Part shown: positions 1 through 59,290 of the stretch, piece by piece
Layout: each line of letters starts with the position of its first letter
Numbering within the stretch: position 1 is the stretch's first letter
NCBI GenBank assembly: GCA_045649145.1
Contig: JAZRPK010000068.1
Span: 1 to 59,290, forward strand
Length of the DNA: 59,290 nt
Direction of reading: 5' to 3'
Source: Clostridia bacterium
GTDB taxonomy: Bacteria; Bacillota; Clostridia; UBA1381
The notes under the pieces: generated by a model
Told to the model about the DNA's origin: nothing
What the model saw: only the letters and a program-made list of their open reading frames with translations
The model's database searches: none
Position numbers and translations under genes: made by a program

Positions 1-159
1 GCTTTTTTAGCACGCTGACTAATTTCGTCATTTACATCCGAATTTCTGTCATAAAAAACTCAAGTTTCTTTTATACATACACTTTGTGTATGCTTGACAA
101 GAACTCTGCACTGTTCATTTTTCAAGGTACATACTGCCGCCAGCGGCGACAGCTTTATT

Positions 160-188
160 ATATTACCACATCCATTACCCTTTGTCAA
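160..188 (-). promoter_or_regulatory. candidate sigma-A promoter reading leftward out of the window
   Basis: Minus strand reads TTGACA (183-188), a 17-nt spacer ending in TGG, then TAATAT (160-165). An ATG at 31-29 opens an ORF that runs off the left edge; only about 10 codons are visible. Confidence 0.35.
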
Positions 189-249
189 CACTTTTTTTCG
201 AATTTTTTTAACTTTTTTTATTTTTTCCAATATCTATACATTTTTATAC

Positions 250-272
250 AAAAAAAGTGCAGTTTCCTGCAC
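250..272 (-). terminator. intrinsic terminator after the ppx-like gene
   Basis: GTGCAG/CTGCAC stem (257-262 / 267-272) with a 4-nt loop. On the minus strand a T-run follows (plus-strand A-run 250-256), immediately after the stop at 277-279. Confidence 0.6.
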
Positions 273-276
273 CTTT

Positions 277-1110
277 TTACTTTACATATTTGATTATAAA
301 GCCCTCTCGCACACTGCAATTTACAACTTTAATTGCCTTTGCATCGGCACAGTCGGCTATTGCTTTGATTACCGCAACAGCTATACCCACCGTGTCAAAG
401 CGTTTGCCCGTAATTTCGCGAAGTGTTTGTTCGGAAAATTCCGTCATATCTGCAAGTTGCTCTATCGTAATATCATTTCCATCACCAAAAGTATGTTCTT
501 TCAATCCGAGCATCGCTCTTGCCGAGCCACCGAATATGTAAATGCAATCGGTTTGTTTTAATTTCGGCAACGACTTTTTAACGTGTCTGTATACATTTTC
601 AAGCTCTTGTGTATCAGCTATTGTTCCCGAAACAAACTCATTTTTCAGGCGTTTTACGCCCAGCTTTAGTGATAGACTGTCGGTCAATTTACCATCATCA
701 AAGCTGAAAATCTGGCAGCTGCCGCCACCAAGGTCAACACCAATACCTGTACTTATATCAACCTGCGCTTTCAGGCTTACAAAGTCGCATTCCGCCTCAT
801 CTTCACCTGATAGAATTTGTATACCTACGCCTGTATATTCCTTTATATACTCCGCAACCTCACCGGCGTTATTCAAATCACGAAATGCAGACGTAGCAAA
901 CGCAACGGGGGTTACTCCCTGTTGCTCTGTCATAACCTTTAGTGTCCCTACTACATTTGAGAGCCATATAATGCCCGCAGTTGTCAATATTGCATCAGCA
1001 GTATAGTCGAACAATTTTGACACCACAGACTGATTAAATATCTCCTGCATTTCATCATCATAGACAACCGCACGGATGGTGTTTGAGCCGATATCTATTA
1101 CGCCCGTCAT
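277..1110 (-). CDS. Ppx/GppA-family phosphatase (exopolyphosphatase / pppGpp phosphohydrolase-like), short form
   Basis: 277-aa [18 protein letters not shown] at the N-terminus and [10 protein letters not shown] centrally are ASKHA phosphate-binding motifs typical of Ppx/GppA. Its start overlaps the hisIE stop by 4 nt. Confidence 0.7.
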
Positions 1111-1763
1111 CGTCTTTTTTCAAGCTCGTCAAAGATGTCCTGCCAGCTCATACCGTTATCAACGAGCATAACCGTCATATGATACAAAAGGTCCGCAACC
1201 TCGTACTGAATTTCTGACTTATTTCTGTTTTTGCCTGCAATTACAACCTCGGCAGCCTCCTCGCCGACCTTTTTAAGAATCTTATCTTCGCCCTTATCGA
1301 AGAGGTAGTTGGTATAGCTGCCCTCCTGCGGATTCTTTTTTCTGTCCTCAGCAACAGCCTGCAGTCTTGGGAGAATATCTGCACCGCTTTGGGCAGGGCA
1401 GTCCACAAGTTTATCACCGTCAAATCTGCGATAGAAACAAGTTTCTTTCCCTGTATGACAGGCAGGGCCGTCGGGATTAACCGACACAAGCAGGCAATCC
1501 GCATCGCAGTCAACATCTACCGAATCAACATTCATATAGTTGCCGCTGGTTTCACCTTTAACCCAAAGCTCGTTTCTGCTTCTTGAATAGAATGTCGCTT
1601 TTTTGGTTTCGAGAGTCATTTTAAGACTTTCCTCGTTCATATAAGCAACCATCAGGACTTTCTTTGTTACATTATCCTGCACTACCGCAGGCACAAGTCC
1701 TTTATCATCAAATTTTATCATCTTCAAATGCTCTTCCATTTTTATAATCCTTTCTATTTGCAC
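1107..1763 (-). CDS. hisIE: bifunctional phosphoribosyl-AMP cyclohydrolase / phosphoribosyl-ATP pyrophosphatase
   Basis: 218 aa. The N-terminal half ([32 protein letters not shown]) is HisI-like. The C-terminal half ([28 protein letters not shown]) is HisE-like. Overlaps the hisA stop. Confidence 0.9.
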
Positions 1764-2467
1764 ACATTTATCGCATCAGCAAGCTTTACACTGTCGGTAT
1801 ACAGCGCCTTGCCCACGATTACACCCTCGACGCCTGTCGGGATAAGTGCTTTAATATGCTCAATGTTTCCCACACCGCCCGATGCGATAACATCAAGCGA
1901 TACATTTTCCACCATTTCACGCATTGCCGCAATATTAGGACCTGCAAGAGTCCCGTCTGTAGCAATATCGGTATAGATTACAGTTTTTACGCCGAGTGAT
2001 TCCATTTTCTTGGCAAACTCTACTGCACCAAACTCGGATACCTCTTCCCAGCCTTCAACTGCAACCTTGCCGTCCTTGGCATCGATGCCTATTACTATTT
2101 TGTCACCATATCTTTCAACCGCATTACGCACGAAATCCTCATCTTTTACGGCAGATGTTCCTATTATGACACGGCTGACTCCTAAGGCAAGTTTCTTCTC
2201 GATATCTTCCATAGTGCGTATACCGCCGCCCGTTTGCACTGGGACATTTACACTCTTACAAATTTCGGTAATAATTGCAGCGTTTACGCCGTGACCGTGT
2301 TTGGCACCGTCAAGGTCGACAACGTGAATAAACTCGCCGCCTTCCTTTTCCCATTTAAGAGCCATTTCGGCGGGGTTATCGCCATAGACGGTTACCTGGT
2401 CAAATCTTCCCTTTAATAGTCTGACGCAGTTTCCATCCTTGATATCTATTGCAGGATAAATTTTCAT
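1754..2467 (-). CDS. hisA: 1-(5-phosphoribosyl)-5-[(5-phosphoribosylamino)methylideneamino]imidazole-4-carboxamide isomerase
   Basis: 237 aa. [24 protein letters not shown] and ASGGVG are classic HisA (beta-alpha)8 barrel motifs. ATGA overlap with hisG. Confidence 0.92.
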
Positions 2468-3102
2468 TCCTTAATCCTCTCCCTGAAGCCTTCTACTATT
2501 TTCATAATTCTGTCGGTGTGCATCTTCATACTCACTCTGTTTACAACAAACCAAGCTGACAGAGGACATACCTCATAGAGCACCTCAAGTCCGTTTTCCT
2601 CAAGAGTTTTGCCGCTTTCTACTATATCTACGATAACGTCCGACAAGCCTACAAGCGGTGCAAGCTCAACCGAGCCGTTGAGCTTAATAAGCTCAATCGT
2701 CTGGCCCTTTTCATCCCTGAAGAACTGCTCGGCAATATGCGGATATTTTGATGCGACCTTGAGGTTATTCACCGAGAACATCTTATCCTTCATCTCAGGC
2801 TTTCCGCAGACGCACATTCTGCATTTGCCGAAGCCTAAGTTTATCATCTCGTAGAGGTTTCTGCCCTCCTCCAAAAGAGTATCCTTACCGACAATACCTA
2901 TATCAGCTGCGCCGTATTCTACATAAGTCGGAACATCTGACGCTTTTACGAGTATAAACTTCATTTTATTCTTTTCATCTGTGAATATGAGCTTGCGTGA
3001 TTTTTCTTTCATTTCGGAACAGTCCATTCCAATATCTGTAAACATATCCATCGCAAGCTCTGCAAGTCTGCCCTTTGCCAAGGCTACGGTTAAATATTTC
3101 AT
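2464..3102 (-). CDS. hisG: ATP phosphoribosyltransferase, short (HisZ-dependent) form
   Basis: The ORF track extends to 3174, but the HisG-like sequence starts at [13 protein letters not shown] (ATG 3102). That gives 212 aa, the short-form length expected when hisZ is present. Confidence 0.88.
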
Positions 3103-3122
3103 ATCAGTTAAAGTCCTTCCGT

Positions 3123-4448
3123 TTAGTGATGATGCCCGCAATCGCAATCGTGATGATGCTCGCCACAGCCGCAATCACAATCGTCATCGTCATAATAGCC
3201 CAAAAACTCCTGTGCAGTGGTTTCGGTAATTTCATTCTTGATAAAGTCCTTAATTTGCACCTTACCGTCAGAATGAACGCGCATCATGCAGCCAGCACCA
3301 GTTGATATTGCGTATTTTTCACAATCGAGATAGTCGCCGTCGCCGATATACTGCTCTACCAAGCAGCCGTTTAACCGAAGCGTGTATGCAAGGTCATACG
3401 CAATACCCTCTGCATTCTTCTCTGGGAAGATTACACTTGCACTTAGAGTATTGCTGTGCTGTGCACCTTTTGAGCGCAATGCCGCCATTATGCGATTTAT
3501 TCCAAATGCAGCACCCACTGCGCCCGCCTTGACGCCAAAATGCCCGAGAAGATTATCATATCTGCCGCCCGCACATATAGGAAAGCCTACACCGTGGGTA
3601 TAGCATTTGAAAATAGTACCTGTATAATAGTCAATACTCTGGAGCATACCCAAATCTATCGAAATATACTTTTCAAAGCCGTAGAGTGTAAGAAGATTAA
3701 ATATTCTTCTAATATTATCAAGTGCCGCCTTTGACGTAGCGTTTAAGCCCTCAACATCGGCACGGTCCAAAACCTCGCTTCCTCCAAAAAGGGACGGCAG
3801 CTCGGAAAGAAGCTTTTTAATATCATCACCAATATCAAGCTCTGACACAAGCTCACGAATACCCAAAGAGTCTTTAGAGTCTATTCTTTCTCTCAATCTT
3901 TCGGTTGCATCAGCACTAAGACCTGCCTGCTCGACAAGTCCGTTAAAGAATGCCACCTGACCTATCTCCATCGAAAACTCGTCAATGCCGATAGCAAGTA
4001 CAGACTCTATGGCAGCTGAAATAACCTCGGCATCAGCTTCTGGCGTATATGAGCCGATAAGCTCAATACCCGCCTGTGTAAACTCTCTTTGTCTTGCCCC
4101 CTGAGTTTCTTCCGCACGAAAAACATTACCCGTATAGCAGTATCTTTTAGGTAGTACCGATAAATCCTCTTTAGTCGCTGCCATGCGAGCAATTGAGGTT
4201 GTTATATCGGGTCTTAAGGTGAGTATTCTCCCCTTTTCGTCAAAGAACTTAAACATATTCTCCTGCGAAATCTGTCCGCCCGACTCGGCAAATACATCAT
4301 AATATTCAAATGTGGGCAGCTCGACCTCACGGTAACCCATTGATGCAAGCACCGTCCATATAGTTGACTCAATCTCCTTTTTAGCCGCACACTCGTCGGG
4401 CAATATATCGCATACCCCTGTAGGTGTATGTCTGTTCCATTGTGCCAT
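3123..4448 (-). CDS. hisZ: ATP phosphoribosyltransferase regulatory subunit (HisRS paralogue) with an unusual C-terminal His/Cys/Asp-rich tail
   Basis: 441 aa with class-II aaRS-like motifs ([27 protein letters not shown]). Sits directly upstream of short hisG. Ends in [22 protein letters not shown]. Confidence 0.85.
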
Positions 4449-4491
4449 ATATAAAATCCTTTCCGCTTTACTTTGCTAAATCACTAAAGTG

Positions 4492-4552
4492 ATTATACTA
4501 CCTTTATATATTATTGTCAAGTATATTATACTAATTTTTACTAAAAAGTCAA
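4492..4552 (-). promoter_or_regulatory. two tandem consensus-like sigma-A promoters upstream of hisZ
   Basis: Minus strand. Proximal: TTGACA (4515-4520), N17, TATAAT (4492-4497). Distal: TTGACT (4547-4552), N16, TATAAT (4525-4530). Confidence 0.55.
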
Positions 4553-4570
4553 TTATTCTCAATTGAAAGA

Positions 4571-4601
4571 AAAAAACAGAGCCGCTAAAAATGCGGCTCT
4601 G
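4571..4601 (-). terminator. intrinsic terminator after rpsT
   Basis: CAGAGCCGC/GCGGCTCTG stem (4578-4586 / 4593-4601). The plus-strand A-run 4571-4577 gives the U-tract on the minus strand. Confidence 0.75.
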
Positions 4602-4609
4602 TAAATGCT

Positions 4610-4873
4610 TTACGCCATCTTTGCAAGCTTCAAAGCAAGCTGCGACTTCTTTCTTGCAGCATTGTTCTTGTGCAGAATGCCCTGCTTTACGCTCTGGTCG
4701 AGCTTCTTAACAGCATTGTTATAAAGAGCGTTTACATTCTCCTTATCGTTTGCCTCGACAGCAGCCTCAAACTTCTTTACAGCAGTTCTGAGTGCAGTCT
4801 TGTGCATCTGGTTAATCAAAGTCTTCTTCTTGATAACCAATACACGCTTCTTTGCAGATTTGATGTTAGGCAT
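4610..4873 (-). CDS. rpsT: 30S ribosomal protein S20
   Basis: [11 protein letters not shown] is the canonical S20 N-terminus; basic protein of 87 aa. The ORF track adds 3 upstream codons. Confidence 0.9.
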
Positions 4874-4970
4874 TTTGTTCACCTCCGAGTAAATAATACA
4901 TAATACCCAATTATTCTAACACAAGTTAATTAAAATTGCAAGACCTTTTTTCTAATTTTTTGAAAAATTT

Positions 4971-6197
4971 TTATTCTCGGCGTTTTCGTACCATTGCACC
5001 GACTGCAATTTTATCTTGAGAGTGGAATTTTACCGTCATTTCGGCGTGGTTTGCAACCTCTATCGGCTCACCATTCTCGTCCTGCAAATTCTCTACAACA
5101 AGTGTAGTAAACGGCTTTTTCGGCTCTATTATCTCTACCTCATCACCCGCAAAAAAGCGATTTCGCTGTGTGATGGTGAGCATTTTATTTTCCTCATCAT
5201 AGTCTGTAACCATACCAACAAGGTCATAGTCACGTATATACGAGCTATCGGTATAAACCTGTGCATTTTTGTCAGGCTTGCCGAAATAGAAGCCTGTATA
5301 ATATGGGCGGTGGCTTACCTTGCAAAGCTCGGCAAGCTGTTTTTCGTCAAATACATACCTCTCGGGATTTTCAAAATAACGGTCAATCTCCTCTCGGTAT
5401 GCCTTTACCACCGTTGCAAGATAATACGCAGTTTTTACTCTGCCCTCAAGCTTAAAGCTGGAAATACCGCTCTTTACAAGCTCAGGAATATGCGCTATCA
5501 TACACAAATCCTTCGAATTAAATATAAACGTACCACGCTCATTTTCGAATATAGGCATATATTCGCCCGGTCTGGTCTCTTCAACCAACGAATAGTTCCA
5601 TCTGCACGGATGTGCGCAAGCGCCCTGATTAGCGTCACGGGCGGTCATATAATTGGAAAGCAGGCATCTGCCCGAATAAGATATACACATAGCGCCGTGC
5701 ACAAAAGCCTCTATCTCGAGCTCGGGTGGTGTTTTTGCCCTTATTTCTTCAATTTCGGCAAGGCTCATTTCACGTGCTAAAACAACCCTCTTAGCCCCCA
5801 TCTCGTACCATTTGGTTGCACTGCGGTAGTTTACATTGTTAGCCTGTGTACTTATATGAATAGGAAGCTCTGGAGCGGTTTTTTGCAGAATATCAAACAT
5901 GCCCAAATCAGCAACCAGCACTGCATCAAACCCTATATCCTTAATACCTAAAACAAAGTTTTCAAAATCGTCAATGTCCCTGTTATGCGGCAATATATTT
6001 GCTGTAAGGTAAACCTTTTTACCCCTGTCGTGTGCGTATTTAACGCCCTCTATCATCTCTTCAAGGGAAAAATTTTCTGCCGCCACCCTAAGACTGTAAG
6101 CCTCGCCTCCGATATACACGGCATCAGCACCATAGTCAATAGCGGTTTTAAGTTTTTCAAGGCTCCCGCCGGGTGCTAAAAGCTCCGGTTTATTCAT
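4971..6197 (-). CDS. U32-family peptidase-like protein (TrhP/YrrN-YrrO-type, tRNA 5-hydroxyuridine synthesis family)
   Basis: 408 aa from MNKPELLAPGGSLEKLKTAIDYGADAVYIGG, a U32-family N-terminus. Has a Cys-rich centre (HGAMCISYSGRCLLS, ACAHPCRW). Lies next to a YrrM-like methyltransferase, as in the B. subtilis yrrMNO arrangement. Confidence 0.8.
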   Translation of the reverse strand: MNKPELLAPGGSLEKLKTAIDYGADAVYIGGEAYSLRVAAENFSLEEMIEGVKYAHDRGKKVYLTANILPHNRDIDDFENFVLGIKDIGFDAVLVADLGMFDILQKTAPELPIHISTQANNVNYRSATKWYEMGAKRVVLAREMSLAEIEEIRAKTPPELEIEAFVHGAMCISYSGRCLLSNYMTARDANQGACAHPCRWNYSLVEETRPGEYMPIFENERGTFIFNSKDLCMIAHIPELVKSGISSFKLEGRVKTAYYLATVVKAYREEIDRYFENPERYVFDEKQLAELCKVSHRPYYTGFYFGKPDKNAQVYTDSSYIRDYDLVGMVTDYDEENKMLTITQRNRFFAGDEVEIIEPKKPFTTLVVENLQDENGEPIEVANHAEMTVKFHSQDKIAVGAMVRKRRE

Positions 6198-6213
6198 TGG
6201 CAAACATCTCCTC

Positions 6214-6873
6214 TTATTTCCTGACCGCAACCGTCATACCATCACCAAGCGGCAACAGCACCGTTTCAAGCTCTGCCCTTTGCATCTGGGCAGCGATAAA
6301 ATGACGCAGTCTTTTTACTATTGTTATTTTACGTCTTACTACGTGCTCGGGGTCTGCGGTCATACCTTTATAAAGCACATTGTCGGCAATTAACATTCCG
6401 CCCTTTTTAAGCAATCGGATGCAGTCGTTTAGCATATGTATATAATGTGCCTTAGGCCCGTCTAAAAAAATTAAATCATATTCACCCGTCAGCGTAGGTA
6501 CAGTTTCCACCGCATCACAATGACGCACCGTTATAACATCGCTCTTTCCGGCACGTTCTATATTTCTTCTTGCACGCTCAGCCATCTTTTCGTCAAGCTC
6601 TAAGGTAAGAATACTTCCGCCCTCAGAAAGCTTTTCGGACATCAAAAGTGCCGAATAGCCTATCGCACAGCCAATCTCCAATATATGCTTAGGTCTTTTC
6701 AGCTCGCAAAGTACCGACAAAAGCCTTGCCGCCTCGGGCAGAATAATGGGAATATCCTCGTCCTTAGCCTCTTTTTCAAGCTCTTTTAGTATCCCCGAGG
6801 TTTCGGGAACACCCTCTCTTAGCATTTGTGTGATATATGGATATACTATCGCATCCTTATCATACTCAATCAT
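6214..6873 (-). CDS. class I SAM-dependent O-methyltransferase (TrmR/YrrM-like)
   Basis: 219 aa. ILEIGCAIGYS is SAM-binding motif I, and IFLDGPK resembles catechol-O-methyltransferase family motifs. Adjacent to the U32 gene. Confidence 0.75.
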   Translation of the reverse strand: MIEYDKDAIVYPYITQMLREGVPETSGILKELEKEAKDEDIPIILPEAARLLSVLCELKRPKHILEIGCAIGYSALLMSEKLSEGGSILTLELDEKMAERARRNIERAGKSDVITVRHCDAVETVPTLTGEYDLIFLDGPKAHYIHMLNDCIRLLKKGGMLIADNVLYKGMTADPEHVVRRKITIVKRLRHFIAAQMQRAELETVLLPLGDGMTVAVRK

Positions 6874-7816
6874 TGAACAATTCTCCGCAAATTTTTATTA
6901 CCTTGTCCTTCATATCCAAAAAGCTGTCTGTACTGCTCGACGCACCGCTCGCCATTTTGTGACCGCCGCCGCCGAATTGCTGTGCCAGAGAGCCTACATC
7001 ATATTCTCCGTTTGAGCGGAAGGACAGCTTTACCCTGTTATCTGTTTCCCTTACCGAAACGGCAATTTCGCATCCTGATACCATTCTTGCAATATTTACA
7101 ATATCGCCCATATCACGCTCTGCAACACCAAAGCGTTCAAATTCGTCCCTTTCGACCGCTATCATAGCAAGCTTACCGTCAAAATACGTTTCAACCCTGC
7201 TCATCAAATGTCCCTTAAAGTGCATAGTTTTTTCAGGCTCAGTATCAAAGAGCATACGGGAGAGGTATGCGTTATCTATCCCCTTTTCCAAAAGCTCAGC
7301 ACAAATACGCATTGTTTTAGGACTCACATTCGAGTACTTAAAGCTGCCCGTATCCGATGCAATTGCAATAAACAGGTATTCTGCAGTCTTTTGGTCAATT
7401 TCTTCGCCCAGTGCCGCTATAACATCTGCAAGTATCTCGCCTGTTGCAGCCGCATCGGGAACTACATAATTTACATCCGCAAAGCCGGTATTGGTGATAT
7501 GATGGTCAATTGATGCCGTGTTTTTTGCCGCATCAAACAAAGCCCTTCTGTCGCCGAGTCTTTCGATATCGCCGCAGTCAAGGCACAGACAAAGGTCATA
7601 TTCCCCGACATTATCATCGGGGAATATTCCCTCAGCATTCATAAAATCCAATCTCTGTTCCAACGGGGCACTAAATATAACATCAGCCTTTTTGCCCATA
7701 TTGGTAAGCACTCTTTTAATCGCAAGCGAGCTTCCGACAGAGTCGGCATCCTCGTTAATGTGCCCGAGGATGGCTATGCTGTCAGCTTTTTTAATTATAT
7801 CTACCAAATTTTTCAT
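6866..7816 (-). CDS. nrnA: DHH/DHHA1 phosphoesterase (NrnA-type oligoribonuclease / pAp phosphatase)
   Basis: 316 aa from MKNLVDIIKKADSIAILGHINEDADSVGS. DHH motifs (DCGD, IDHH) and a C-terminal GGGH motif. Follows rbfA, as is usual in Firmicutes. Confidence 0.8.
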   Translation of the reverse strand: MKNLVDIIKKADSIAILGHINEDADSVGSSLAIKRVLTNMGKKADVIFSAPLEQRLDFMNAEGIFPDDNVGEYDLCLCLDCGDIERLGDRRALFDAAKNTASIDHHITNTGFADVNYVVPDAAATGEILADVIAALGEEIDQKTAEYLFIAIASDTGSFKYSNVSPKTMRICAELLEKGIDNAYLSRMLFDTEPEKTMHFKGHLMSRVETYFDGKLAMIAVERDEFERFGVAERDMGDIVNIARMVSGCEIAVSVRETDNRVKLSFRSNGEYDVGSLAQQFGGGGHKMASGASSSTDSFLDMKDKVIKICGELFND

Positions 7817-7820
7817 AGCA

Positions 7821-8156
7821 TTAAAGCTCCGAAAGAATTTTGTTAATATGTGCACCGTGCTCGATTGAGCGGTCAAGCTCGAAAACTATTTCGGGTGTGT
7901 GGCGAATGTCTATTCTTCTGCCAACCTCACGTCGAACATAACCCGATGCAGATTTCAAGCCCTCAAGTGCACGTTTTTTAGTTTCCTCGTCGCCCATTAC
8001 GCTCACATATACCTTTGCATATGAAAGGTCGTTTGTAACCGAAACGGCAACAACACTTGTCATAAGAGGAATACGTGTGTCCTTAAGCTCACGTATAATC
8101 TCCGCAAGGGCACGGTGTACCTCCTCGTTAATTTTGTTTATTCTTTCTTTTGCCAT
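7821..8156 (-). CDS. rbfA: ribosome-binding factor A
   Basis: 111 aa from MAKERINKINEEVHRALAEII. Contains the VSVTNDLSYAKVYVS motif. Lies downstream of infB. Confidence 0.9.
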   Translation of the reverse strand: MAKERINKINEEVHRALAEIIRELKDTRIPLMTSVVAVSVTNDLSYAKVYVSVMGDEETKKRALEGLKSASGYVRREVGRRIDIRHTPEIVFELDRSIEHGAHINKILSEL

Positions 8157-8280
8157 AGTATTTCCTTTCTGACAAAATGGTAAGTTACTCAAAGTTTGAT
8201 TTTACGCAAATTGCCGTTTCGCACCGAGGGAGCCGTACGGGTTGTACTGCCCCGAGGGAGAAATGGTAAGTTGCGGGAAA

Positions 8281-10677
8281 TCAGCGTTCAATCTCCTGCA
8301 TTTCGTAGCACTCGATTACATCACCCTCTTTGACGTCGTTGAAGTTTTCGATAGTGATACCACACTCGAAGTTTTCAGAAACCTCTTTGGCATCATCCTT
8401 AAATCTCTTAAGACCGGCAAGTTTTCCTTCGAATACAACTATACCGTTTCTTACAACTCTAACCTCGGCATTTCTGGTAATCTTGCCGTCAGTAACATAT
8501 GAGCCTGCAATCGTACCTACGCCCGATACCTTAAAGGTCTGACGAACTTCTGCGTGACCTAAGAGCACTTCCTTAAATTCAGGGTCTAACATACCCTTCA
8601 TAGCAGCCTCTATTTCCTCAATTGCCTGATAAATTACACGGTAGAGTCTTATGTCAACCTCCTGACGCTCTGCCGCAGCAGATGCACCTGCGTCGGGACG
8701 TACGTTAAAGCCTACAATAATTGCGTTTGAAGCATTTGCGAGCATTACATCAGACTCGTTTACAGCACCTACACCGCAGTGGATTGCACGCACTCTTACC
8801 TCGTCATTTGAAAGCTTCTCCAAAGACTGCTTAACAGCCTCTACAGAGCCTTGAACGTCAGCCTTTACGATGACATTAAGCTCCTTCATATTACCCTCGT
8901 CAATCTGTGAGAAGAGGTTATCCAAGGACACCTTAACCGTCTGATTAAAGAGTGTTTCCTTCTGCTCATGACGTCTTGCCTCGGCAACGTCCTTGGCAAG
9001 CTTTTCGTCCTTGACAACGCTGAACTTATCACCGCCTGACGGTACCTCGGAAAGACCGAGAATTTCGACCGGTGTTGAAGGACCAGCTGTCTTAACACGT
9101 CTGCCCTTATCGTTTACCATCGCACGTACGTGTCCTACGGCAGTACCCGCAATTACGATATCGCCGACATTCAGCGTACCCTCCTGAACGAGCACAGTCG
9201 CAACAGGGCCTCTGCCCTTGTCTACCTGTGCCTCGATAACAGCACCCTTAGCAGGCTTGTTGGGGTTTGCTTTTAATTCCTTCATATCGGCAACCAAAAG
9301 CACCATCTCCAAAAGACCGTCGATGTTAATTCTCTGCTTTGCCGAAACCTCAACGCAAACGGTGTCACCGCCCCATTCCTCAGGAACAAGCTCATATTCT
9401 ACCAGCATCTGCTTAACACGCTCTGCGTTTGCGCCCTCTTTATCTATCTTATTTATAGCTACAACTATTGTAACACCTGCAGCTTTTGCGTGGTTAATAG
9501 CCTCGATTGTCTGCGGCATTATACCATCATCAGCAGCAACTACCAGAATTGCAACGTCTGTTACTTGTGCACCCCTTGCACGCATTGTAGTAAACGCCTC
9601 GTGTCCCGGTGTGTCAAGGAAGGTGATATCTCTGTCATTAAGACGAACACCGTATGCACCGATATGCTGCGTGATACCGCCTGCCTCACCTGATGCAACC
9701 GATGTGTCACGGATTGCGTCAAGAAGTGATGTTTTACCGTGGTCAACGTGTCCCATAACAACAACAACCGGCGGACGTGGCAATAAATCCTCAGGTTTAT
9801 CCTCTTCCTCCTGGAAAAGAATATCTTCCTTGGTAAGAATTATCTCCTTAGTTACCTCAATCTCAAAATCAGCAGCTATAAGCTGTGCCGTATCAAAATC
9901 AATCGCCTGATTAACAGTAGCCATTACGCCCAGCATCATAAGCTTTTTGATAATCTCGGCAGCGCCCTTGTTTATCTTCTGCGCAAACTCGCCTACTGTG
10001 ATAGTTTCGGGAATTTCGATTGATTTAGGCTCTTCCTTCTTCGGTTTTTCGGCGGGCTTGTTTTGCTTAACCGGTTGTTCCTTAACAGCGCCTCGGTCAC
10101 GGTTAGACTTTTTCTTACGCTTTGATCTGTCGTCATTTTTGTGCATATTGTCGCTGACCATATCCTCAAGACGCTCACGTGTTTCAATTGTTTCAAGCTC
10201 AACGGTAGATGTACGTGTATCGACATATCTTGACGTTTGCTCGGTCTTTATGATAAGATCCTCGTCGGACAGCTCCTCTGCAACTCTTACCGGCTCCTCC
10301 TTCTTTTTCTTAAGAGGTGCAGGCGGTGCTTTTTTCTCCGTAGCAGGCTTCTTTTCCTTCTTTTCAACAGCCTTTTCAGCCTTTTTCTCCTCGGCAGGCT
10401 TATCCGCTTTTTCGGTCTTTTTCTCCTCGACCTTTTCCTCTTTGGGTTTTTCCTCTTTCTTAGGCTTGGGCGCACGTTTCGGTTTTACAATCTGCTCATC
10501 GCCCATATCATACATATGTGTAAAAATATCGAATATTATACCAAGCTGTTCTTCATCAAGCTGTACCGAAGAATTCTTTATAATATGTCCCATCTTCGCA
10601 AGAGCTTCGATAATCTCTGTGCTTGTCAGTTTCAAATCCTTTGCAATTTCAGCTACCTTAGGTTGCAATATTGCCAT
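8281..10677 (-). CDS. infB: translation initiation factor IF-2
   Basis: 798 aa. GTPase motifs [13 protein letters not shown] and NKID. The N-terminal linker is K/E-rich. Conserved nusA-infB context. Confidence 0.97.
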
Positions 10678-10679
10678 AA

Positions 10680-11000
10680 CTAACCCTTCCTTTCTTCGCT
10701 TACTGCGGTGATTTTTTCTTCAATCGCTCGGGCAAATCCCTCGTCATTTATCGAAATTACCGCCCGGAGTTCGAAGCCTAATGCCGCTCCTAATTCCGTT
10801 TTTGTAGCATATGTTATATATTTTGTTCCGTAGTGCTTGCAACAATCACAAATTGCCTTTAGTCCGTTATCGGAAATATCTGCGGCAATTATTACGAGCT
10901 TTGAAATACCGCGTCTTACTGCTTCTTCACAAGGCTCGCTGCCGCTTGACAAGCGACCTGCTTTCTTTGCAAGACCTATAAGTCCGAGTACTTTATCCAT
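10680..11000 (-). CDS. L7Ae/L30e-family RNA-binding protein (YlxQ-like)
   Basis: 106 aa. [11 protein letters not shown] and LVIIAADIS motifs. Located between ylxR and infB. Confidence 0.8.
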
Positions 11001-11262
11001 TTGAAAGCTCCTTTATGATTTCGTCATACACCTCGTCCGGCACATTCTGCCGAAGCTGTCTTGAAAGAGCTTTTTTCTTTTTCGCCAGAGCTACACAGTC
11101 TGCACTGCGGCAGATATATGTCCCTCTCGCCAGGGTGTTACCTTTTCGGTCAATGACTATCTGTGCGTCTTTTGCTATAATGCGTATAAGGTCCTTTTTA
11201 GCCGCTTTTTTTCGGCAGCCGATACACATTCTCTCCGGCAAGTAGGTCATTTGCTCCTTCAC
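10993..11262 (-). CDS. YlxR/RnpM-family (DUF448) RNA-binding protein
   Basis: 89 aa. RMCIGCRKK and RGTYIC motifs are typical of DUF448. Lies immediately after nusA. Confidence 0.8.
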   Translation of the reverse strand: MKEQMTYLPERMCIGCRKKAAKKDLIRIIAKDAQIVIDRKGNTLARGTYICRSADCVALAKKKKALSRQLRQNVPDEVYDEIIKELSNG

Positions 11263-11289
11263 TTCCTTTTATATGTTCTAAACAAAAAA

Positions 11290-12318
11290 TTATTCGGCAG
11301 AAATATCTATCTTCCAGCCTGTAAGTCTTGCTGCCAATCTTACATTCTGTCCTGATTTTCCGATTGCGAGCGAAAGCTGATTTTCCGGAACGGTTACCTT
11401 GGCTGATTTTTCGTCAAAGTCAACATCAACGCTCAATACTTTTGAGGGGCTAAGACTTGCTGCAATAAACTCTGCAGGATCCTCACTCCATTTTACTATG
11501 TCAATCTTCTCGTCCTTTAATTCATCACCGATTGCCTGAACTCTCGCACCCTTAGGTCCGATGCACGCACCCTGCGGGTCGATGTTCGGGTCCTCTGCCC
11601 AGACTGCAATCTTTGTTCTTGAGCCTGCTTCACGCGATACGCTCATAATCTCAACAATACCGTCTGCAATCTCAGGAACCTCACGGATAAAGAGTCTTTT
11701 TACCAGACCGGGATGAGTTCTTGAAAGCATAATCTGTGTTCCCTTTGTTCCGTTTCTGACATCGGATACGTAGCACTGAATCATTTGTCCGACCTCGTAT
11801 CTCTCATTAGACGGCTGCTCATTTACAGGAAGCATTGCCTCAAGCTTACCGATATCAACAAATACATTGCCCCTTTCGATACGGCTTATGCGTCCGCTTA
11901 CAATATCATTTGCCTTTTCGGTAAATTCGCTGTAAATAATACCTCTCTCAGCTTCTCTTAGTCTTTGTGTTACTACCTGTTTTGCTGTCATAGCGGCAAT
12001 TCTGCCGAAATCACGGGGTGTAACCTCGATGTTAACCACATCGCCGATGTCATAAACACCCTTGATTTTCTTGGCATCTTCTAAAAGGATTTCCTCCTGC
12101 GGGTCTACATAATCCTCCTCCGCTACAACTGTCTTTTGTGTGTAAACGTGAATAGCACCCGTTTCTCTGTCCATCTGTACATCTACATTCTGTGCCGAAT
12201 TAAAGTTTCTCTTGTATGCCGCAATCAATGCCGCCTCAAGTGCCTCAAGGATTGTATCCTTGTCAATCCCCTTTTCTTTGCACAGTTCTTCCAATGCTTT
12301 TAATAATTCTTCGTTCAT
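11290..12318 (-). CDS. nusA: transcription termination/antitermination factor NusA
   Basis: MNEELLKALEEL aligns with the B. subtilis NusA N-terminus. S1 and KH motifs present (FGRIAAMTAKQVV, GACIGPKGARVQAI, LSLAIGKSGQNVRLAARLTGWKIDI). The upstream TTG/ATG codons in the ORF track are less likely starts. Confidence 0.95.
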   Translation of the reverse strand: MNEELLKALEELCKEKGIDKDTILEALEAALIAAYKRNFNSAQNVDVQMDRETGAIHVYTQKTVVAEEDYVDPQEEILLEDAKKIKGVYDIGDVVNIEVTPRDFGRIAAMTAKQVVTQRLREAERGIIYSEFTEKANDIVSGRISRIERGNVFVDIGKLEAMLPVNEQPSNERYEVGQMIQCYVSDVRNGTKGTQIMLSRTHPGLVKRLFIREVPEIADGIVEIMSVSREAGSRTKIAVWAEDPNIDPQGACIGPKGARVQAIGDELKDEKIDIVKWSEDPAEFIAASLSPSKVLSVDVDFDEKSAKVTVPENQLSLAIGKSGQNVRLAARLTGWKIDISAE

Positions 12319-12338
12319 TTTATTAATCATTCCTTTCG

Positions 12339-12797
12339 TCAAAACTTAAAACTCAATCTTATATATACTGCGTCCTTTTTAGGAATTTCCCAAACCTCGC
12401 CGCCGACATCAATCGACGCCACAGAGTCCTTATATCCCAAAAGGATACCGCTTATTTCCTTTTTGCCGTCTTTAGCCGCATAGAGCTTAACATCAACCTC
12501 ACGTCCAATATAGTGATTAAACTCACGCTCGGTTATAAGCTTTCTGTCTGCGCCGGGCGATGACACCTCCAGCACGTACGCATCTTCAATAGGGTCTATC
12601 TCGTCAATTCTGTCGGAAAATCTACGTGAGAAATTCTCGCAATCGTCAATTCCTACCCCGCCCTCTTTGTCGATGTAGAGTCTTAAATAATAATCTCCGC
12701 TCTCCTTCTTGTACTCTGCGTGAACAAGAAATACACCCTGCTCCTCAGCAATCACGTCGCCTATACTGTAGGCAAGCTCTTCAATTTTATTGGCCAT
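12339..12797 (-). CDS. rimP: ribosome maturation factor RimP
   Basis: 152 aa. YYLRLYIDKEGGVGIDDCE and LEVSSPGADRKL motifs. First gene of the nusA operon. Confidence 0.9.
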   Translation of the reverse strand: MANKIEELAYSIGDVIAEEQGVFLVHAEYKKESGDYYLRLYIDKEGGVGIDDCENFSRRFSDRIDEIDPIEDAYVLEVSSPGADRKLITEREFNHYIGREVDVKLYAAKDGKKEISGILLGYKDSVASIDVGGEVWEIPKKDAVYIRLSFKF

Positions 12798-12825
12798 ATA
12801 TCCGCCTCCATTTCCTCAAATGAAA

Positions 12826-12852
12826 GAGTGGACCTTTTCGAAAAGTCCACTC
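12826..12852 (-). terminator. leader hairpin between the rimP promoter and the rimP start (terminator/attenuator candidate)
   Basis: GAGTGGAC(C)TTTT / AAAAGTCCACTC stem. A moderately U-rich stretch follows on the minus strand. It lies downstream of the predicted promoter at 12882-12910. Confidence 0.5.
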
Positions 12853-12881
12853 ATAAGCTAATACATTATGAAACTATTGGT

Positions 12882-12910
12882 ATTATACCACATCTGTCAA
12901 TAAAATGCAA
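12882..12910 (-). promoter_or_regulatory. candidate sigma-A promoter of the rimP-nusA-infB operon
   Basis: Minus strand TTGCAT (12905-12910), N17 ending in TGG (extended -10), TATAAT (12882-12887). Confidence 0.55.
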
Positions 12911-12929
12911 GTGTTTTTTAGAAATTCAA

Positions 12930-13994
12930 TCAGATTTTCTGTGTCCAGCCGAATTCATCGGGCAATCTGCCCCATTGAATTCCTGTAAGTGTGTCATAGA
13001 GCATCTGTGAAATTTCGCCTATTTCGCCGTTATTTATAGGCATTACCAAATCGCCGTACTTAAGCTCGCCCATCGGTGAGATAACGGCAGCCGTACCTGT
13101 TCCCCACGCCTCCTCGAGCTTTCCTGACTTGAACGCGTCAACAAGCTCATCTATAGAAATTCTGCGTTCGGATACCTTGTAACCCTTATTCTTCAAAAGT
13201 TCAATAATTGACATTCTGGTAATACCGCCCAAAATTGAACCGACAAGTGCAGGAGTTACAATCTCGCCGTCAATCTTGAAAAATACGTTCATTGCACCGA
13301 CTTCCTCGATGTACTTTCTTTCCACACCGTCAAGCCACAAGGTCTGGATATAACCCTGCTTTTCAGCCTCCTCCTGACCTTTTAGTGATATAGCATAGTT
13401 TGCGCCCGCCTTGGTAAAGCCTGTACCGCCTATTACCGCACGCACATACTTCTGCTCAACAAAGATTTTAACAGGTGCAAGGCCGTTGGGGTAATATGCA
13501 CCGACAGGTGAGAGTATAATTGCAAATGTAAGATGCTTTGCAGGGTGAACGCCGACGTGTGCATCAGTTGCAAAGATAAAAGGTCTTATATAAAGTGATG
13601 TTCCCTCTTTGGACGGAACCCAGTCCTCGTCAACCTTAACGAGTGCCTTAATAGCCTCTATCGCAAACTCCTCATCGATTTTGGGAATGCAAAGTCTGTC
13701 GCATGAGAGGTTCATTCTTTCCATATTCTTTTCAGGACGGAAAAGCTGAATAGAGCCGTCAGCAGTACGATAAGCCTTAAGTCCCTCAAAAATTTCCTGA
13801 GCATAGTGGAGTACCATAGACGCAGGGTCAAGCTCAAAAGGAGCGTATGGTACAATTCTGGCATCATGCCAGCCCTCGCCCTCATCATAGTTCATAATGA
13901 ACATATGGTCTGTATAGTAAATTCCGAATCCAAGCTTGCTCTCGTCAAGAGGCTTTTGTTTCGGAGTAGTTGTTCTTGTAATTTTAATTTCCAT
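12930..13994 (-). CDS. ilvE: branched-chain amino acid aminotransferase
   Basis: 354 aa. Class IV aminotransferase motifs (YAQEIFEGLKAYR, GTGFTKAGANY, EEAWGTGTAAVISP). Confidence 0.92.
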   Translation of the reverse strand: MEIKITRTTTPKQKPLDESKLGFGIYYTDHMFIMNYDEGEGWHDARIVPYAPFELDPASMVLHYAQEIFEGLKAYRTADGSIQLFRPEKNMERMNLSCDRLCIPKIDEEFAIEAIKALVKVDEDWVPSKEGTSLYIRPFIFATDAHVGVHPAKHLTFAIILSPVGAYYPNGLAPVKIFVEQKYVRAVIGGTGFTKAGANYAISLKGQEEAEKQGYIQTLWLDGVERKYIEEVGAMNVFFKIDGEIVTPALVGSILGGITRMSIIELLKNKGYKVSERRISIDELVDAFKSGKLEEAWGTGTAAVISPMGELKYGDLVMPINNGEIGEISQMLYDTLTGIQWGRLPDEFGWTQKI

Positions 13995-14165
13995 TTTCCT
14001 ACTTACTTCCTTCCGTAATTCAAATTTATTCTATATTATATTCCTTTTTTTTCGAGTTGTAAATAGTAAAATAACAAAAACCAGCAAATAGTTGGTAAAG
14101 CTTTTAACTTTATAGCATAGATATGCTCCGAAAGATATCCTTCGGAGCACATTAACATTGATATA

Positions 14166-16052
14166 TTAATCTATTTCCAACGATTTAATGATAGTTTCTA
14201 CTTCATTAATATTATATGGTGAATATGCAATTTCGTTGTACTGTATAGTAAAGACAATCATCTTATCATCTTTTAATCCAGCAAGCTGACGAAGATATAC
14301 TCTGTTGCCTTCATCATCCGATTGAAGTATCAACAACTCAGCATAATTTGTACCGCCAATCGTTGTAATGCTTGTAGATTTAATTATTTCACATTTGGTA
14401 TCTTTTCTTGCTGTACTTTCCATATCAAGCACAACCTGTTTAACCTCACCAAAGTTTGTTCCTCTAGCTGCTATTGTCTGAAACATTAGCATTGTACCAT
14501 TGATAATGCTACCTGCAACGACGCCGTCACTGGCAGTTGATAATTCCTCATAGCTATTTGGCAATTTTATGTTCCAACCAGCACCCTTTGCCGTATATGA
14601 ACCTTCTCTGTCAGGGTCATTACGCATCAAAATGCCTATTTCTCCCGCATCCAATTCTTCAGCCTTTATACTATTAATGACTTTATCAATTTCCTCATCA
14701 GCCGTACTGCTCGGTATTTTTACGGATACGCTTACATTATATACATACTCGCCAACTTCAAAGAAAACATCCCTGTCACGCTGAGAAATTTTATTGTAAT
14801 TTATATCAAACGTATATTCATATGACTCAAAATTCTTGTATTTTGATTGAGTTACCCCATTACAGAATGTAACAACCTCAGGATTAAAACCATTTTTGTT
14901 GTTTAAGTAATCCATCTGTGCCAATTCTTTTGCGCCCACAACAGCACTCTTGGAATAGATGGCACAATTTATCGTTGTATTATTCTCCTCATCTAATGCA
15001 CTGAATTCAAACTCATTCTCAACATTTTCATAGCTTGAAAGGTAATGGTTGGCAGGTATTTCTATCGAAAATTTCATCGTCTCCGACTTAAAAGTACGCA
15101 CCCCATCCTTTACCTCTGACAGGTCATATGTATCTTCTGAGTCAAAGTCACAAGAAAAACTCCTCAGCAGTTCTTTTCCTTTACCACAAGAATCTGCATT
15201 AGTATTGTCAAAAATACCGATTATAGAAAAGATATATTCATCAGTAACACATTCCCAATAATCCAAAAATTCCTCTTTATCTTTTGCTTGAAAATGCATT
15301 ACCTTCTTTTTGTCATTAGAAACATTTTTGTCCGCTGTTACCAATGTCACTCCACTGAGGCTATTTTTATATTCTACAAACTCTTTTTCAAAATCATATT
15401 CATCGTATGCAGGAAAAATAGATACATTTATAGTATTTTCACCATCAAATGCAAACTCCGTTTCCATTCCGTCAAAGCTTCTGTAGGTCATACTCATATC
15501 ACTGCTATTATTCATAGACCATCCGTAATAGCTGTCTCCGATTTTTTCAGCCCCTGTGTTTCCTGTAACTATACTTTGTTCCGTGTCAACAGCTTTTTTG
15601 GTAACAGTGATCCTCTTTGTCACATTATCCCAACCCACAACTGCACCAAAGGTCTCGGATATAAACCTGAGCGGAACCATTGTATATCCGCCCTCTGTCA
15701 ATTCAGGCGGCGAAAGAAGCCGCTCCGCTTTACCATTTACGTCAGCAAGCGGATTTCCAATCTGCAAAACAATCTCAACATTGGGATATGACAAATTTAC
15801 TGTTTTTGTCTCTTTCACCCAAGTAACCACTGCGCCAAAAGCTTCCGTAATAACTCTAAGAGGTACTAATGTTACTCCCTCTCCTACAACGTACGGACGT
15901 TCCACCTGCACTTCCGTACCGTTAATAATCAAAACATCATCGCCAACATTAAAACCGATTTCTACCGTGGCATTATCAGCCAGAACGGGAGTTGATGCCA
16001 TCATTATTGCTATTGCCAAAACCAAACTTATACTGCGGATAATATTTCTCAT
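14166..16052 (-). CDS. secreted protein with two copper-amine-oxidase-N-terminal-like (stalk) repeats and a roughly 460-aa domain of unknown function
   Basis: Signal-peptide-like N-terminus MRNIIRSISLVLAIAIMMASTPVLA. Two repeats of the type V/MVPLRxIxExFGAVVxW. No motif recognised in the rest. AT-rich coding sequence. Confidence 0.6.
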   Translation of the reverse strand: MRNIIRSISLVLAIAIMMASTPVLADNATVEIGFNVGDDVLIINGTEVQVERPYVVGEGVTLVPLRVITEAFGAVVTWVKETKTVNLSYPNVEIVLQIGNPLADVNGKAERLLSPPELTEGGYTMVPLRFISETFGAVVGWDNVTKRITVTKKAVDTEQSIVTGNTGAEKIGDSYYGWSMNNSSDMSMTYRSFDGMETEFAFDGENTINVSIFPAYDEYDFEKEFVEYKNSLSGVTLVTADKNVSNDKKKVMHFQAKDKEEFLDYWECVTDEYIFSIIGIFDNTNADSCGKGKELLRSFSCDFDSEDTYDLSEVKDGVRTFKSETMKFSIEIPANHYLSSYENVENEFEFSALDEENNTTINCAIYSKSAVVGAKELAQMDYLNNKNGFNPEVVTFCNGVTQSKYKNFESYEYTFDINYNKISQRDRDVFFEVGEYVYNVSVSVKIPSSTADEEIDKVINSIKAEELDAGEIGILMRNDPDREGSYTAKGAGWNIKLPNSYEELSTASDGVVAGSIINGTMLMFQTIAARGTNFGEVKQVVLDMESTARKDTKCEIIKSTSITTIGGTNYAELLILQSDDEGNRVYLRQLAGLKDDKMIVFTIQYNEIAYSPYNINEVETIIKSLEID

Positions 16053-16071
16053 ATTGTCTACTCCTTTTGAA

Positions 16072-17184
16072 TTATATTGTAATGTCTATTTGATATTCTG
16101 CCCCATCACGCACATAAGTGATATTAAGCGATGAACCGTTGTATGTGTCCTTTATCATCTCATTCCAATCCGTAATACTATGAATTTCTCTCCCGTTGAC
16201 TGTTTTTATAACATCTCCGTCAAGAATTATCGGGTTAGATGATGATTTTACAGTAACACCTTTTTGTGTAGGAAGTCCTATTCTTGCCTCCCAACTTTGT
16301 TCTAACTTAAAATCAAGAAGAGGTCTAAGAATTTTTCCATATTTTTCAAAGTGTGATATTACGTGTTTTACAGTGTCAACAGGAATCGCAAAACCCATAT
16401 TGTCAATACCCACACTTGAGTATTTACTTGTATTTATACCGATAAGTTCCCCTTTAATGTTAAGTAACGGACCGCCTGAATTTCCGGGGTTTATAGAAGC
16501 ATCTGTCTGCAAAAGTTTGTAGTGCGAGTCATTTAATGATACATCTACTCCACTTATAATCCCCTTAGTAACGGAATTCCTCATAGAAAGAGAAATAGGC
16601 GTCCCTATAGCTATTGCTGTCTTACCCGAAACTAGCGAGTTCGAATCTGCCATGGTAATAGGTATTAGTCCAATTCTTTCCGTCTTGACTACAGCAAGGT
16701 CTGCCTTTTCATCAGAATAAAGAACCTTTCCAGGCAATACTTCTCCATTTGCAAAGACAACAGTAAGATTCTTTATATTCTCTACAACATGTGCATTTGT
16801 GACTATATAACCATTACTTTTATAAATTACACCTGAACCGTGCATTGTAGGGTTATTGTATTGCGCAGACATATCCGAACCATTATAATTACCTATAATA
16901 GTCACAACGCTTGGGCTTACGTCCTCAACCACCTTAGCCACAGCGTCATCCTCGGAAAACGTAATATAAGCACTTTTCGAAACATTGTCCCATTCAACGT
17001 TTGCACCTAGTGCTTCACTGACTGCACGAAGCGGTACATACGTACTATCATTTATCAACACTGTATCTTGCATCATTCGCATACCATTCACATATACTCT
17101 CACCGATGCTTCAGCCGTTGTTGCCATAAAGGATATAAACACACATAAAAGTGCAATTCTTCTAATAAATTTTATGTCGAACAT
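16072..17184 (-). CDS. secreted trypsin-like (S1C/HtrA-family) serine protease with an N-terminal stalk domain
   Basis: 370 aa. N-terminal hydrophobic segment, then YVPLRAVSEALGANVEW (stalk domain). Has TNAHVV, a GNSGGPL catalytic serine motif and a PDZ-like C-terminus. Confidence 0.8.
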   Translation of the reverse strand: MFDIKFIRRIALLCVFISFMATTAEASVRVYVNGMRMMQDTVLINDSTYVPLRAVSEALGANVEWDNVSKSAYITFSEDDAVAKVVEDVSPSVVTIIGNYNGSDMSAQYNNPTMHGSGVIYKSNGYIVTNAHVVENIKNLTVVFANGEVLPGKVLYSDEKADLAVVKTERIGLIPITMADSNSLVSGKTAIAIGTPISLSMRNSVTKGIISGVDVSLNDSHYKLLQTDASINPGNSGGPLLNIKGELIGINTSKYSSVGIDNMGFAIPVDTVKHVISHFEKYGKILRPLLDFKLEQSWEARIGLPTQKGVTVKSSSNPIILDGDVIKTVNGREIHSITDWNEMIKDTYNGSSLNITYVRDGAEYQIDITI

Positions 17185-17365
17185 CCCCTTACTACGATAT
17201 AAATCAAATAATATTTATCCAACATTTACGCAACTAAACTATATCATATTTAACATTATTTGTCAACATTAAGCCAACTTGCAGAAAATTTAACTAAAAA
17301 TTTGTGGATATTGGGCGAAAAGATGTCAAAATGCAAGAAATTTGCACTTTCTAACGATTGTTCTC

Positions 17366-17394
17366 TTGACATTGACGGCTAAGATTGATAAAAT
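17366..17394 (+). promoter_or_regulatory. candidate sigma-A promoter of ilvBNC
   Basis: TTGACA (17366-17371), N17 ending in TGA, TAAAAT (17389-17394). About 150 nt upstream of the ilvB start. Confidence 0.55.
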
Positions 17395-17542
17395 ATAGAT
17401 TAAATATTTATAATTAGCCGTATATTACACAAAATTTCGGCTAAAGCAATCGCCATCTATAAAAAATAAGAGGGCATTGTCCGCAGTTACAACACACGGC
17501 GGACAGTTATTCTATTTATATAAGGAGGAGTTTAGTTTGAAG

Positions 17543-19213
17543 ATGACCGGCGCAGAAATGGTTGTCAAGACTCTCGAAGAAAACGGCGTTACTACAGTCT
17601 TCGGGTATCCCGGTGCAGCCAACTGTCCTATTATTGACAAATTCCCCGGCTCCGCCATAAAGCATATCCTGGTAAGAAACGAACAGGGTGCTGCGCATAT
17701 GGCGTCGGGCTACGCCAGGGTTACAAAGCGTCCCGGTGTATGTACCGCAACCTCCGGTCCGGGAGCGACAAACCTTATCACAGGTATTGCAACAGCATAT
17801 ATGGACTCAGTTCCGATGATTGCTATTACAGGTCAGGTTAATTCCTGGCTTTTGGGACGCGATGCGTTTCAGGAGGTTGACATAACAGGTGCTACCCACC
17901 CCATTACCAAGCACAACTATCTGGTAAGGGACGGACTTGACCTACCGAGAATTATCAACGAGGCATTCTACATCGCCAGCACAGGCAGACCGGGTCCTGT
18001 TTTGATTGACATTCCGATGGATTTACTTAAAGCCGAGTACGATTATCCCGAGGAGGATAATAAGCCCATCTCCATCCGTGGCTATAAACCTATCGGTATG
18101 GGCAAAGCACACGAAATGCAGGTTAAAAAGGTTGCCGAGGCAATCAAAGCCGCTAAAAAGCCTGTTATATTAGCAGGCGGCGGTACTGTCATTTCCGATG
18201 CAACCAAAGAGCTTAGAAGCTTTGTAAAGACAACAGGCATCCCCGTCGTTTCCACAATGACAGGCATCGGTGCATTAGAGGGCGGGCATGACCTTTACTA
18301 CGGTATGATAGGCTCGCACGGAATTAAGTCAGCTAATATGACACTCAATCACTCTGATTTGCTCGTTATTTTAGGCTCAAGACTCGGCGACCGTTCGGTT
18401 GCAAATGCAGCAGGTCTTGAACAGCGGACAAAGATTATTCACATTGACATCGACCCTGCCGAAATCGGCAAAAACATTATCCCCGACATTCCCGTTGTTG
18501 GTGATATCAAGGACGTATTAAAGCAGCTTAATAAGCTTTTAGGCGACTACCGCACCCCTTCAGAGTGGAAGGACTATGTGGATAAGGTACGCAGCGAATG
18601 GACAACGCCCGAAAACACCGAGGATAACGGCTTTGTAAATCCGAAGCACTTTATAAAGTGTCTCTCCGAGCGTGCAGGCAAGGATGCTTATGTATCCACC
18701 GAGGTTGGACAAAATCAGATTTGGGTATCCAATAACTATCATTTTGCCGAGCCGCATCACTTTATCACATCTGCAGGCTTTGGCACAATGGGCTACGGAC
18801 TCCCTGCGGCAATTGGTGCTTCGGTTGCAACCGACAACACTGTAATTGCTGTTATGGGCGACGGCAGCTTCCAGATGGATTTGCCCGAGATTGGAACAAT
18901 GTGTCAGTGGGATATTCCTGTTAAGATGGTTATTCTGCAAAATCACCGTCTTGGAATGGTACACGAGCATCAGTTCTTACTTTATAAATCAAACTATCAG
19001 GCAGTACACTTAGACGGCAGTCCTGATTTCTGCAAGCTGGCGGAGGCTTATGGAGTACCGTCTATGAAGATAGACGAAAATTCCGAGATAGAAAAGGGCT
19101 TAGACGCACTTTTTGCAGACGATAAGAGCTTTATGCTGGTAGTCGAAGTTGACCCCTACGAGCCGACAGGCGGCTCACTCAATATGCACTATCTGCCGAA
19201 GGAGGGAAAATAA
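17543..19213 (+). CDS. ilvB: acetolactate synthase (acetohydroxyacid synthase) large subunit
   Basis: MTGAEMVVKTLEENGVTTVFGYPG is the typical N-terminus, and the ThDP motif GDGSFQM is present. GGAGG lies at 17524-17528. An in-frame TTG at 17537 is an alternative start. Confidence 0.93.
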   Translation: MTGAEMVVKTLEENGVTTVFGYPGAANCPIIDKFPGSAIKHILVRNEQGAAHMASGYARVTKRPGVCTATSGPGATNLITGIATAYMDSVPMIAITGQVNSWLLGRDAFQEVDITGATHPITKHNYLVRDGLDLPRIINEAFYIASTGRPGPVLIDIPMDLLKAEYDYPEEDNKPISIRGYKPIGMGKAHEMQVKKVAEAIKAAKKPVILAGGGTVISDATKELRSFVKTTGIPVVSTMTGIGALEGGHDLYYGMIGSHGIKSANMTLNHSDLLVILGSRLGDRSVANAAGLEQRTKIIHIDIDPAEIGKNIIPDIPVVGDIKDVLKQLNKLLGDYRTPSEWKDYVDKVRSEWTTPENTEDNGFVNPKHFIKCLSERAGKDAYVSTEVGQNQIWVSNNYHFAEPHHFITSAGFGTMGYGLPAAIGASVATDNTVIAVMGDGSFQMDLPEIGTMCQWDIPVKMVILQNHRLGMVHEHQFLLYKSNYQAVHLDGSPDFCKLAEAYGVPSMKIDENSEIEKGLDALFADDKSFMLVVEVDPYEPTGGSLNMHYLPKEGK

Positions 19214-19215
19214 GT

Positions 19216-20738
<1,523 letters not shown>

Positions 20739-20752
20739 TTGACATAATATAA

Positions 20753-20783
20753 AATGCTTCTCATAACGAGAAGCATTTTTTTG
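20753..20783 (+). terminator. intrinsic terminator after ilvC
   Basis: AATGCTTCTC / GAGAAGCATT stem followed by a T-run (20776-20782). Confidence 0.8.
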
Positions 20784-20786
20784 TAT

Positions 20787-21017
20787 TCAGAAATCGTGAC
20801 AACTACCTGCGTCAAGTCCGTTTTGGGAGAATATATCAGTAATCCTGTCCACCTTTTCAAAATCATCTAAATCGCTCTTAAGTACATTTTGAATTTCCGA
20901 GAGTATATCTGCAGACTTGGAGTCAATCTCAGCAGAAAAATCTATATCTGACCAATCCATTTTCGCCTTTATTGCCTCTACCATAACATTGGCAAACATC
21001 TCTGTCTTGATATTCAT
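20787..21017 (-). CDS. small acidic hypothetical protein (76 aa)
   Basis: ATG 21017 is preceded by GGAGG with good spacing. Sequence MNIKTEMFANVMVEAIKAKMDWSDIDF... has no recognised family and no hydrophobic segment. Confidence 0.45.
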   Translation of the reverse strand: MNIKTEMFANVMVEAIKAKMDWSDIDFSAEIDSKSADILSEIQNVLKSDLDDFEKVDRITDIFSQNGLDAGSCHDF

Positions 21018-21041
21018 ATTCAATTCCTCCAGAATTAAAAA

Positions 21042-21064
21042 ATGCGCAGTCAAAGACTGCGCAT
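21042..21064 (-). terminator. strong hairpin terminator 12 nt upstream of the SD of the 76-aa ORF
   Basis: Perfect 10-bp stem ATGCGCAGTC / GACTGCGCAT with a 3-nt loop. A/T runs flank both sides; the minus strand reads hairpin then TTTTTTAATT. Confidence 0.65.
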
Positions 21065-21095
21065 AAAAAACGCCCTGCCCTGACTGTAAAATTCT

Positions 21096-21210
21096 GCAAC
21101 AAACTCTACAACAAAGTATAACAAACCAACACTACGTTTATCAAGGCTTGCGCTTTTTTCATAGTTTTGGTTGGTCTGCTATAAATTATTCAATTGTAAA
21201 GTTTGTTGCT
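21096..21210 (-). ncRNA. predicted long nested hairpin (leader element or small RNA body)
   Basis: The outer 16-bp helix pairs 21195-21210 with 21096-21111; its single mismatch becomes G-U only on the minus-strand RNA. An inner helix of about 10 bp and a small GCAA-tetraloop hairpin are nested inside. Confidence 0.35.
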
Positions 21211-21215
21211 ATCAC

Positions 21216-21244
21216 ATATTATCACAAAACCCACCTTATGTCAA
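21216..21244 (-). promoter_or_regulatory. candidate sigma-A promoter driving the structured RNA
   Basis: Minus strand TTGACA (21239-21244), N17 ending in TGA, TAATAT (21216-21221). The predicted start falls at the first base pairs of the outer helix. Confidence 0.45.
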
Positions 21245-21245
21245 G

Positions 21246-21296
21246 GCAAAAGAAAGAACGGTATCTTCGTTCTGTCTGCGAAAACACCGTTCTTCT
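21246..21296 (-). terminator. probable hisF terminator with alternative pairings
   Basis: On the minus strand AAGAACGGT pairs with ACCGTTCTT (23-nt loop), or the inner AGAACG pairs with CGTTCT. TTCTTTTG follows. About 110 nt downstream of the hisF stop. Confidence 0.4.
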
Positions 21297-21401
21297 TCCG
21301 GGTGGTGGTATATATGATAAAAGGGTATATGATAGCGAGTTGCCCGAAAGCTCATCGCTATACTGTAATTATCTCACCGTTTATCAAAAATATACACCTT
21401 T

Positions 21402-22163
21402 TTATATTCTTACGCTGATATTTTTTTCACGCAAGTATTTTTTTAGGTCCAAAATTTCTATCTCACGGAAATGAAACAAACTTGCCGCAAGCACAGCATC
21501 AGCCGCACCCTCGGTAAACGCATCATAAAAATGCTCCAATTTACCCGCACCGCCCGATGCTATTACAGGGATAGATGCGTTTTTTGAAACTGCCGCCGTA
21601 AGCTCATTATCATAGCCCGCCTTTGTTCCGTCAGCATCCATACTGGTTAAAAGTATCTCGCCCGCACCCAGCTCCTCTGCCCTTTTTGCCCATTTTAGTG
21701 CGTCAAGACCTGTGTTTACTCTGCCGCCGTTTAGGTAAACCTCCCAGCCGCTTTTGTCAGCTTTTCTTTTTGCATCAATTGCACAGACAACACACTGACT
21801 GCCAAAGCGTTTAGCCGCCTCGGTTATAAGCTCGGGACGCTTTATAGCAGCGGAATTTACTGCCACCTTATCCGCTCCTGCGTTTAATATCTCACGAAAA
21901 TCCTCGACAGTTCTGATACCGCCGCCAACGGTAAACGGGATAAATACCTCTCTCGCCACACGTTCGACCATATCAACCACAGTATTTCTGCCGTCGCTCG
22001 ATGCGGTAATATCAAGGAATACAAGCTCGTCTGCACCCGCTTTATCATACACCTTCGCACATTCAACAGGGTCGCCTGCATCTATAAGGTTTACAAAATT
22101 CACGCCCTTAACAACTCGTCCATCTTTTACGTCAAGGCAGGGGATAATTCTTTTTGCGTACAT
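21402..22163 (-). CDS. hisF: imidazole glycerol phosphate synthase, cyclase subunit
   Basis: 253 aa. [27 protein letters not shown] and ASGGAG motifs. Confidence 0.95.
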
Positions 22164-22771
22164 TATACCGCCTCCCTTGCAATAAAGTTTTTGAGTATTT
22201 TCATACCGACACTGCTGCTTTTTTCGGGGTGAAACTGCACCGCAGCAACATTATCACGCTCTACCGCTATGCTAAGCCTTGCACCATATTCGGTGTATGC
22301 ACTTATGACATCTTCCTCTGCCTGTATGTAATATGAATGAACAAAGTAGACATAAGGCTCGTCGCCAAGGTCTTTTAGCAGGTAGCTGTCTTTATTGACA
22401 ACGATATTATTCCAGCCCATATGCGGAATTTTAAGTCCCGTATCGGGGATTTTAACCGCCTTGCCCTTAAATATTCCAAGTCCTCGAACATCGGGACTTT
22501 CCTCGCTCGACTCGAACATAAGCTGCAGACCTAAGCATATTCCCAAAAGCGGCTTTCCGCTATTGGCAACCTCACGCACCACGTCATCTAGCCCCGTTTC
22601 GCAAAGCCTTTTCATCGCATCACCGAACGCTCCCACGCCCGGCAAAATCACTCTGTCCGCAGCCAAAATTTCTTCACGCTCGCCTGTAACTATCGACTCC
22701 TCGCCAAGCAGGGCAAGGGCATTTTGTACGCTGTGAAGATTTCCCGCGCCATAGTCTATAATCGCTGTCAT
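22163..22771 (-). CDS. hisH: imidazole glycerol phosphate synthase, glutamine amidotransferase subunit
   Basis: 202 aa from [22 protein letters not shown] catalytic Cys motif and FHPEKS. The stop overlaps the hisF start. The N-terminal extension in the ORF track is rejected. Confidence 0.93.
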
Positions 22772-22788
22772 ATAACCTCTCCTTAGTG

Positions 22789-22824
22789 ATAAAAACAAAA
22801 GAGGGCTTTTACTAAAAGCCCTCT
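22789..22824 (-). terminator. intrinsic terminator between the upstream membrane-protein gene and hisH
   Basis: AGAGGGCTTTT / AAAAGCCCTCT stem (22800-22824). TTTGTTTTTAT follows on the minus strand, ending about 14 nt before the hisH SD. Confidence 0.65.
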
Positions 22825-22838
22825 CCGGCATTACTTTA

Positions 22839-23717
22839 TTATTCAGCAGCTACGTCTGCGTCAGCATCGTCTGCAACAGGTGCATCATCGCCTACTGCAG
22901 CTGTATCGTCAGCCTCTGCAGCAGCTTTCTCCGCCTGCTGCTTTTCAAGTGTTACACGGTCAACCTGATTTCTTACCTCGCCCCAAGTGGTTTCGCCTGT
23001 AATTTCGTTACCGAAACCGTACTCCTGCTTGAACGATTCAAGGTTATCTTCACCTACATACTTGCTAAGCGGTGATTTACCCTCTGCCTCGCCCCACGGA
23101 GTGTCTTCGGTTACATCATCACCAAGTCCGAGCATTTCCTTTATGCCTGCTGTGTCCATACCGTACATCTCGGCAATCTTTGCAACAGGTATGTTATAGA
23201 ATGCTGCAGCTTCCTCTGTGTCTGCAGGCATATCTGCAGGAAGTCCGTACTCTGCCAGGAATTCGTCAAGTCCCATTCCTGCCTGAGCAGCAACCTCATC
23301 AATTGTTCTTCCGCTTACATTTACATATCCCATCTCGTTGTAGGGATTTCTTGTAAGGTACTTATATACTCCAAAGCCTGCAGCCGCAATCAATGCAACT
23401 ATCACAATTACAAGTGCAACAATCTTGCCTGCGCCGCCCTTTGCCTTTATTTCTTTAGCAAAGTCAACTACCTCTTGGGTATCAACAGGAGCTTCTTCGC
23501 CGTCGAATACCTCTTCTACAGTTTCTTCTAAAGCTTCTTCCGCCTCTTCAAAAACAACATCTTCAACTTCAACTGTTTCGTCTGCCACTGCTTCGTCTGC
23601 TGCTACTTCAACAACTTCCTCTGCTGCCTCTACAGCCTCTGTTTCCTCCAAAGCTACCTCTTCAACAGGCATTGTGTTCTCTTCGCCCTCAATGTTCGGC
23701 AAATTATTCTCGTTCAT
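22839..23717 (-). CDS. single-pass membrane protein with an acidic N-terminal region and repeated helical motifs (unknown function)
   Basis: 292 aa from ATG 23717 (preceded by AGGAGA). E/V/A-rich acidic tract, a hydrophobic segment IVALVIVIVALIAAAGFGVY, then repeats of the type DEFLAEYGL / IAEMYGM / FKQEYGF. Paralogous to 24410-25018. Confidence 0.55.
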   Translation of the reverse strand: MNENNLPNIEGEENTMPVEEVALEETEAVEAAEEVVEVAADEAVADETVEVEDVVFEEAEEALEETVEEVFDGEEAPVDTQEVVDFAKEIKAKGGAGKIVALVIVIVALIAAAGFGVYKYLTRNPYNEMGYVNVSGRTIDEVAAQAGMGLDEFLAEYGLPADMPADTEEAAAFYNIPVAKIAEMYGMDTAGIKEMLGLGDDVTEDTPWGEAEGKSPLSKYVGEDNLESFKQEYGFGNEITGETTWGEVRNQVDRVTLEKQQAEKAAAEADDTAAVGDDAPVADDADADVAAE

Positions 23718-23752
23718 AATATCTCTCCTTTTATCATTTTTTGTCCGTGTTA

Positions 23753-24406
23753 TTATCTTAGCACGAACAATAATATTGAAAAATAATGACACACACTACC
23801 CGCAAGCACAAACAAGTGCCATACCGAGTGCATATATCTATATTTTTTCAGTACATAAAATATTACTCCGACGGTATATACCAGACCGCCCGCTATAAGT
23901 AACCAAAGTCCGCCCGTTGCAAGATTTTGCGCCAGAGGTTTGATTGAAAGCACTATCCCCCAACCCATCAGCACATAGAGAATAAGGGATATTTTCTTAA
24001 ATTTTTCGAGGCCTATGGCATTAAGCAAAACTCCTGCCACCGTAGCTCCCCAGATAATACCGAATATTGTCCAGCCCAATGCACCTCTTAACGGGCCTAA
24101 CAAATATGGGGTATACGTTCCTGCAATCAGAATAAATATCGAACAATGGTCAAAAATTCTTAAAACCTTCTTGCCCTTTTCGTTCTGTACTATGTGATAA
24201 ACCATCGACATTGTATAGAGCAAAATGAGCGAAATTCCGTAAACCAGCGCACTCGCAAGACCATAGCCGTCAGAATACAGCGCCGCAAATACTATAAGCA
24301 GTACAAGGGCTGCTATCGACAGCAGTACACCTACTCCGTGGGATATGGAATTGAAAATCTCCTCACCGACGGTGTACATTACGCTTCTTTTCTCGTTATT
24401 CTCCAT
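23753..24406 (-). CDS. hemolysin III / PAQR-family membrane protein
   Basis: 217 aa with 7 predicted hydrophobic segments. EEIFNSISHGVG, IFDHCSIF and HSVWHLFVLAGSVCHY are family motifs. Confidence 0.85.
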   Translation of the reverse strand: MENNEKRSVMYTVGEEIFNSISHGVGVLLSIAALVLLIVFAALYSDGYGLASALVYGISLILLYTMSMVYHIVQNEKGKKVLRIFDHCSIFILIAGTYTPYLLGPLRGALGWTIFGIIWGATVAGVLLNAIGLEKFKKISLILYVLMGWGIVLSIKPLAQNLATGGLWLLIAGGLVYTVGVIFYVLKKYRYMHSVWHLFVLAGSVCHYFSILLFVLR

Positions 24407-24409
24407 AGC

Positions 24410-25018
24410 TTACTCTGCGGTTGTTTCTGTATCTGCTTCAGACTGTGCTGCCATCATGGCCTCCTGTGCAGCCTGAATTATTGGCTCTGCATCCTTATAG
24501 AGCATATTCTCAGGTATCTGTTCTGCTGTTAAGCCGTACATCTGGAGGAATGATGCGTAATCCATTCCTGACATCTCGAGGACCTTACTCATCGGAACAT
24601 AGCCCTGAGCCTCGTCCATTGACATATCATTTCCTGCCTCGTCAACAATGCCGAACTCTGCTCTTAATTCCTCAACTGTCATTCCCTCAAGCTCTGCATA
24701 CTTTTCAACTGTCATATATCCGCTTGCAACAGTCAGCTCAGTATCAGCTGCAATCTCTTCATTTGCCTCAAGGCCGTACTTTGCAAGGAATTCCTCAACG
24801 GTTATTCCCTCGGTTTCTGCACGGTCTGCTACAGTTTCAGGGTCTGTTGAGGGGTTGTTGATTTTGTACTGGTTATAAATGACGTATCCGCCAAGCACCA
24901 ATGCTGCTACTATTATCAACACAAGTATCGTATTAAAGACTGCAGATGACTTCTTAACGGTCTTTACTACCTCCTGTGTTTGTCCTTTTCTCTGTTTTTT
25001 TGCCTGTCTTTCACTCAT
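24410..25018 (-). CDS. single-pass membrane protein with repeated helical motifs (paralogue of 22839-23717)
   Basis: 202 aa. Basic N-terminus, hydrophobic segment ILVLIIVAALVLGGYVIY, then repeats VEEFLAKYGL / VEKYAELEGM / VEELRAEFGI / ASFLQMYGL. GGAGGA SD. Confidence 0.55.
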   Translation of the reverse strand: MSERQAKKQRKGQTQEVVKTVKKSSAVFNTILVLIIVAALVLGGYVIYNQYKINNPSTDPETVADRAETEGITVEEFLAKYGLEANEEIAADTELTVASGYMTVEKYAELEGMTVEELRAEFGIVDEAGNDMSMDEAQGYVPMSKVLEMSGMDYASFLQMYGLTAEQIPENMLYKDAEPIIQAAQEAMMAAQSEADTETTAE

Positions 25019-25118
25019 TATTAGATTTCCTCCTCTTAGCCAAGTGATTGTATATTATTCATCTACTATATCACTTATTAAGAGAAAAATCAATAATAAA
25101 TTTGTAAACTTTTTATTT

Positions 25119-25679
25119 TTAGGAGATTTTCTTAATATACCAAAAACAAGGCGGCAGCTTTTTTATGTCTCCTCTTTTGAAACAGAAGAGAACATTTGCC
25201 GTTGCTTTTACATCAGCAATGGTAACTACGCTTAAAAAAATTACTGCTATAAGCTGTTCGTAGTCGGACATCTTCAAAAGCAGTCTGTCGGCTACAGGGT
25301 CAATATAGCTTACAAATATCACCGACAGCAGTCCCCACCACAGTGTATATTCGCCGCAAACTCCGCCTAAAAGATTAGCTTTTTTATCGCTGTAGTCCCA
25401 TATTTTAATGTCAAATATCCTAACACAAATAAGATAATAACAAAGCTCCACCGCACTTGCACACAATGCACCAAACGCAAACAAAATCAAAATATTGTCC
25501 CGAAAACCGCCGAGTATCAGCGACATTACCACTCCGCCTATACCATAGACGGGGCACATAGGAAGATTAAGTAACATTCTGCGGCTTTTAAGCCTTTTGT
25601 GCAACAAAATATTCCATATTACCTCCACCCCGCACCCCAGCACAGAATATATAAAAAATTTCAGCATCAGCTGTGTCAC
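25119..25679 (-). CDS. polytopic membrane protein (resembles the putative ABC-transporter type IV / DUF1113 family)
   Basis: Probable GTG start at 25679, 7 nt after GGAGG. Multiple hydrophobic segments. The LKFFIYSVLGCGVEVIW and MCPVYGIGG motifs resemble that family. The assignment is tentative. Confidence 0.5.
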   Translation of the reverse strand: MTQLMLKFFIYSVLGCGVEVIWNILLHKRLKSRRMLLNLPMCPVYGIGGVVMSLILGGFRDNILILFAFGALCASAVELCYYLICVRIFDIKIWDYSDKKANLLGGVCGEYTLWWGLLSVIFVSYIDPVADRLLLKMSDYEQLIAVIFLSVVTIADVKATANVLFCFKRGDIKKLPPCFWYIKKIS

Positions 25680-25811
25680 ACAAGCACCTCCGTATCTATT
25701 GGTATTATCTCGTAGACAATCCATTTTATGCAATATTTGCTGTTGACTATTTTTAAGTAATTTGGTATAATGACGATAATATTATTTTATATTTGAAAGG
25801 AAAATAAGATT

Positions 25812-26543
25812 ATGGATTGTATTCTACTCGCAGCAGGATATGCAACAAGATTGTATCCCTTAACAGAAAATAAACCTAAAGCACTTTTGACGCTCGGTTC
25901 AAAAACCATTCTCGACCGTGTATGTGAGAAGATTGAAGAAGTAGAGGACGTCAACAATATCTACATAGTAACAAACCATCGTTTTGCTGACCAGTTAAAT
26001 GACTGGGCTGCTACCTACAAGGGCAAAAAGCCTGTAAAGGTATTAGACGACGGCACTACCAATAACGATAACCGCTTAGGTGCAATAGGCGATATGAAGT
26101 TTGTCATAGACAGCGAAAATATCACCGACGAGATACTTGTTATGGCAAGTGACAATGTGTTTGATTTCTCGCTTAACGATATGGTAAAGCTCTATCGTGA
26201 AAAGAATTGCGACCTTATTTCCGCTCACTATGTAGAGGATTTGGTTGACCTTCGTCAGATGGGTGTTTTGGAGCTTGATGACGACAACCGTGTTATCGGC
26301 TTTGTGGAAAAGCCCGCCGAGCCTAAAACTCATTGGGGTGTACCGCCGTTTTATTTCTACAAAAGAGAAACTCTGGCTCTTATCGACCAGTATCTTAAAG
26401 AGGGTAACAACCCCGATGCACCGGGACATCTTATCCCGTGGCTTATCGAGCGTGTGCCCGTTTATGCCTACACCTTTAACGTTATGACAATTGACATAGG
26501 CACTCCCAAAACCTATGCTGAAGCGCAAAAACTGTTCGACTGA
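25812..26543 (+). CDS. sugar-phosphate nucleotidyltransferase family protein
   Basis: 243 aa. N-terminal ILLAAGYATRLYPLTENKPKALL is the G-x-G-t-R-l signature of NTP_transferase enzymes. Confidence 0.75.
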   Translation: MDCILLAAGYATRLYPLTENKPKALLTLGSKTILDRVCEKIEEVEDVNNIYIVTNHRFADQLNDWAATYKGKKPVKVLDDGTTNNDNRLGAIGDMKFVIDSENITDEILVMASDNVFDFSLNDMVKLYREKNCDLISAHYVEDLVDLRQMGVLELDDDNRVIGFVEKPAEPKTHWGVPPFYFYKRETLALIDQYLKEGNNPDAPGHLIPWLIERVPVYAYTFNVMTIDIGTPKTYAEAQKLFD

Positions 26544-26561
26544 TTTTAAGAGGTGCTGTAT

Positions 26562-27365
26562 ATGTTTGACAGAAGCGTGTTAAAAAGCCGTGCAAAAAGC
26601 GTACTTTCGGTAAGCTACTGGCAGACGCTTGGTATTATGCTGATATTTTCGGCTGCTACAAGCCTTATAGGACAGCTTTTTGTGCTTAATATTCCGGAAA
26701 CAATTATGCTCTCTACTCCCCTTACAACAGTTATATTCGGCGTTGCCATGCTGGTATGCTTTTTGTTTCCGTTGGCGGCATCAATCTTTTTGATAATGCC
26801 GTTGCAGGTTGGCGTCAATAAATTTGTAATTGATTACGCAAAGGGAGAGACACCTGCTATATCCACTCTCTGTCATTCATTTCGTAATAACTATAAGCGA
26901 ATTGTTCTGACTCTTTTTATGAAAGGGCTTATTATTACCGCTTATATGCTTATACCTTTGATTATTCTGTGCGTTATAGGTGTGATAGTGGGTATAATTT
27001 TTTCTGCCGTACTTAGCACAAGTTTGACAGATTTGCTTGCACAAACGCCTGTGACAGTTTTGTTAACCATTGTTATTTATGCAGCATTTATACCTGCTGT
27101 TATCAAAACATATGATTACTATATGGTAGAATACCTGCTTGCCGATGACCCTGAACTTACGTGGCGTGAAGCTCTTGGTAAAAGCAAGCAAATGATGCGA
27201 GGAAATCGTTTCGCTACATTTATATTGGGGCTCTCCTTTATCGGCTGGCAGCTGCTTGGTATTCTTTTGTGCGGTGTTGGAGCTGTTTTTGTGACGCCGT
27301 ATATTATGGCAACAGATGCCCAGCTATACCTAGAGCTTTCAGGAAAATCAAAATTTGAACTCTAA
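26562..27365 (+). CDS. DUF975-family integral membrane protein
   Basis: 267 aa from MFDRSVLKSRAKSVL. Has the typical DUF975 N-terminus and a C-terminal MRGNRF...PYIMATDAQLY pattern. Confidence 0.6.
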   Translation: MFDRSVLKSRAKSVLSVSYWQTLGIMLIFSAATSLIGQLFVLNIPETIMLSTPLTTVIFGVAMLVCFLFPLAASIFLIMPLQVGVNKFVIDYAKGETPAISTLCHSFRNNYKRIVLTLFMKGLIITAYMLIPLIILCVIGVIVGIIFSAVLSTSLTDLLAQTPVTVLLTIVIYAAFIPAVIKTYDYYMVEYLLADDPELTWREALGKSKQMMRGNRFATFILGLSFIGWQLLGILLCGVGAVFVTPYIMATDAQLYLELSGKSKFEL

Positions 27366-27405
27366 ATGTCATTAAACCGTCGCTTTGTGCGGCGGTTTTT
27401 AGGAG

Positions 27406-28419
27406 ATGATTATTATAAAACACAGATTTATTCTTATTGCTTTTATTGCCGTCGCAGTCGGAATACTCCTTATCGGACGCGAGAAGACATACAACCGTGA
27501 TGTTTACGGCACATTCGATACTGTCTGCAACATATCTGTACATTCTACAGCGGATAATACCGCCGAATATGAAAAAATGCTGCGCGAGCTTGATTCAGAG
27601 CTTAACGCACACAGCGAAGACAGCATCATAGCAAGACTAAATAACGGCGAGGTTGTAAGCCTTTCCCCCGAGATAACCGAGCTTTTATGTACCGCTGTTT
27701 CATATACAAATATGCTTAAAGACTACTTTGACATAACGGTAAACCCAATCACTCAAAGCTGGAAAAATGCAGAAAAAACACAAACCCTGCCCGATGACAT
27801 CGACGAAAAGCTGCACCTTGTCGGCGCAGACTGCATCAATATTGATATCGACACCAACACGGCAAGAATTATAGAGTACGGTGCCTCAATTACGCTCGGC
27901 GCTATTGCTAAGGGGTATGCCGCAAATGTTATCGCCGATGCTATGCGCAAAAACGGAGAAATGAGTGCTCTTATAAATCTTGGCGGAAATGTCTATGCTT
28001 TAGGCAAAAAGCCTGACGGAAGCGATTGGAAGATTGCTGTGTGTAATCCCCAAAATACCGCCGAGACAGCTGTTACAATTACTTGCTCCGATACCGCCGT
28101 AGTAACGTCGGGGGATTATGAACGATATTTTGATTTAGGCAGCAGACGTTATCATCATATATTAGACCCCCAGACAGGCTATCCCGCAGAAAGCGGACTA
28201 CGTAGTGCAACTGTTATCGCACGTGATGCCGAGCTTTGTGATGTGCTCTCAACCGCACTCTTTGTTGCAGGTGTTGATAAGGCAGGACAAATCTGCAGTC
28301 AGTTTGGTGTTGATGCAATACTGATTGCTGAAGACATAATCTATTACACCGAGGGCTTGGGCGGAAAAATCCAACTGAATAACGAAAATTATACCCTTGT
28401 TCCTCTTAAAATGGAATGA
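27406..28419 (+). CDS. apbE: FAD:protein FMN transferase (ApbE family)
   Basis: 337 aa with an N-terminal membrane anchor. Motifs TLGAIAKGYA, LINLGGN, VVTSGDYERYF and HHILDPQTGYP. Confidence 0.85.
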   Translation: MIIIKHRFILIAFIAVAVGILLIGREKTYNRDVYGTFDTVCNISVHSTADNTAEYEKMLRELDSELNAHSEDSIIARLNNGEVVSLSPEITELLCTAVSYTNMLKDYFDITVNPITQSWKNAEKTQTLPDDIDEKLHLVGADCINIDIDTNTARIIEYGASITLGAIAKGYAANVIADAMRKNGEMSALINLGGNVYALGKKPDGSDWKIAVCNPQNTAETAVTITCSDTAVVTSGDYERYFDLGSRRYHHILDPQTGYPAESGLRSATVIARDAELCDVLSTALFVAGVDKAGQICSQFGVDAILIAEDIIYYTEGLGGKIQLNNENYTLVPLKME

Positions 28420-28477
28420 TTTGTGATATTAGATAGCAAATTAAGTTAAAAAAAGTGAAATATTATCAACTTTTAGG

Positions 28478-28506
28478 GTTGAAATTGTCGAATTTTTCTG
28501 TTACAA
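28478..28506 (+). promoter_or_regulatory. candidate sigma-A promoter of guaB
   Basis: TTGAAA (28478-28483), N17 ending in TGT, TACAAT (28501-28506). The short leader has no riboswitch-like structure. Confidence 0.5.
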
Positions 28507-28553
28507 TAAATAAAATATATCAATCACATTATATAATTTGCGAAAGGAGATAA

Positions 28554-30023
<1,470 letters not shown>

Positions 30024-30031
30024 ATTAATAA

Positions 30032-30061
30032 CGGCTGCTCTTTTTGTAAAAAGAGCAGCCG
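30032..30061 (+). terminator. hairpin after guaB (weak U-tract)
   Basis: CGGCTGCTCTTTTT / AAAAAGAGCAGCCG stem directly after the stop. The downstream sequence is not T-rich, so its efficiency as a terminator is uncertain. Confidence 0.45.
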
Positions 30062-30109
30062 CAAACTTTGATAAATAAGAGATTTTTTGGATTTTTTATT
30101 TAATAAATG

Positions 30110-30138
30110 TTGACAAATAACATTCCGTGTAGTATAAT
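30110..30138 (+). promoter_or_regulatory. consensus sigma-A promoter of the tRNA-Pro pair
   Basis: Exact TTGACA (30110-30115), N17, TATAAT (30133-30138). About 30 nt upstream of the first tRNA. Confidence 0.7.
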
Positions 30139-30167
30139 ATAACTCGTTGGTTTGATACCGACGCTAT

Positions 30168-30244
30168 CGGGATGTGGCTCAGTTTGGTAGAGCACTACGT
30201 TCGGGACGTAGGGGCCGCAGGTTCAAATCCTGTCATCCCGACCA
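30168..30244 (+). tRNA. tRNA-Pro (anticodon CGG)
   Basis: Cloverleaf by eye: acceptor CGGGATG/CATCCCG, D arm GCTC..GAGC, anticodon stem CTACG/CGTAG with loop TTCGGGA, T loop GGTTCAAATCC, encoded CCA. Confidence 0.9.
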
Positions 30245-30247
30245 TAT

Positions 30248-30323
30248 CGGGGTGTAGCGCAGGTGGTAGCGCACTAGACTGGGGGTCTAGGTGCCGCAGG
30301 TTCAAGTCCTGTCACTCCGACCA
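30248..30323 (+). tRNA. tRNA-Pro (anticodon GGG)
   Basis: Acceptor CGGGGTG/CACTCCG (one G-U). Anticodon stem CTAGA/TCTAG with loop CTGGGGG. T loop GGTTCAAGTCC, encoded CCA. Confidence 0.9.
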
Positions 30324-30324
30324 C

Positions 30325-30359
30325 GTCGAAGCAAAGTTCGCTTTGCTTCGACTTTTTTT
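30325..30359 (+). terminator. intrinsic terminator after the tRNA pair
   Basis: 12-bp stem GTCGAAGCAAAG / CTTTGCTTCGAC, TTCG loop, T7 run. Confidence 0.85.
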
Positions 30360-30523
30360 ATGCAAAAAAGTCATCCGCCCGCTTCCTTGCTTCTCCTCTT
30401 TCACAAAAAGTCACGCTCGGCTCACCTGTTCGGTTGTAAACGCCCTCACAACGGTTTGCTGTCGCTATCAACTTTTTGTGATTTTTTTGTTTTGATCCTT
30501 GACACGTTATGAACACCCGCACC

Positions 30524-30557
30524 AAAAAGAGTACCGACTTTTGTCGGTACTCTTTTT
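30524..30557 (-). terminator. bidirectional-looking intrinsic terminator ending the two-gene cassette
   Basis: AGAGTACCGAC / GTCGGTACTCT stem with a TTTT loop, flanked by an A-run and a T-run. 25 nt downstream of the stop at 30582. Confidence 0.75.
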
Positions 30558-30581
30558 CAGTAATTATTTAGCTTTGAATTA

Positions 30582-31451
30582 TCAGAAATCGCCGTCAGGA
30601 GAAGAAACATATCTAAAGTTCCTTCTTATATCCTCTGCCAAAAAATCCTGTGGAAGAAGAGTTGTGACAGCATCCTCCTCTACGAGCTGTTTGTAGGTTT
30701 CGTCCAATTGAACCTTAAGAATACTAAAGAAAAGTTTCTGTGGTGAAATCTTGCTATCCGCTTTCAAAAACGGCTCTACCGCTTTTGAAATCCATGCATT
30801 CACCTTGCGGTTCAGGTCTCTTCCAGAAATATCCTTCTTGTTTTTCTTCGCTCTTGAAAGATATTCCATCTGTAAAAAACTCCAATACATCGAAGTTTTT
30901 GTGTTGCTACTGTACCACTCAAAGGTCTTCTGCTTCCACAAATTAATATGCTCCTCCTTGTCAGGTGACCGGCTTACACAATCAATAAACTCATCAAGTT
31001 GTGTAATAATTTCTTTTGCAGTATATGACAGTCTCTGATTCAGTTTGGCAAAATCTTCCGGTTCGCTCGGCTCGCATTTCCCAAGAAAATGCGTCAACCA
31101 CGCCTGATACTTTTCAAGACATTCCTTTTCCGATTCTCCGTTGAGTTCGCTCTGATTATGGTCAATAACCGAACGCAACATACTTATCTCATTCAACAGC
31201 ATATCCAATTTTTTGAACTTATATCTTTCATAATATGGGATATACATATACCAATGATTGATTACACAGCTTGTATCAATAACAAATTTATACAAGTCCT
31301 GAACAGATGTGATAAAGTATCCATCCTCGCTATAGGCATAACTTTTGGTAGGTGAATAATTGCAACACAAAAACAATGTCTTATCAATCTTTTCCTGAAC
31401 GGAACAGTTTAATCTTTCAGCATCTTTGTCTGTAAGCAGGGGGTGTTTCAT
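30582..31451 (-). CDS. hypothetical 289-aa protein with an Rx4H (HEPN-like) motif; partner of the large NTPase
   Basis: Its start ATG overlaps the upstream stop (ATGA at 31448-31451). No TM segment or signal peptide. LRSVIDHNQ at aa 92-100 fits the HEPN R-x4-H pattern. Otherwise no family recognised. Confidence 0.6.
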   Translation of the reverse strand: MKHPLLTDKDAERLNCSVQEKIDKTLFLCCNYSPTKSYAYSEDGYFITSVQDLYKFVIDTSCVINHWYMYIPYYERYKFKKLDMLLNEISMLRSVIDHNQSELNGESEKECLEKYQAWLTHFLGKCEPSEPEDFAKLNQRLSYTAKEIITQLDEFIDCVSRSPDKEEHINLWKQKTFEWYSSNTKTSMYWSFLQMEYLSRAKKNKKDISGRDLNRKVNAWISKAVEPFLKADSKISPQKLFFSILKVQLDETYKQLVEEDAVTTLLPQDFLAEDIRRNFRYVSSPDGDF

Positions 31452-34400
31452 ATACTTCCCTCCCTAAACTTCCGGCCAGCCTTAGTATAAACTGAGAGGC
31501 TTGTATAGCCGATACCCAATTCAAGATTATTTAGTAGCTGATTCACCTCTGGCATAGGAATATCTCTGCCAAGGTTGTAATGGCGGAAACGAACACCGAC
31601 ATCATTCCTCAAACGGAGAGGAAGGTCGTGGATTCTTATATATCCGTTATTCCCTTTTACAGTAAGAACTGTACCTGTATACAGTTTTGGTGTAGGTTCC
31701 GTAATTTCTTCAGTAATGGGAGGGCAAATCATAAACGGTGTTCTCATACGTGCATGGTAGAATTTCGCTTCATCCAGCATTGCAAGAATTTCCACCGCTT
31801 CAATATAAGACTCCTCCGACATTCTGCCGACCTGTATTGCCGCCAACGCATAAAGTAATATGATGATAGGCTGGCGATTTTCTTTTTCTATTCTGACATA
31901 TGTACGGCAATAGTCATAAATCTCATACCACTGCTCTATTGTCAGCCTTGTCAGCTGACATTCGGTATTTCCTGAAAGAGTTGTTTTGTTATAACGCATC
32001 CAAGCAACACGGATAAGCATAGCAAGTGCATAAGAATTCGAACTCACACACTCGTAATTCTTTTTATTTGTCTTAAGGAACTGATATACCCGCTCGCAAC
32101 TATCAAGTTGCTGTTTTTCCAACTTTTGTGTTCCGCTGGGGATTTTTAATTCTTTTTGACAAATAAACGTAATTGCTGAAGCGTTATTTGACTCAAGCAT
32201 ATTGTCATAAAGACGGAAAAATGCCTCCTCTTCTTCCGTTTTTGCAGGTTTTCCGTCAATGTGTCCGTAAACAGAATCAAGTGTAATTTGGAAGTTTGCC
32301 GCAATATCCCTGATTTTTGCAAGGTGTGGGCTCAATTCGTCTTTTCCGTTACCACCTCTGTTTACAATGCTTGCACCCAGATTTTCACAAATTTCCACAA
32401 GCTGCATAATTTCGCTAAGGTTCTGTATCTTTTCCTCTTCAGGCAATCCCCGTTCCTTTTCATACATTCTCTCGAACGCCTTGAACAGAGCATTATAGGC
32501 ATAGCCATTAGTCTGGTCACGGTAAATAACAGAAAGCAGTTGCTTGTAAATAGTAGGATAATGGAGCCTACGCATCAAAAGCCTGGTATCAGCATCAACG
32601 CCAAGGCACTCGCAACACTCCCTGTATTCTTCCCCATATTCCTCCAGACGCATATTACATTGTGCCGTTTCTACAACCAACGAATCACGCTGCGCCAACA
32701 AGCGACTTTTTTCCTTGGCAGAAAGTGACTGCGCCTCGGTTGTGCATCTTGTTTCTAACGCCTCAACGCCCTGCTCTGCAAGAGAGATAGCATTAACCAT
32801 CTTCTTAAGACGAAGTTCGTAATCCTCCGGTTTGAAATGCTCATGCTCATATTTGTTTATCTCTTCGTTAGCATCATTCTTTACAGGCATATAGTGGCTG
32901 TTCCAAAAAGCACCATAATATTCACGTGTGAAAGTAATCAGGATTGTAGTAAAACCTGCATCCTCATCGGGAACTCCGTAATCTTCAAGAAGATATATTA
33001 TCTTGTTTATCAGAACTTCCAACTGTGCCTGAATATTTATGTAATCAAGACTATCCTTGCGGAGCGAGAAATACTGAGAGTTCGGACCCATCAAGCGAAG
33101 AAGCGCCTGCAAGCTGTTGGTGAAATTAAGGTCCTTGCACTTACTTCTGCGATAGTCCTGTCCGTAAATATCAATAATCTTACACAAAAGATTAATCTGT
33201 TGTGTACCGCTCATATCATGTCTTTGCAGATAAATATCTGCTTCGAGAGAATTTCTGAAACTAAAAGCATAGTCACCGGTCCCTGTTTCACCATAATAAA
33301 GCCACGGCAACTCTGTCGTTACAAGCTTGAACAGTTCCTGATAACGGTTGCTGTATCTGTCAACAACATCATCTCCCAGCAGTATTGTATAGGCAAGGCT
33401 GTAGGGTACAGTCAGTTTGAATCGGCTAAACAGAGCAACACAGAGATTAAGCGTATCAAGTTTCTCTTCAAGTTCCTCAATATTATTATCATTATGCTCC
33501 TCTTCAATACCCAGTTCATCGACTGCAATTCCCGCTTTCATCATAGCAAGATACATCGGGGATGTTTTTATTTCTTCTTTAGCATCATTTTTGATGCCCT
33601 CAAGCGTCGAATCAAGTTCCTTCTGAACATACTGGAATACCTTGCTCTGCTCCTTTTTCAAGCCTTTTTCAAGATTATCTCGAAGCAACGATATGAGCTT
33701 GTAATAGTATTGGAAAATATCATCTCCAGTTATATTATCAGGCGAATTTTGTCCATTTAGCTTATTACGCATATCAGATATTGTCTTTGCGCTAATACCC
33801 GAATATTCTTTGGCAATTCTCCAGAATTCATATTTTTCATGCTCGTTCATTTCTCGGGTCGCCTTTACGTAATAGTAACCGTCTGCGGAAACCACTTGTG
33901 CTTCTTTCGAATCACAGCTTTCAAATTTATTGCCGTTTTCTGCCAGTCGATATCCGTTACCCTCCTGACCAATAATGCGGTATCCGCTACATACCAACAC
34001 AACGCGTCGTCCCTTATTTTCAAGCTCTGTCAAAAAGCGGCCCATGCGCTCTACCCCTGAAAGGTAGGTAGAACTGTCCCACACAATCAGTATACGTGTA
34101 TCGGTTACCGACTTGTCGACAATAGCCTGCAATGCTCCTTCGATTCGGTTGGTGAAATCACCGCCGACAATATCGTCATCAGATATGAAAAGAACCGGAT
34201 TGGTTTTTTCGTTGTAAATTCGATAAGCAAGCGCACCAAGTGTAATACTTTTACTGCTTCCCGGGTCTCCCGTTAATACAATGGGGCAAGGCGACGCACT
34301 ATTGCCTGTAACCCCCTTTCCTGCAAGCATAAGACGCACCAATTGAACAAGAGCATCTTCATAACTACGCTTAACATAAAAAGTTGATTGCGGCAAATAT

Positions 34401-35278
34401 CCGTACCATTGCGGACCGAACATAGAGCTTAATTCTATAAAATTGGAAAACCATTGCTGAGACTGAATTCTGCCCAGCGGTCGTACTTTATTCAATGTAC
34501 GTTCAGTCAGAAGAGTTCCTACATTGTTAAAAACCATAAGCTCTGCTCTGGAAACACTGATGGGCTTTTGTGCCTGGAAATATATGTCACTGTCATTTTC
34601 AGGCGAGTAAAGAATCTCATCTTCTTCAATTTGACTCATTTCGTCAAGTCTTGACTTGACAACCTCTGCCAATTCGGTCTCATAAAAGCCAAAGCTCTTT
34701 TCCTCAGCAACTCTTTTTAGACGGTTAAACGTACCTTCATCCATCTGAAGCTTGTCCGGCGACATACCCCAGAATGAAACAGACCCGTCAGAAGTCCTTG
34801 AATATAATAATTTTGCAAGGTACTTGTTGATAAGCTGACAGTCAATGTCCGAGTCAATGCCAATGATAACCAACGGATTTACATAATCAAGAATTTCCGG
34901 CAGTAATTCCAGCATACGACCGGCTTCTTCCATATCATATTCAGTATGACTTTCTGTGCTTAACCATGACAAATCTTCATCGTCATCTTCCGTACCGCTG
35001 ACTCCGAATAATCGCAGAACAGGTGTTTTCTCCCTACTGAGCGGTTTTGCAGACACATCCCTACGGCTGAAAAACTCCTTCGGCGAACGGTCATCATTAA
35101 CAAAAAGTGCAGAAAATTCAGGATCGCGGCGACTTGTTACAACTGCGCTCCAACGACACGTGGAAATGATATCCTTAATTTCATCATCCTTTGCGTTCTG
35201 ACCCACATACAAAATTACATGGTTGGAATTAAATTTGTTATAAAATTCGCTGGTCATTTTCTCAATATTCATTATCAC
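31448..35278 (-). CDS. 1276-aa multidomain protein: SIR2-like (degenerate) N-domain, STAND-type P-loop NTPase, long helical region, beta-rich C-terminal module
   Basis: Walker A GDPGSSKS (nt 34247-34270), Walker-B-like RILIVWDSS and sensor-like GRRVVLVCSGYR. The N-terminal layout VILYVGQN / WSAVVTSRRD / VLRLFG / LVIIGIDSDID parallels SIR2_2. The start is GTG 35278 or ATG 35272. Confidence 0.7.
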   Translation of the reverse strand: MIMNIEKMTSEFYNKFNSNHVILYVGQNAKDDEIKDIISTCRWSAVVTSRRDPEFSALFVNDDRSPKEFFSRRDVSAKPLSREKTPVLRLFGVSGTEDDDEDLSWLSTESHTEYDMEEAGRMLELLPEILDYVNPLVIIGIDSDIDCQLINKYLAKLLYSRTSDGSVSFWGMSPDKLQMDEGTFNRLKRVAEEKSFGFYETELAEVVKSRLDEMSQIEEDEILYSPENDSDIYFQAQKPISVSRAELMVFNNVGTLLTERTLNKVRPLGRIQSQQWFSNFIELSSMFGPQWYGYLPQSTFYVKRSYEDALVQLVRLMLAGKGVTGNSASPCPIVLTGDPGSSKSITLGALAYRIYNEKTNPVLFISDDDIVGGDFTNRIEGALQAIVDKSVTDTRILIVWDSSTYLSGVERMGRFLTELENKGRRVVLVCSGYRIIGQEGNGYRLAENGNKFESCDSKEAQVVSADGYYYVKATREMNEHEKYEFWRIAKEYSGISAKTISDMRNKLNGQNSPDNITGDDIFQYYYKLISLLRDNLEKGLKKEQSKVFQYVQKELDSTLEGIKNDAKEEIKTSPMYLAMMKAGIAVDELGIEEEHNDNNIEELEEKLDTLNLCVALFSRFKLTVPYSLAYTILLGDDVVDRYSNRYQELFKLVTTELPWLYYGETGTGDYAFSFRNSLEADIYLQRHDMSGTQQINLLCKIIDIYGQDYRRSKCKDLNFTNSLQALLRLMGPNSQYFSLRKDSLDYINIQAQLEVLINKIIYLLEDYGVPDEDAGFTTILITFTREYYGAFWNSHYMPVKNDANEEINKYEHEHFKPEDYELRLKKMVNAISLAEQGVEALETRCTTEAQSLSAKEKSRLLAQRDSLVVETAQCNMRLEEYGEEYRECCECLGVDADTRLLMRRLHYPTIYKQLLSVIYRDQTNGYAYNALFKAFERMYEKERGLPEEEKIQNLSEIMQLVEICENLGASIVNRGGNGKDELSPHLAKIRDIAANFQITLDSVYGHIDGKPAKTEEEEAFFRLYDNMLESNNASAITFICQKELKIPSGTQKLEKQQLDSCERVYQFLKTNKKNYECVSSNSYALAMLIRVAWMRYNKTTLSGNTECQLTRLTIEQWYEIYDYCRTYVRIEKENRQPIIILLYALAAIQVGRMSEESYIEAVEILAMLDEAKFYHARMRTPFMICPPITEEITEPTPKLYTGTVLTVKGNNGYIRIHDLPLRLRNDVGVRFRHYNLGRDIPMPEVNQLLNNLELGIGYTSLSVYTKAGRKFREGSI

Positions 35279-35340
35279 ACATCCTGTCCTTATTTTTTAA
35301 CAGTACCTACAAGGAAAAGTATATTTTGACTATTTATAAT

Positions 35341-35369
35341 AGCATATCACATTTCCATTTTAATGTCAA
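35341..35369 (-). promoter_or_regulatory. candidate sigma-A promoter of the two-gene cassette
   Basis: Minus strand TTGACA (35364-35369), N17 ending in TGA, TATGCT (35341-35346). About 60 nt upstream of the start codon. Confidence 0.5.
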
Positions 35370-35428
35370 TTGTAAACGCATAGACTTGATCGCCTGCGTC
35401 CTCCTTTGTTTTATGTCTTCATTTAATT

Positions 35429-35454
35429 AAAAAGCAACCATCAGGTTGCTTTTT
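35429..35454 (-). terminator. intrinsic terminator after niaR
   Basis: AGCAACC / GGTTGCT stem with a 4-nt loop, flanked by A/T runs. Immediately after the niaR stop at 35457. Confidence 0.7.
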
Positions 35455-35456
35455 AA

Positions 35457-36005
35457 TTATTGCAATTCTATCTCCATCGGCTCATACTCCTGAAGTGGCG
35501 CTAAAAAGCCACGCTCTTCGAGTTTCCTTTTAATAATTTCCAAAGTATCCTCATTTTCTGCACAAACAGTATGATAATGATACCCCGATGTGACATTCTT
35601 AAGCAGGCTCGACTTTCCGCTTGTTATATTGTCGATAAAATTTTTGACATCGAGCCGTGATTTGATATCCATTGTAGCTGATATTTTATTATAGAACTTG
35701 TGATAGACAAACACATCTTTTACTATGCCGCCAAGGTCAACTATGAGGTTAAGTTCCTCCTCCACCTCATCATCCGAGTGAATGAGCTTAAAAACCCGCT
35801 CGTGCTTTGACTCTTTTTCCAAAAGATATCCTCTTGCATGTGAAAGAATACCGCAGCCGTCCTTTCTGAGCATAGCTATATCCTTAACAATAATCTGCCT
35901 GCTTACCCCAAATTCTTCCGCAAGAGCAGTCGCCGAAACAGGTTTCTTTGCAAGAGTGAGGGTTTTTAATATCTCCGCTCTTCTTAGTTCTACTCTCATA
36001 GACAC
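35457..36005 (-). CDS. niaR: NAD-biosynthesis transcriptional repressor NiaR (YrxA family; HTH + 3H domain)
   Basis: 182 aa. N-terminal HTH (VSATALAEEFGVSRQIIVKDIAMLR). C-terminal 3H-like region with conserved His residues (LIHSDDEV, FVYHKFY, GYHYHTV). Downstream of nadB-nadC. Confidence 0.82.
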   Translation of the reverse strand: MSMRVELRRAEILKTLTLAKKPVSATALAEEFGVSRQIIVKDIAMLRKDGCGILSHARGYLLEKESKHERVFKLIHSDDEVEEELNLIVDLGGIVKDVFVYHKFYNKISATMDIKSRLDVKNFIDNITSGKSSLLKNVTSGYHYHTVCAENEDTLEIIKRKLEERGFLAPLQEYEPMEIELQ

Positions 36006-36012
36006 CTCCTGC

Positions 36013-36867
36013 TTATATCTCGTGCAGATTTTTTAATGACAGGTCAAGAATGGGTGATGAATGAGTAAGCGCCCCGCTTGATATATAGTCTACGCCAAGG
36101 TCGGTAAGTACAGCTATGTTTTCCTTGGTTACATTGCCCGAAACCTCAACCTCTGCTCTTCCATCAATATATGCCATAGCTTCTTTTATCTCGGCGTGAG
36201 TCATATTGTCAAGCATAATAATATCCGCACCCGCCTCAACAGCTTCCTTTACCATATCAAAGTTTTCAACCTCGACCTCAATCTTTCTTACAAAGGGTGC
36301 GTATTCCTTTGCCATTTCTACCGCCTTTTTAACACTACCTGCCGCACCAATGTGATTGTCCTTTAAGAGCACTCCATCGGAAAGATTGTATCTGTGATTA
36401 CAGCCTCCGCCCGTTCTTACAGCGTATTTCTCGAAAATACGGTTGTTAGGCGTTGTTTTTCTGGTATCTAAGAGGGTGGTATTTGTGCCCTTTAGTAAAT
36501 CGGCAACCTTTCTGGTGTATGTCGCAACACCGCTCATTCTTTGCAGGTAGTTGAGCGCTGTACGCTCGCCTGAGAGTAAAACTCTTATATCACCCTTAAC
36601 CTTTGCAATAAGCTCTCCTTTTTTAATTTCCTTGCCGTCTTCGGCAAAGAAAGTCACCTCGGTTTTTTCGTCAAGGAGTGTAAACACCCTTTCAAACACC
36701 TGTATACCGCAAAGTATCCCGTCTTCTTTACAAATAAGGTCTACCTCGCCCATTTTCTCACACGGCATAACACTGTTTGTGGAAACGTCCTCGCTGGTAA
36801 TGTCCTCCTCCAATGCGCCCAGAATAAGCGGGTCAACCTTCAGTTTCAAAGTAGCTTTATCAAACAT
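36013..36867 (-). CDS. nadC: nicotinate-nucleotide pyrophosphorylase (carboxylating)
   Basis: 284 aa. GERTALNYLQRMSGVAT, LLDTRKTTP, GGGCNHR, LKDNH and IMLDN motifs. Confidence 0.93.
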   Translation of the reverse strand: MFDKATLKLKVDPLILGALEEDITSEDVSTNSVMPCEKMGEVDLICKEDGILCGIQVFERVFTLLDEKTEVTFFAEDGKEIKKGELIAKVKGDIRVLLSGERTALNYLQRMSGVATYTRKVADLLKGTNTTLLDTRKTTPNNRIFEKYAVRTGGGCNHRYNLSDGVLLKDNHIGAAGSVKKAVEMAKEYAPFVRKIEVEVENFDMVKEAVEAGADIIMLDNMTHAEIKEAMAYIDGRAEVEVSGNVTKENIAVLTDLGVDYISSGALTHSSPILDLSLKNLHEI

Positions 36868-36868
36868 T

Positions 36869-38158
36869 TTATTTCTCTCCTTGTAAATTATTTGCTTTTT
36901 CTATCTCGGCAAGTACCAGCTTGCGATACTTTTCCAAAAGCTCTTCTTGGTTGTTGTAGACTGTTAGGTCAATATCAGGAAGAGCGGTCATTTCTTTGGG
37001 ATTATTCTTTATATCCTCCGCTGCACGCTTTGCAAATACCAGACTCTCCAAAAGCGAGTTGCTGGCGAGGCGGTTTCTTCCGTGTACGCCGTTGCAGGCG
37101 TTTTCACCTACCGCATAAAGTCTTGGCATAGAGGTTTTGCTGTTATGATTAACCTTTATTCCGCCCATAAAATAATGCTGTGCAGGAACAACTGGGATAC
37201 ATTCTCTGGTTACATCATAATTTAGCTCCTTACAATGCCTTACAATATTCGGAAAATGCTCCAAAAGCTCAGCTTGCGGAATTGTCCTTAAATCCTCCCA
37301 GACAAACTCAGTTGAGTCTGCCTTCATCTGTCGGCGGATTTCCTCTACCAGCAAATCCCTCGGCAAAAGCTCGTCGGTAAACCTTTGCATATCCTTGTTA
37401 TAGAGCTTTGCCCCCTCTCCTCTTACCGATTCGGATATCAGAAAGCTCCTTTCGGTCGGCTTTTCTGAAAAGAGGGTTGTCGGGTGAATTTGTATGTAGT
37501 TGATATTTTTAAGCTCTATCTGATGTGTTATGGCAATCGCAATTGCATCGCCTGTTAGATGCCTGAAATTAGTGGAATGTCGGTACAAGCCTCCTATTCC
37601 GCCGCAAGCAAGTACAGTATATTCGGCACTTACCGTTTCGACCGCACCGTCAGGCAAGGATATCACCGCTCCGACACATTCTCCGTCTTTTTCGATTATG
37701 TCAAGCAGAGTGGTATTTTCATAGAGCGTTATATTGTCCCGTTTTTTAACCTCTTGTAAGAGCTTGCTTGTGATTTCCTTTCCCGTAATATCACGATGGA
37801 ACAAAATTCTGCTTTCAGAATGTGCTCCCTCTCTTGTATAGTTAAAATCTCCCTTTTCATCACGTGAAAACTCAACCCCGTAACCCACAAGCTCGTTTAT
37901 CACCTCACGTGAGGAATTTATCATAATAGCCACGCTCTCATGGTCATTCTCGTAATGACCTGCTTTTAATGTGTCTTCAAAGAAAGACTCGTAATCCTCG
38001 TCATTTTTAAGCACACATATTCCGCCTTGTGCAAGAAATGAATCATTGCTTTCGGCATCAGCTTTGGTTATTATGGTAATTTTTTTGTCTTTTGGCAGGT
38101 GCAGTGCACAGTATAGACCCGAGCACCCGCTACCTACAATCAGTATGTCAGTATCCAT
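36869..38158 (-). CDS. nadB: L-aspartate oxidase
   Basis: 429 aa from MDTDILIVGSGCSGLYCAL (FAD GxGxxG). SD GGAGGG lies upstream. The 54-codon N-terminal extension in the ORF track runs through the promoter region and is rejected. Confidence 0.92.
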   Translation of the reverse strand: MDTDILIVGSGCSGLYCALHLPKDKKITIITKADAESNDSFLAQGGICVLKNDEDYESFFEDTLKAGHYENDHESVAIMINSSREVINELVGYGVEFSRDEKGDFNYTREGAHSESRILFHRDITGKEITSKLLQEVKKRDNITLYENTTLLDIIEKDGECVGAVISLPDGAVETVSAEYTVLACGGIGGLYRHSTNFRHLTGDAIAIAITHQIELKNINYIQIHPTTLFSEKPTERSFLISESVRGEGAKLYNKDMQRFTDELLPRDLLVEEIRRQMKADSTEFVWEDLRTIPQAELLEHFPNIVRHCKELNYDVTRECIPVVPAQHYFMGGIKVNHNSKTSMPRLYAVGENACNGVHGRNRLASNSLLESLVFAKRAAEDIKNNPKEMTALPDIDLTVYNNQEELLEKYRKLVLAEIEKANNLQGEK

Positions 38159-38191
38159 TTTCCCTCCGAAAAAATCAAGTATGATACGCTT

Positions 38192-38220
38192 AGTATACCA
38201 CAGACATTTACACATTTCAA
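38192..38220 (-). promoter_or_regulatory. candidate nadB promoter
   Basis: Minus strand TTGAAA (38215-38220), N17 ending in TGG, TATACT (38192-38197). Confidence 0.55.
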
Positions 38221-38224
38221 GACA

Positions 38225-38248
38225 TATGTAAACTTTTATGTAAACTTT
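38225..38248. repeat. exact tandem duplication TATGTAAACTTT x2 between the divergent nadB and nadA -35 boxes (operator candidate)
   Basis: 38225-38236 and 38237-38248 are identical. A third, partial TATGTAAG lies at 38260-38267 inside the nadA spacer. Confidence 0.6.
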
Positions 38249-38249
38249 A

Positions 38250-38278
38250 TTGACTTTTTTATGTAAGAATAGTATAAT
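38250..38278 (+). promoter_or_regulatory. candidate nadA promoter
   Basis: TTGACT (38250-38255), N17, TATAAT (38273-38278). GGAGG SD before ATG 38303. Confidence 0.6.
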
Positions 38279-38302
38279 ACCTTTGTTACGGAGGACGATA
38301 TT

Positions 38303-39217
38303 ATGTACAACACAAAGCAATTACAGGAAGATATTATAAGACTTAAAAAAGAGAATGACGTTTGTATTTTGGCACACGCGTACCAGACACATGATATATT
38401 GGAGGTTGCCGACTATGTAGGCGACTCGTTCGGTTTAAGCAAGCAGGCAGCAGCTGCACCAGAGAAAACTGTCCTGATGTGCGGTGTCAGGTTTATGGCG
38501 GAAACAGTTAAAATTCTCTCGCCCGAGAAAAAGGTGCTTCTTTCTCACTCCGATGCAGGCTGTCCTATGGCGGAGCAGTTAGCCGTTGAGGAATTAAAAA
38601 GGCTCAAGAGCTTGTATAAGGACTCTGCCGTAGTGGCGTACATAAATACCACCGCAGCGCTAAAATGCGAGTGCGATGTTTGTGTAACCTCGGCATCTGC
38701 ACTTGATATTGTTAAAAAGCTGCCCCAGAAGGAAATACTCTTTATCCCCGATTGCAACCTCGGCTCGTGGGTAGAAAGCCACGTCCCCGAAAAGAAATTT
38801 CATTTTATAAACGGCGGCTGCCCCGTACATACCAAAGTTACTGCAGAAGATGTTGAGACAGCACGGCGAAATCACCCCGAGGCACTTTTGCTGGTGCATC
38901 CCGAATGTGTTAAGGAGGTAACCCAAAGGGCAGATTTTGCCGGCAGTACGACGGCTATTATGGATTTTGTGGCTAAAAGCGACGCAACAGAGTTTATAAT
39001 AGGAACGGATAACAGTATATCAGCGCATCTTCAGTTCTCATATCCAAATAAGCGTTTCTATCCCCTTTCCAAGAACTGCATATGTAATGATATGCGACTT
39101 ACTACTCTTGTGGATGTGTATAACGCCGTAGCAGGAGTTGGCGGCGAGGAGATAACTCTTGCCGATGACGTGATTAGAAAAGCAAAAATCAGCATAGACA
39201 GAATGTTAAGTATATAA
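38303..39217 (+). CDS. nadA: quinolinate synthase
   Basis: 304 aa. ILAHAYQ, VADYVGDS, the FMAETVKIL-type motif, CPMA and HPEC cluster ligand motifs. Confidence 0.93.
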   Translation: MYNTKQLQEDIIRLKKENDVCILAHAYQTHDILEVADYVGDSFGLSKQAAAAPEKTVLMCGVRFMAETVKILSPEKKVLLSHSDAGCPMAEQLAVEELKRLKSLYKDSAVVAYINTTAALKCECDVCVTSASALDIVKKLPQKEILFIPDCNLGSWVESHVPEKKFHFINGGCPVHTKVTAEDVETARRNHPEALLLVHPECVKEVTQRADFAGSTTAIMDFVAKSDATEFIIGTDNSISAHLQFSYPNKRFYPLSKNCICNDMRLTTLVDVYNAVAGVGGEEITLADDVIRKAKISIDRMLSI

Positions 39218-39221
39218 AAAT

Positions 39222-39249
39222 AAAAATCGGGCATAATGCCCGATTTTTT
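39222..39249. terminator. bidirectional terminator between convergent nadA and sigK
   Basis: ATCGGGCAT / ATGCCCGAT stem flanked by A5 and T6 runs. Confidence 0.8.
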
Positions 39250-39925
39250 ATTCAAAGCTTTTCTTAAGCTTTTTTATCGCCTTTTTTTCTATTCTTGATA
39301 CGTACGAACGGCTAATCCCCATAAGCTCGGACACCTCCTGCTGTGTCTTTCTTTTCCCGCCGCCGAGGCCATATCTCCAGCAGATTATCTGTTGCTCGCT
39401 CGGGGTAAGCTCACTTTTAATGGCACGTCTAAGTTTTACAGCATCAAGCCTTAGCGACACCTCCTCCTCAACATCAGCGCCCTCTATTGCAAGCGTATCT
39501 GATAAGGTCATATTATTACCCTCGCTGTCACAGCCGATACTTTCGTCAAGCGATATCTCTGCCCCAAGACGCTTTGCGCTGCGCAATGTCATCAAAATTT
39601 CATTCTCGATACATCTGGCAATATACGCAGCAAGTCGGGAATTCTTTTGAGGATTGAAGGTATTTATACCCTTAATCAGTCCAATCGTACCTATAGATAC
39701 CAAATCGTCAAAGTTGTTTTCGTTTCCGTATTTTTTGGCAATATGTGCTACTAATCTAAGGTTATGCTCTATCAGTATTTTTCGGGCATTTTCATCACCG
39801 TTTTGTAACAGCTCGGTGTATTTCTTCTCCTCTTGACTTGAAAGCGGCTTGGGAAAGGACGCTCCGCCGCCAATATATCCGACAAAGAAGAGAAGCTTTT
39901 CTAAAAGGGCTATTAAAAATCCCAT
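39248..39925 (-). CDS. sigK: sporulation sigma factor, pro-sigma-K type (uninterrupted)
   Basis: 225 aa. FPKPLSSQEEKKYTELLQNGDENARKILIEHNLRLVAHIAKKY and GISRSYVSRIEKKA closely parallel B. subtilis SigK, including the pro-sequence. No intervening element. Confidence 0.82.
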   Translation of the reverse strand: MGFLIALLEKLLFFVGYIGGGASFPKPLSSQEEKKYTELLQNGDENARKILIEHNLRLVAHIAKKYGNENNFDDLVSIGTIGLIKGINTFNPQKNSRLAAYIARCIENEILMTLRSAKRLGAEISLDESIGCDSEGNNMTLSDTLAIEGADVEEEVSLRLDAVKLRRAIKSELTPSEQQIICWRYGLGGGKRKTQQEVSELMGISRSYVSRIEKKAIKKLKKSFE

Positions 39926-40072
39926 ATCTACAACCTCCTGTTATAATAGATAGCACCAAGTCAAGCCTTTTATTCTCACCGCTTTGTCCCATTTTAGATA
40001 ATTTTTACTTGCCAAGCGAACAAAAAGAATATATAATGAATGTAATATATTTTGATTGAAAGGATTATAACA

Positions 40073-40732
40073 ATGAGTCTTAATACACAAGAAAAACTGC
40101 GTTGCCCGAAATGTGGCTGTCTTAACGATATTACCCTGTGGCAGTCGTTGACTGTGTCGGACAGCGAGGATCTTAAAAATGAGCTTTTGAAAGGGCAGCT
40201 AAATGTGCTTATATGCCGTGACTGCGGTGCGAGAGCATTAGTTCCTACACCCCTTTTATACCACGACGAGAATAAAAAGCTGATGATTTCTTTTGTCCCG
40301 ACAGAAAATGCAGATGACGCAAAAAAGCAGTTTGAATCAATCAAAAAAAGCTCAAAGGACTCGGGAGAGCTTAAATCTCTTGCAGGCTATAATTTACGTT
40401 ATGTGTCCGATTACAACACATTGCTTGAGAAGCTCTTGATTTTTGACTCAGGTTTAAGTGACAAAACTATTGAAGTTATCAAGCTTATGGTGCTTTTGCA
40501 GGAGCCTGAAATGGCGGACAAGCGCACCGCTCTTTTTGGTAAACGTCACGAGGACGGCAGTATTGAGATAATGGTAAGAAATATTGCAGACGGGGCAGTT
40601 TTTACCTCCCGAGCACCTGCCGAAACCTACAAAACAGTACACACCGCACTTAAAAGCTCGGGTGTCAAGGACGTAAGCTTTGACTGGGAAATGGTAGACA
40701 GAGAATACGCCGAAAAGCTGTTAGGCTGCTGA
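40073..40732 (+). CDS. CpXC-domain protein
   Basis: 219 aa from MSLNTQEKLRCPKCG. A second CRDCG pair about 45 aa later is typical of the CpXC zinc-ribbon-like domain. Confidence 0.65.
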   Translation: MSLNTQEKLRCPKCGCLNDITLWQSLTVSDSEDLKNELLKGQLNVLICRDCGARALVPTPLLYHDENKKLMISFVPTENADDAKKQFESIKKSSKDSGELKSLAGYNLRYVSDYNTLLEKLLIFDSGLSDKTIEVIKLMVLLQEPEMADKRTALFGKRHEDGSIEIMVRNIADGAVFTSRAPAETYKTVHTALKSSGVKDVSFDWEMVDREYAEKLLGC

Positions 40733-40746
40733 TTCTCACATATAAC

Positions 40747-40777
40747 AAAATGACGACCGAATATGGCCGTCATTTTT
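40747..40777. terminator. hairpin terminator between convergent genes
   Basis: ATGACGACC / GGCCGTCAT stem (one mismatch) flanked by an A-run and T6. Confidence 0.6.
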
Positions 40778-41538
40778 TACTGTATCTTGAGTCCGTCGGC
40801 TATGCCACGCATAATAACCTCTCTCGCCTCAATAGCTTTATCTTTTTCAAGAGGAGGTGTATCCTTTAAGGGATAGTCGATACCTAGCTCTTTGTACTTT
40901 GCTTTTCCCATATCGTGATACGGCAAAACATCGATTGCCTTTAAGGTTTTAAGCTTTGAGGCAAAGAGTCCGATTTTATACCAGTCCTCTTTATTGTCGG
41001 TAAGCTCCGGCACAACAACGTGTCTTATCCATATATCCACATTCTTTTTGCTTACATATTCCGCAAAGGCAAACACATTGCTGTTGCTCATACCTGTCAG
41101 CTCTTTGTGCTTATCGTTATCAATATGCTTGATATCAAGCATTACAAGGTCTAAGACTGACAACAGCTCGTCAAACTCCGATGCATTTTCGGCAGTAAAT
41201 CCTGCACCCGACGTATCAAGGCAGGTATGTATTCCCTTCGCCTTTGCCTTTTTCATAAGCTCGGTTACAAACTCCTTTTGCATAAGCGGCTCACCGCCCG
41301 TTACGGTTATACCCCCGCTTAAAAATGCACGGCACTTTTCATACTCCTCCAAAAGCTCGCCCGCTGTCATTTCCTGACCCTTGGTAAAATCCCACGTATC
41401 AGGATTATGACAATAAAGACATCTCATAGGACACCCCTGCATAAATATAACAAACCTCACCCCCGGTCCGTCTACAGTACCGAAGGTTTCTATCGAGTGT
41501 ATTCTTCCCGTTATTCTGTTATTTTCCAAGCAAGTCAT
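40777..41538 (-). CDS. pflA: glycyl-radical enzyme activating enzyme (pyruvate formate-lyase activase type)
   Basis: GRIHSIETFGTVDGPGVRFVIFMQGCPMRCLYCHNPDTW carries the radical-SAM CxxxCxxC motif and is the PflA N-terminal signature. The exact start is uncertain (41538 or 41550). Overlaps the upstream gene end. Confidence 0.85.
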   Translation of the reverse strand: MTCLENNRITGRIHSIETFGTVDGPGVRFVIFMQGCPMRCLYCHNPDTWDFTKGQEMTAGELLEEYEKCRAFLSGGITVTGGEPLMQKEFVTELMKKAKAKGIHTCLDTSGAGFTAENASEFDELLSVLDLVMLDIKHIDNDKHKELTGMSNSNVFAFAEYVSKKNVDIWIRHVVVPELTDNKEDWYKIGLFASKLKTLKAIDVLPYHDMGKAKYKELGIDYPLKDTPPLEKDKAIEAREVIMRGIADGLKIQ

Positions 41539-42472
41539 AAAATGGCACATCTCCCAAAGAAAATTCTCTTCCGTTTAAGTATTGGAGCACTCCTGCGTCA
41601 GATTTGAATGAAAACTTAAGCCTGTGCGAGCAAAGTGCCTGACGAAACACACCCGCAGCCTTATTTATCTCATTTTTGCCGTATTTGCCGTCACCAATAA
41701 GCGGATGCCCGATTGATGCAAAATGCGCTCTTATCTGATGCGTTCTGCCCGTTTTAAGCTCAACCTCTATAAGCGACCTACCCATCCCTTCGTCTATTAC
41801 ACGATATGCTGTTATAATGGTTTTACCGTCAGGTACGGGTTTATCATAAATATACACGTGTTTTTTTCTCTCATCCCGTCGTAAAAATGCCTTCAGTTCA
41901 CCCTTTTTATCCTTCATAACGCCGTCAACCACACAGATATAGTATTTTTCAATTTCACGGCTCTTGATTTTTTCGTTCATTACCCTGAGCGCCTCTGCAT
42001 TTTTGGCGGCAATGACGATACCTCGGGTATTTCGGTCGATACGATTGCACAGTGCAGGTGTAAAGCTCTGCTCTTTATGGGGGTCATATTCGCCCTTTTT
42101 CCACAAATAACACTTGATATAATCTATAAGGGTTGCCCCGCTCCCTGACTCGTCCTCGTGGACACAAAGCCCCTGCGGCTTATCTGCTAAAAGAATATTC
42201 TCGTCCTCATACACGATATCAAGCTTTGGGTTAAGATTCATAAACGAATAATCGGTCGTCTTTTCAAAGAATTCGTCCTTAAAATACAGCTTAAGCACAT
42301 CACCCTCCGAAAGCTTTATGCCTGCGTCCTTTGCGTGCTTGCCGTTTAAGCGTACACATTCCTTTCTAAGACCCTTATACAGCATAGACTCAGGCATTAA
42401 AGGCATCAGCTTATGCAAAAATTTATCAAGGCGTTGCCCCGCATCGTTAAGAGTTATTCTTATCTCTCTCAT
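41519..42472 (-). CDS. RluA-family pseudouridine synthase (S4 domain + catalytic domain)
   Basis: 317 aa. N-terminal S4-like region, NRIDRNTRGIVIAAK catalytic Asp motif, TGRTHQIRAH. Confidence 0.85.
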   Translation of the reverse strand: MREIRITLNDAGQRLDKFLHKLMPLMPESMLYKGLRKECVRLNGKHAKDAGIKLSEGDVLKLYFKDEFFEKTTDYSFMNLNPKLDIVYEDENILLADKPQGLCVHEDESGSGATLIDYIKCYLWKKGEYDPHKEQSFTPALCNRIDRNTRGIVIAAKNAEALRVMNEKIKSREIEKYYICVVDGVMKDKKGELKAFLRRDERKKHVYIYDKPVPDGKTIITAYRVIDEGMGRSLIEVELKTGRTHQIRAHFASIGHPLIGDGKYGKNEINKAAGVFRQALCSHRLKFSFKSDAGVLQYLNGREFSLGDVPFYDLLGK

Positions 42473-42573
42473 TATCTATCCCTCGTAAAAAAATTGTCTT
42501 ATTGCTATTGTATCATAAATTAAAATGTGATACAATAGATAAAATAAAACCTTTGCAGGGAGTTTTGATAAAA

Positions 42574-43431
42574 ATGGGACTTTTTGGCTTTAATTATTCT
42601 AAACCCGGACCGGGAATTGATAAAAATGCACCAAAGAAAAAGGGCATATTCAGATACTTCGAAATATTTTTCCGCAAGTTTTGGAAACTTATTCAGGTAA
42701 ATATGCTAAGCTTTGTTATCAGTATTCCGTTTTTGGCTGTTATGTTTTTTATATCACCTACCGACTCTGTTATAACAGCTTTCTTAGGCGAGCTTGATAA
42801 CAGCTCTTTAATGCTGTCGCTAACCTTAAGAGGACTGTTTGCAGTAACGATGTATATTCTTTGGGGCAGTGGTCCCGCTTCGGCTGCGTATGCGTACATA
42901 ACACGCTGCTTTACACGTGAGCAACACGCATGGATTTTGTCCGATTTCAAGGACAAGTTCTTAGAAAATTTCAAGCAGGGCATTATAGTTTCAGTTATTG
43001 ATATTATAGTTATGCTGGCTTTCATCTTCGGCTTTAACACCTACTACACACAATATCTTTCGGCAGGGTCGGGACTATGGTTTATTATGCTTGGTGTTTA
43101 TGCCATGATAACATTGCTCTATACATTTATGCATTTTTATATTTATCAGTTTATGATAACCTTTGAATCGACTACAATCGGGCTTTATCGCAATGCGTTC
43201 ATATTCTCGGTTGCCCAGATGCCGATGTGTATCATCCTTGCAATAGTGGCAATAGCCGTTAATGTGTTGCTGTTTTATTTCCTCAATCCTATGGTGGCTT
43301 TGATTTTGAGCTTTGTAATCGTTGCCTCGCTTGCACGTTTTCCGATAGAATATTCGGCAGCACGTGCTATTGAGAAAAAGCTTCTGGCAAATATTGAGGA
43401 TACAGACGAAAGAGGCGAAGGAGAGGAATAA
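42574..43431 (+). CDS. DUF624 (YesL-like) membrane protein
   Basis: 285 aa from [43 protein letters not shown] is typical of DUF624. GGGAG SD. Confidence 0.6.
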
Positions 43432-43441
43432 TTTGCAGGAA

Positions 43442-45301
43442 ATGATAGGAAGCTTTGATGTAGCGGTAATAGGTGCAGGTCATGCAGGATGCGAGGCTGC
43501 TTTGGCAGCGGCACGGCTTGGTATGCGTACTGTTATATTCTCAATCAGCTTAGACGCAGTAGGCAATCTCCCGTGTAATCCGAGTATCGGCGGCACGGCA
43601 AAGGGACATCTTGTCCGTGAGATAGATGCCTTAGGCGGCGAAATGGGCAAGGCGGCTGACGCATCATTTATACAGTCAAAGATGCTTAACCGTGGCAAAG
43701 GCCCTGCCGTACACTCTCTGCGTGCGCAAATTGACCGAAAAAGCTATCACCGTGAAATGAAAAAGCGACTTGAAACACAGCCGCTCCTACAACTAAAGCA
43801 AGCTGAAATCTGCGACGTTTTAATCGAAAACGGCGCTGTTTGCGGTGTTAAAACACACTTAGGTACAGTTTACGGTGCAAAGGCTGTTATTATCTGCTCT
43901 GGCACGTATCTAAAGGGCAAAATTTTAATAGGCGACTACGAACGTGAGAGCGGTCCTGACGGGACTTTTCCGTCTAACGAGCTTTCTGAAAGCCTAAAAA
44001 AGCTCGGCATTACATTGAGGCGTTTTAAGACTGGTACGCCCGCAAGAATACACGCAGACTCTCTTAGGTTTGACGAAATGGAGCGTGAAGAGGGTGACGA
44101 GAAAATAACCCCATTCTCCTTTGAAACGGAAAAGCAGTGCGAGAACCTTGCCTGCTGTTATCTTACATATACTAACGAGGAAACGCACAAAATAATACGT
44201 GATAACATACAAAAAGCACCTATGTATTCGGGCCGTGTAAACGGCGTCGGCGCACGCTACTGTCCGTCAATTGAGGATAAGGTGGTACGTTTTGCTGACA
44301 AGCCCAGACATCAGCTCTTTATCGAGCCGATGGGACTAGACACACGTGAAATGTACGCTCAGGGCATATCGACAGGCTTACCAGAAGATGTACAGCTTAA
44401 GATGCTCCGCTCTATCAAGGGCTTACAGGACGTGGAGATTATGCGACCTGCATACGCGATTGAGTACGATTGCTGTGACCCTACCGAGCTATATGCAACC
44501 TTAGAATTTAAGACAATATCAGGTCTTTACGGCGCAGGACAGTTTAACGGCACAAGCGGCTATGAAGAGGCTGCGGCGCAGGGGCTTGTGGCAGGAATAA
44601 ATGCTGCATTAAAGCTCTCGGGCAAGGAGCCAATGGTGCTTTTAAGAGAAGACGGGTATATCGGCACATTAGTAGATGACCTTGTAACAAAGGGAACGAA
44701 CGAGCCGTACCGTATGATGACCTCCCGTTCGGAATACCGCCTGCTTTTAAGACAGGATAACGCCGACGAGCGTCTTACACCGATTGGTTATAGGGTAGGA
44801 TTGATAAGCGAAGAGCGGTATCAGAAATTTTTAGAAAAGCAACAGCTTATAAACGAGGAGTTAAAACGTCTTGAGTCTATCGTGCTCTCGCCAAAGGTAA
44901 TAAATCCTGTTTTAGAGCTTTATGGCGGCAGTACAGTTTCTACTGGACTTCGTATGACCGATGCAATCCGCCGTCCCGAGCTTAGCTATGAGGCATTAGC
45001 GACAGTTGACCAAAATCGTCCCCATCTTCCTGACGCAGTTTGCGAGGAGGTCGAAATCAAAATCAAGTACGACGGCTACATAAAACGCCAGAAACAGCAG
45101 GCAGAGCAGGTTAAAAAGCTCGAATCCCGACCTCTTAGTGACGATATTGACTATATGTCAATCTACGGACTGCGCATTGAGGCACGTCAAAAGCTTGATA
45201 AAATAAAACCCCGCTCACTAGGACAGGCATCACGTATTTCGGGCGTTTCACCGTCGGATATTTCTGTACTTATAATATGGCTGGAGGCAAACGGAAGATA
45301 G
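43442..45301 (+). CDS. mnmG: tRNA uridine 5-carboxymethylaminomethyl modification enzyme MnmG (GidA)
   Basis: [19 protein letters not shown] motif, [32 protein letters not shown]-type motif. TTG 43433 is an alternative start. Confidence 0.96.
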
Positions 45302-45317
45302 TATTAAGGAGGCTTTT

Positions 45318-46790
45318 ATGCTTTTTAATTCGTTAGAGTTTCTTATCTTTTTCCCGATAGTTACTCTGTTATATTTTATAATACCGCATAAAGTCAGATA
45401 CTTGTGGCTGTTGGGTGCAAGCTATTATTTTTATATGTGCTGGAACCCTCGCTACGCATTTTTGATGGCAGCGTCCACCTTTTTTACGTGGCTTGGCGGT
45501 GCGGTTATTGACGCGACTAAAAATCCCTCGGCACGAAAGGCTGCCGTCGGGCTTAATTTTGCTGTCAATCTTTTAATACTCTTCTTCTTTAAGTATTTCG
45601 CCTTTACTGTCGATAATATTAACAGCGTTCTAACAATGCTTAATATGTCGCCTGTTACCGCTCGTTTTGATGTAATACTCCCTGTTGGTATATCCTTTTA
45701 TACCTTTCAGGCACTTGGCTACACTATGGATGTGTACCGAGGCGATATAAAACACGAAAAGAATATTCTTAAATACGCTCTTTTCGTATCCTTTTTCCCT
45801 CAGCTTGTAGCAGGGCCTATCGAAAGGTCAAAAAACCTTTTGCATCAGCTAAGCGAAAAGCACAGCTTTAATTATGACCGTGTTGTAAGCGGACTTTTAC
45901 TTATGCTATGGGGATTTTTCCAGAAAATCGTAATAGCCGACCGTGCAGCTCTGTTGGTGGATAAGGTGTACGGTAATACGTCGGAATTTTTCGGCTTTCA
46001 TTTTGCAGTTGCTACTATCATTTTCGCAGTTCAGATTTACTGTGACTTTGCCAGCTATACCACCATTGCACGAGGTACTGCACGTGTTTTGGGAATGGAG
46101 CTTATGGAGAACTTTAACGTACCCTATTTCGCACGCTCAATAGCAGATTTCTGGAGCAGGTGGCATATTTCACTATCCGGCTGGTTCAGGGATTATCTGT
46201 ATATCCCTCTCGGCGGTAACCGAAAGGGAAAGATAAGGAAATACTTTAATATTATGATTGTTTTTCTGGTAAGCGGTCTGTGGCACGGCGCAAGCTGGAA
46301 CTATATTATATGGGGATTTATACACGGCGTGGCACGTGTTCTGGGCGATGCTACCAAAAACATAAGGCACCTTACAGCAGACTTAATCGGCATAAAGAGA
46401 AACAGACCGTACTATCAGGTATTTCAGGTAATTATGACCTTTATACTGGTATGTATAGCGTGGATTTTCTTCCGTGCGGAGAGTCTTTCGTCGGCGGTAT
46501 TTATACTTAGAAAAATCTTCTTGGACTTCCGTCCCGAGCTGATATTTGGCGGCGGACTTTTAGGAATGGGATTATCAACACCCGATTTGTTCGTGCTATT
46601 TGCATCAATTGCTGTGCTTCTTTTTGCCGACACGCTCAAATACCGCAAAATAGGTGCAAATGCTTTGATACTTAATATGCACATAATACCCCGCTTTGCA
46701 ATTATTCTTATACTGCTATATTCAACACTTGTATTTGGAATTTACGGCGCAGGTTATACCTCGTCGCAGTTTATATATTTTCAGTTCTGA
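45318..46790 (+). CDS. MBOAT-family membrane-bound O-acyltransferase (AlgI/DltB-like)
   Basis: 490 aa, polytopic. FWSRWHISLSGWFRDYLYIPLGGNR and SGLWHGASWNY (catalytic His) motifs. Confidence 0.88.
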   Translation: MLFNSLEFLIFFPIVTLLYFIIPHKVRYLWLLGASYYFYMCWNPRYAFLMAASTFFTWLGGAVIDATKNPSARKAAVGLNFAVNLLILFFFKYFAFTVDNINSVLTMLNMSPVTARFDVILPVGISFYTFQALGYTMDVYRGDIKHEKNILKYALFVSFFPQLVAGPIERSKNLLHQLSEKHSFNYDRVVSGLLLMLWGFFQKIVIADRAALLVDKVYGNTSEFFGFHFAVATIIFAVQIYCDFASYTTIARGTARVLGMELMENFNVPYFARSIADFWSRWHISLSGWFRDYLYIPLGGNRKGKIRKYFNIMIVFLVSGLWHGASWNYIIWGFIHGVARVLGDATKNIRHLTADLIGIKRNRPYYQVFQVIMTFILVCIAWIFFRAESLSSAVFILRKIFLDFRPELIFGGGLLGMGLSTPDLFVLFASIAVLLFADTLKYRKIGANALILNMHIIPRFAIILILLYSTLVFGIYGAGYTSSQFIYFQF

Positions 46791-46804
46791 TATTGGAGGA
46801 CAAA

Positions 46805-47845
46805 ATGAGAAAGGCTTTTCGTGCTGTGGCATTTTTGCTGATAGCGATATTGCTGTTCGTTAGCCTCGACCGCATTCTTGCAAGAAAAACTATCCGAGGC
46901 TGGTGGAACATTACAACCAAAATACACGGCTTCTTTAACTCTAAGCCCGATAGCTATGATGTGATTTTCTGCGGCTCGTCGCACGCATATTGCAGCTTTA
47001 ATCCGCTTGTAATCGGCGAGGAAACGGGGCTTTCTTCCTATACTCTCGCAACGCAAAAGCAACCGCTTTGGGCGACCTATTACTATATCAAAGAGGCAAT
47101 AGCACGCCAAAAGCCGTCGCTTATCGTATTGGATGCTTTTTCCTTCTCACTTACCGACGAATACGCCGACGAGGCAACCAACTATACCTTTACCGACGAT
47201 TTTCCGTTCGGTATAAACAAGCTTGAAATGATATCGGCGTCGGCACCTTTTGAGGAACGTTTTGACCTGCTTTTTAAGTTTACAAAGTATCACTCACGTT
47301 GGAGTGAGCTTACACGGCAGGATTTTGAGTATAAGCCGTCCGAGCTTTATGACTATCTATACGGCTACTGTATGCTTACCTCCACCGACGCCAGCCTCAC
47401 AAGGCGAACGGACACAAGCTATATCGCGACTCCCTCATCGGACAAAAACGAGCTGTGGCTTAAAAATATCATCAAGCTCTGCCAAGAAGAAGGTGTCAGA
47501 CTGATGATAGTAAAGACGCCTCTTAACGAAAATGACGGCGAGCGAGGGTACTTTGAGAGGGTGCGTGAAATTGCAAAAGAAAATAATGTAGAGTTTGTCT
47601 ATTACAACGATTATTTTGATGAAATAGGTCTTGATATATCACAAGACTTCTTTGACCGTGCACATCTTAATCATAAAGGTGCAGATAAGTTCAGCCGTTA
47701 TTTTGCTCAAAACTATCTTTCCGATTTAACACCGAAAAGAGAGCTTGACGAAGAATTTTATACCAACTTAAAAAGATATAAAAGAGAATTTAGCGGCGAG
47801 AATAATGTCTTTTTCTATTCGCCGAAATTTAGCATTGGGAGATAA
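46805..47845 (+). CDS. membrane-anchored partner of the MBOAT (SGNH/DltD-AlgX-like fold suspected)
   Basis: 346 aa from ATG 46805 after GGAGG. N-terminal anchor. VIFCGSSHAY resembles an SGNH block I. The assignment rests largely on context. Confidence 0.45.
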   Translation: MRKAFRAVAFLLIAILLFVSLDRILARKTIRGWWNITTKIHGFFNSKPDSYDVIFCGSSHAYCSFNPLVIGEETGLSSYTLATQKQPLWATYYYIKEAIARQKPSLIVLDAFSFSLTDEYADEATNYTFTDDFPFGINKLEMISASAPFEERFDLLFKFTKYHSRWSELTRQDFEYKPSELYDYLYGYCMLTSTDASLTRRTDTSYIATPSSDKNELWLKNIIKLCQEEGVRLMIVKTPLNENDGERGYFERVREIAKENNVEFVYYNDYFDEIGLDISQDFFDRAHLNHKGADKFSRYFAQNYLSDLTPKRELDEEFYTNLKRYKREFSGENNVFFYSPKFSIGR

Positions 47846-47852
47846 AATAACT

Positions 47853-48674
47853 ATGGCGTACAAACGAATTCTTACAATACAGGATATTTCCTGCGTGGGA
47901 CAATGCTCTCTAACCGTTGCATTGCCGATAATATCGGCTTGCAGTATAGAAACGTGCATACTCCCGTCAGCAGTTCTATCGACTCATACAGGCGGTTTTA
48001 GCGGTTACACCTTCCGTGATTTGACCGACGATATCCCCAAAATAGCAGAGCATTGGAGCAAAGAGGGTATCCGCTTTGACGCAGTTTATACAGGTTATCT
48101 TGGAAGCATCAGGCAGATAGATTATGTAGCAGACATAATTGATGACGCAGGCTGCACGAGCATTATTGACCCCGTTATGGGTGACCGTGGCGAGCTATAT
48201 GCAGGCTTTGATATGGAGTTTGTGGGTGCAATGAAAGGTCTTTGCGCCAAGGCTGATATAATTATTCCAAACATTACCGAGGCGTCTTTTATGACAGGAA
48301 TTGAGTATCGTGAGCAGTATGACCGCTCATATATCGACAGTCTGATTTTGGAGCTTAAGAAAATCTGTTCAGGTACAATTATTCTTACAGGAGTCAGCTA
48401 CAACGATTACTCCACCGGAGTAGTGATATGCGAGAAAGACAATTATCATTATTATGAACACAAAAAGCTTGACGGCGGTTGTCACGGCACGGGAGATGTT
48501 TATGCCTCTACCTTTGTCGGTGCACTCTTAAACGGTATGACAAGCGTTGACGCCGCACGTGTCGCCGCAGATTTTACGCTTTTATGTATCGAAAAAACCG
48601 ACAAGGAGCATTGGTACGGACCGCAGTTTGAAAAGGCTCTGCCCGAGCTTATAAGGATGCTGGGGGATAAATAA
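47853..48674 (+). CDS. pdxK: pyridoxal/pyridoxamine kinase (ribokinase superfamily)
   Basis: 273 aa from MAYKRILTIQDISCVGQCSL. DPVMGD, and GTGDVYAS as the anion-hole motif. Confidence 0.78.
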   Translation: MAYKRILTIQDISCVGQCSLTVALPIISACSIETCILPSAVLSTHTGGFSGYTFRDLTDDIPKIAEHWSKEGIRFDAVYTGYLGSIRQIDYVADIIDDAGCTSIIDPVMGDRGELYAGFDMEFVGAMKGLCAKADIIIPNITEASFMTGIEYREQYDRSYIDSLILELKKICSGTIILTGVSYNDYSTGVVICEKDNYHYYEHKKLDGGCHGTGDVYASTFVGALLNGMTSVDAARVAADFTLLCIEKTDKEHWYGPQFEKALPELIRMLGDK

Positions 48675-48678
48675 AAGG

Positions 48679-48707
48679 TTGAAATTATTTACATAATATG
48701 TTATACT
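48679..48707 (+). promoter_or_regulatory. candidate promoter of luxS-mtnN
   Basis: TTGAAA (48679-48684), N17 ending in TGT, TATACT (48702-48707). Confidence 0.5.
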
Positions 48708-48753
48708 GTAGTGAGGCGGTTTGGAATACCGTCGGAAAGGCAACGGTAATTTT

Positions 48754-49206
48754 ATGGATATAAAACAGAATGCAAGCTTTATGGTTGACCATAGGCGTTT
48801 TGGCGAGGGGCTTTATATATCTCGTATTGATGCTGATATTACAACCTTTGATATGCGTACCAGACGTCCTAATTCTCAGGAGGTTATGGACAATGTCACA
48901 ATGCACACCTTCGAGCATATGTTCTCAACTTATATCAGAAACAGCGAGCTTGATGTGTTGTATTTCGGGCCGATGGGATGTCAGACGGGGTTTTATCTCT
49001 TGGTGAGAAACGCCGACAACGATAAGGTTCTTGCCGAAATAAAGGCGGCTCTTGCAAAGATAATCTCACACGAGGGCGAGGTTTTCGGTGCGTCGGAAAT
49101 CGAGTGCGGTAATTACCTTTCTTTATCACTCCCCTCTGCAGTAAAAGAAGCACAGAGATATCTTGATGTGCTCAACAGCACAGCTGTGAACTACAAATAT
49201 TATTAA
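48754..49206 (+). CDS. luxS: S-ribosylhomocysteine lyase
   Basis: 150 aa. SFMVDH, the metal motif HTFEHM and GPMGCQTGFYL. The start was chosen by alignment to known LuxS N-termini. Confidence 0.92.
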   Translation: MDIKQNASFMVDHRRFGEGLYISRIDADITTFDMRTRRPNSQEVMDNVTMHTFEHMFSTYIRNSELDVLYFGPMGCQTGFYLLVRNADNDKVLAEIKAALAKIISHEGEVFGASEIECGNYLSLSLPSAVKEAQRYLDVLNSTAVNYKYY

Positions 49207-49223
49207 AAAGGATTGACAAAGAG

Positions 49224-49907
49224 ATGCTGGGAATAATTGGTGCAGTGGATATAGAGGTCGAAGGTCTTAAAAATATTGCGACCGATGTAACCGAAAAAGT
49301 AATAAGCGGGATAACATTTTTGTCGGGCAAAATTCACGGCAAGGACGTCGTAATTGCAAAATGCGGAATAGGTAAGGTTAATGCTGCACTCTGCGCGGAG
49401 GCTATGATTCTTACATATAATCCGTCACTTGTGATAAATACAGGTGTTGCAGGCTCTTTAACAAGCGATTTGTCTATAGGCGATATTGTAATTGCCAAAA
49501 ATGTATGTCAGCACGATTTTGATACCACTCCTGTAGGCGACCCGCTGGGACTTATACCCGAGGTAAACCTTGTTAAAATCCCGACTGACAAGGATGCTTG
49601 CAAGGCACTTTCCGCCGTGATTGCAAGACTTGGCATAGCTTCCAAAACGGGCGATGTCGCATCGGGCGATGCCTTTGTTGCAAGCTCTGAGAAGAAGGAC
49701 TTTATAATATCAAATTTCGGTGCAATAGCCTGTGAGATGGAGGGCGCAAGCATAGGTCAGGTATGTGCACTTAACGGCACGCCCTTCGCCGTACTGCGTG
49801 CACTATCCGACAGCGCAGACGAAGGTTCCTGCTCCGACTATCCTGCCTTCTGCCGTATGGCAGCAAAAAATTCTATAGATGTAATAAGTGAATTTATTAA
49901 AGGATAA
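49224..49907 (+). CDS. mtnN: 5'-methylthioadenosine / S-adenosylhomocysteine nucleosidase
   Basis: 227 aa. MLGIIGAVDIEV, GIGKVNAA, CEMEGASIGQV and LRALSD motifs. Confidence 0.9.
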   Translation: MLGIIGAVDIEVEGLKNIATDVTEKVISGITFLSGKIHGKDVVIAKCGIGKVNAALCAEAMILTYNPSLVINTGVAGSLTSDLSIGDIVIAKNVCQHDFDTTPVGDPLGLIPEVNLVKIPTDKDACKALSAVIARLGIASKTGDVASGDAFVASSEKKDFIISNFGAIACEMEGASIGQVCALNGTPFAVLRALSDSADEGSCSDYPAFCRMAAKNSIDVISEFIKG

Positions 49908-49908
49908 A

Positions 49909-49940
49909 GAAAACCGACGGAATAAACCGTCGGTTTTTTT
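49909..49940. terminator. bidirectional terminator between mtnN and the asparaginase gene
   Basis: ACCGACGG / CCGTCGGT stem with T7. Confidence 0.8.
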
Positions 49941-50926
49941 CATTCTAAAAATTCCTGTGCAATAGGTTTTATTAAAAACTCTTTAATGTCGCAATCAAGG
50001 CTTAATGCCAGCCAGCACTTCATATACAAGGCTATATAACTGCAAAGCGGCAATACCGAAAGTCCTATATTATCAAACAGCTTCGAGCTTTCATAACTGT
50101 CACCCGACCTTACATTTACTAAAAATACAGGTATTCCTCTTTCTCTTGCTTCAAGGCAAAATCTGCAAAGATTATCACTTTCTGTGTTTAGTGTCCCCGA
50201 ATGATAGGGTTTCAAAATTACCGCCTTTACACCATCAAGAGAATAGTTAAAAGCGTCACAAGGACGGCTTTCAATCACAAGGATTTCAGGCTCTTTGCAG
50301 TAATTTGATTTTCCTGTCCCCGTTCTCGCCAAAGAAGGTTTGTATTCCGTGTTTAGTTTTATCTTACCATCGCAATATGCGTATGGTTGGTTATCAATAC
50401 TGTAAATATCAGCCGAGCATTCCTGATGCTGTATAATACGTGTTGCAATGTGGATATCGGTTGTATTTTTGTTGTCATTTTTGTAGCTTACAAATACGCC
50501 TTTACCAAGCTTACTTTTAATAAACTCTACCGCAGCCGTAAAATTTACTGTACCGTTTTCCCTTTTATCTTCAAGAGGATATGCCGAGCATACCAAGACA
50601 ATCGGAATGTCTACGCCCTCCACAGCGTACGAAAGTGCTGCCGCTGTATACCCAATAGTGTCACTGCCGTGTGTGACAATTATTCCGTCGTAGTCTTTTT
50701 TAAGATTTTCCATAACGCACGAAATAATAGTATTAATCTCATTAGCCGACAGATTTTCGCTTAGTATATTGCAAGGCTTTAACATATCAATCTCAGTTTC
50801 AAAGTCACCTGCTAAGCTGCGGTATCTTTTAAGCAAAAGGTAATCGGTTTCACTGTTTGGCGCAATCCATCCGCCACGCTCGCTGCTGCCGATTGTCCCG
50901 CCTGTAAAAATTACAAGAATTCTCAT
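49940..50926 (-). CDS. asparaginase/glutaminase family protein (type I-like)
   Basis: 328 aa. MRILVIFTGGTIGS and IVTHGSDTIGYTAAALS are the two asparaginase active-site threonine motifs. Confidence 0.82.
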   Translation of the reverse strand: MRILVIFTGGTIGSSERGGWIAPNSETDYLLLKRYRSLAGDFETEIDMLKPCNILSENLSANEINTIISCVMENLKKDYDGIIVTHGSDTIGYTAAALSYAVEGVDIPIVLVCSAYPLEDKRENGTVNFTAAVEFIKSKLGKGVFVSYKNDNKNTTDIHIATRIIQHQECSADIYSIDNQPYAYCDGKIKLNTEYKPSLARTGTGKSNYCKEPEILVIESRPCDAFNYSLDGVKAVILKPYHSGTLNTESDNLCRFCLEARERGIPVFLVNVRSGDSYESSKLFDNIGLSVLPLCSYIALYMKCWLALSLDCDIKEFLIKPIAQEFLE

Positions 50927-51012
50927 ACCTTTATATCTTCCTTTAATTTTTTCTTATGTTATTGTATCACATAATAACTTATCTTAAAAGGCTTTTATCA
51001 AATATTTCTGTA

Positions 51013-51041
51013 TTGAAATTCTAAAAAGTGTATAGTATAAT
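51013..51041 (+). promoter_or_regulatory. candidate cysK promoter
   Basis: TTGAAA (51013-51018), N17, TATAAT (51036-51041). Confidence 0.55.
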
Positions 51042-51063
51042 AAATTTAAGGAGTTGATATAAA

Positions 51064-51990
51064 GTGAATATATATAAGTCTGTAGACTGTCTTATCGGAA
51101 ACACGCCACTTTTGGAGCTTTCTAACATAGAGCGTTCACTTGGTCTTGATGCTAAGATAATTGCTAAGCTTGAATATTTTAATCCTGCAGGCTCGGTAAA
51201 GGACAGGGTTGCCCTTGCTATGCTTGACGAGGCAGAGCGTACAGGCAGGCTTAAAAGTAACTCGGTTATAATCGAGCCAACCTCGGGAAACACAGGAATC
51301 GGTCTTGCAGCAGTTGCAGCAGCAAGAGGATACCGATTGATAATTGTTATGCCAGAAACAATGTCCGAAGAACGCAAACAACTGATGCGTGCATATGGTG
51401 CAGAACTTGTACTGACAAAAGGTGCGCTTGGTATGAAGGGTGCTATCGACAAGGCAGAAGAATTAGCTAATAAAATCCCCGACAGCTTTATTGCAGGTCA
51501 GTTTGTAAACCCTGCCAATCCAAAATCTCATTTTGACACCACAGGTCCAGAAATATATCGTGACACAGAGGGAAAAGTCGATATTTTCGTAGCAGGCGTG
51601 GGCACGGGCGGCACTATAACAGGCGTAGGAGAATACCTCAAGTCAAAAAAGCCTGATATTCAAATAGTCGCTGTCGAGCCGCTTTCCTCCCCTGTCTTGT
51701 CCTGCGAGGAATCGGGGACACATAAAATACAGGGCATTGGTGCAGGATTTGTGCCTGAGGTTCTTAACACCAAAGTATATGATTATATATTCCCTGTGGC
51801 TGACGATGACGCTTTTGAAACAAGCAGAATTATAGCCAAAAAGGAAGGCGTATTGGTCGGTATCTCCTCAGGTGCAGCAGCATATGCGGCTATCACCCTT
51901 TCAAAACTACCCGAAAATAAGGGCAAAAATATAGTTGTCCTCTTCCCCGACACCGGAGAAAGATATCTATCATCCGGATTATTTAAGTAA
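51064..51990 (+). CDS. cysK: cysteine synthase A (O-acetylserine sulfhydrylase)
   Basis: 308 aa with a GTG start after AAGGAG. NPAGSVKDR (PLP lysine), TSGNTGIGLA and GVGTGGTITG. Confidence 0.93.
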   Translation: MNIYKSVDCLIGNTPLLELSNIERSLGLDAKIIAKLEYFNPAGSVKDRVALAMLDEAERTGRLKSNSVIIEPTSGNTGIGLAAVAAARGYRLIIVMPETMSEERKQLMRAYGAELVLTKGALGMKGAIDKAEELANKIPDSFIAGQFVNPANPKSHFDTTGPEIYRDTEGKVDIFVAGVGTGGTITGVGEYLKSKKPDIQIVAVEPLSSPVLSCEESGTHKIQGIGAGFVPEVLNTKVYDYIFPVADDDAFETSRIIAKKEGVLVGISSGAAAYAAITLSKLPENKGKNIVVLFPDTGERYLSSGLFK

Positions 51991-51995
51991 ATATT

Positions 51996-52029
51996 AAAGA
52001 AAGTGACACTTTTGTGTCACTTTCTTTTT
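51996..52029. terminator. bidirectional terminator between cysK and the LysM/CAP gene
   Basis: 14-bp stem AAAGAAAGTGACAC / GTGTCACTTTCTTT with a TTTT loop. Confidence 0.8.
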
Positions 52030-52633
52030 ACTGTCTTATAAACATCTGTGTCCAGTAGTTTCCGTCAGCAACATATCCAACTCCGATTTTGGTATATGTA
52101 GAGTTCAAAATATTGGCTCGGTGCCCCGACGAATTCATCCAGCCATTGACTACCGCCTCGGGCGTTCTCTGTCCTCTTGCTATATTCTCCGCCGCTGCCG
52201 TGAAGGAAATGCCGAAGTCCTTTATCATCTTAAACGGCGAGCCGTAAACGGGACTGGTATGAGAAAAATATTTGTTATCCTTCATATCCTGCGACTTAAA
52301 TCTCGCCACTCTGCTAAGCTCCCAATCGGCCGTCAGCGTCCTTAGGCCATTCTCGACTCTTATTTCATTGACAAGACGGATAACCTCGTTTTCATAATTA
52401 AGTACCGCCGAATTCTCCTTCGGAATGTTTATAACCTGCCCTGGATAAATAAGGTCAGGGTTTACGATGTGCGGATTTGCTCTTTTAATTTCACCAAGTC
52501 CCACCTCGTACTTAACCGCAATTTTCCACATACTGTCGCCTGATACTACAGTATGTGTCGATGACGCCGCATATGCAGGTAGCATCGCTAAAAGCTGCCC
52601 TGTAACTATCGCTCCCGCTACAATCTTTTTCAT
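52028..52633 (-). CDS. secreted LysM + CAP/SCP (YkwD-like) domain protein
   Basis: 201 aa from MKKIVAGAIVTGQLLAMLPAYA (signal peptide) after AGGAGG. LysM motif (HTVVSGDSMWKIAVKY). The C-terminal part is SCP-like (GHRANIL, YWTQMF). Confidence 0.8.
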   Translation of the reverse strand: MKKIVAGAIVTGQLLAMLPAYAASSTHTVVSGDSMWKIAVKYEVGLGEIKRANPHIVNPDLIYPGQVINIPKENSAVLNYENEVIRLVNEIRVENGLRTLTADWELSRVARFKSQDMKDNKYFSHTSPVYGSPFKMIKDFGISFTAAAENIARGQRTPEAVVNGWMNSSGHRANILNSTYTKIGVGYVADGNYWTQMFIRQ

Positions 52634-52779
52634 AATTAAACCTCCTGTTATATACTGTGCGTGCCAAGCACTTTTATATAATAACATATTGGTTTACATA
52701 ATACAAATGTAATATGTGGTAATGGGTATTTTAGCGGAACAAAAATGCCAAACATTTTGAAAAATATTAAAAATTAGCG

Positions 52780-52809
52780 TTGACAAACGGCGCTTTGTTG
52801 TGGTATAAT
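52780..52809 (+). promoter_or_regulatory. candidate promoter of tRNA-Arg
   Basis: TTGACA (52780-52785), 18-nt spacer ending in TGG, TATAAT (52804-52809). Confidence 0.6.
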
Positions 52810-52829
52810 AATGCTCGTGGTAAAATTAT

Positions 52830-52906
52830 GCGCCGGTAGCTCAGTTGGATAGAGTGTTTGGCTACGAACCAAAAGGTCGGGGGTTCGAATCCCTTCCGGC
52901 GTACCA
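52830..52906 (+). tRNA. tRNA-Arg (anticodon ACG)
   Basis: GCGCCGGTAGCTCAGTTGGATAGAG..., anticodon stem TTTGG/CCAAA with loop CTACGAA, T loop GGTTCGAATCC, encoded CCA. A hairpin follows at 52907-52942. Confidence 0.9.
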
Positions 52907-53018
52907 AAAAGAGATGTATGCGATAGCGTACGTCTCTTTTTGTATACGGCGTATGAGAACCCCAGACTGCGTACCAAAAATATCCCTCCGTTATACAGAG
53001 GGATATTTTTAATTCCGG

Positions 53019-53861
53019 TCAAGTAATATTATACTTACCAGGCGTTACGCCTACGTGCTTTTTGAATACACGTATAAAATTCGCATAGTCCTCAAAGCCG
53101 CACAGCATTGCCGTATCTGTCACATTTTTGCCTGAGGAGAGCAATTTTTTCGCTTCGGTAATTCTTAGCGAGGTAATATATTTTGAAACCGTAGTACCGC
53201 AATATTTGTTAAAGAGCCTGCACAGCTGATTTACCGACACATAGGAATGCTGTGCAATTTTTTCAAGCGAAAGCGGCTGACTGAAATTGCTGTTGATATA
53301 ATCAATAGCTTTTTTTATTGCCTCGCTGCCAATGGTTTTTTCCGAATTTGACTGCTGTAAAAAGGCAGAATTTATCAATATCAGAATTTCCGTTGCGGTT
53401 ATTGTTTTTATAATATCATCACCGAAATTCTTTTCCTCCTCCAGCCTTTTTATATACCCTATTAAACGCTCAAGCTCCTCAGGCGAGAGCCGTATTTTAT
53501 TTGACTCGCCTTTCCCCCTTGTGTAAAAACAGTGCGACAAATCGGTCTTTGCCGAGGACTGTGCATAAAGGAATTCCGGATGCACCTGCATAACATAGCG
53601 GCAAAATTTTTCCTCCGCCTCAAAGGTTATCTTATGTGCTTCAAACTGATTTATAATAAATATATCTCCGTCATTTACGTCATACACCTTGTCATTTATC
53701 AAAAAGTTCTTTCCCCCGCCCATACACAAAAGCACCTCACAACAGTCGTGAATGTGTATATTAAGGTCCGGATTCTGCTTTTCGGAGTAGTAAAAGCCGA
53801 AGCTTTTGTTATCGTTTGCACATTTAACTGCGTCATAGCATTTATCAAATATACATTTCAT
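53019..53861 (-). CDS. AraC-family transcriptional regulator (cupin sensor + HTH)
   Basis: 280 aa. N-terminal cupin-like HIHDCCEVLLCMGG. C-terminal AraC HTH (LSLEKIAQHSYVSVNQLCRLF, GFEDYANFIRVFKKHVGVTPGKY). Confidence 0.85.
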   Translation of the reverse strand: MKCIFDKCYDAVKCANDNKSFGFYYSEKQNPDLNIHIHDCCEVLLCMGGGKNFLINDKVYDVNDGDIFIINQFEAHKITFEAEEKFCRYVMQVHPEFLYAQSSAKTDLSHCFYTRGKGESNKIRLSPEELERLIGYIKRLEEEKNFGDDIIKTITATEILILINSAFLQQSNSEKTIGSEAIKKAIDYINSNFSQPLSLEKIAQHSYVSVNQLCRLFNKYCGTTVSKYITSLRITEAKKLLSSGKNVTDTAMLCGFEDYANFIRVFKKHVGVTPGKYNIT

Positions 53862-53918
53862 TTCCTCGCCTCCTGTTACATTATATCATTACTTGGTGAT
53901 ATTTGCAATAAAAACATT

Positions 53919-53945
53919 AAATATTGCAATAACATTGCAATATTT
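53919..53945. promoter_or_regulatory. perfect inverted repeat (operator candidate) in the araC / kduI divergent region
   Basis: AAATATTGCAAT-AAC-ATTGCAATATTT: 12-bp arms with a 3-bp spacer. It ends 6 nt before an extended -10 (TGGTATAAT, 53949-53957). A related half-site ATATTTGCAAT lies at 53899-53909. Confidence 0.5.
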
Positions 53946-53988
53946 GTATGGTATAATTACATTAGAATTATAATGAGGAGGTGTAGAA

Positions 53989-55617
53989 TTGCTTACATTA
54001 AAGGTACTTAACAAGGATAAAGAAGTGCTTGCTCTTGAAAAGGGAAGCAATATTTCTCTTGAGTATAACACCGCGTACAACGACGGTGATTACATTCGCA
54101 TTGAAAGCAGCATTGATACCTTTATCGCTGTAAAATTTGACAAAACGCTTAGTGAGAGCATTATTTTCATCCCCGGTAAGAGCTTTGAGTTTGCCATTCC
54201 TAATGCAAGAGTTTGCGAAGGCTGCTACGGCGAAGAAGCTTTTTCGGGAGAGAAACACGTTATCTGCGCCCGTGAGGTAACTGATGACGAGGTGTATTCT
54301 TACAGAAAAATATCGCTTAATTCTCACGATATTCACGGAAAGGCGAAATCATATCCTCACGCATCGGCAAACTTTGTTACACGTGAAGAGCCGTGCTTCT
54401 ACGCTCGCAACGCAATTGACGGCGTAATCAAAAATGACGGACACGGTTATTATCCCTACCATTCATGGGCAGGCGGTGCAAGAGAGGATCTTGAATTTAC
54501 CCTTGATTTTAAGCACAAGGTCAGTGTTGACAAGGTTGTTTTCTATCTGCGTGCAGATTTCCCGCACGATACCTTCTGGAAATATATTGATGTGGAATTT
54601 TCTGATGGCAGTGTAGAAACAGCAGAGCTTGAAGGCGTTGCCGAAGGACAGGCAATTACCTTTGAGGCAAGGGAAACTACATATATTAAGCTAAAGAACT
54701 TTAGGCAGGTAAGCTATCCGCTTTCTTGGGCGGCGCTTACTCAGATTGAAGTTTTTGGCGAATTTATAAAGGAGGATTTTAGTAAAATGGAAGTAAGACA
54801 GGCATCAAACGCAAAAGACGTAAAGCACTACACAACTGAAAGATTGAGAGAGGAATTCCACATTGCGAACCTCTTTACAAAGGACAACACAAGAATGGTT
54901 TACAGCCATATCGACAGAATTATCACAGCAGGCATTATGCCCGTTTTCCAGGAATTAAGACTTGAGGCAGGCAAAGAGCTTGCAGCAGATTATTTCCTTG
55001 AGCGTCGTGAGATGGGTTGTATCAACATCGGCGGCAAGGGCATTATCACTGTAGACGGTACAGAGTACGAAATGAACCCCCGTGACGGTATGTATATCGG
55101 TATGGGCAACAAGGAAATCACCTTCAAGAGCGTAGACACAGATAATCCTGCCAAGTTCTATGTTTCTTCCTGCCCTGCACACACAACATATCCCACCGTT
55201 AAGATTGATATTACAAAGGCAAAGAAGGTTCCCTGCGGAAGTGTTGAGGATTGTAACAAGCGTGTTATCAACCAGTACATTCACCCCGAGGTGATGAAGA
55301 GCTGCCAGCTTGCAATGGGCCTTACACAGCTTGAGCCGGGTTCTAACTGGAACACAATGCCTTCTCACACTCATGACAGACGTATGGAGGTTTATCTCTA
55401 TCTTGATATGGGCGAGAATGACGCAGTATTCCATATGATGGGCGAGCCTCAGCAGACAAGACATATCATTATGCACAACGAGGAAGCTGTCATATCCCCC
55501 AGCTGGTCAATCCACAGCGGTGTAGGTACAAAGGCATATTCATTCATCTGGGCTATGTGCGGCGAAAATCAGGAATTTACTGATATGGACCACATTGAAA
55601 CAAAAGAATTACTGTAA
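53989..55617 (+). CDS. kduI: fusion ORF: N-terminal approx. 266-aa galactose-binding/discoidin-like domain + 5-dehydro-4-deoxy-D-glucuronate isomerase (KduI)
   Basis: The C-terminal 276 aa (from MEVRQASNAKD, ATG 54787) align along their length with E. coli KduI (MVYSHIDRII, TMPSHTHDRRMEVY, SPSWSIHSGVGT). The N-terminal part has NAIDG...W...EVFG discoidin-like landmarks. TTG start after GAGGAGG. No stop between the two parts. Confidence 0.8.
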   Translation: MLTLKVLNKDKEVLALEKGSNISLEYNTAYNDGDYIRIESSIDTFIAVKFDKTLSESIIFIPGKSFEFAIPNARVCEGCYGEEAFSGEKHVICAREVTDDEVYSYRKISLNSHDIHGKAKSYPHASANFVTREEPCFYARNAIDGVIKNDGHGYYPYHSWAGGAREDLEFTLDFKHKVSVDKVVFYLRADFPHDTFWKYIDVEFSDGSVETAELEGVAEGQAITFEARETTYIKLKNFRQVSYPLSWAALTQIEVFGEFIKEDFSKMEVRQASNAKDVKHYTTERLREEFHIANLFTKDNTRMVYSHIDRIITAGIMPVFQELRLEAGKELAADYFLERREMGCINIGGKGIITVDGTEYEMNPRDGMYIGMGNKEITFKSVDTDNPAKFYVSSCPAHTTYPTVKIDITKAKKVPCGSVEDCNKRVINQYIHPEVMKSCQLAMGLTQLEPGSNWNTMPSHTHDRRMEVYLYLDMGENDAVFHMMGEPQQTRHIIMHNEEAVISPSWSIHSGVGTKAYSFIWAMCGENQEFTDMDHIETKELL

Positions 55618-55635
55618 TTTTTAGGAGGTAGAATT

Positions 55636-56424
55636 ATGTTCAGTTTAACAGGTAAGGTTGCACTTGTTACAGGTGCAAGCTATGGCATAGGCTACGCTAT
55701 TGCAAAAGGTCTTGCAAACGCAGGCGCAACAATTGCATTTAACGATATCAATCAGGAGCTTGTTGACAAGGGCATCGCAGCATACAAGGCTGACGGCATT
55801 GATGCTAAGGGTTACGTTTGTGACGTAACTGACGAGGATGCTGTTAATGAGCTTGTTGCAAAGATTGAAAAGGAAGTCGGCGTTATTGATATCCTTGTAA
55901 ACAACGCAGGTATTATCAAGAGAATTCCTATGCACGAAATGACAGCTGCAGAATTCAGACAGGTTATTGATGTTGACCTTAACGCACCCTTTATTGTATC
56001 AAAGGCAGTTATCCCCTCAATGCTTAAGAAGGGCCACGGCAAAATCATAAACATCTGCTCAATGATGTCCGAGCTTGGTCGTGAAACTGTTTCTGCATAC
56101 GCTGCTGCAAAGGGCGGTCTTAAGATGCTTACAAGAAACATCTGCTCCGAGTACGGTGAATTCAACATTCAGTGTAACGGTATCGGACCGGGTTACATTG
56201 CAACACCGCAGACAGCTCCGCTTCGTGAGCCGCAGGCTGACGGCAGCAAGCACCCCTTCGACAGCTTTATCTGCGCAAAGACACCCGCAGGCAGATGGCT
56301 TGACCCTGAAGAGCTTGTTGGTCCGGCAGTATTCCTCGCATCAGAGGCATCAAATGCAGTAAACGGCCACATTCTCTACGTTGACGGCGGTATCCTTGCA
56401 TACATCGGCAAGCAGCCTAAATAA
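55636..56424 (+). CDS. kduD: SDR-family 2-dehydro-3-deoxy-D-gluconate 5-dehydrogenase / gluconate 5-dehydrogenase
   Basis: 262 aa. TGASYGIGYAIA, NNAG and YAAAK catalytic motifs. Immediately downstream of kduI. Confidence 0.78.
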   Translation: MFSLTGKVALVTGASYGIGYAIAKGLANAGATIAFNDINQELVDKGIAAYKADGIDAKGYVCDVTDEDAVNELVAKIEKEVGVIDILVNNAGIIKRIPMHEMTAAEFRQVIDVDLNAPFIVSKAVIPSMLKKGHGKIINICSMMSELGRETVSAYAAAKGGLKMLTRNICSEYGEFNIQCNGIGPGYIATPQTAPLREPQADGSKHPFDSFICAKTPAGRWLDPEELVGPAVFLASEASNAVNGHILYVDGGILAYIGKQPK

Positions 56425-56440
56425 AACTTAACAGAATATA

Positions 56441-56475
56441 AAAATAACGTATCTCTTTTGAGATACGTTATTTTC
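56441..56475. terminator. bidirectional terminator after kduD
   Basis: 13-bp stem AATAACGTATCTC / GAGATACGTTATT with a TTTT loop. Confidence 0.8.
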
Positions 56476-56484
56476 TTTATGTAA

Positions 56485-57237
56485 TTATAATTTAATTCTG
56501 TCAATAAAACTGAGCTTTGGCAGATTTGTTTTTTCTATCTGTTCATTATTAAGAACCGCCGCCGCATTTCTTTCGGTATAGTCAGCAAACCTTTTGCCAA
56601 AGCGTTCTGTAATTATTTTATACGCATCCTTCATTCTGTTTCTTCTGTCGTCAAGATTGTGCATATCACTACCGATAAGATGCACATAATCACGATAGAA
56701 AAGGTCCAACAAAGTCCTTCGCATCGGTTTGTGCATAAAGGATTCCGCATTCACCTGAAAGAGTACGTCAAGAGACTTGAGGTTATGAAACTCCTTTTCA
56801 TATCTCATATACCGCTCTATGTGTGCCATTATCGGCTTTAGTCCCATCAGCTGAATATTATATATTGCTTCGTAAATATCCTGATTCCATCCCGAATATG
56901 GCATCTCCAGCAGAATATAGTCGGTGCCTTGTATTGCAAGACGCGAAACGGACTCATAGTTCCCGATATATGGCGCCATATGCACTTCGCAGCCAAGACG
57001 TATTTCGGGGAATTTCCCAACCTCACCCGACACAGCCTCACGCAAGGCATCATACGCTCTGTTACGTCTTTCGACAAACTTATCTATATCACTTTCCTCG
57101 CCGATATAAGCGTGAGAAGTCGAAACAACTGTATCTATTCCGTCACGAGCCGCCTTTTTAAGCATTTGCACAGCAGTTTTAATATCCTCTGCGCCATCAT
57201 CCACCTCAGGAAGTATATGAGAATGAAAGTCAATCAT
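56485..57237 (-). CDS. PHP-domain protein-tyrosine phosphatase (CpsB/YwqE family)
   Basis: 250 aa. MIDFHSHILPEVDDGA, TSH, HIERY and GSDMH metal-binding motifs. Confidence 0.8.
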   Translation of the reverse strand: MIDFHSHILPEVDDGAEDIKTAVQMLKKAARDGIDTVVSTSHAYIGEESDIDKFVERRNRAYDALREAVSGEVGKFPEIRLGCEVHMAPYIGNYESVSRLAIQGTDYILLEMPYSGWNQDIYEAIYNIQLMGLKPIMAHIERYMRYEKEFHNLKSLDVLFQVNAESFMHKPMRRTLLDLFYRDYVHLIGSDMHNLDDRRNRMKDAYKIITERFGKRFADYTERNAAAVLNNEQIEKTNLPKLSFIDRIKL

Positions 57238-57253
57238 AATATCACTCCGTATC

Positions 57254-57505
57254 TTAAAGATTACCGATATAAGATTTTACAAGCTCTTCCAAAAGTTCGT
57301 CCCTTTCAACACGCACAATCTTGCTGCGTGCGCCGTTATAGCTGGTGATGTATGTGGGGTCACCCGAAAGGATGTATCCTACAATCTGGCTTATGGGGTC
57401 ATAACCCTTTAGCTTTAAGGAATTATAAACATCGTCAATAATCTCCTTTACAAGCTTAGCCTTATCATATTCAATTTTCCACTTTAGTGTTTCGTTATTA
57501 TCCAT
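57254..57505 (-). CDS. ireB: IreB-family regulatory phosphoprotein (UPF0297/DUF965)
   Basis: 83 aa from [31 protein letters not shown] is the family signature. Confidence 0.8.
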
Positions 57506-57633
57506 AATACATTCCTTTCCGCCCGGGCAGCTGCCCAAGCCACGTATTATGCTATCATTATAGCACCTTTATTTCTCTTTTGCAAGTCATTACTAAAAAT
57601 TTGTGCACTCCATATATTCTTCTCATTTTTCTT

Positions 57634-57663
57634 AAAAAAAAGAAGCTATCCAAAATGGATAGC
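57634..57663 (-). terminator. intrinsic terminator after the ispH-S1 fusion gene
   Basis: GCTATCC / GGATAGC stem. On the minus strand TTCTTTTTTTT follows. Confidence 0.75.
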
Positions 57664-57679
57664 GTCATAAACAAGCTAA

Positions 57680-59290
57680 TTATTCAGCGTCAGCAGCTTC
57701 CTCAGCTACTTCTTCCTCTGCGGGATTTTCTGCGATATACTTTTCGATATCAACAGGAGCATCCTCTACATCCTCAACTACAGGAGCAGCTTCCTCTACA
57801 GGAGCTTCTTCCTTCTTCTCAACGGGCGGAGCAATCAAAGCTCTGATTGAAAGACTGATTTTGTTAGCGTCCCAATCAATAGCTGTAATCTTAGCCTCTA
57901 CCTCGTCTCCGATTGTAAGTACATCCTCAGGTTTACCGATTCTTCTATCAGCAATCTGTGAAATATGAATAAGTCCGTCTACGTTAGGCATAAGCTCGCA
58001 GAATGCACCAAACGGCATAATTCTTACTACCTTTGCCTTAACAACGTCGCCCTCATTATACTTAGCCTTAGCAACAACCCAAGGATTGTCCTCAGCCTTT
58101 TTATATCCGAGCGAGATTTTCTTAGTTTCAGCGTTTAAGTCCTTAATATAAACAGTAACTACATCGCCTTCTTTAACAACCTCTGAGGGGTGCTTGATTT
58201 TGCTCCAAGAAAGCTCTGAAATGTGCACAAGTCCGTCTACGCCGCCAAGGTCAACAAATGCACCAAAGCTTGTAAGAGACTTAACTGCACCGGTATACTC
58301 CTTGCCAACCTCTGCAGCTGACCAGAAAGCATCCTCAACAACCTTTCTTTCCTCCTCGAGTACGGCACGAACAGAGCCTACAAAACGCTTTTTGCGCTCA
58401 TCCATATCAATGAGTCTAAGTCTTACTTCTGTGTTAAGAAGTGTATCGAGATCCTGAACAAATCTCAATGCAGCGTGTCTTGCAGGAACAAACACCTGAG
58501 TCTGGTTTACAAGTGCAATAACGCCGCCCTTGACAGCTCTGATAATCTTACCGTCAAGAATTTCCTTGTTCTCAAAGGCCTCCTTCATCTTGTTCCAGCT
58601 TTCCATTGCGATAAGCTTTTTCCTTGAGAGAACAACCTTGCCCTCAGCGTCGTTAACTCCGACAACGTAAACCTTAATCTCCTCGCCGGGCTTAACCAAA
58701 TCGGTAACCTTTGCATACGGGTCATCGCTCAGCTGGTCGGCAGCCAACTGACCGTTGTACTTAAATCCACCAAGGTCAACGATAACCTCGTTATTGCGGA
58801 TTTCGACTACTGTTGCATCAACAATGTCTCCGTTGTGCAAGGTCTTGCTTTCTGATTGAGCAAACAGCTCTGCGAAAGACTCTTCGTTTGTCATTTTTTC
58901 GTCCATCGTTGTAAAAACCTCCTCGATAATACGTCCGGGTGTAGATGCACCCGCCGTAATACCTATCTTTCTATTTTTATATTTCACATCAGCAGGTATA
59001 TCCGCCGACGTTTCGATAAAGAAGGCTTCGGAACAGTTGGCTTTGGCGATTTCGAAAAGCTTTGCCGTATTGGAGCTTTTTCTGCCGCCTATCACAAACA
59101 TAACGTCGCTCTCTGCCGAAAGAGCTGCCGCCTCCGACTGCCTGTCCTTAGTCGCACTACATATTGTATCAAAAACTACTACACTTTTGCAAGTGTTTTT
59201 AATATTTTGTACGATTTTAACAAATAATTCTTTATTTATTGTGGTTTGTGCAACAACACAAACATCTTTTTCTGCCAATTCTTGGGGGAA
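57680..59290 (-). CDS. ispH: bifunctional 4-hydroxy-3-methylbut-2-enyl diphosphate reductase (IspH C-terminal part) / ribosomal protein S1; 5' end lies outside the window
   Basis: The reading frame is open to the window edge ([17 protein letters not shown]...). The IspH-like part ([20 protein letters not shown]) is followed by four S1 repeats and an acidic tail. This fusion is common in Clostridia. Confidence 0.88.

Follow-up and report, generated by a model that had tools for sequence, protein, structure and literature searches.

The human genes SAMD9 and SAMD9L are antiviral and matter medically as disease genes, and their activation mechanism is only now being resolved. The SIR2-like domain of SAMD9 is non-catalytic and mediates autoinhibition and SIR2/SIR2 contacts (PMC13600222), its effector is a tRNase (PMC10246899), and its OB domain has been described as cold-shock-like (PMC5445408). 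Bacteria have SAMD9-like STAND proteins as well, Avs5, Avs6, and Avs9, which act in defense or cell killing (PMC12680541, PMC12931631). Avs5, which is SAMD9-like by structure (PMC12931631, PMC12803255), carries a catalytic Sir2 NADase with GAGxS, TTNxD, and HG/NG motifs, in which N110, D112, and E202 are essential (PMC12931631), and killing by Avs9 depends on an effector of the nuclease type (PMC12680541). HEPN domains, in turn, are known from fusions with STAND NTPases and as effectors in STAND operons of two genes (PMC3710099, PMC8195603). The cassette described here is a real two-gene accessory module, predicted most likely to be an anti-phage system, and the SAMD9-like STANDs are a precedent for the architecture of its larger protein. 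Our main reading, to which we give a probability of roughly 0.45, is that of a conflict module acting against phages by abortive infection, with a SAMD9/Avs-like sensor and an HEPN-like RNase effector encoded in trans.

The two genes lie in a 59,290-nt stretch of DNA, the whole of which was analyzed and is called the window below. They make up a transcription unit of their own, flanked by a tRNA-Pro pair and by niaR, in housekeeping surroundings (flanking genes guaB, called by Pfam IMPDH, niaR, nadC, nadB, and nadA), with the following genes and signals.

31448-35278, minus strand: large gene, 1,276 aa from GTG 35278, encoding a SAMD9-like STAND NTPase
30582-31451, minus strand: small gene, 289 aa, encoding an all-helical protein
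31448-31451, minus strand: stop/start overlap ATGA (TCAT on the plus strand), translational coupling
35341-35369, minus strand: promoter-like site TTGACA-N17-TATGCT with TG extension, 10/12 matches
30524-30557, no strand: cassette terminator hairpin, 15-bp perfect stem set between A and T runs, bidirectional
35424-35459, no strand: 16-bp perfect hairpin with a 4-nt loop, just past the niaR stop codon
30168-30323, plus strand: tRNA-Pro(CGG) and tRNA-Pro(GGG) pair, flanking context outside the module
30325-30352: the tRNA-Pro pair's own terminator

A preliminary description had read most of this layout from the letters, and the overlapping minus-strand pair, the cassette's own promoter, its strong terminator, and its location between the tRNA-Pro pair and the niaR-nadCB operon were all confirmed, the last by tRNA and flanking-gene calls. 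Folded as RNA, the terminator hairpin has a z of -5.6, and none of 200 shuffles folds as well. The hairpin at 35424-35459 is probably the niaR terminator and as such would insulate the cassette from upstream transcription. Residues are numbered here, as before, from GTG 35278, which does open the 1,276-aa reading frame, but translation more likely begins at ATG 35272, which follows an AGGA ribosome-binding site at a distance of 8 nt and gives 1,274 aa, the length that the gene caller also assigns (P0001). An earlier claim that the cassette is lower in GC proved overstated, as its 41.0% compares with a window mean of 42.7% (standard deviation 1.5% in 4.7-kb windows; about the 10th percentile), and the GC3 of its two genes (0.40 and 0.42) equals that of guaB and niaR. 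Within the window, neither defense nor mobility genes adjoin the cassette, att repeats are absent, and the GC content is not truly anomalous; the earlier observation that neither an integrase nor a complete known defense system accompanies the cassette was upheld.

The large protein divides as follows.

34679-35221, minus strand: SIR2-like Rossmann head, about aa 20-200, from the AF2 strand/helix pattern, Foldseek, and motif conservation
34388-34678, minus strand: linker domain, about aa 201-297, joining the head to the NTPase
33851-34387, minus strand: P-loop nucleotide-binding domain, about aa 298-476, from motifs, Pfam, and conservation
34247-34270, minus strand: Walker A GxPGSSK[ST], aa 337-344
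34070-34096, minus strand: Walker B hhhhWD-[SCG]-S, aa 395-403
33359-33850, minus strand: helical region, aa 477-640, helices in the AF2 model after the NTPase
31727-33358, minus strand: middle/C-terminal region, aa 641-1184, presumed helical-repeat sensor
31451-31726, minus strand: C-terminal module, aa 1185-1276, with a GTV...GFI...VRF sequence pattern

An AlphaFold (AF2) model covering aa 1-640 (pLDDT 88.4), together with Foldseek, Pfam, and the motifs, supports the order first proposed: a degenerate SIR2-like head, then a P-loop NTPase of the STAND type, then a long C-terminal region. Strands and helices alternate across aa 22-193 of the model as in a SIR2-type Rossmann fold, and Foldseek matches the head to the SIR2 domain of ThsA (8btp, E 6.3e-4; 8bto, 1.6e-3; 6lhx, 1.8e-3), while Pfam SIR2_2 gives no match at E up to 1 in 39 family members. 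The head motifs in 119 sequences take the forms hLYVG[QRK], T48-[ST]-R/C-x-D52, and [FY]91-G92. At the position of the sirtuin catalytic Asn stands Arg or Cys, Asn being kept in 8 of 119 homologues, and at that of the catalytic His stands Phe or Tyr (no His and one Asn among the 119). Because the catalytic Asn and His are absent family-wide, the head is more likely a scaffold than an effector, and its earlier description as effector-like did not hold; by analogy with SAMD9 it probably serves in scaffolding or autoinhibition. The stretch from aa 251 to 300 ranks among the most conserved of the large protein, and we infer that the linker at about aa 201-297 occupies the position of the SAMD9 Delta domain (domains of SAMD9 as in PMC13600222).

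The motifs quoted for the NTPase were found at their residues, with GDPGSSKS at 337-344, RILIVWDSS at 395-403, GRRVVLVCSGYR at 423-434, and VKATREMNEHEKYEFW at 471-486, as were R93 and H98 of the small protein. K343 of Walker A and D401 of Walker B do not vary across 119 sequences, nor do G337, S341, and S342, and R304, C430, Y433, R475, and E481 are conserved in the NTPase region. Walker B has a sole acidic residue, so the protein may hydrolyze ATP weakly. The strand GRRVVLVCSGYR had been likened to the hhhhTxR strand of STAND ATPases, with R434 in the place of the sensor-1 arginine; its conserved residues are C430, [ST]431, and Y433, and R434 is variable (Ser in 46, Arg in 18, and Asn in 14 of the 119), so this assignment was rejected. 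Within the proposed lid motif VKATREMNEHEKYEFW, E481 is near-invariant. Pfam nSTAND_NTPase5 is matched by 34 of the 39 members (best E 1.2e-5, all below the gathering score of 34 bits), nSTAND3 by four, and nSTAND7 by three, these too below the gathering threshold.

The AlphaFold and Foldseek check suggested earlier returned a P-loop NTPase fold for which human SAMD9/SAMD9L (PDB 9zjr, 9zjs, and 9zjz) is the best structural match of aa 1-640 (E 5e-13). Six human SAMD9 chains head the PDB matches (E 4.7e-13 to 7e-9, probability 1.0), and their alignments span about 560-590 of the 640 query columns with a query-normalized TM of 0.31-0.33. Further matches are AAA+ ATPases, ORC/Cdc6, DnaA, and RFC; generic AAA+ ATPases score E 1e-5 or weaker in the same search, well under SAMD9, and neither Apaf-1 nor an NLR is among the top 50. 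Beyond the model, aa 641-1184 are conserved along their whole length rather than hypervariable, with weak TPR_17 (Pfam) matches in 3 of 39 members. The pattern of the C-terminal module suggests a possible cold-shock-like OB fold, as at the C terminus of SAMD9; when hhalign compared these 92 aa with cold-shock proteins, the strands paired as expected, with a probability of only 0.9%. Neither Pfam nor PADLOC finds a nuclease, protease, or other effector domain in the large protein, and Pfam finds no DNA-binding output domain in the 39 members.

SAMD9 and the large protein have a domain order in common, SIR2-like head, linker, nucleotide-binding module, long C-terminal region, and small beta-rich end (the TPR/OB equivalence being only presumed), and in both the head is devoid of sirtuin catalytic features. 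The two also differ. The large protein has no SAM domain and no fused AlbA_2 tRNase, with no AlbA_2 match in 39 members and a protein that starts with its SIR2-like head at about aa 20; its Walker A is a canonical GxPGSSKS, in contrast to the GGT of SAMD9; and a family profile searched against PDB sequences, SAMD9 chains included, gave no sequence homology to SAMD9 at E up to 10 (HMMER). Both would share the effector logic of an RNase that shuts down translation (PMC13600222, PMC10246899), but here the presumed RNase is encoded apart and belongs to another fold class (HEPN-like). Avs5 (AVAST type 5) resembles the large protein in placing a Sir2-fold domain before a STAND NTPase and a helical C-terminal sensor, but its catalytic Sir2 motifs are lost in this family, its NTPase is of the nSTAND3 type (here nSTAND5 in 34/39 and nSTAND3 in 4/39), and it is a single gene rather than half of an obligate pair. 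Avs9 and Avs6 have the same SAMD9-like core, with AlbA_2 or PNP effectors fused at their N terminus, whereas the candidate effector here is encoded separately, downstream. As to recognition by name, the PADLOC check (v2, 2023 models) found no known system and no Avs model in the window protein or the 39 members, only weak mad8 matches in 19 of the 39 (best E 2.6e-4). On the evidence of these PADLOC models, the preliminary description was right to match the two-gene cassette to no named system, but it missed the SAMD9-like STANDs (SAMD9, Avs5, Avs6, and Avs9) as relatives.

The candidate effector is the small protein, of which the relevant features are these.

31077-31451, minus strand: HEPN-like core, about aa 1-125, from motif and helix topology
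31275-31277, minus strand: D59, invariant in 134 sequences
31173-31175, minus strand: R93, invariant in 134 sequences
31158-31160, minus strand: H98, invariant in 134 sequences

Its AF2 model is all-helical (pLDDT 92.6). Among 134 homologues with a mean column identity of 16%, D59, R93, and H98 are the only invariant residues; the Rx4H motif (R93/H98) is invariant in sets of 23, 37, and 134 sequences, down to 18% identity, and recurs in a 595-aa variant (L020). In the model, helix 73-97 ends with R93, H98 lies in the following loop, and helix 106-123 comes next; D59 and D52, the latter at least 90% conserved among close homologues, are in the preceding helix 42-59, and the insert 60-72 between helices is indel-rich. 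This placement of D59, R93, and H98 is the arrangement of the HEPN active site (PMC3710099). The HEPN RNases of conflict systems, among them PrrC/RloC, RnlA/LsoA, Abi HEPNs, Csm6/Csx1, HEPN-STAND fusions, and nSTAND2 two-gene operons, share with the small protein an invariant Rx4H at the end of a long helix, a conserved acidic residue upstream, and a core built of helices and holding a variable insert. R93 is usually followed by Ser, Ala, or Thr, compared with the Asn, Asp, or His typical of HEPN motifs, and the protein has about 160-240 aa of additional helices and a conserved C-terminal LLPQD...SP..DF tail, neither with a known counterpart. Neither profile nor structure searches link it significantly to those HEPN families: the sole HEPN-family Pfam match among 134 members is one to HEPN_SAV2148 (E 0.078), the best Foldseek match in the PDB is at E 1.5, with a Csx1 (Csx1-Crn2) chain only at E 7.9, and BFVD, PHROGs, and a PDB profile search yielded nothing. 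Of the HEPN-motif partner originally claimed, the invariant motif stands, and the link by profile or structure to known HEPN proteins (Pfam, PDB, BFVD, PHROGs) does not. The evidence for HEPN membership is the Rx4H motif and helix topology; on these, the small protein would be a divergent HEPN-type, metal-independent RNase with D59/R93/H98 as its active site.

Since profile and structure searches recognize the small protein neither as HEPN nor as any other enzyme, the cassette could be a defense or conflict system in which the small protein acts as a regulator, an adaptor, or a co-sensor (it might, for instance, inhibit the sensor by keeping it closed), with toxicity residing in the large protein, through unusual chemistry of the SIR2-like head or in the C-terminal half. 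The head does retain T48, D52, and G92, Avs5 tolerates NG for HG (PMC12931631), and half of the large protein is structurally uncharacterized. We nevertheless consider this unlikely. Every active Sir2 NADase has an Asn and a His/Asn that are both missing from the head, and no member matches Pfam SIR2_2; no effector domain appears elsewhere in the large protein; and Asp, Arg, and His as the small protein's sole invariants, placed as in an HEPN site, form a catalytic-type rather than an interface pattern.

The pairing of the genes is conserved. The partner gene is directly downstream of the large gene in every complete locus examined, the same pairing is found when starting from the most divergent partner proteins, and overlap or abutment of stop and start recurs in all homologous loci, as the earlier claim of translational coupling would have it. 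Distance matrices of the large and small proteins show co-divergence (Mantel r 0.884; 0 of 5,000 permutations), and no fusion of a STAND protein to the partner occurs among the 150 representatives listed of 275 matching clusters. The two proteins would be expected to interact physically.

A survey of homologue neighborhoods, as had been advised, shows a family that is rare and patchy in gut Clostridia, with 17 loci in the genomes of 185,579 species and hosts scattered over Lachnospiraceae, Oscillospiraceae, Faecalibacterium, and Coriobacteriaceae. Mobile and defense contexts are found alongside polysaccharide loci. One homologous locus is a defense island with RdrB (3e-37; RADAR), PDC-S01 (1e-104), and TIR_2; others stand with integrases, MobL, and HicAB, in a T4SS conjugative element, by a serine recombinase, or on a predicted viral contig. 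At least four are embedded in, or adjoin, gene clusters for capsule or cell-wall polysaccharides, several of them in such clusters rather than in recognized defense islands, and flanks are non-syntenic between homologous loci.

Homologues inside integrative and conjugative elements and beside recombinases would also suit a toxin-antitoxin-like addiction or stabilization module of mobile elements, in which an HEPN-like toxin is restrained by the large NTPase and phage sensing plays no dedicated part. HEPN toxins are common in toxin-antitoxin systems (PMC3710099), and a toxin-like gene is here translationally coupled downstream. A conserved multidomain STAND protein of about 1,270 aa, however, is far larger than any antitoxin and is built as a ligand-sensing switch, and the window copy and several others are chromosomal, without a mobile element. 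We regard this explanation as decidedly doubtful, and as only partly distinct, since toxin-antitoxin and defense roles overlap. A non-conflict cellular role, such as STAND-type signaling or an RNA-processing regulator tied to envelope polysaccharide synthesis, is improbable: the polysaccharide neighborhoods, the housekeeping surroundings and host-like GC3 of the window copy, and the many bacterial STAND proteins that are regulators (PMC5445408, PMC12803255) speak for it, but the family is extremely thinly and unevenly spread over the phylogeny (17 loci among some 186,000 species genomes), flanks lack synteny, copies occur on mobile elements and in the RADAR/TIR/PDC-S01 island, no DNA-binding output domain was found, and polysaccharide loci are themselves variable hotspots.

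Under our main reading, a sensor with a trans-encoded RNase, the large protein would be a STAND-type ATP-binding switch built like the SAMD9 core. In the uninfected cell the sensor would be closed and nucleotide-bound; recognition of a phage-derived ligand by its C-terminal region would open it and cause it to oligomerize, with the SIR2-like heads serving as the assembly surface, as in SAMD9. Oligomerization would gather bound small proteins and let their Rx4H sites come together in pairs as active RNase centers, which would cut tRNA, rRNA, or mRNA and stop translation. More tentatively, the cassette may be viewed as an unnamed two-gene immune system of the Avs type in gut Clostridia, a SAMD9 "in two pieces," in which a dead SIR2-like head is the oligomerization scaffold and a separate, co-evolving nuclease that arrests translation, of a new and structurally unrecognized HEPN branch, is activated by induced proximity.

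If this holds, a compact bacterial SIR2-like/NTPase core whose effector is a polypeptide of its own would offer a tractable model, one that could reveal how STAND oligomerization and a dead SIR2-like domain switch an RNase on. A small-protein family of at least 275 clusters (50% identity), the named members of which are all labeled "hypothetical," would thereby gain a function. To our knowledge, few anti-phage systems have been validated in the abundant gut anaerobes that carry the cassette, and for Lachnospiraceae, Oscillospiraceae, and Faecalibacterium it would represent a new defense family.

The two genes lie as a compact block between a tRNA-Pro pair and niaR. The minus-strand ORFs were found where the preliminary description had placed them, overlapping by the ATGA at 31448-31451, and the promoter-like site, the strong downstream hairpin and the adjoining tRNA-Pro pair that it reported are all present.

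30168-30323, two tRNA-Pro genes
30524-30557, downstream hairpin, perfect 15-bp stem, RNA fold z = -5.6
30582-31451, minus strand, small ORF, 289 aa
31448-35278, minus strand, large ORF, 1276 aa counted from GTG
35369-35341, minus strand, promoter-like TTGACA-N17-TATGCT, 10/12 matches, TG extension
35424-35459, second hairpin, perfect, 16 bp, immediately past the niaR stop codon

The second hairpin is probably the niaR terminator, and flanking hairpins together with a promoter-like site of its own argue that the pair is an insulated transcription unit. For the large gene, ATG 35272, which has AGGA 8 nt upstream and yields the 1274-aa product of the public gene call, is a likelier start than GTG 35278. 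A spacer of ~170 nt (30353-30523) separates the tRNA-Pro terminator from that of the cassette, with no noteworthy ORF and no Rfam match.

The large protein belongs to a family of more than 130 homologue clusters (31 to 53% identity, all ~1250-1300 aa), every named member of which is annotated as hypothetical; homologue accessions include MBD5468158.1 and WP_314833330.1. The window protein has a sub-threshold Pfam match to nSTAND_NTPase5 (E 1e-3) and none in NCBIfam, PADLOC or PHROGs. Across 39 diverse members, nSTAND_NTPase5 is matched by 34 (best E 1.2e-5, all under the gathering score) and nSTAND3, nSTAND7, AAA_16 or NPHP3_N by few, while none match Pfam SIR2_2 or the PADLOC Avs models. The AlphaFold2 model covers aa 1-640, draws on 119 sequences (mean pLDDT 88.4) and shows this domain order.

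aa ~20-200, Rossmann-type head of alternating strands and helices
aa ~200-297, mixed linker
aa ~298-476, P-loop domain
aa 477 onward, helices

The best PDB matches of this model in Foldseek, a search that bears out the predicted SIR2-like head and NTPase, are six chains of human SAMD9 (E 4.7e-13 to 7e-9, probability 1.0, ~560-590 aligned columns, 10-11% identity). Generic AAA+ ATPases are far behind, at 1e-5 or weaker, and the Thoeris SIR2 protein ThsA is listed at 6e-4 to 2e-3. By cryo-EM, SAMD9 is ordered as tRNase, SIR2-like, Delta, NOD, TPR1, TPR2 and OB domains, and its SIR2-like domain, unlikely to bind NAD, has roles in autoinhibition and in the SIR2/SIR2 and OB/SIR2 contacts of assembly (PMC13600222). 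Within the modeled aa 1-640, the window protein matches SAMD9 from the SIR2-like domain onward but carries no domain ahead of it, and the likeness does not extend to sequence, as a full-length family profile searched against PDB sequences returned coiled-coil noise only.

The motifs quoted in the preliminary description were all located at the residues it gave, and an alignment of 119 sequences separates those that are conserved from those that are not. The sirtuin motifs are degenerate family-wide: in place of TTNxD stands T48-[ST]-R/C-x-D52, where just 8 of the 119 sequences have an Asn, and the HG equivalent is [FY]91-G92, lacking the His. The Walker A motif reads GxPGSSK[ST], and its K343 does not vary. 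In Walker B, hhhhW-D401 leads into S/C/G, which leaves the motif without a second acidic residue. The proposed hhhhTxR strand did not hold, as R434 is not conserved; C430, [ST]431, Y433, R304, R475 and E481 are conserved instead. The remaining 636 residues (aa 641-1276) are conserved along their full length rather than hypervariable. In the last ~90 aa, a GTV...GFI...VRF pattern recalls cold-shock OB folds, and the OB domain of SAMD9 has been likened to cold-shock proteins (PMC5445408). Alignment of this C-terminus to cold-shock proteins with hhalign, using approximate comparison sequences, was not significant (probability 0.9%), and we treat a cold-shock-like OB fold there as a lead.

For the small protein there are 23 close homologue clusters, and when its profile was searched exhaustively against 1.84 billion representatives, 275 clusters at 50% identity were recovered. 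The best 150 of these are standalone proteins of ~320-370 aa or shorter fragments, and a Rosetta-stone search found no fusion among them. Pfam, NCBIfam, PADLOC and PHROGs gave nothing recurrent (Pfam on 134 members), profiles of 23 and 134 sequences against the PDB gave coiled-coil noise only, and Foldseek of the AlphaFold2 model (pLDDT 92.6, twelve helices) gave nothing significant against BFVD or the PDB, where the best E was 1.5 and a Csx1-Crn2 chain scored 7.9. What the 134 sequences share, at a mean column identity of 16%, is three invariant columns, D59, R93 and H98. In the model, helix 73-97 finishes at R93, and the loop after it begins with H98. D59 shares helix 42-59, the one before it, with D52, and the alignment is richest in indels between these two helices. 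According to the published description of HEPN domains, an acidic residue is conserved in helix 2, and the stretch linking helices 2 and 3 can contain variable inserts (PMC3710099). Because the invariant residues and helix placement fit that description, we interpret the first ~125 aa as a putative divergent HEPN-type active-site module, albeit one with no statistical match for HEPN membership. The window copy lacks a ~70-aa internal coiled-coil segment present in most homologues, the deletion mapping to 30800-30900, around aa 225-235; the P0126 and P0127 protein clusters share it, and the insert is therefore dispensable.

Pairing of the two genes is obligate among the loci retrieved. At all of them, 17 from a scan of 185,579 species genomes plus those on metagenome contigs, the small-protein homologue begins at or overlaps the large gene's stop codon, and the linkage persists when the search begins from the most divergent small proteins, so the proposed co-occurrence stands. 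The proteins also co-diverge: their pairwise distances across the 17 loci correlate with a Mantel r of 0.884 (0/5000 permutations), the small protein evolving faster. Two assemblies, those of Faecalibacterium prausnitzii ATCC 27768 (L023:13655-14619) and a Pseudoflavonifractor MAG (L011:13561-14753), have the partner gene divided between two ORFs. An IMG/VR contig 99.8% identical to the former has it intact (L041:13655-14617), and the split in L023 is therefore a strain-specific frameshift or an assembly error. These two contigs diverge completely upstream of position ~8488, marking a strain-variable flank. In an Oscillospiraceae MAG (L020:6516-8303, plus strand), beside the most divergent large protein found (29% identity), the partner is an aberrant 595 aa with no Pfam or PHROG match. 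Its extra residues lie partly mid-protein and partly at the C terminus, and its R-x4-H-N motif is kept, including the equivalents of R93 and H98.

The distribution is that of an accessory module, rare and patchy across Lachnospiraceae, Oscillospiraceae, Pseudoflavonifractor, Faecalibacterium, unclassified Clostridia and one Coriobacteriaceae MAG, with flanks that are never syntenic. As the genome scan relies on peptide patterns, 17 loci is a lower bound. At one locus, L001, the pair is flanked by a TIR_2 gene, a RADAR-like RdrB deaminase (PADLOC E 3e-37), the PDC-S01 candidate system (E 1e-104) and an AHH nuclease. There, a 1060-aa protein without a family match precedes the 999-aa RdrB-like adenosine deaminase beside the TIR_2 gene (L001:242-6410, plus strand), and the two look like a RADAR-like pair whose RdrA-position protein was missed by the PADLOC model. 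Another locus is part of an element that also encodes three tyrosine integrases, a MobL relaxase and HicAB, one is in a T4SS conjugative element, one adjoins a large serine recombinase and one a DUF4062 protein. Cell-wall or capsule polysaccharide clusters repeatedly hold or adjoin the pair (L001, L006, L030 and L044), with genes for glycosyltransferases, epimerases, UDP-glucose dehydrogenase, VanZ, Wzz and YfhO. This setting may be a hotspot of regional variability, or it may tie the pair functionally to phage receptors. The neighborhoods agree with the proposed defense role in part, through a defense island and mobile elements at some loci, while several others lie in polysaccharide clusters. 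A tblastn search of sequenced plasmids (PLSDB) and phages (INPHARED) gave no match to the pair, and the single IMG/VR contig carrying it is the F. prausnitzii locus.

Within the window, the cassette does not stand out by composition. The reported GC contrast does not hold up on full counting (cassette 41.0%, whole window 42.7%, with an sd of 1.5% among windows of cassette size), and GC3 of the cassette genes equals that of guaB and niaR; an anomaly in GC or GC3 was rejected on these grounds. No att-like repeats were found at the borders, and Rfam detected only tRNAs across the window. In an empty-site comparison, an exact GuaB match was not on record. NiaR relatives in metagenomes (51-63% identity) retain nadA/B/C-niaR, and downstream of them there is no guaB, tRNA-Pro or cassette; the nearest of the sampled relatives, at only ~57% NiaR identity, lose synteny past niaR. 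Elsewhere the window carries housekeeping genes (histidine biosynthesis, IMPDH, GidA, NadA, KARI, IF-2, NusA, LuxS and ApbE). PADLOC gave only scattered single-component matches there (mad2 at 3e-26, RT-Protease_XI, MzaA, pVip-like, PN-superfamily effector and WYL), probably housekeeping paralogues such as radical SAM, PNP_UDP_1 and peptidase U32 proteins.

PADLOC recognized no named system in the cassette, as the preliminary description had anticipated. SAMD9-like bacterial Avs families include Avs5 (catalytic Sir2-STAND), Avs6 (PNP) and Avs9 (AlbA_2) (PMC12680541, PMC12931631, PMC12803255). Identity with Avs5 was rejected, as the catalytic motifs, the nSTAND3 clade and the PADLOC model all fail; Avs6 and Avs9 have fused effectors, which the large protein lacks. 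The ideas of an HEPN-STAND fusion and of a two-gene STAND operon with an HEPN effector are already in the literature (PMC8195603, PMC3710099). We found no published description of this family or combination, and a 2026 census of 589 STAND clades may well contain the NTPase. From sequence and models, the cassette can be read as a split SAMD9/Avs-like system whose partner has no recognizable structural relatives, one that by analogy might work like SAMD9 and the SAMD9-like Avs families.

The preliminary description was largely right in what it described and right in part in its interpretation. HEPN active sites generally form when two Rx4H motifs pair; Cas13, Csm6, RNase L and Ire1 are examples. 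In the mechanism that we favor, with a probability of roughly 0.45 for the entire chain, the large protein would be a SAMD9-type STAND switch with bound ATP; its dead SIR2-like head would provide an autoinhibitory and oligomerization surface, and its C-terminal half would sense an infection cue. The small protein, a candidate HEPN-like RNase, would interact with it physically as the effector; as HEPN sites generally arise by Rx4H pairing, oligomerization of the sensor would offer a natural route to its activation, and translation would be halted. That the partner is instead a regulator, with the toxic activity located elsewhere, is unlikely, and that the pair is a toxin-antitoxin-like addiction module is distinctly so. 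A non-conflict regulatory role, perhaps tied to the polysaccharide loci, is improbable.

On purely computational evidence, the pair is a real, coherent and uncharacterized two-gene module, and the class in which a SAMD9-type sensor with an HEPN-like effector would place it, STAND-based immunity, is already well known.
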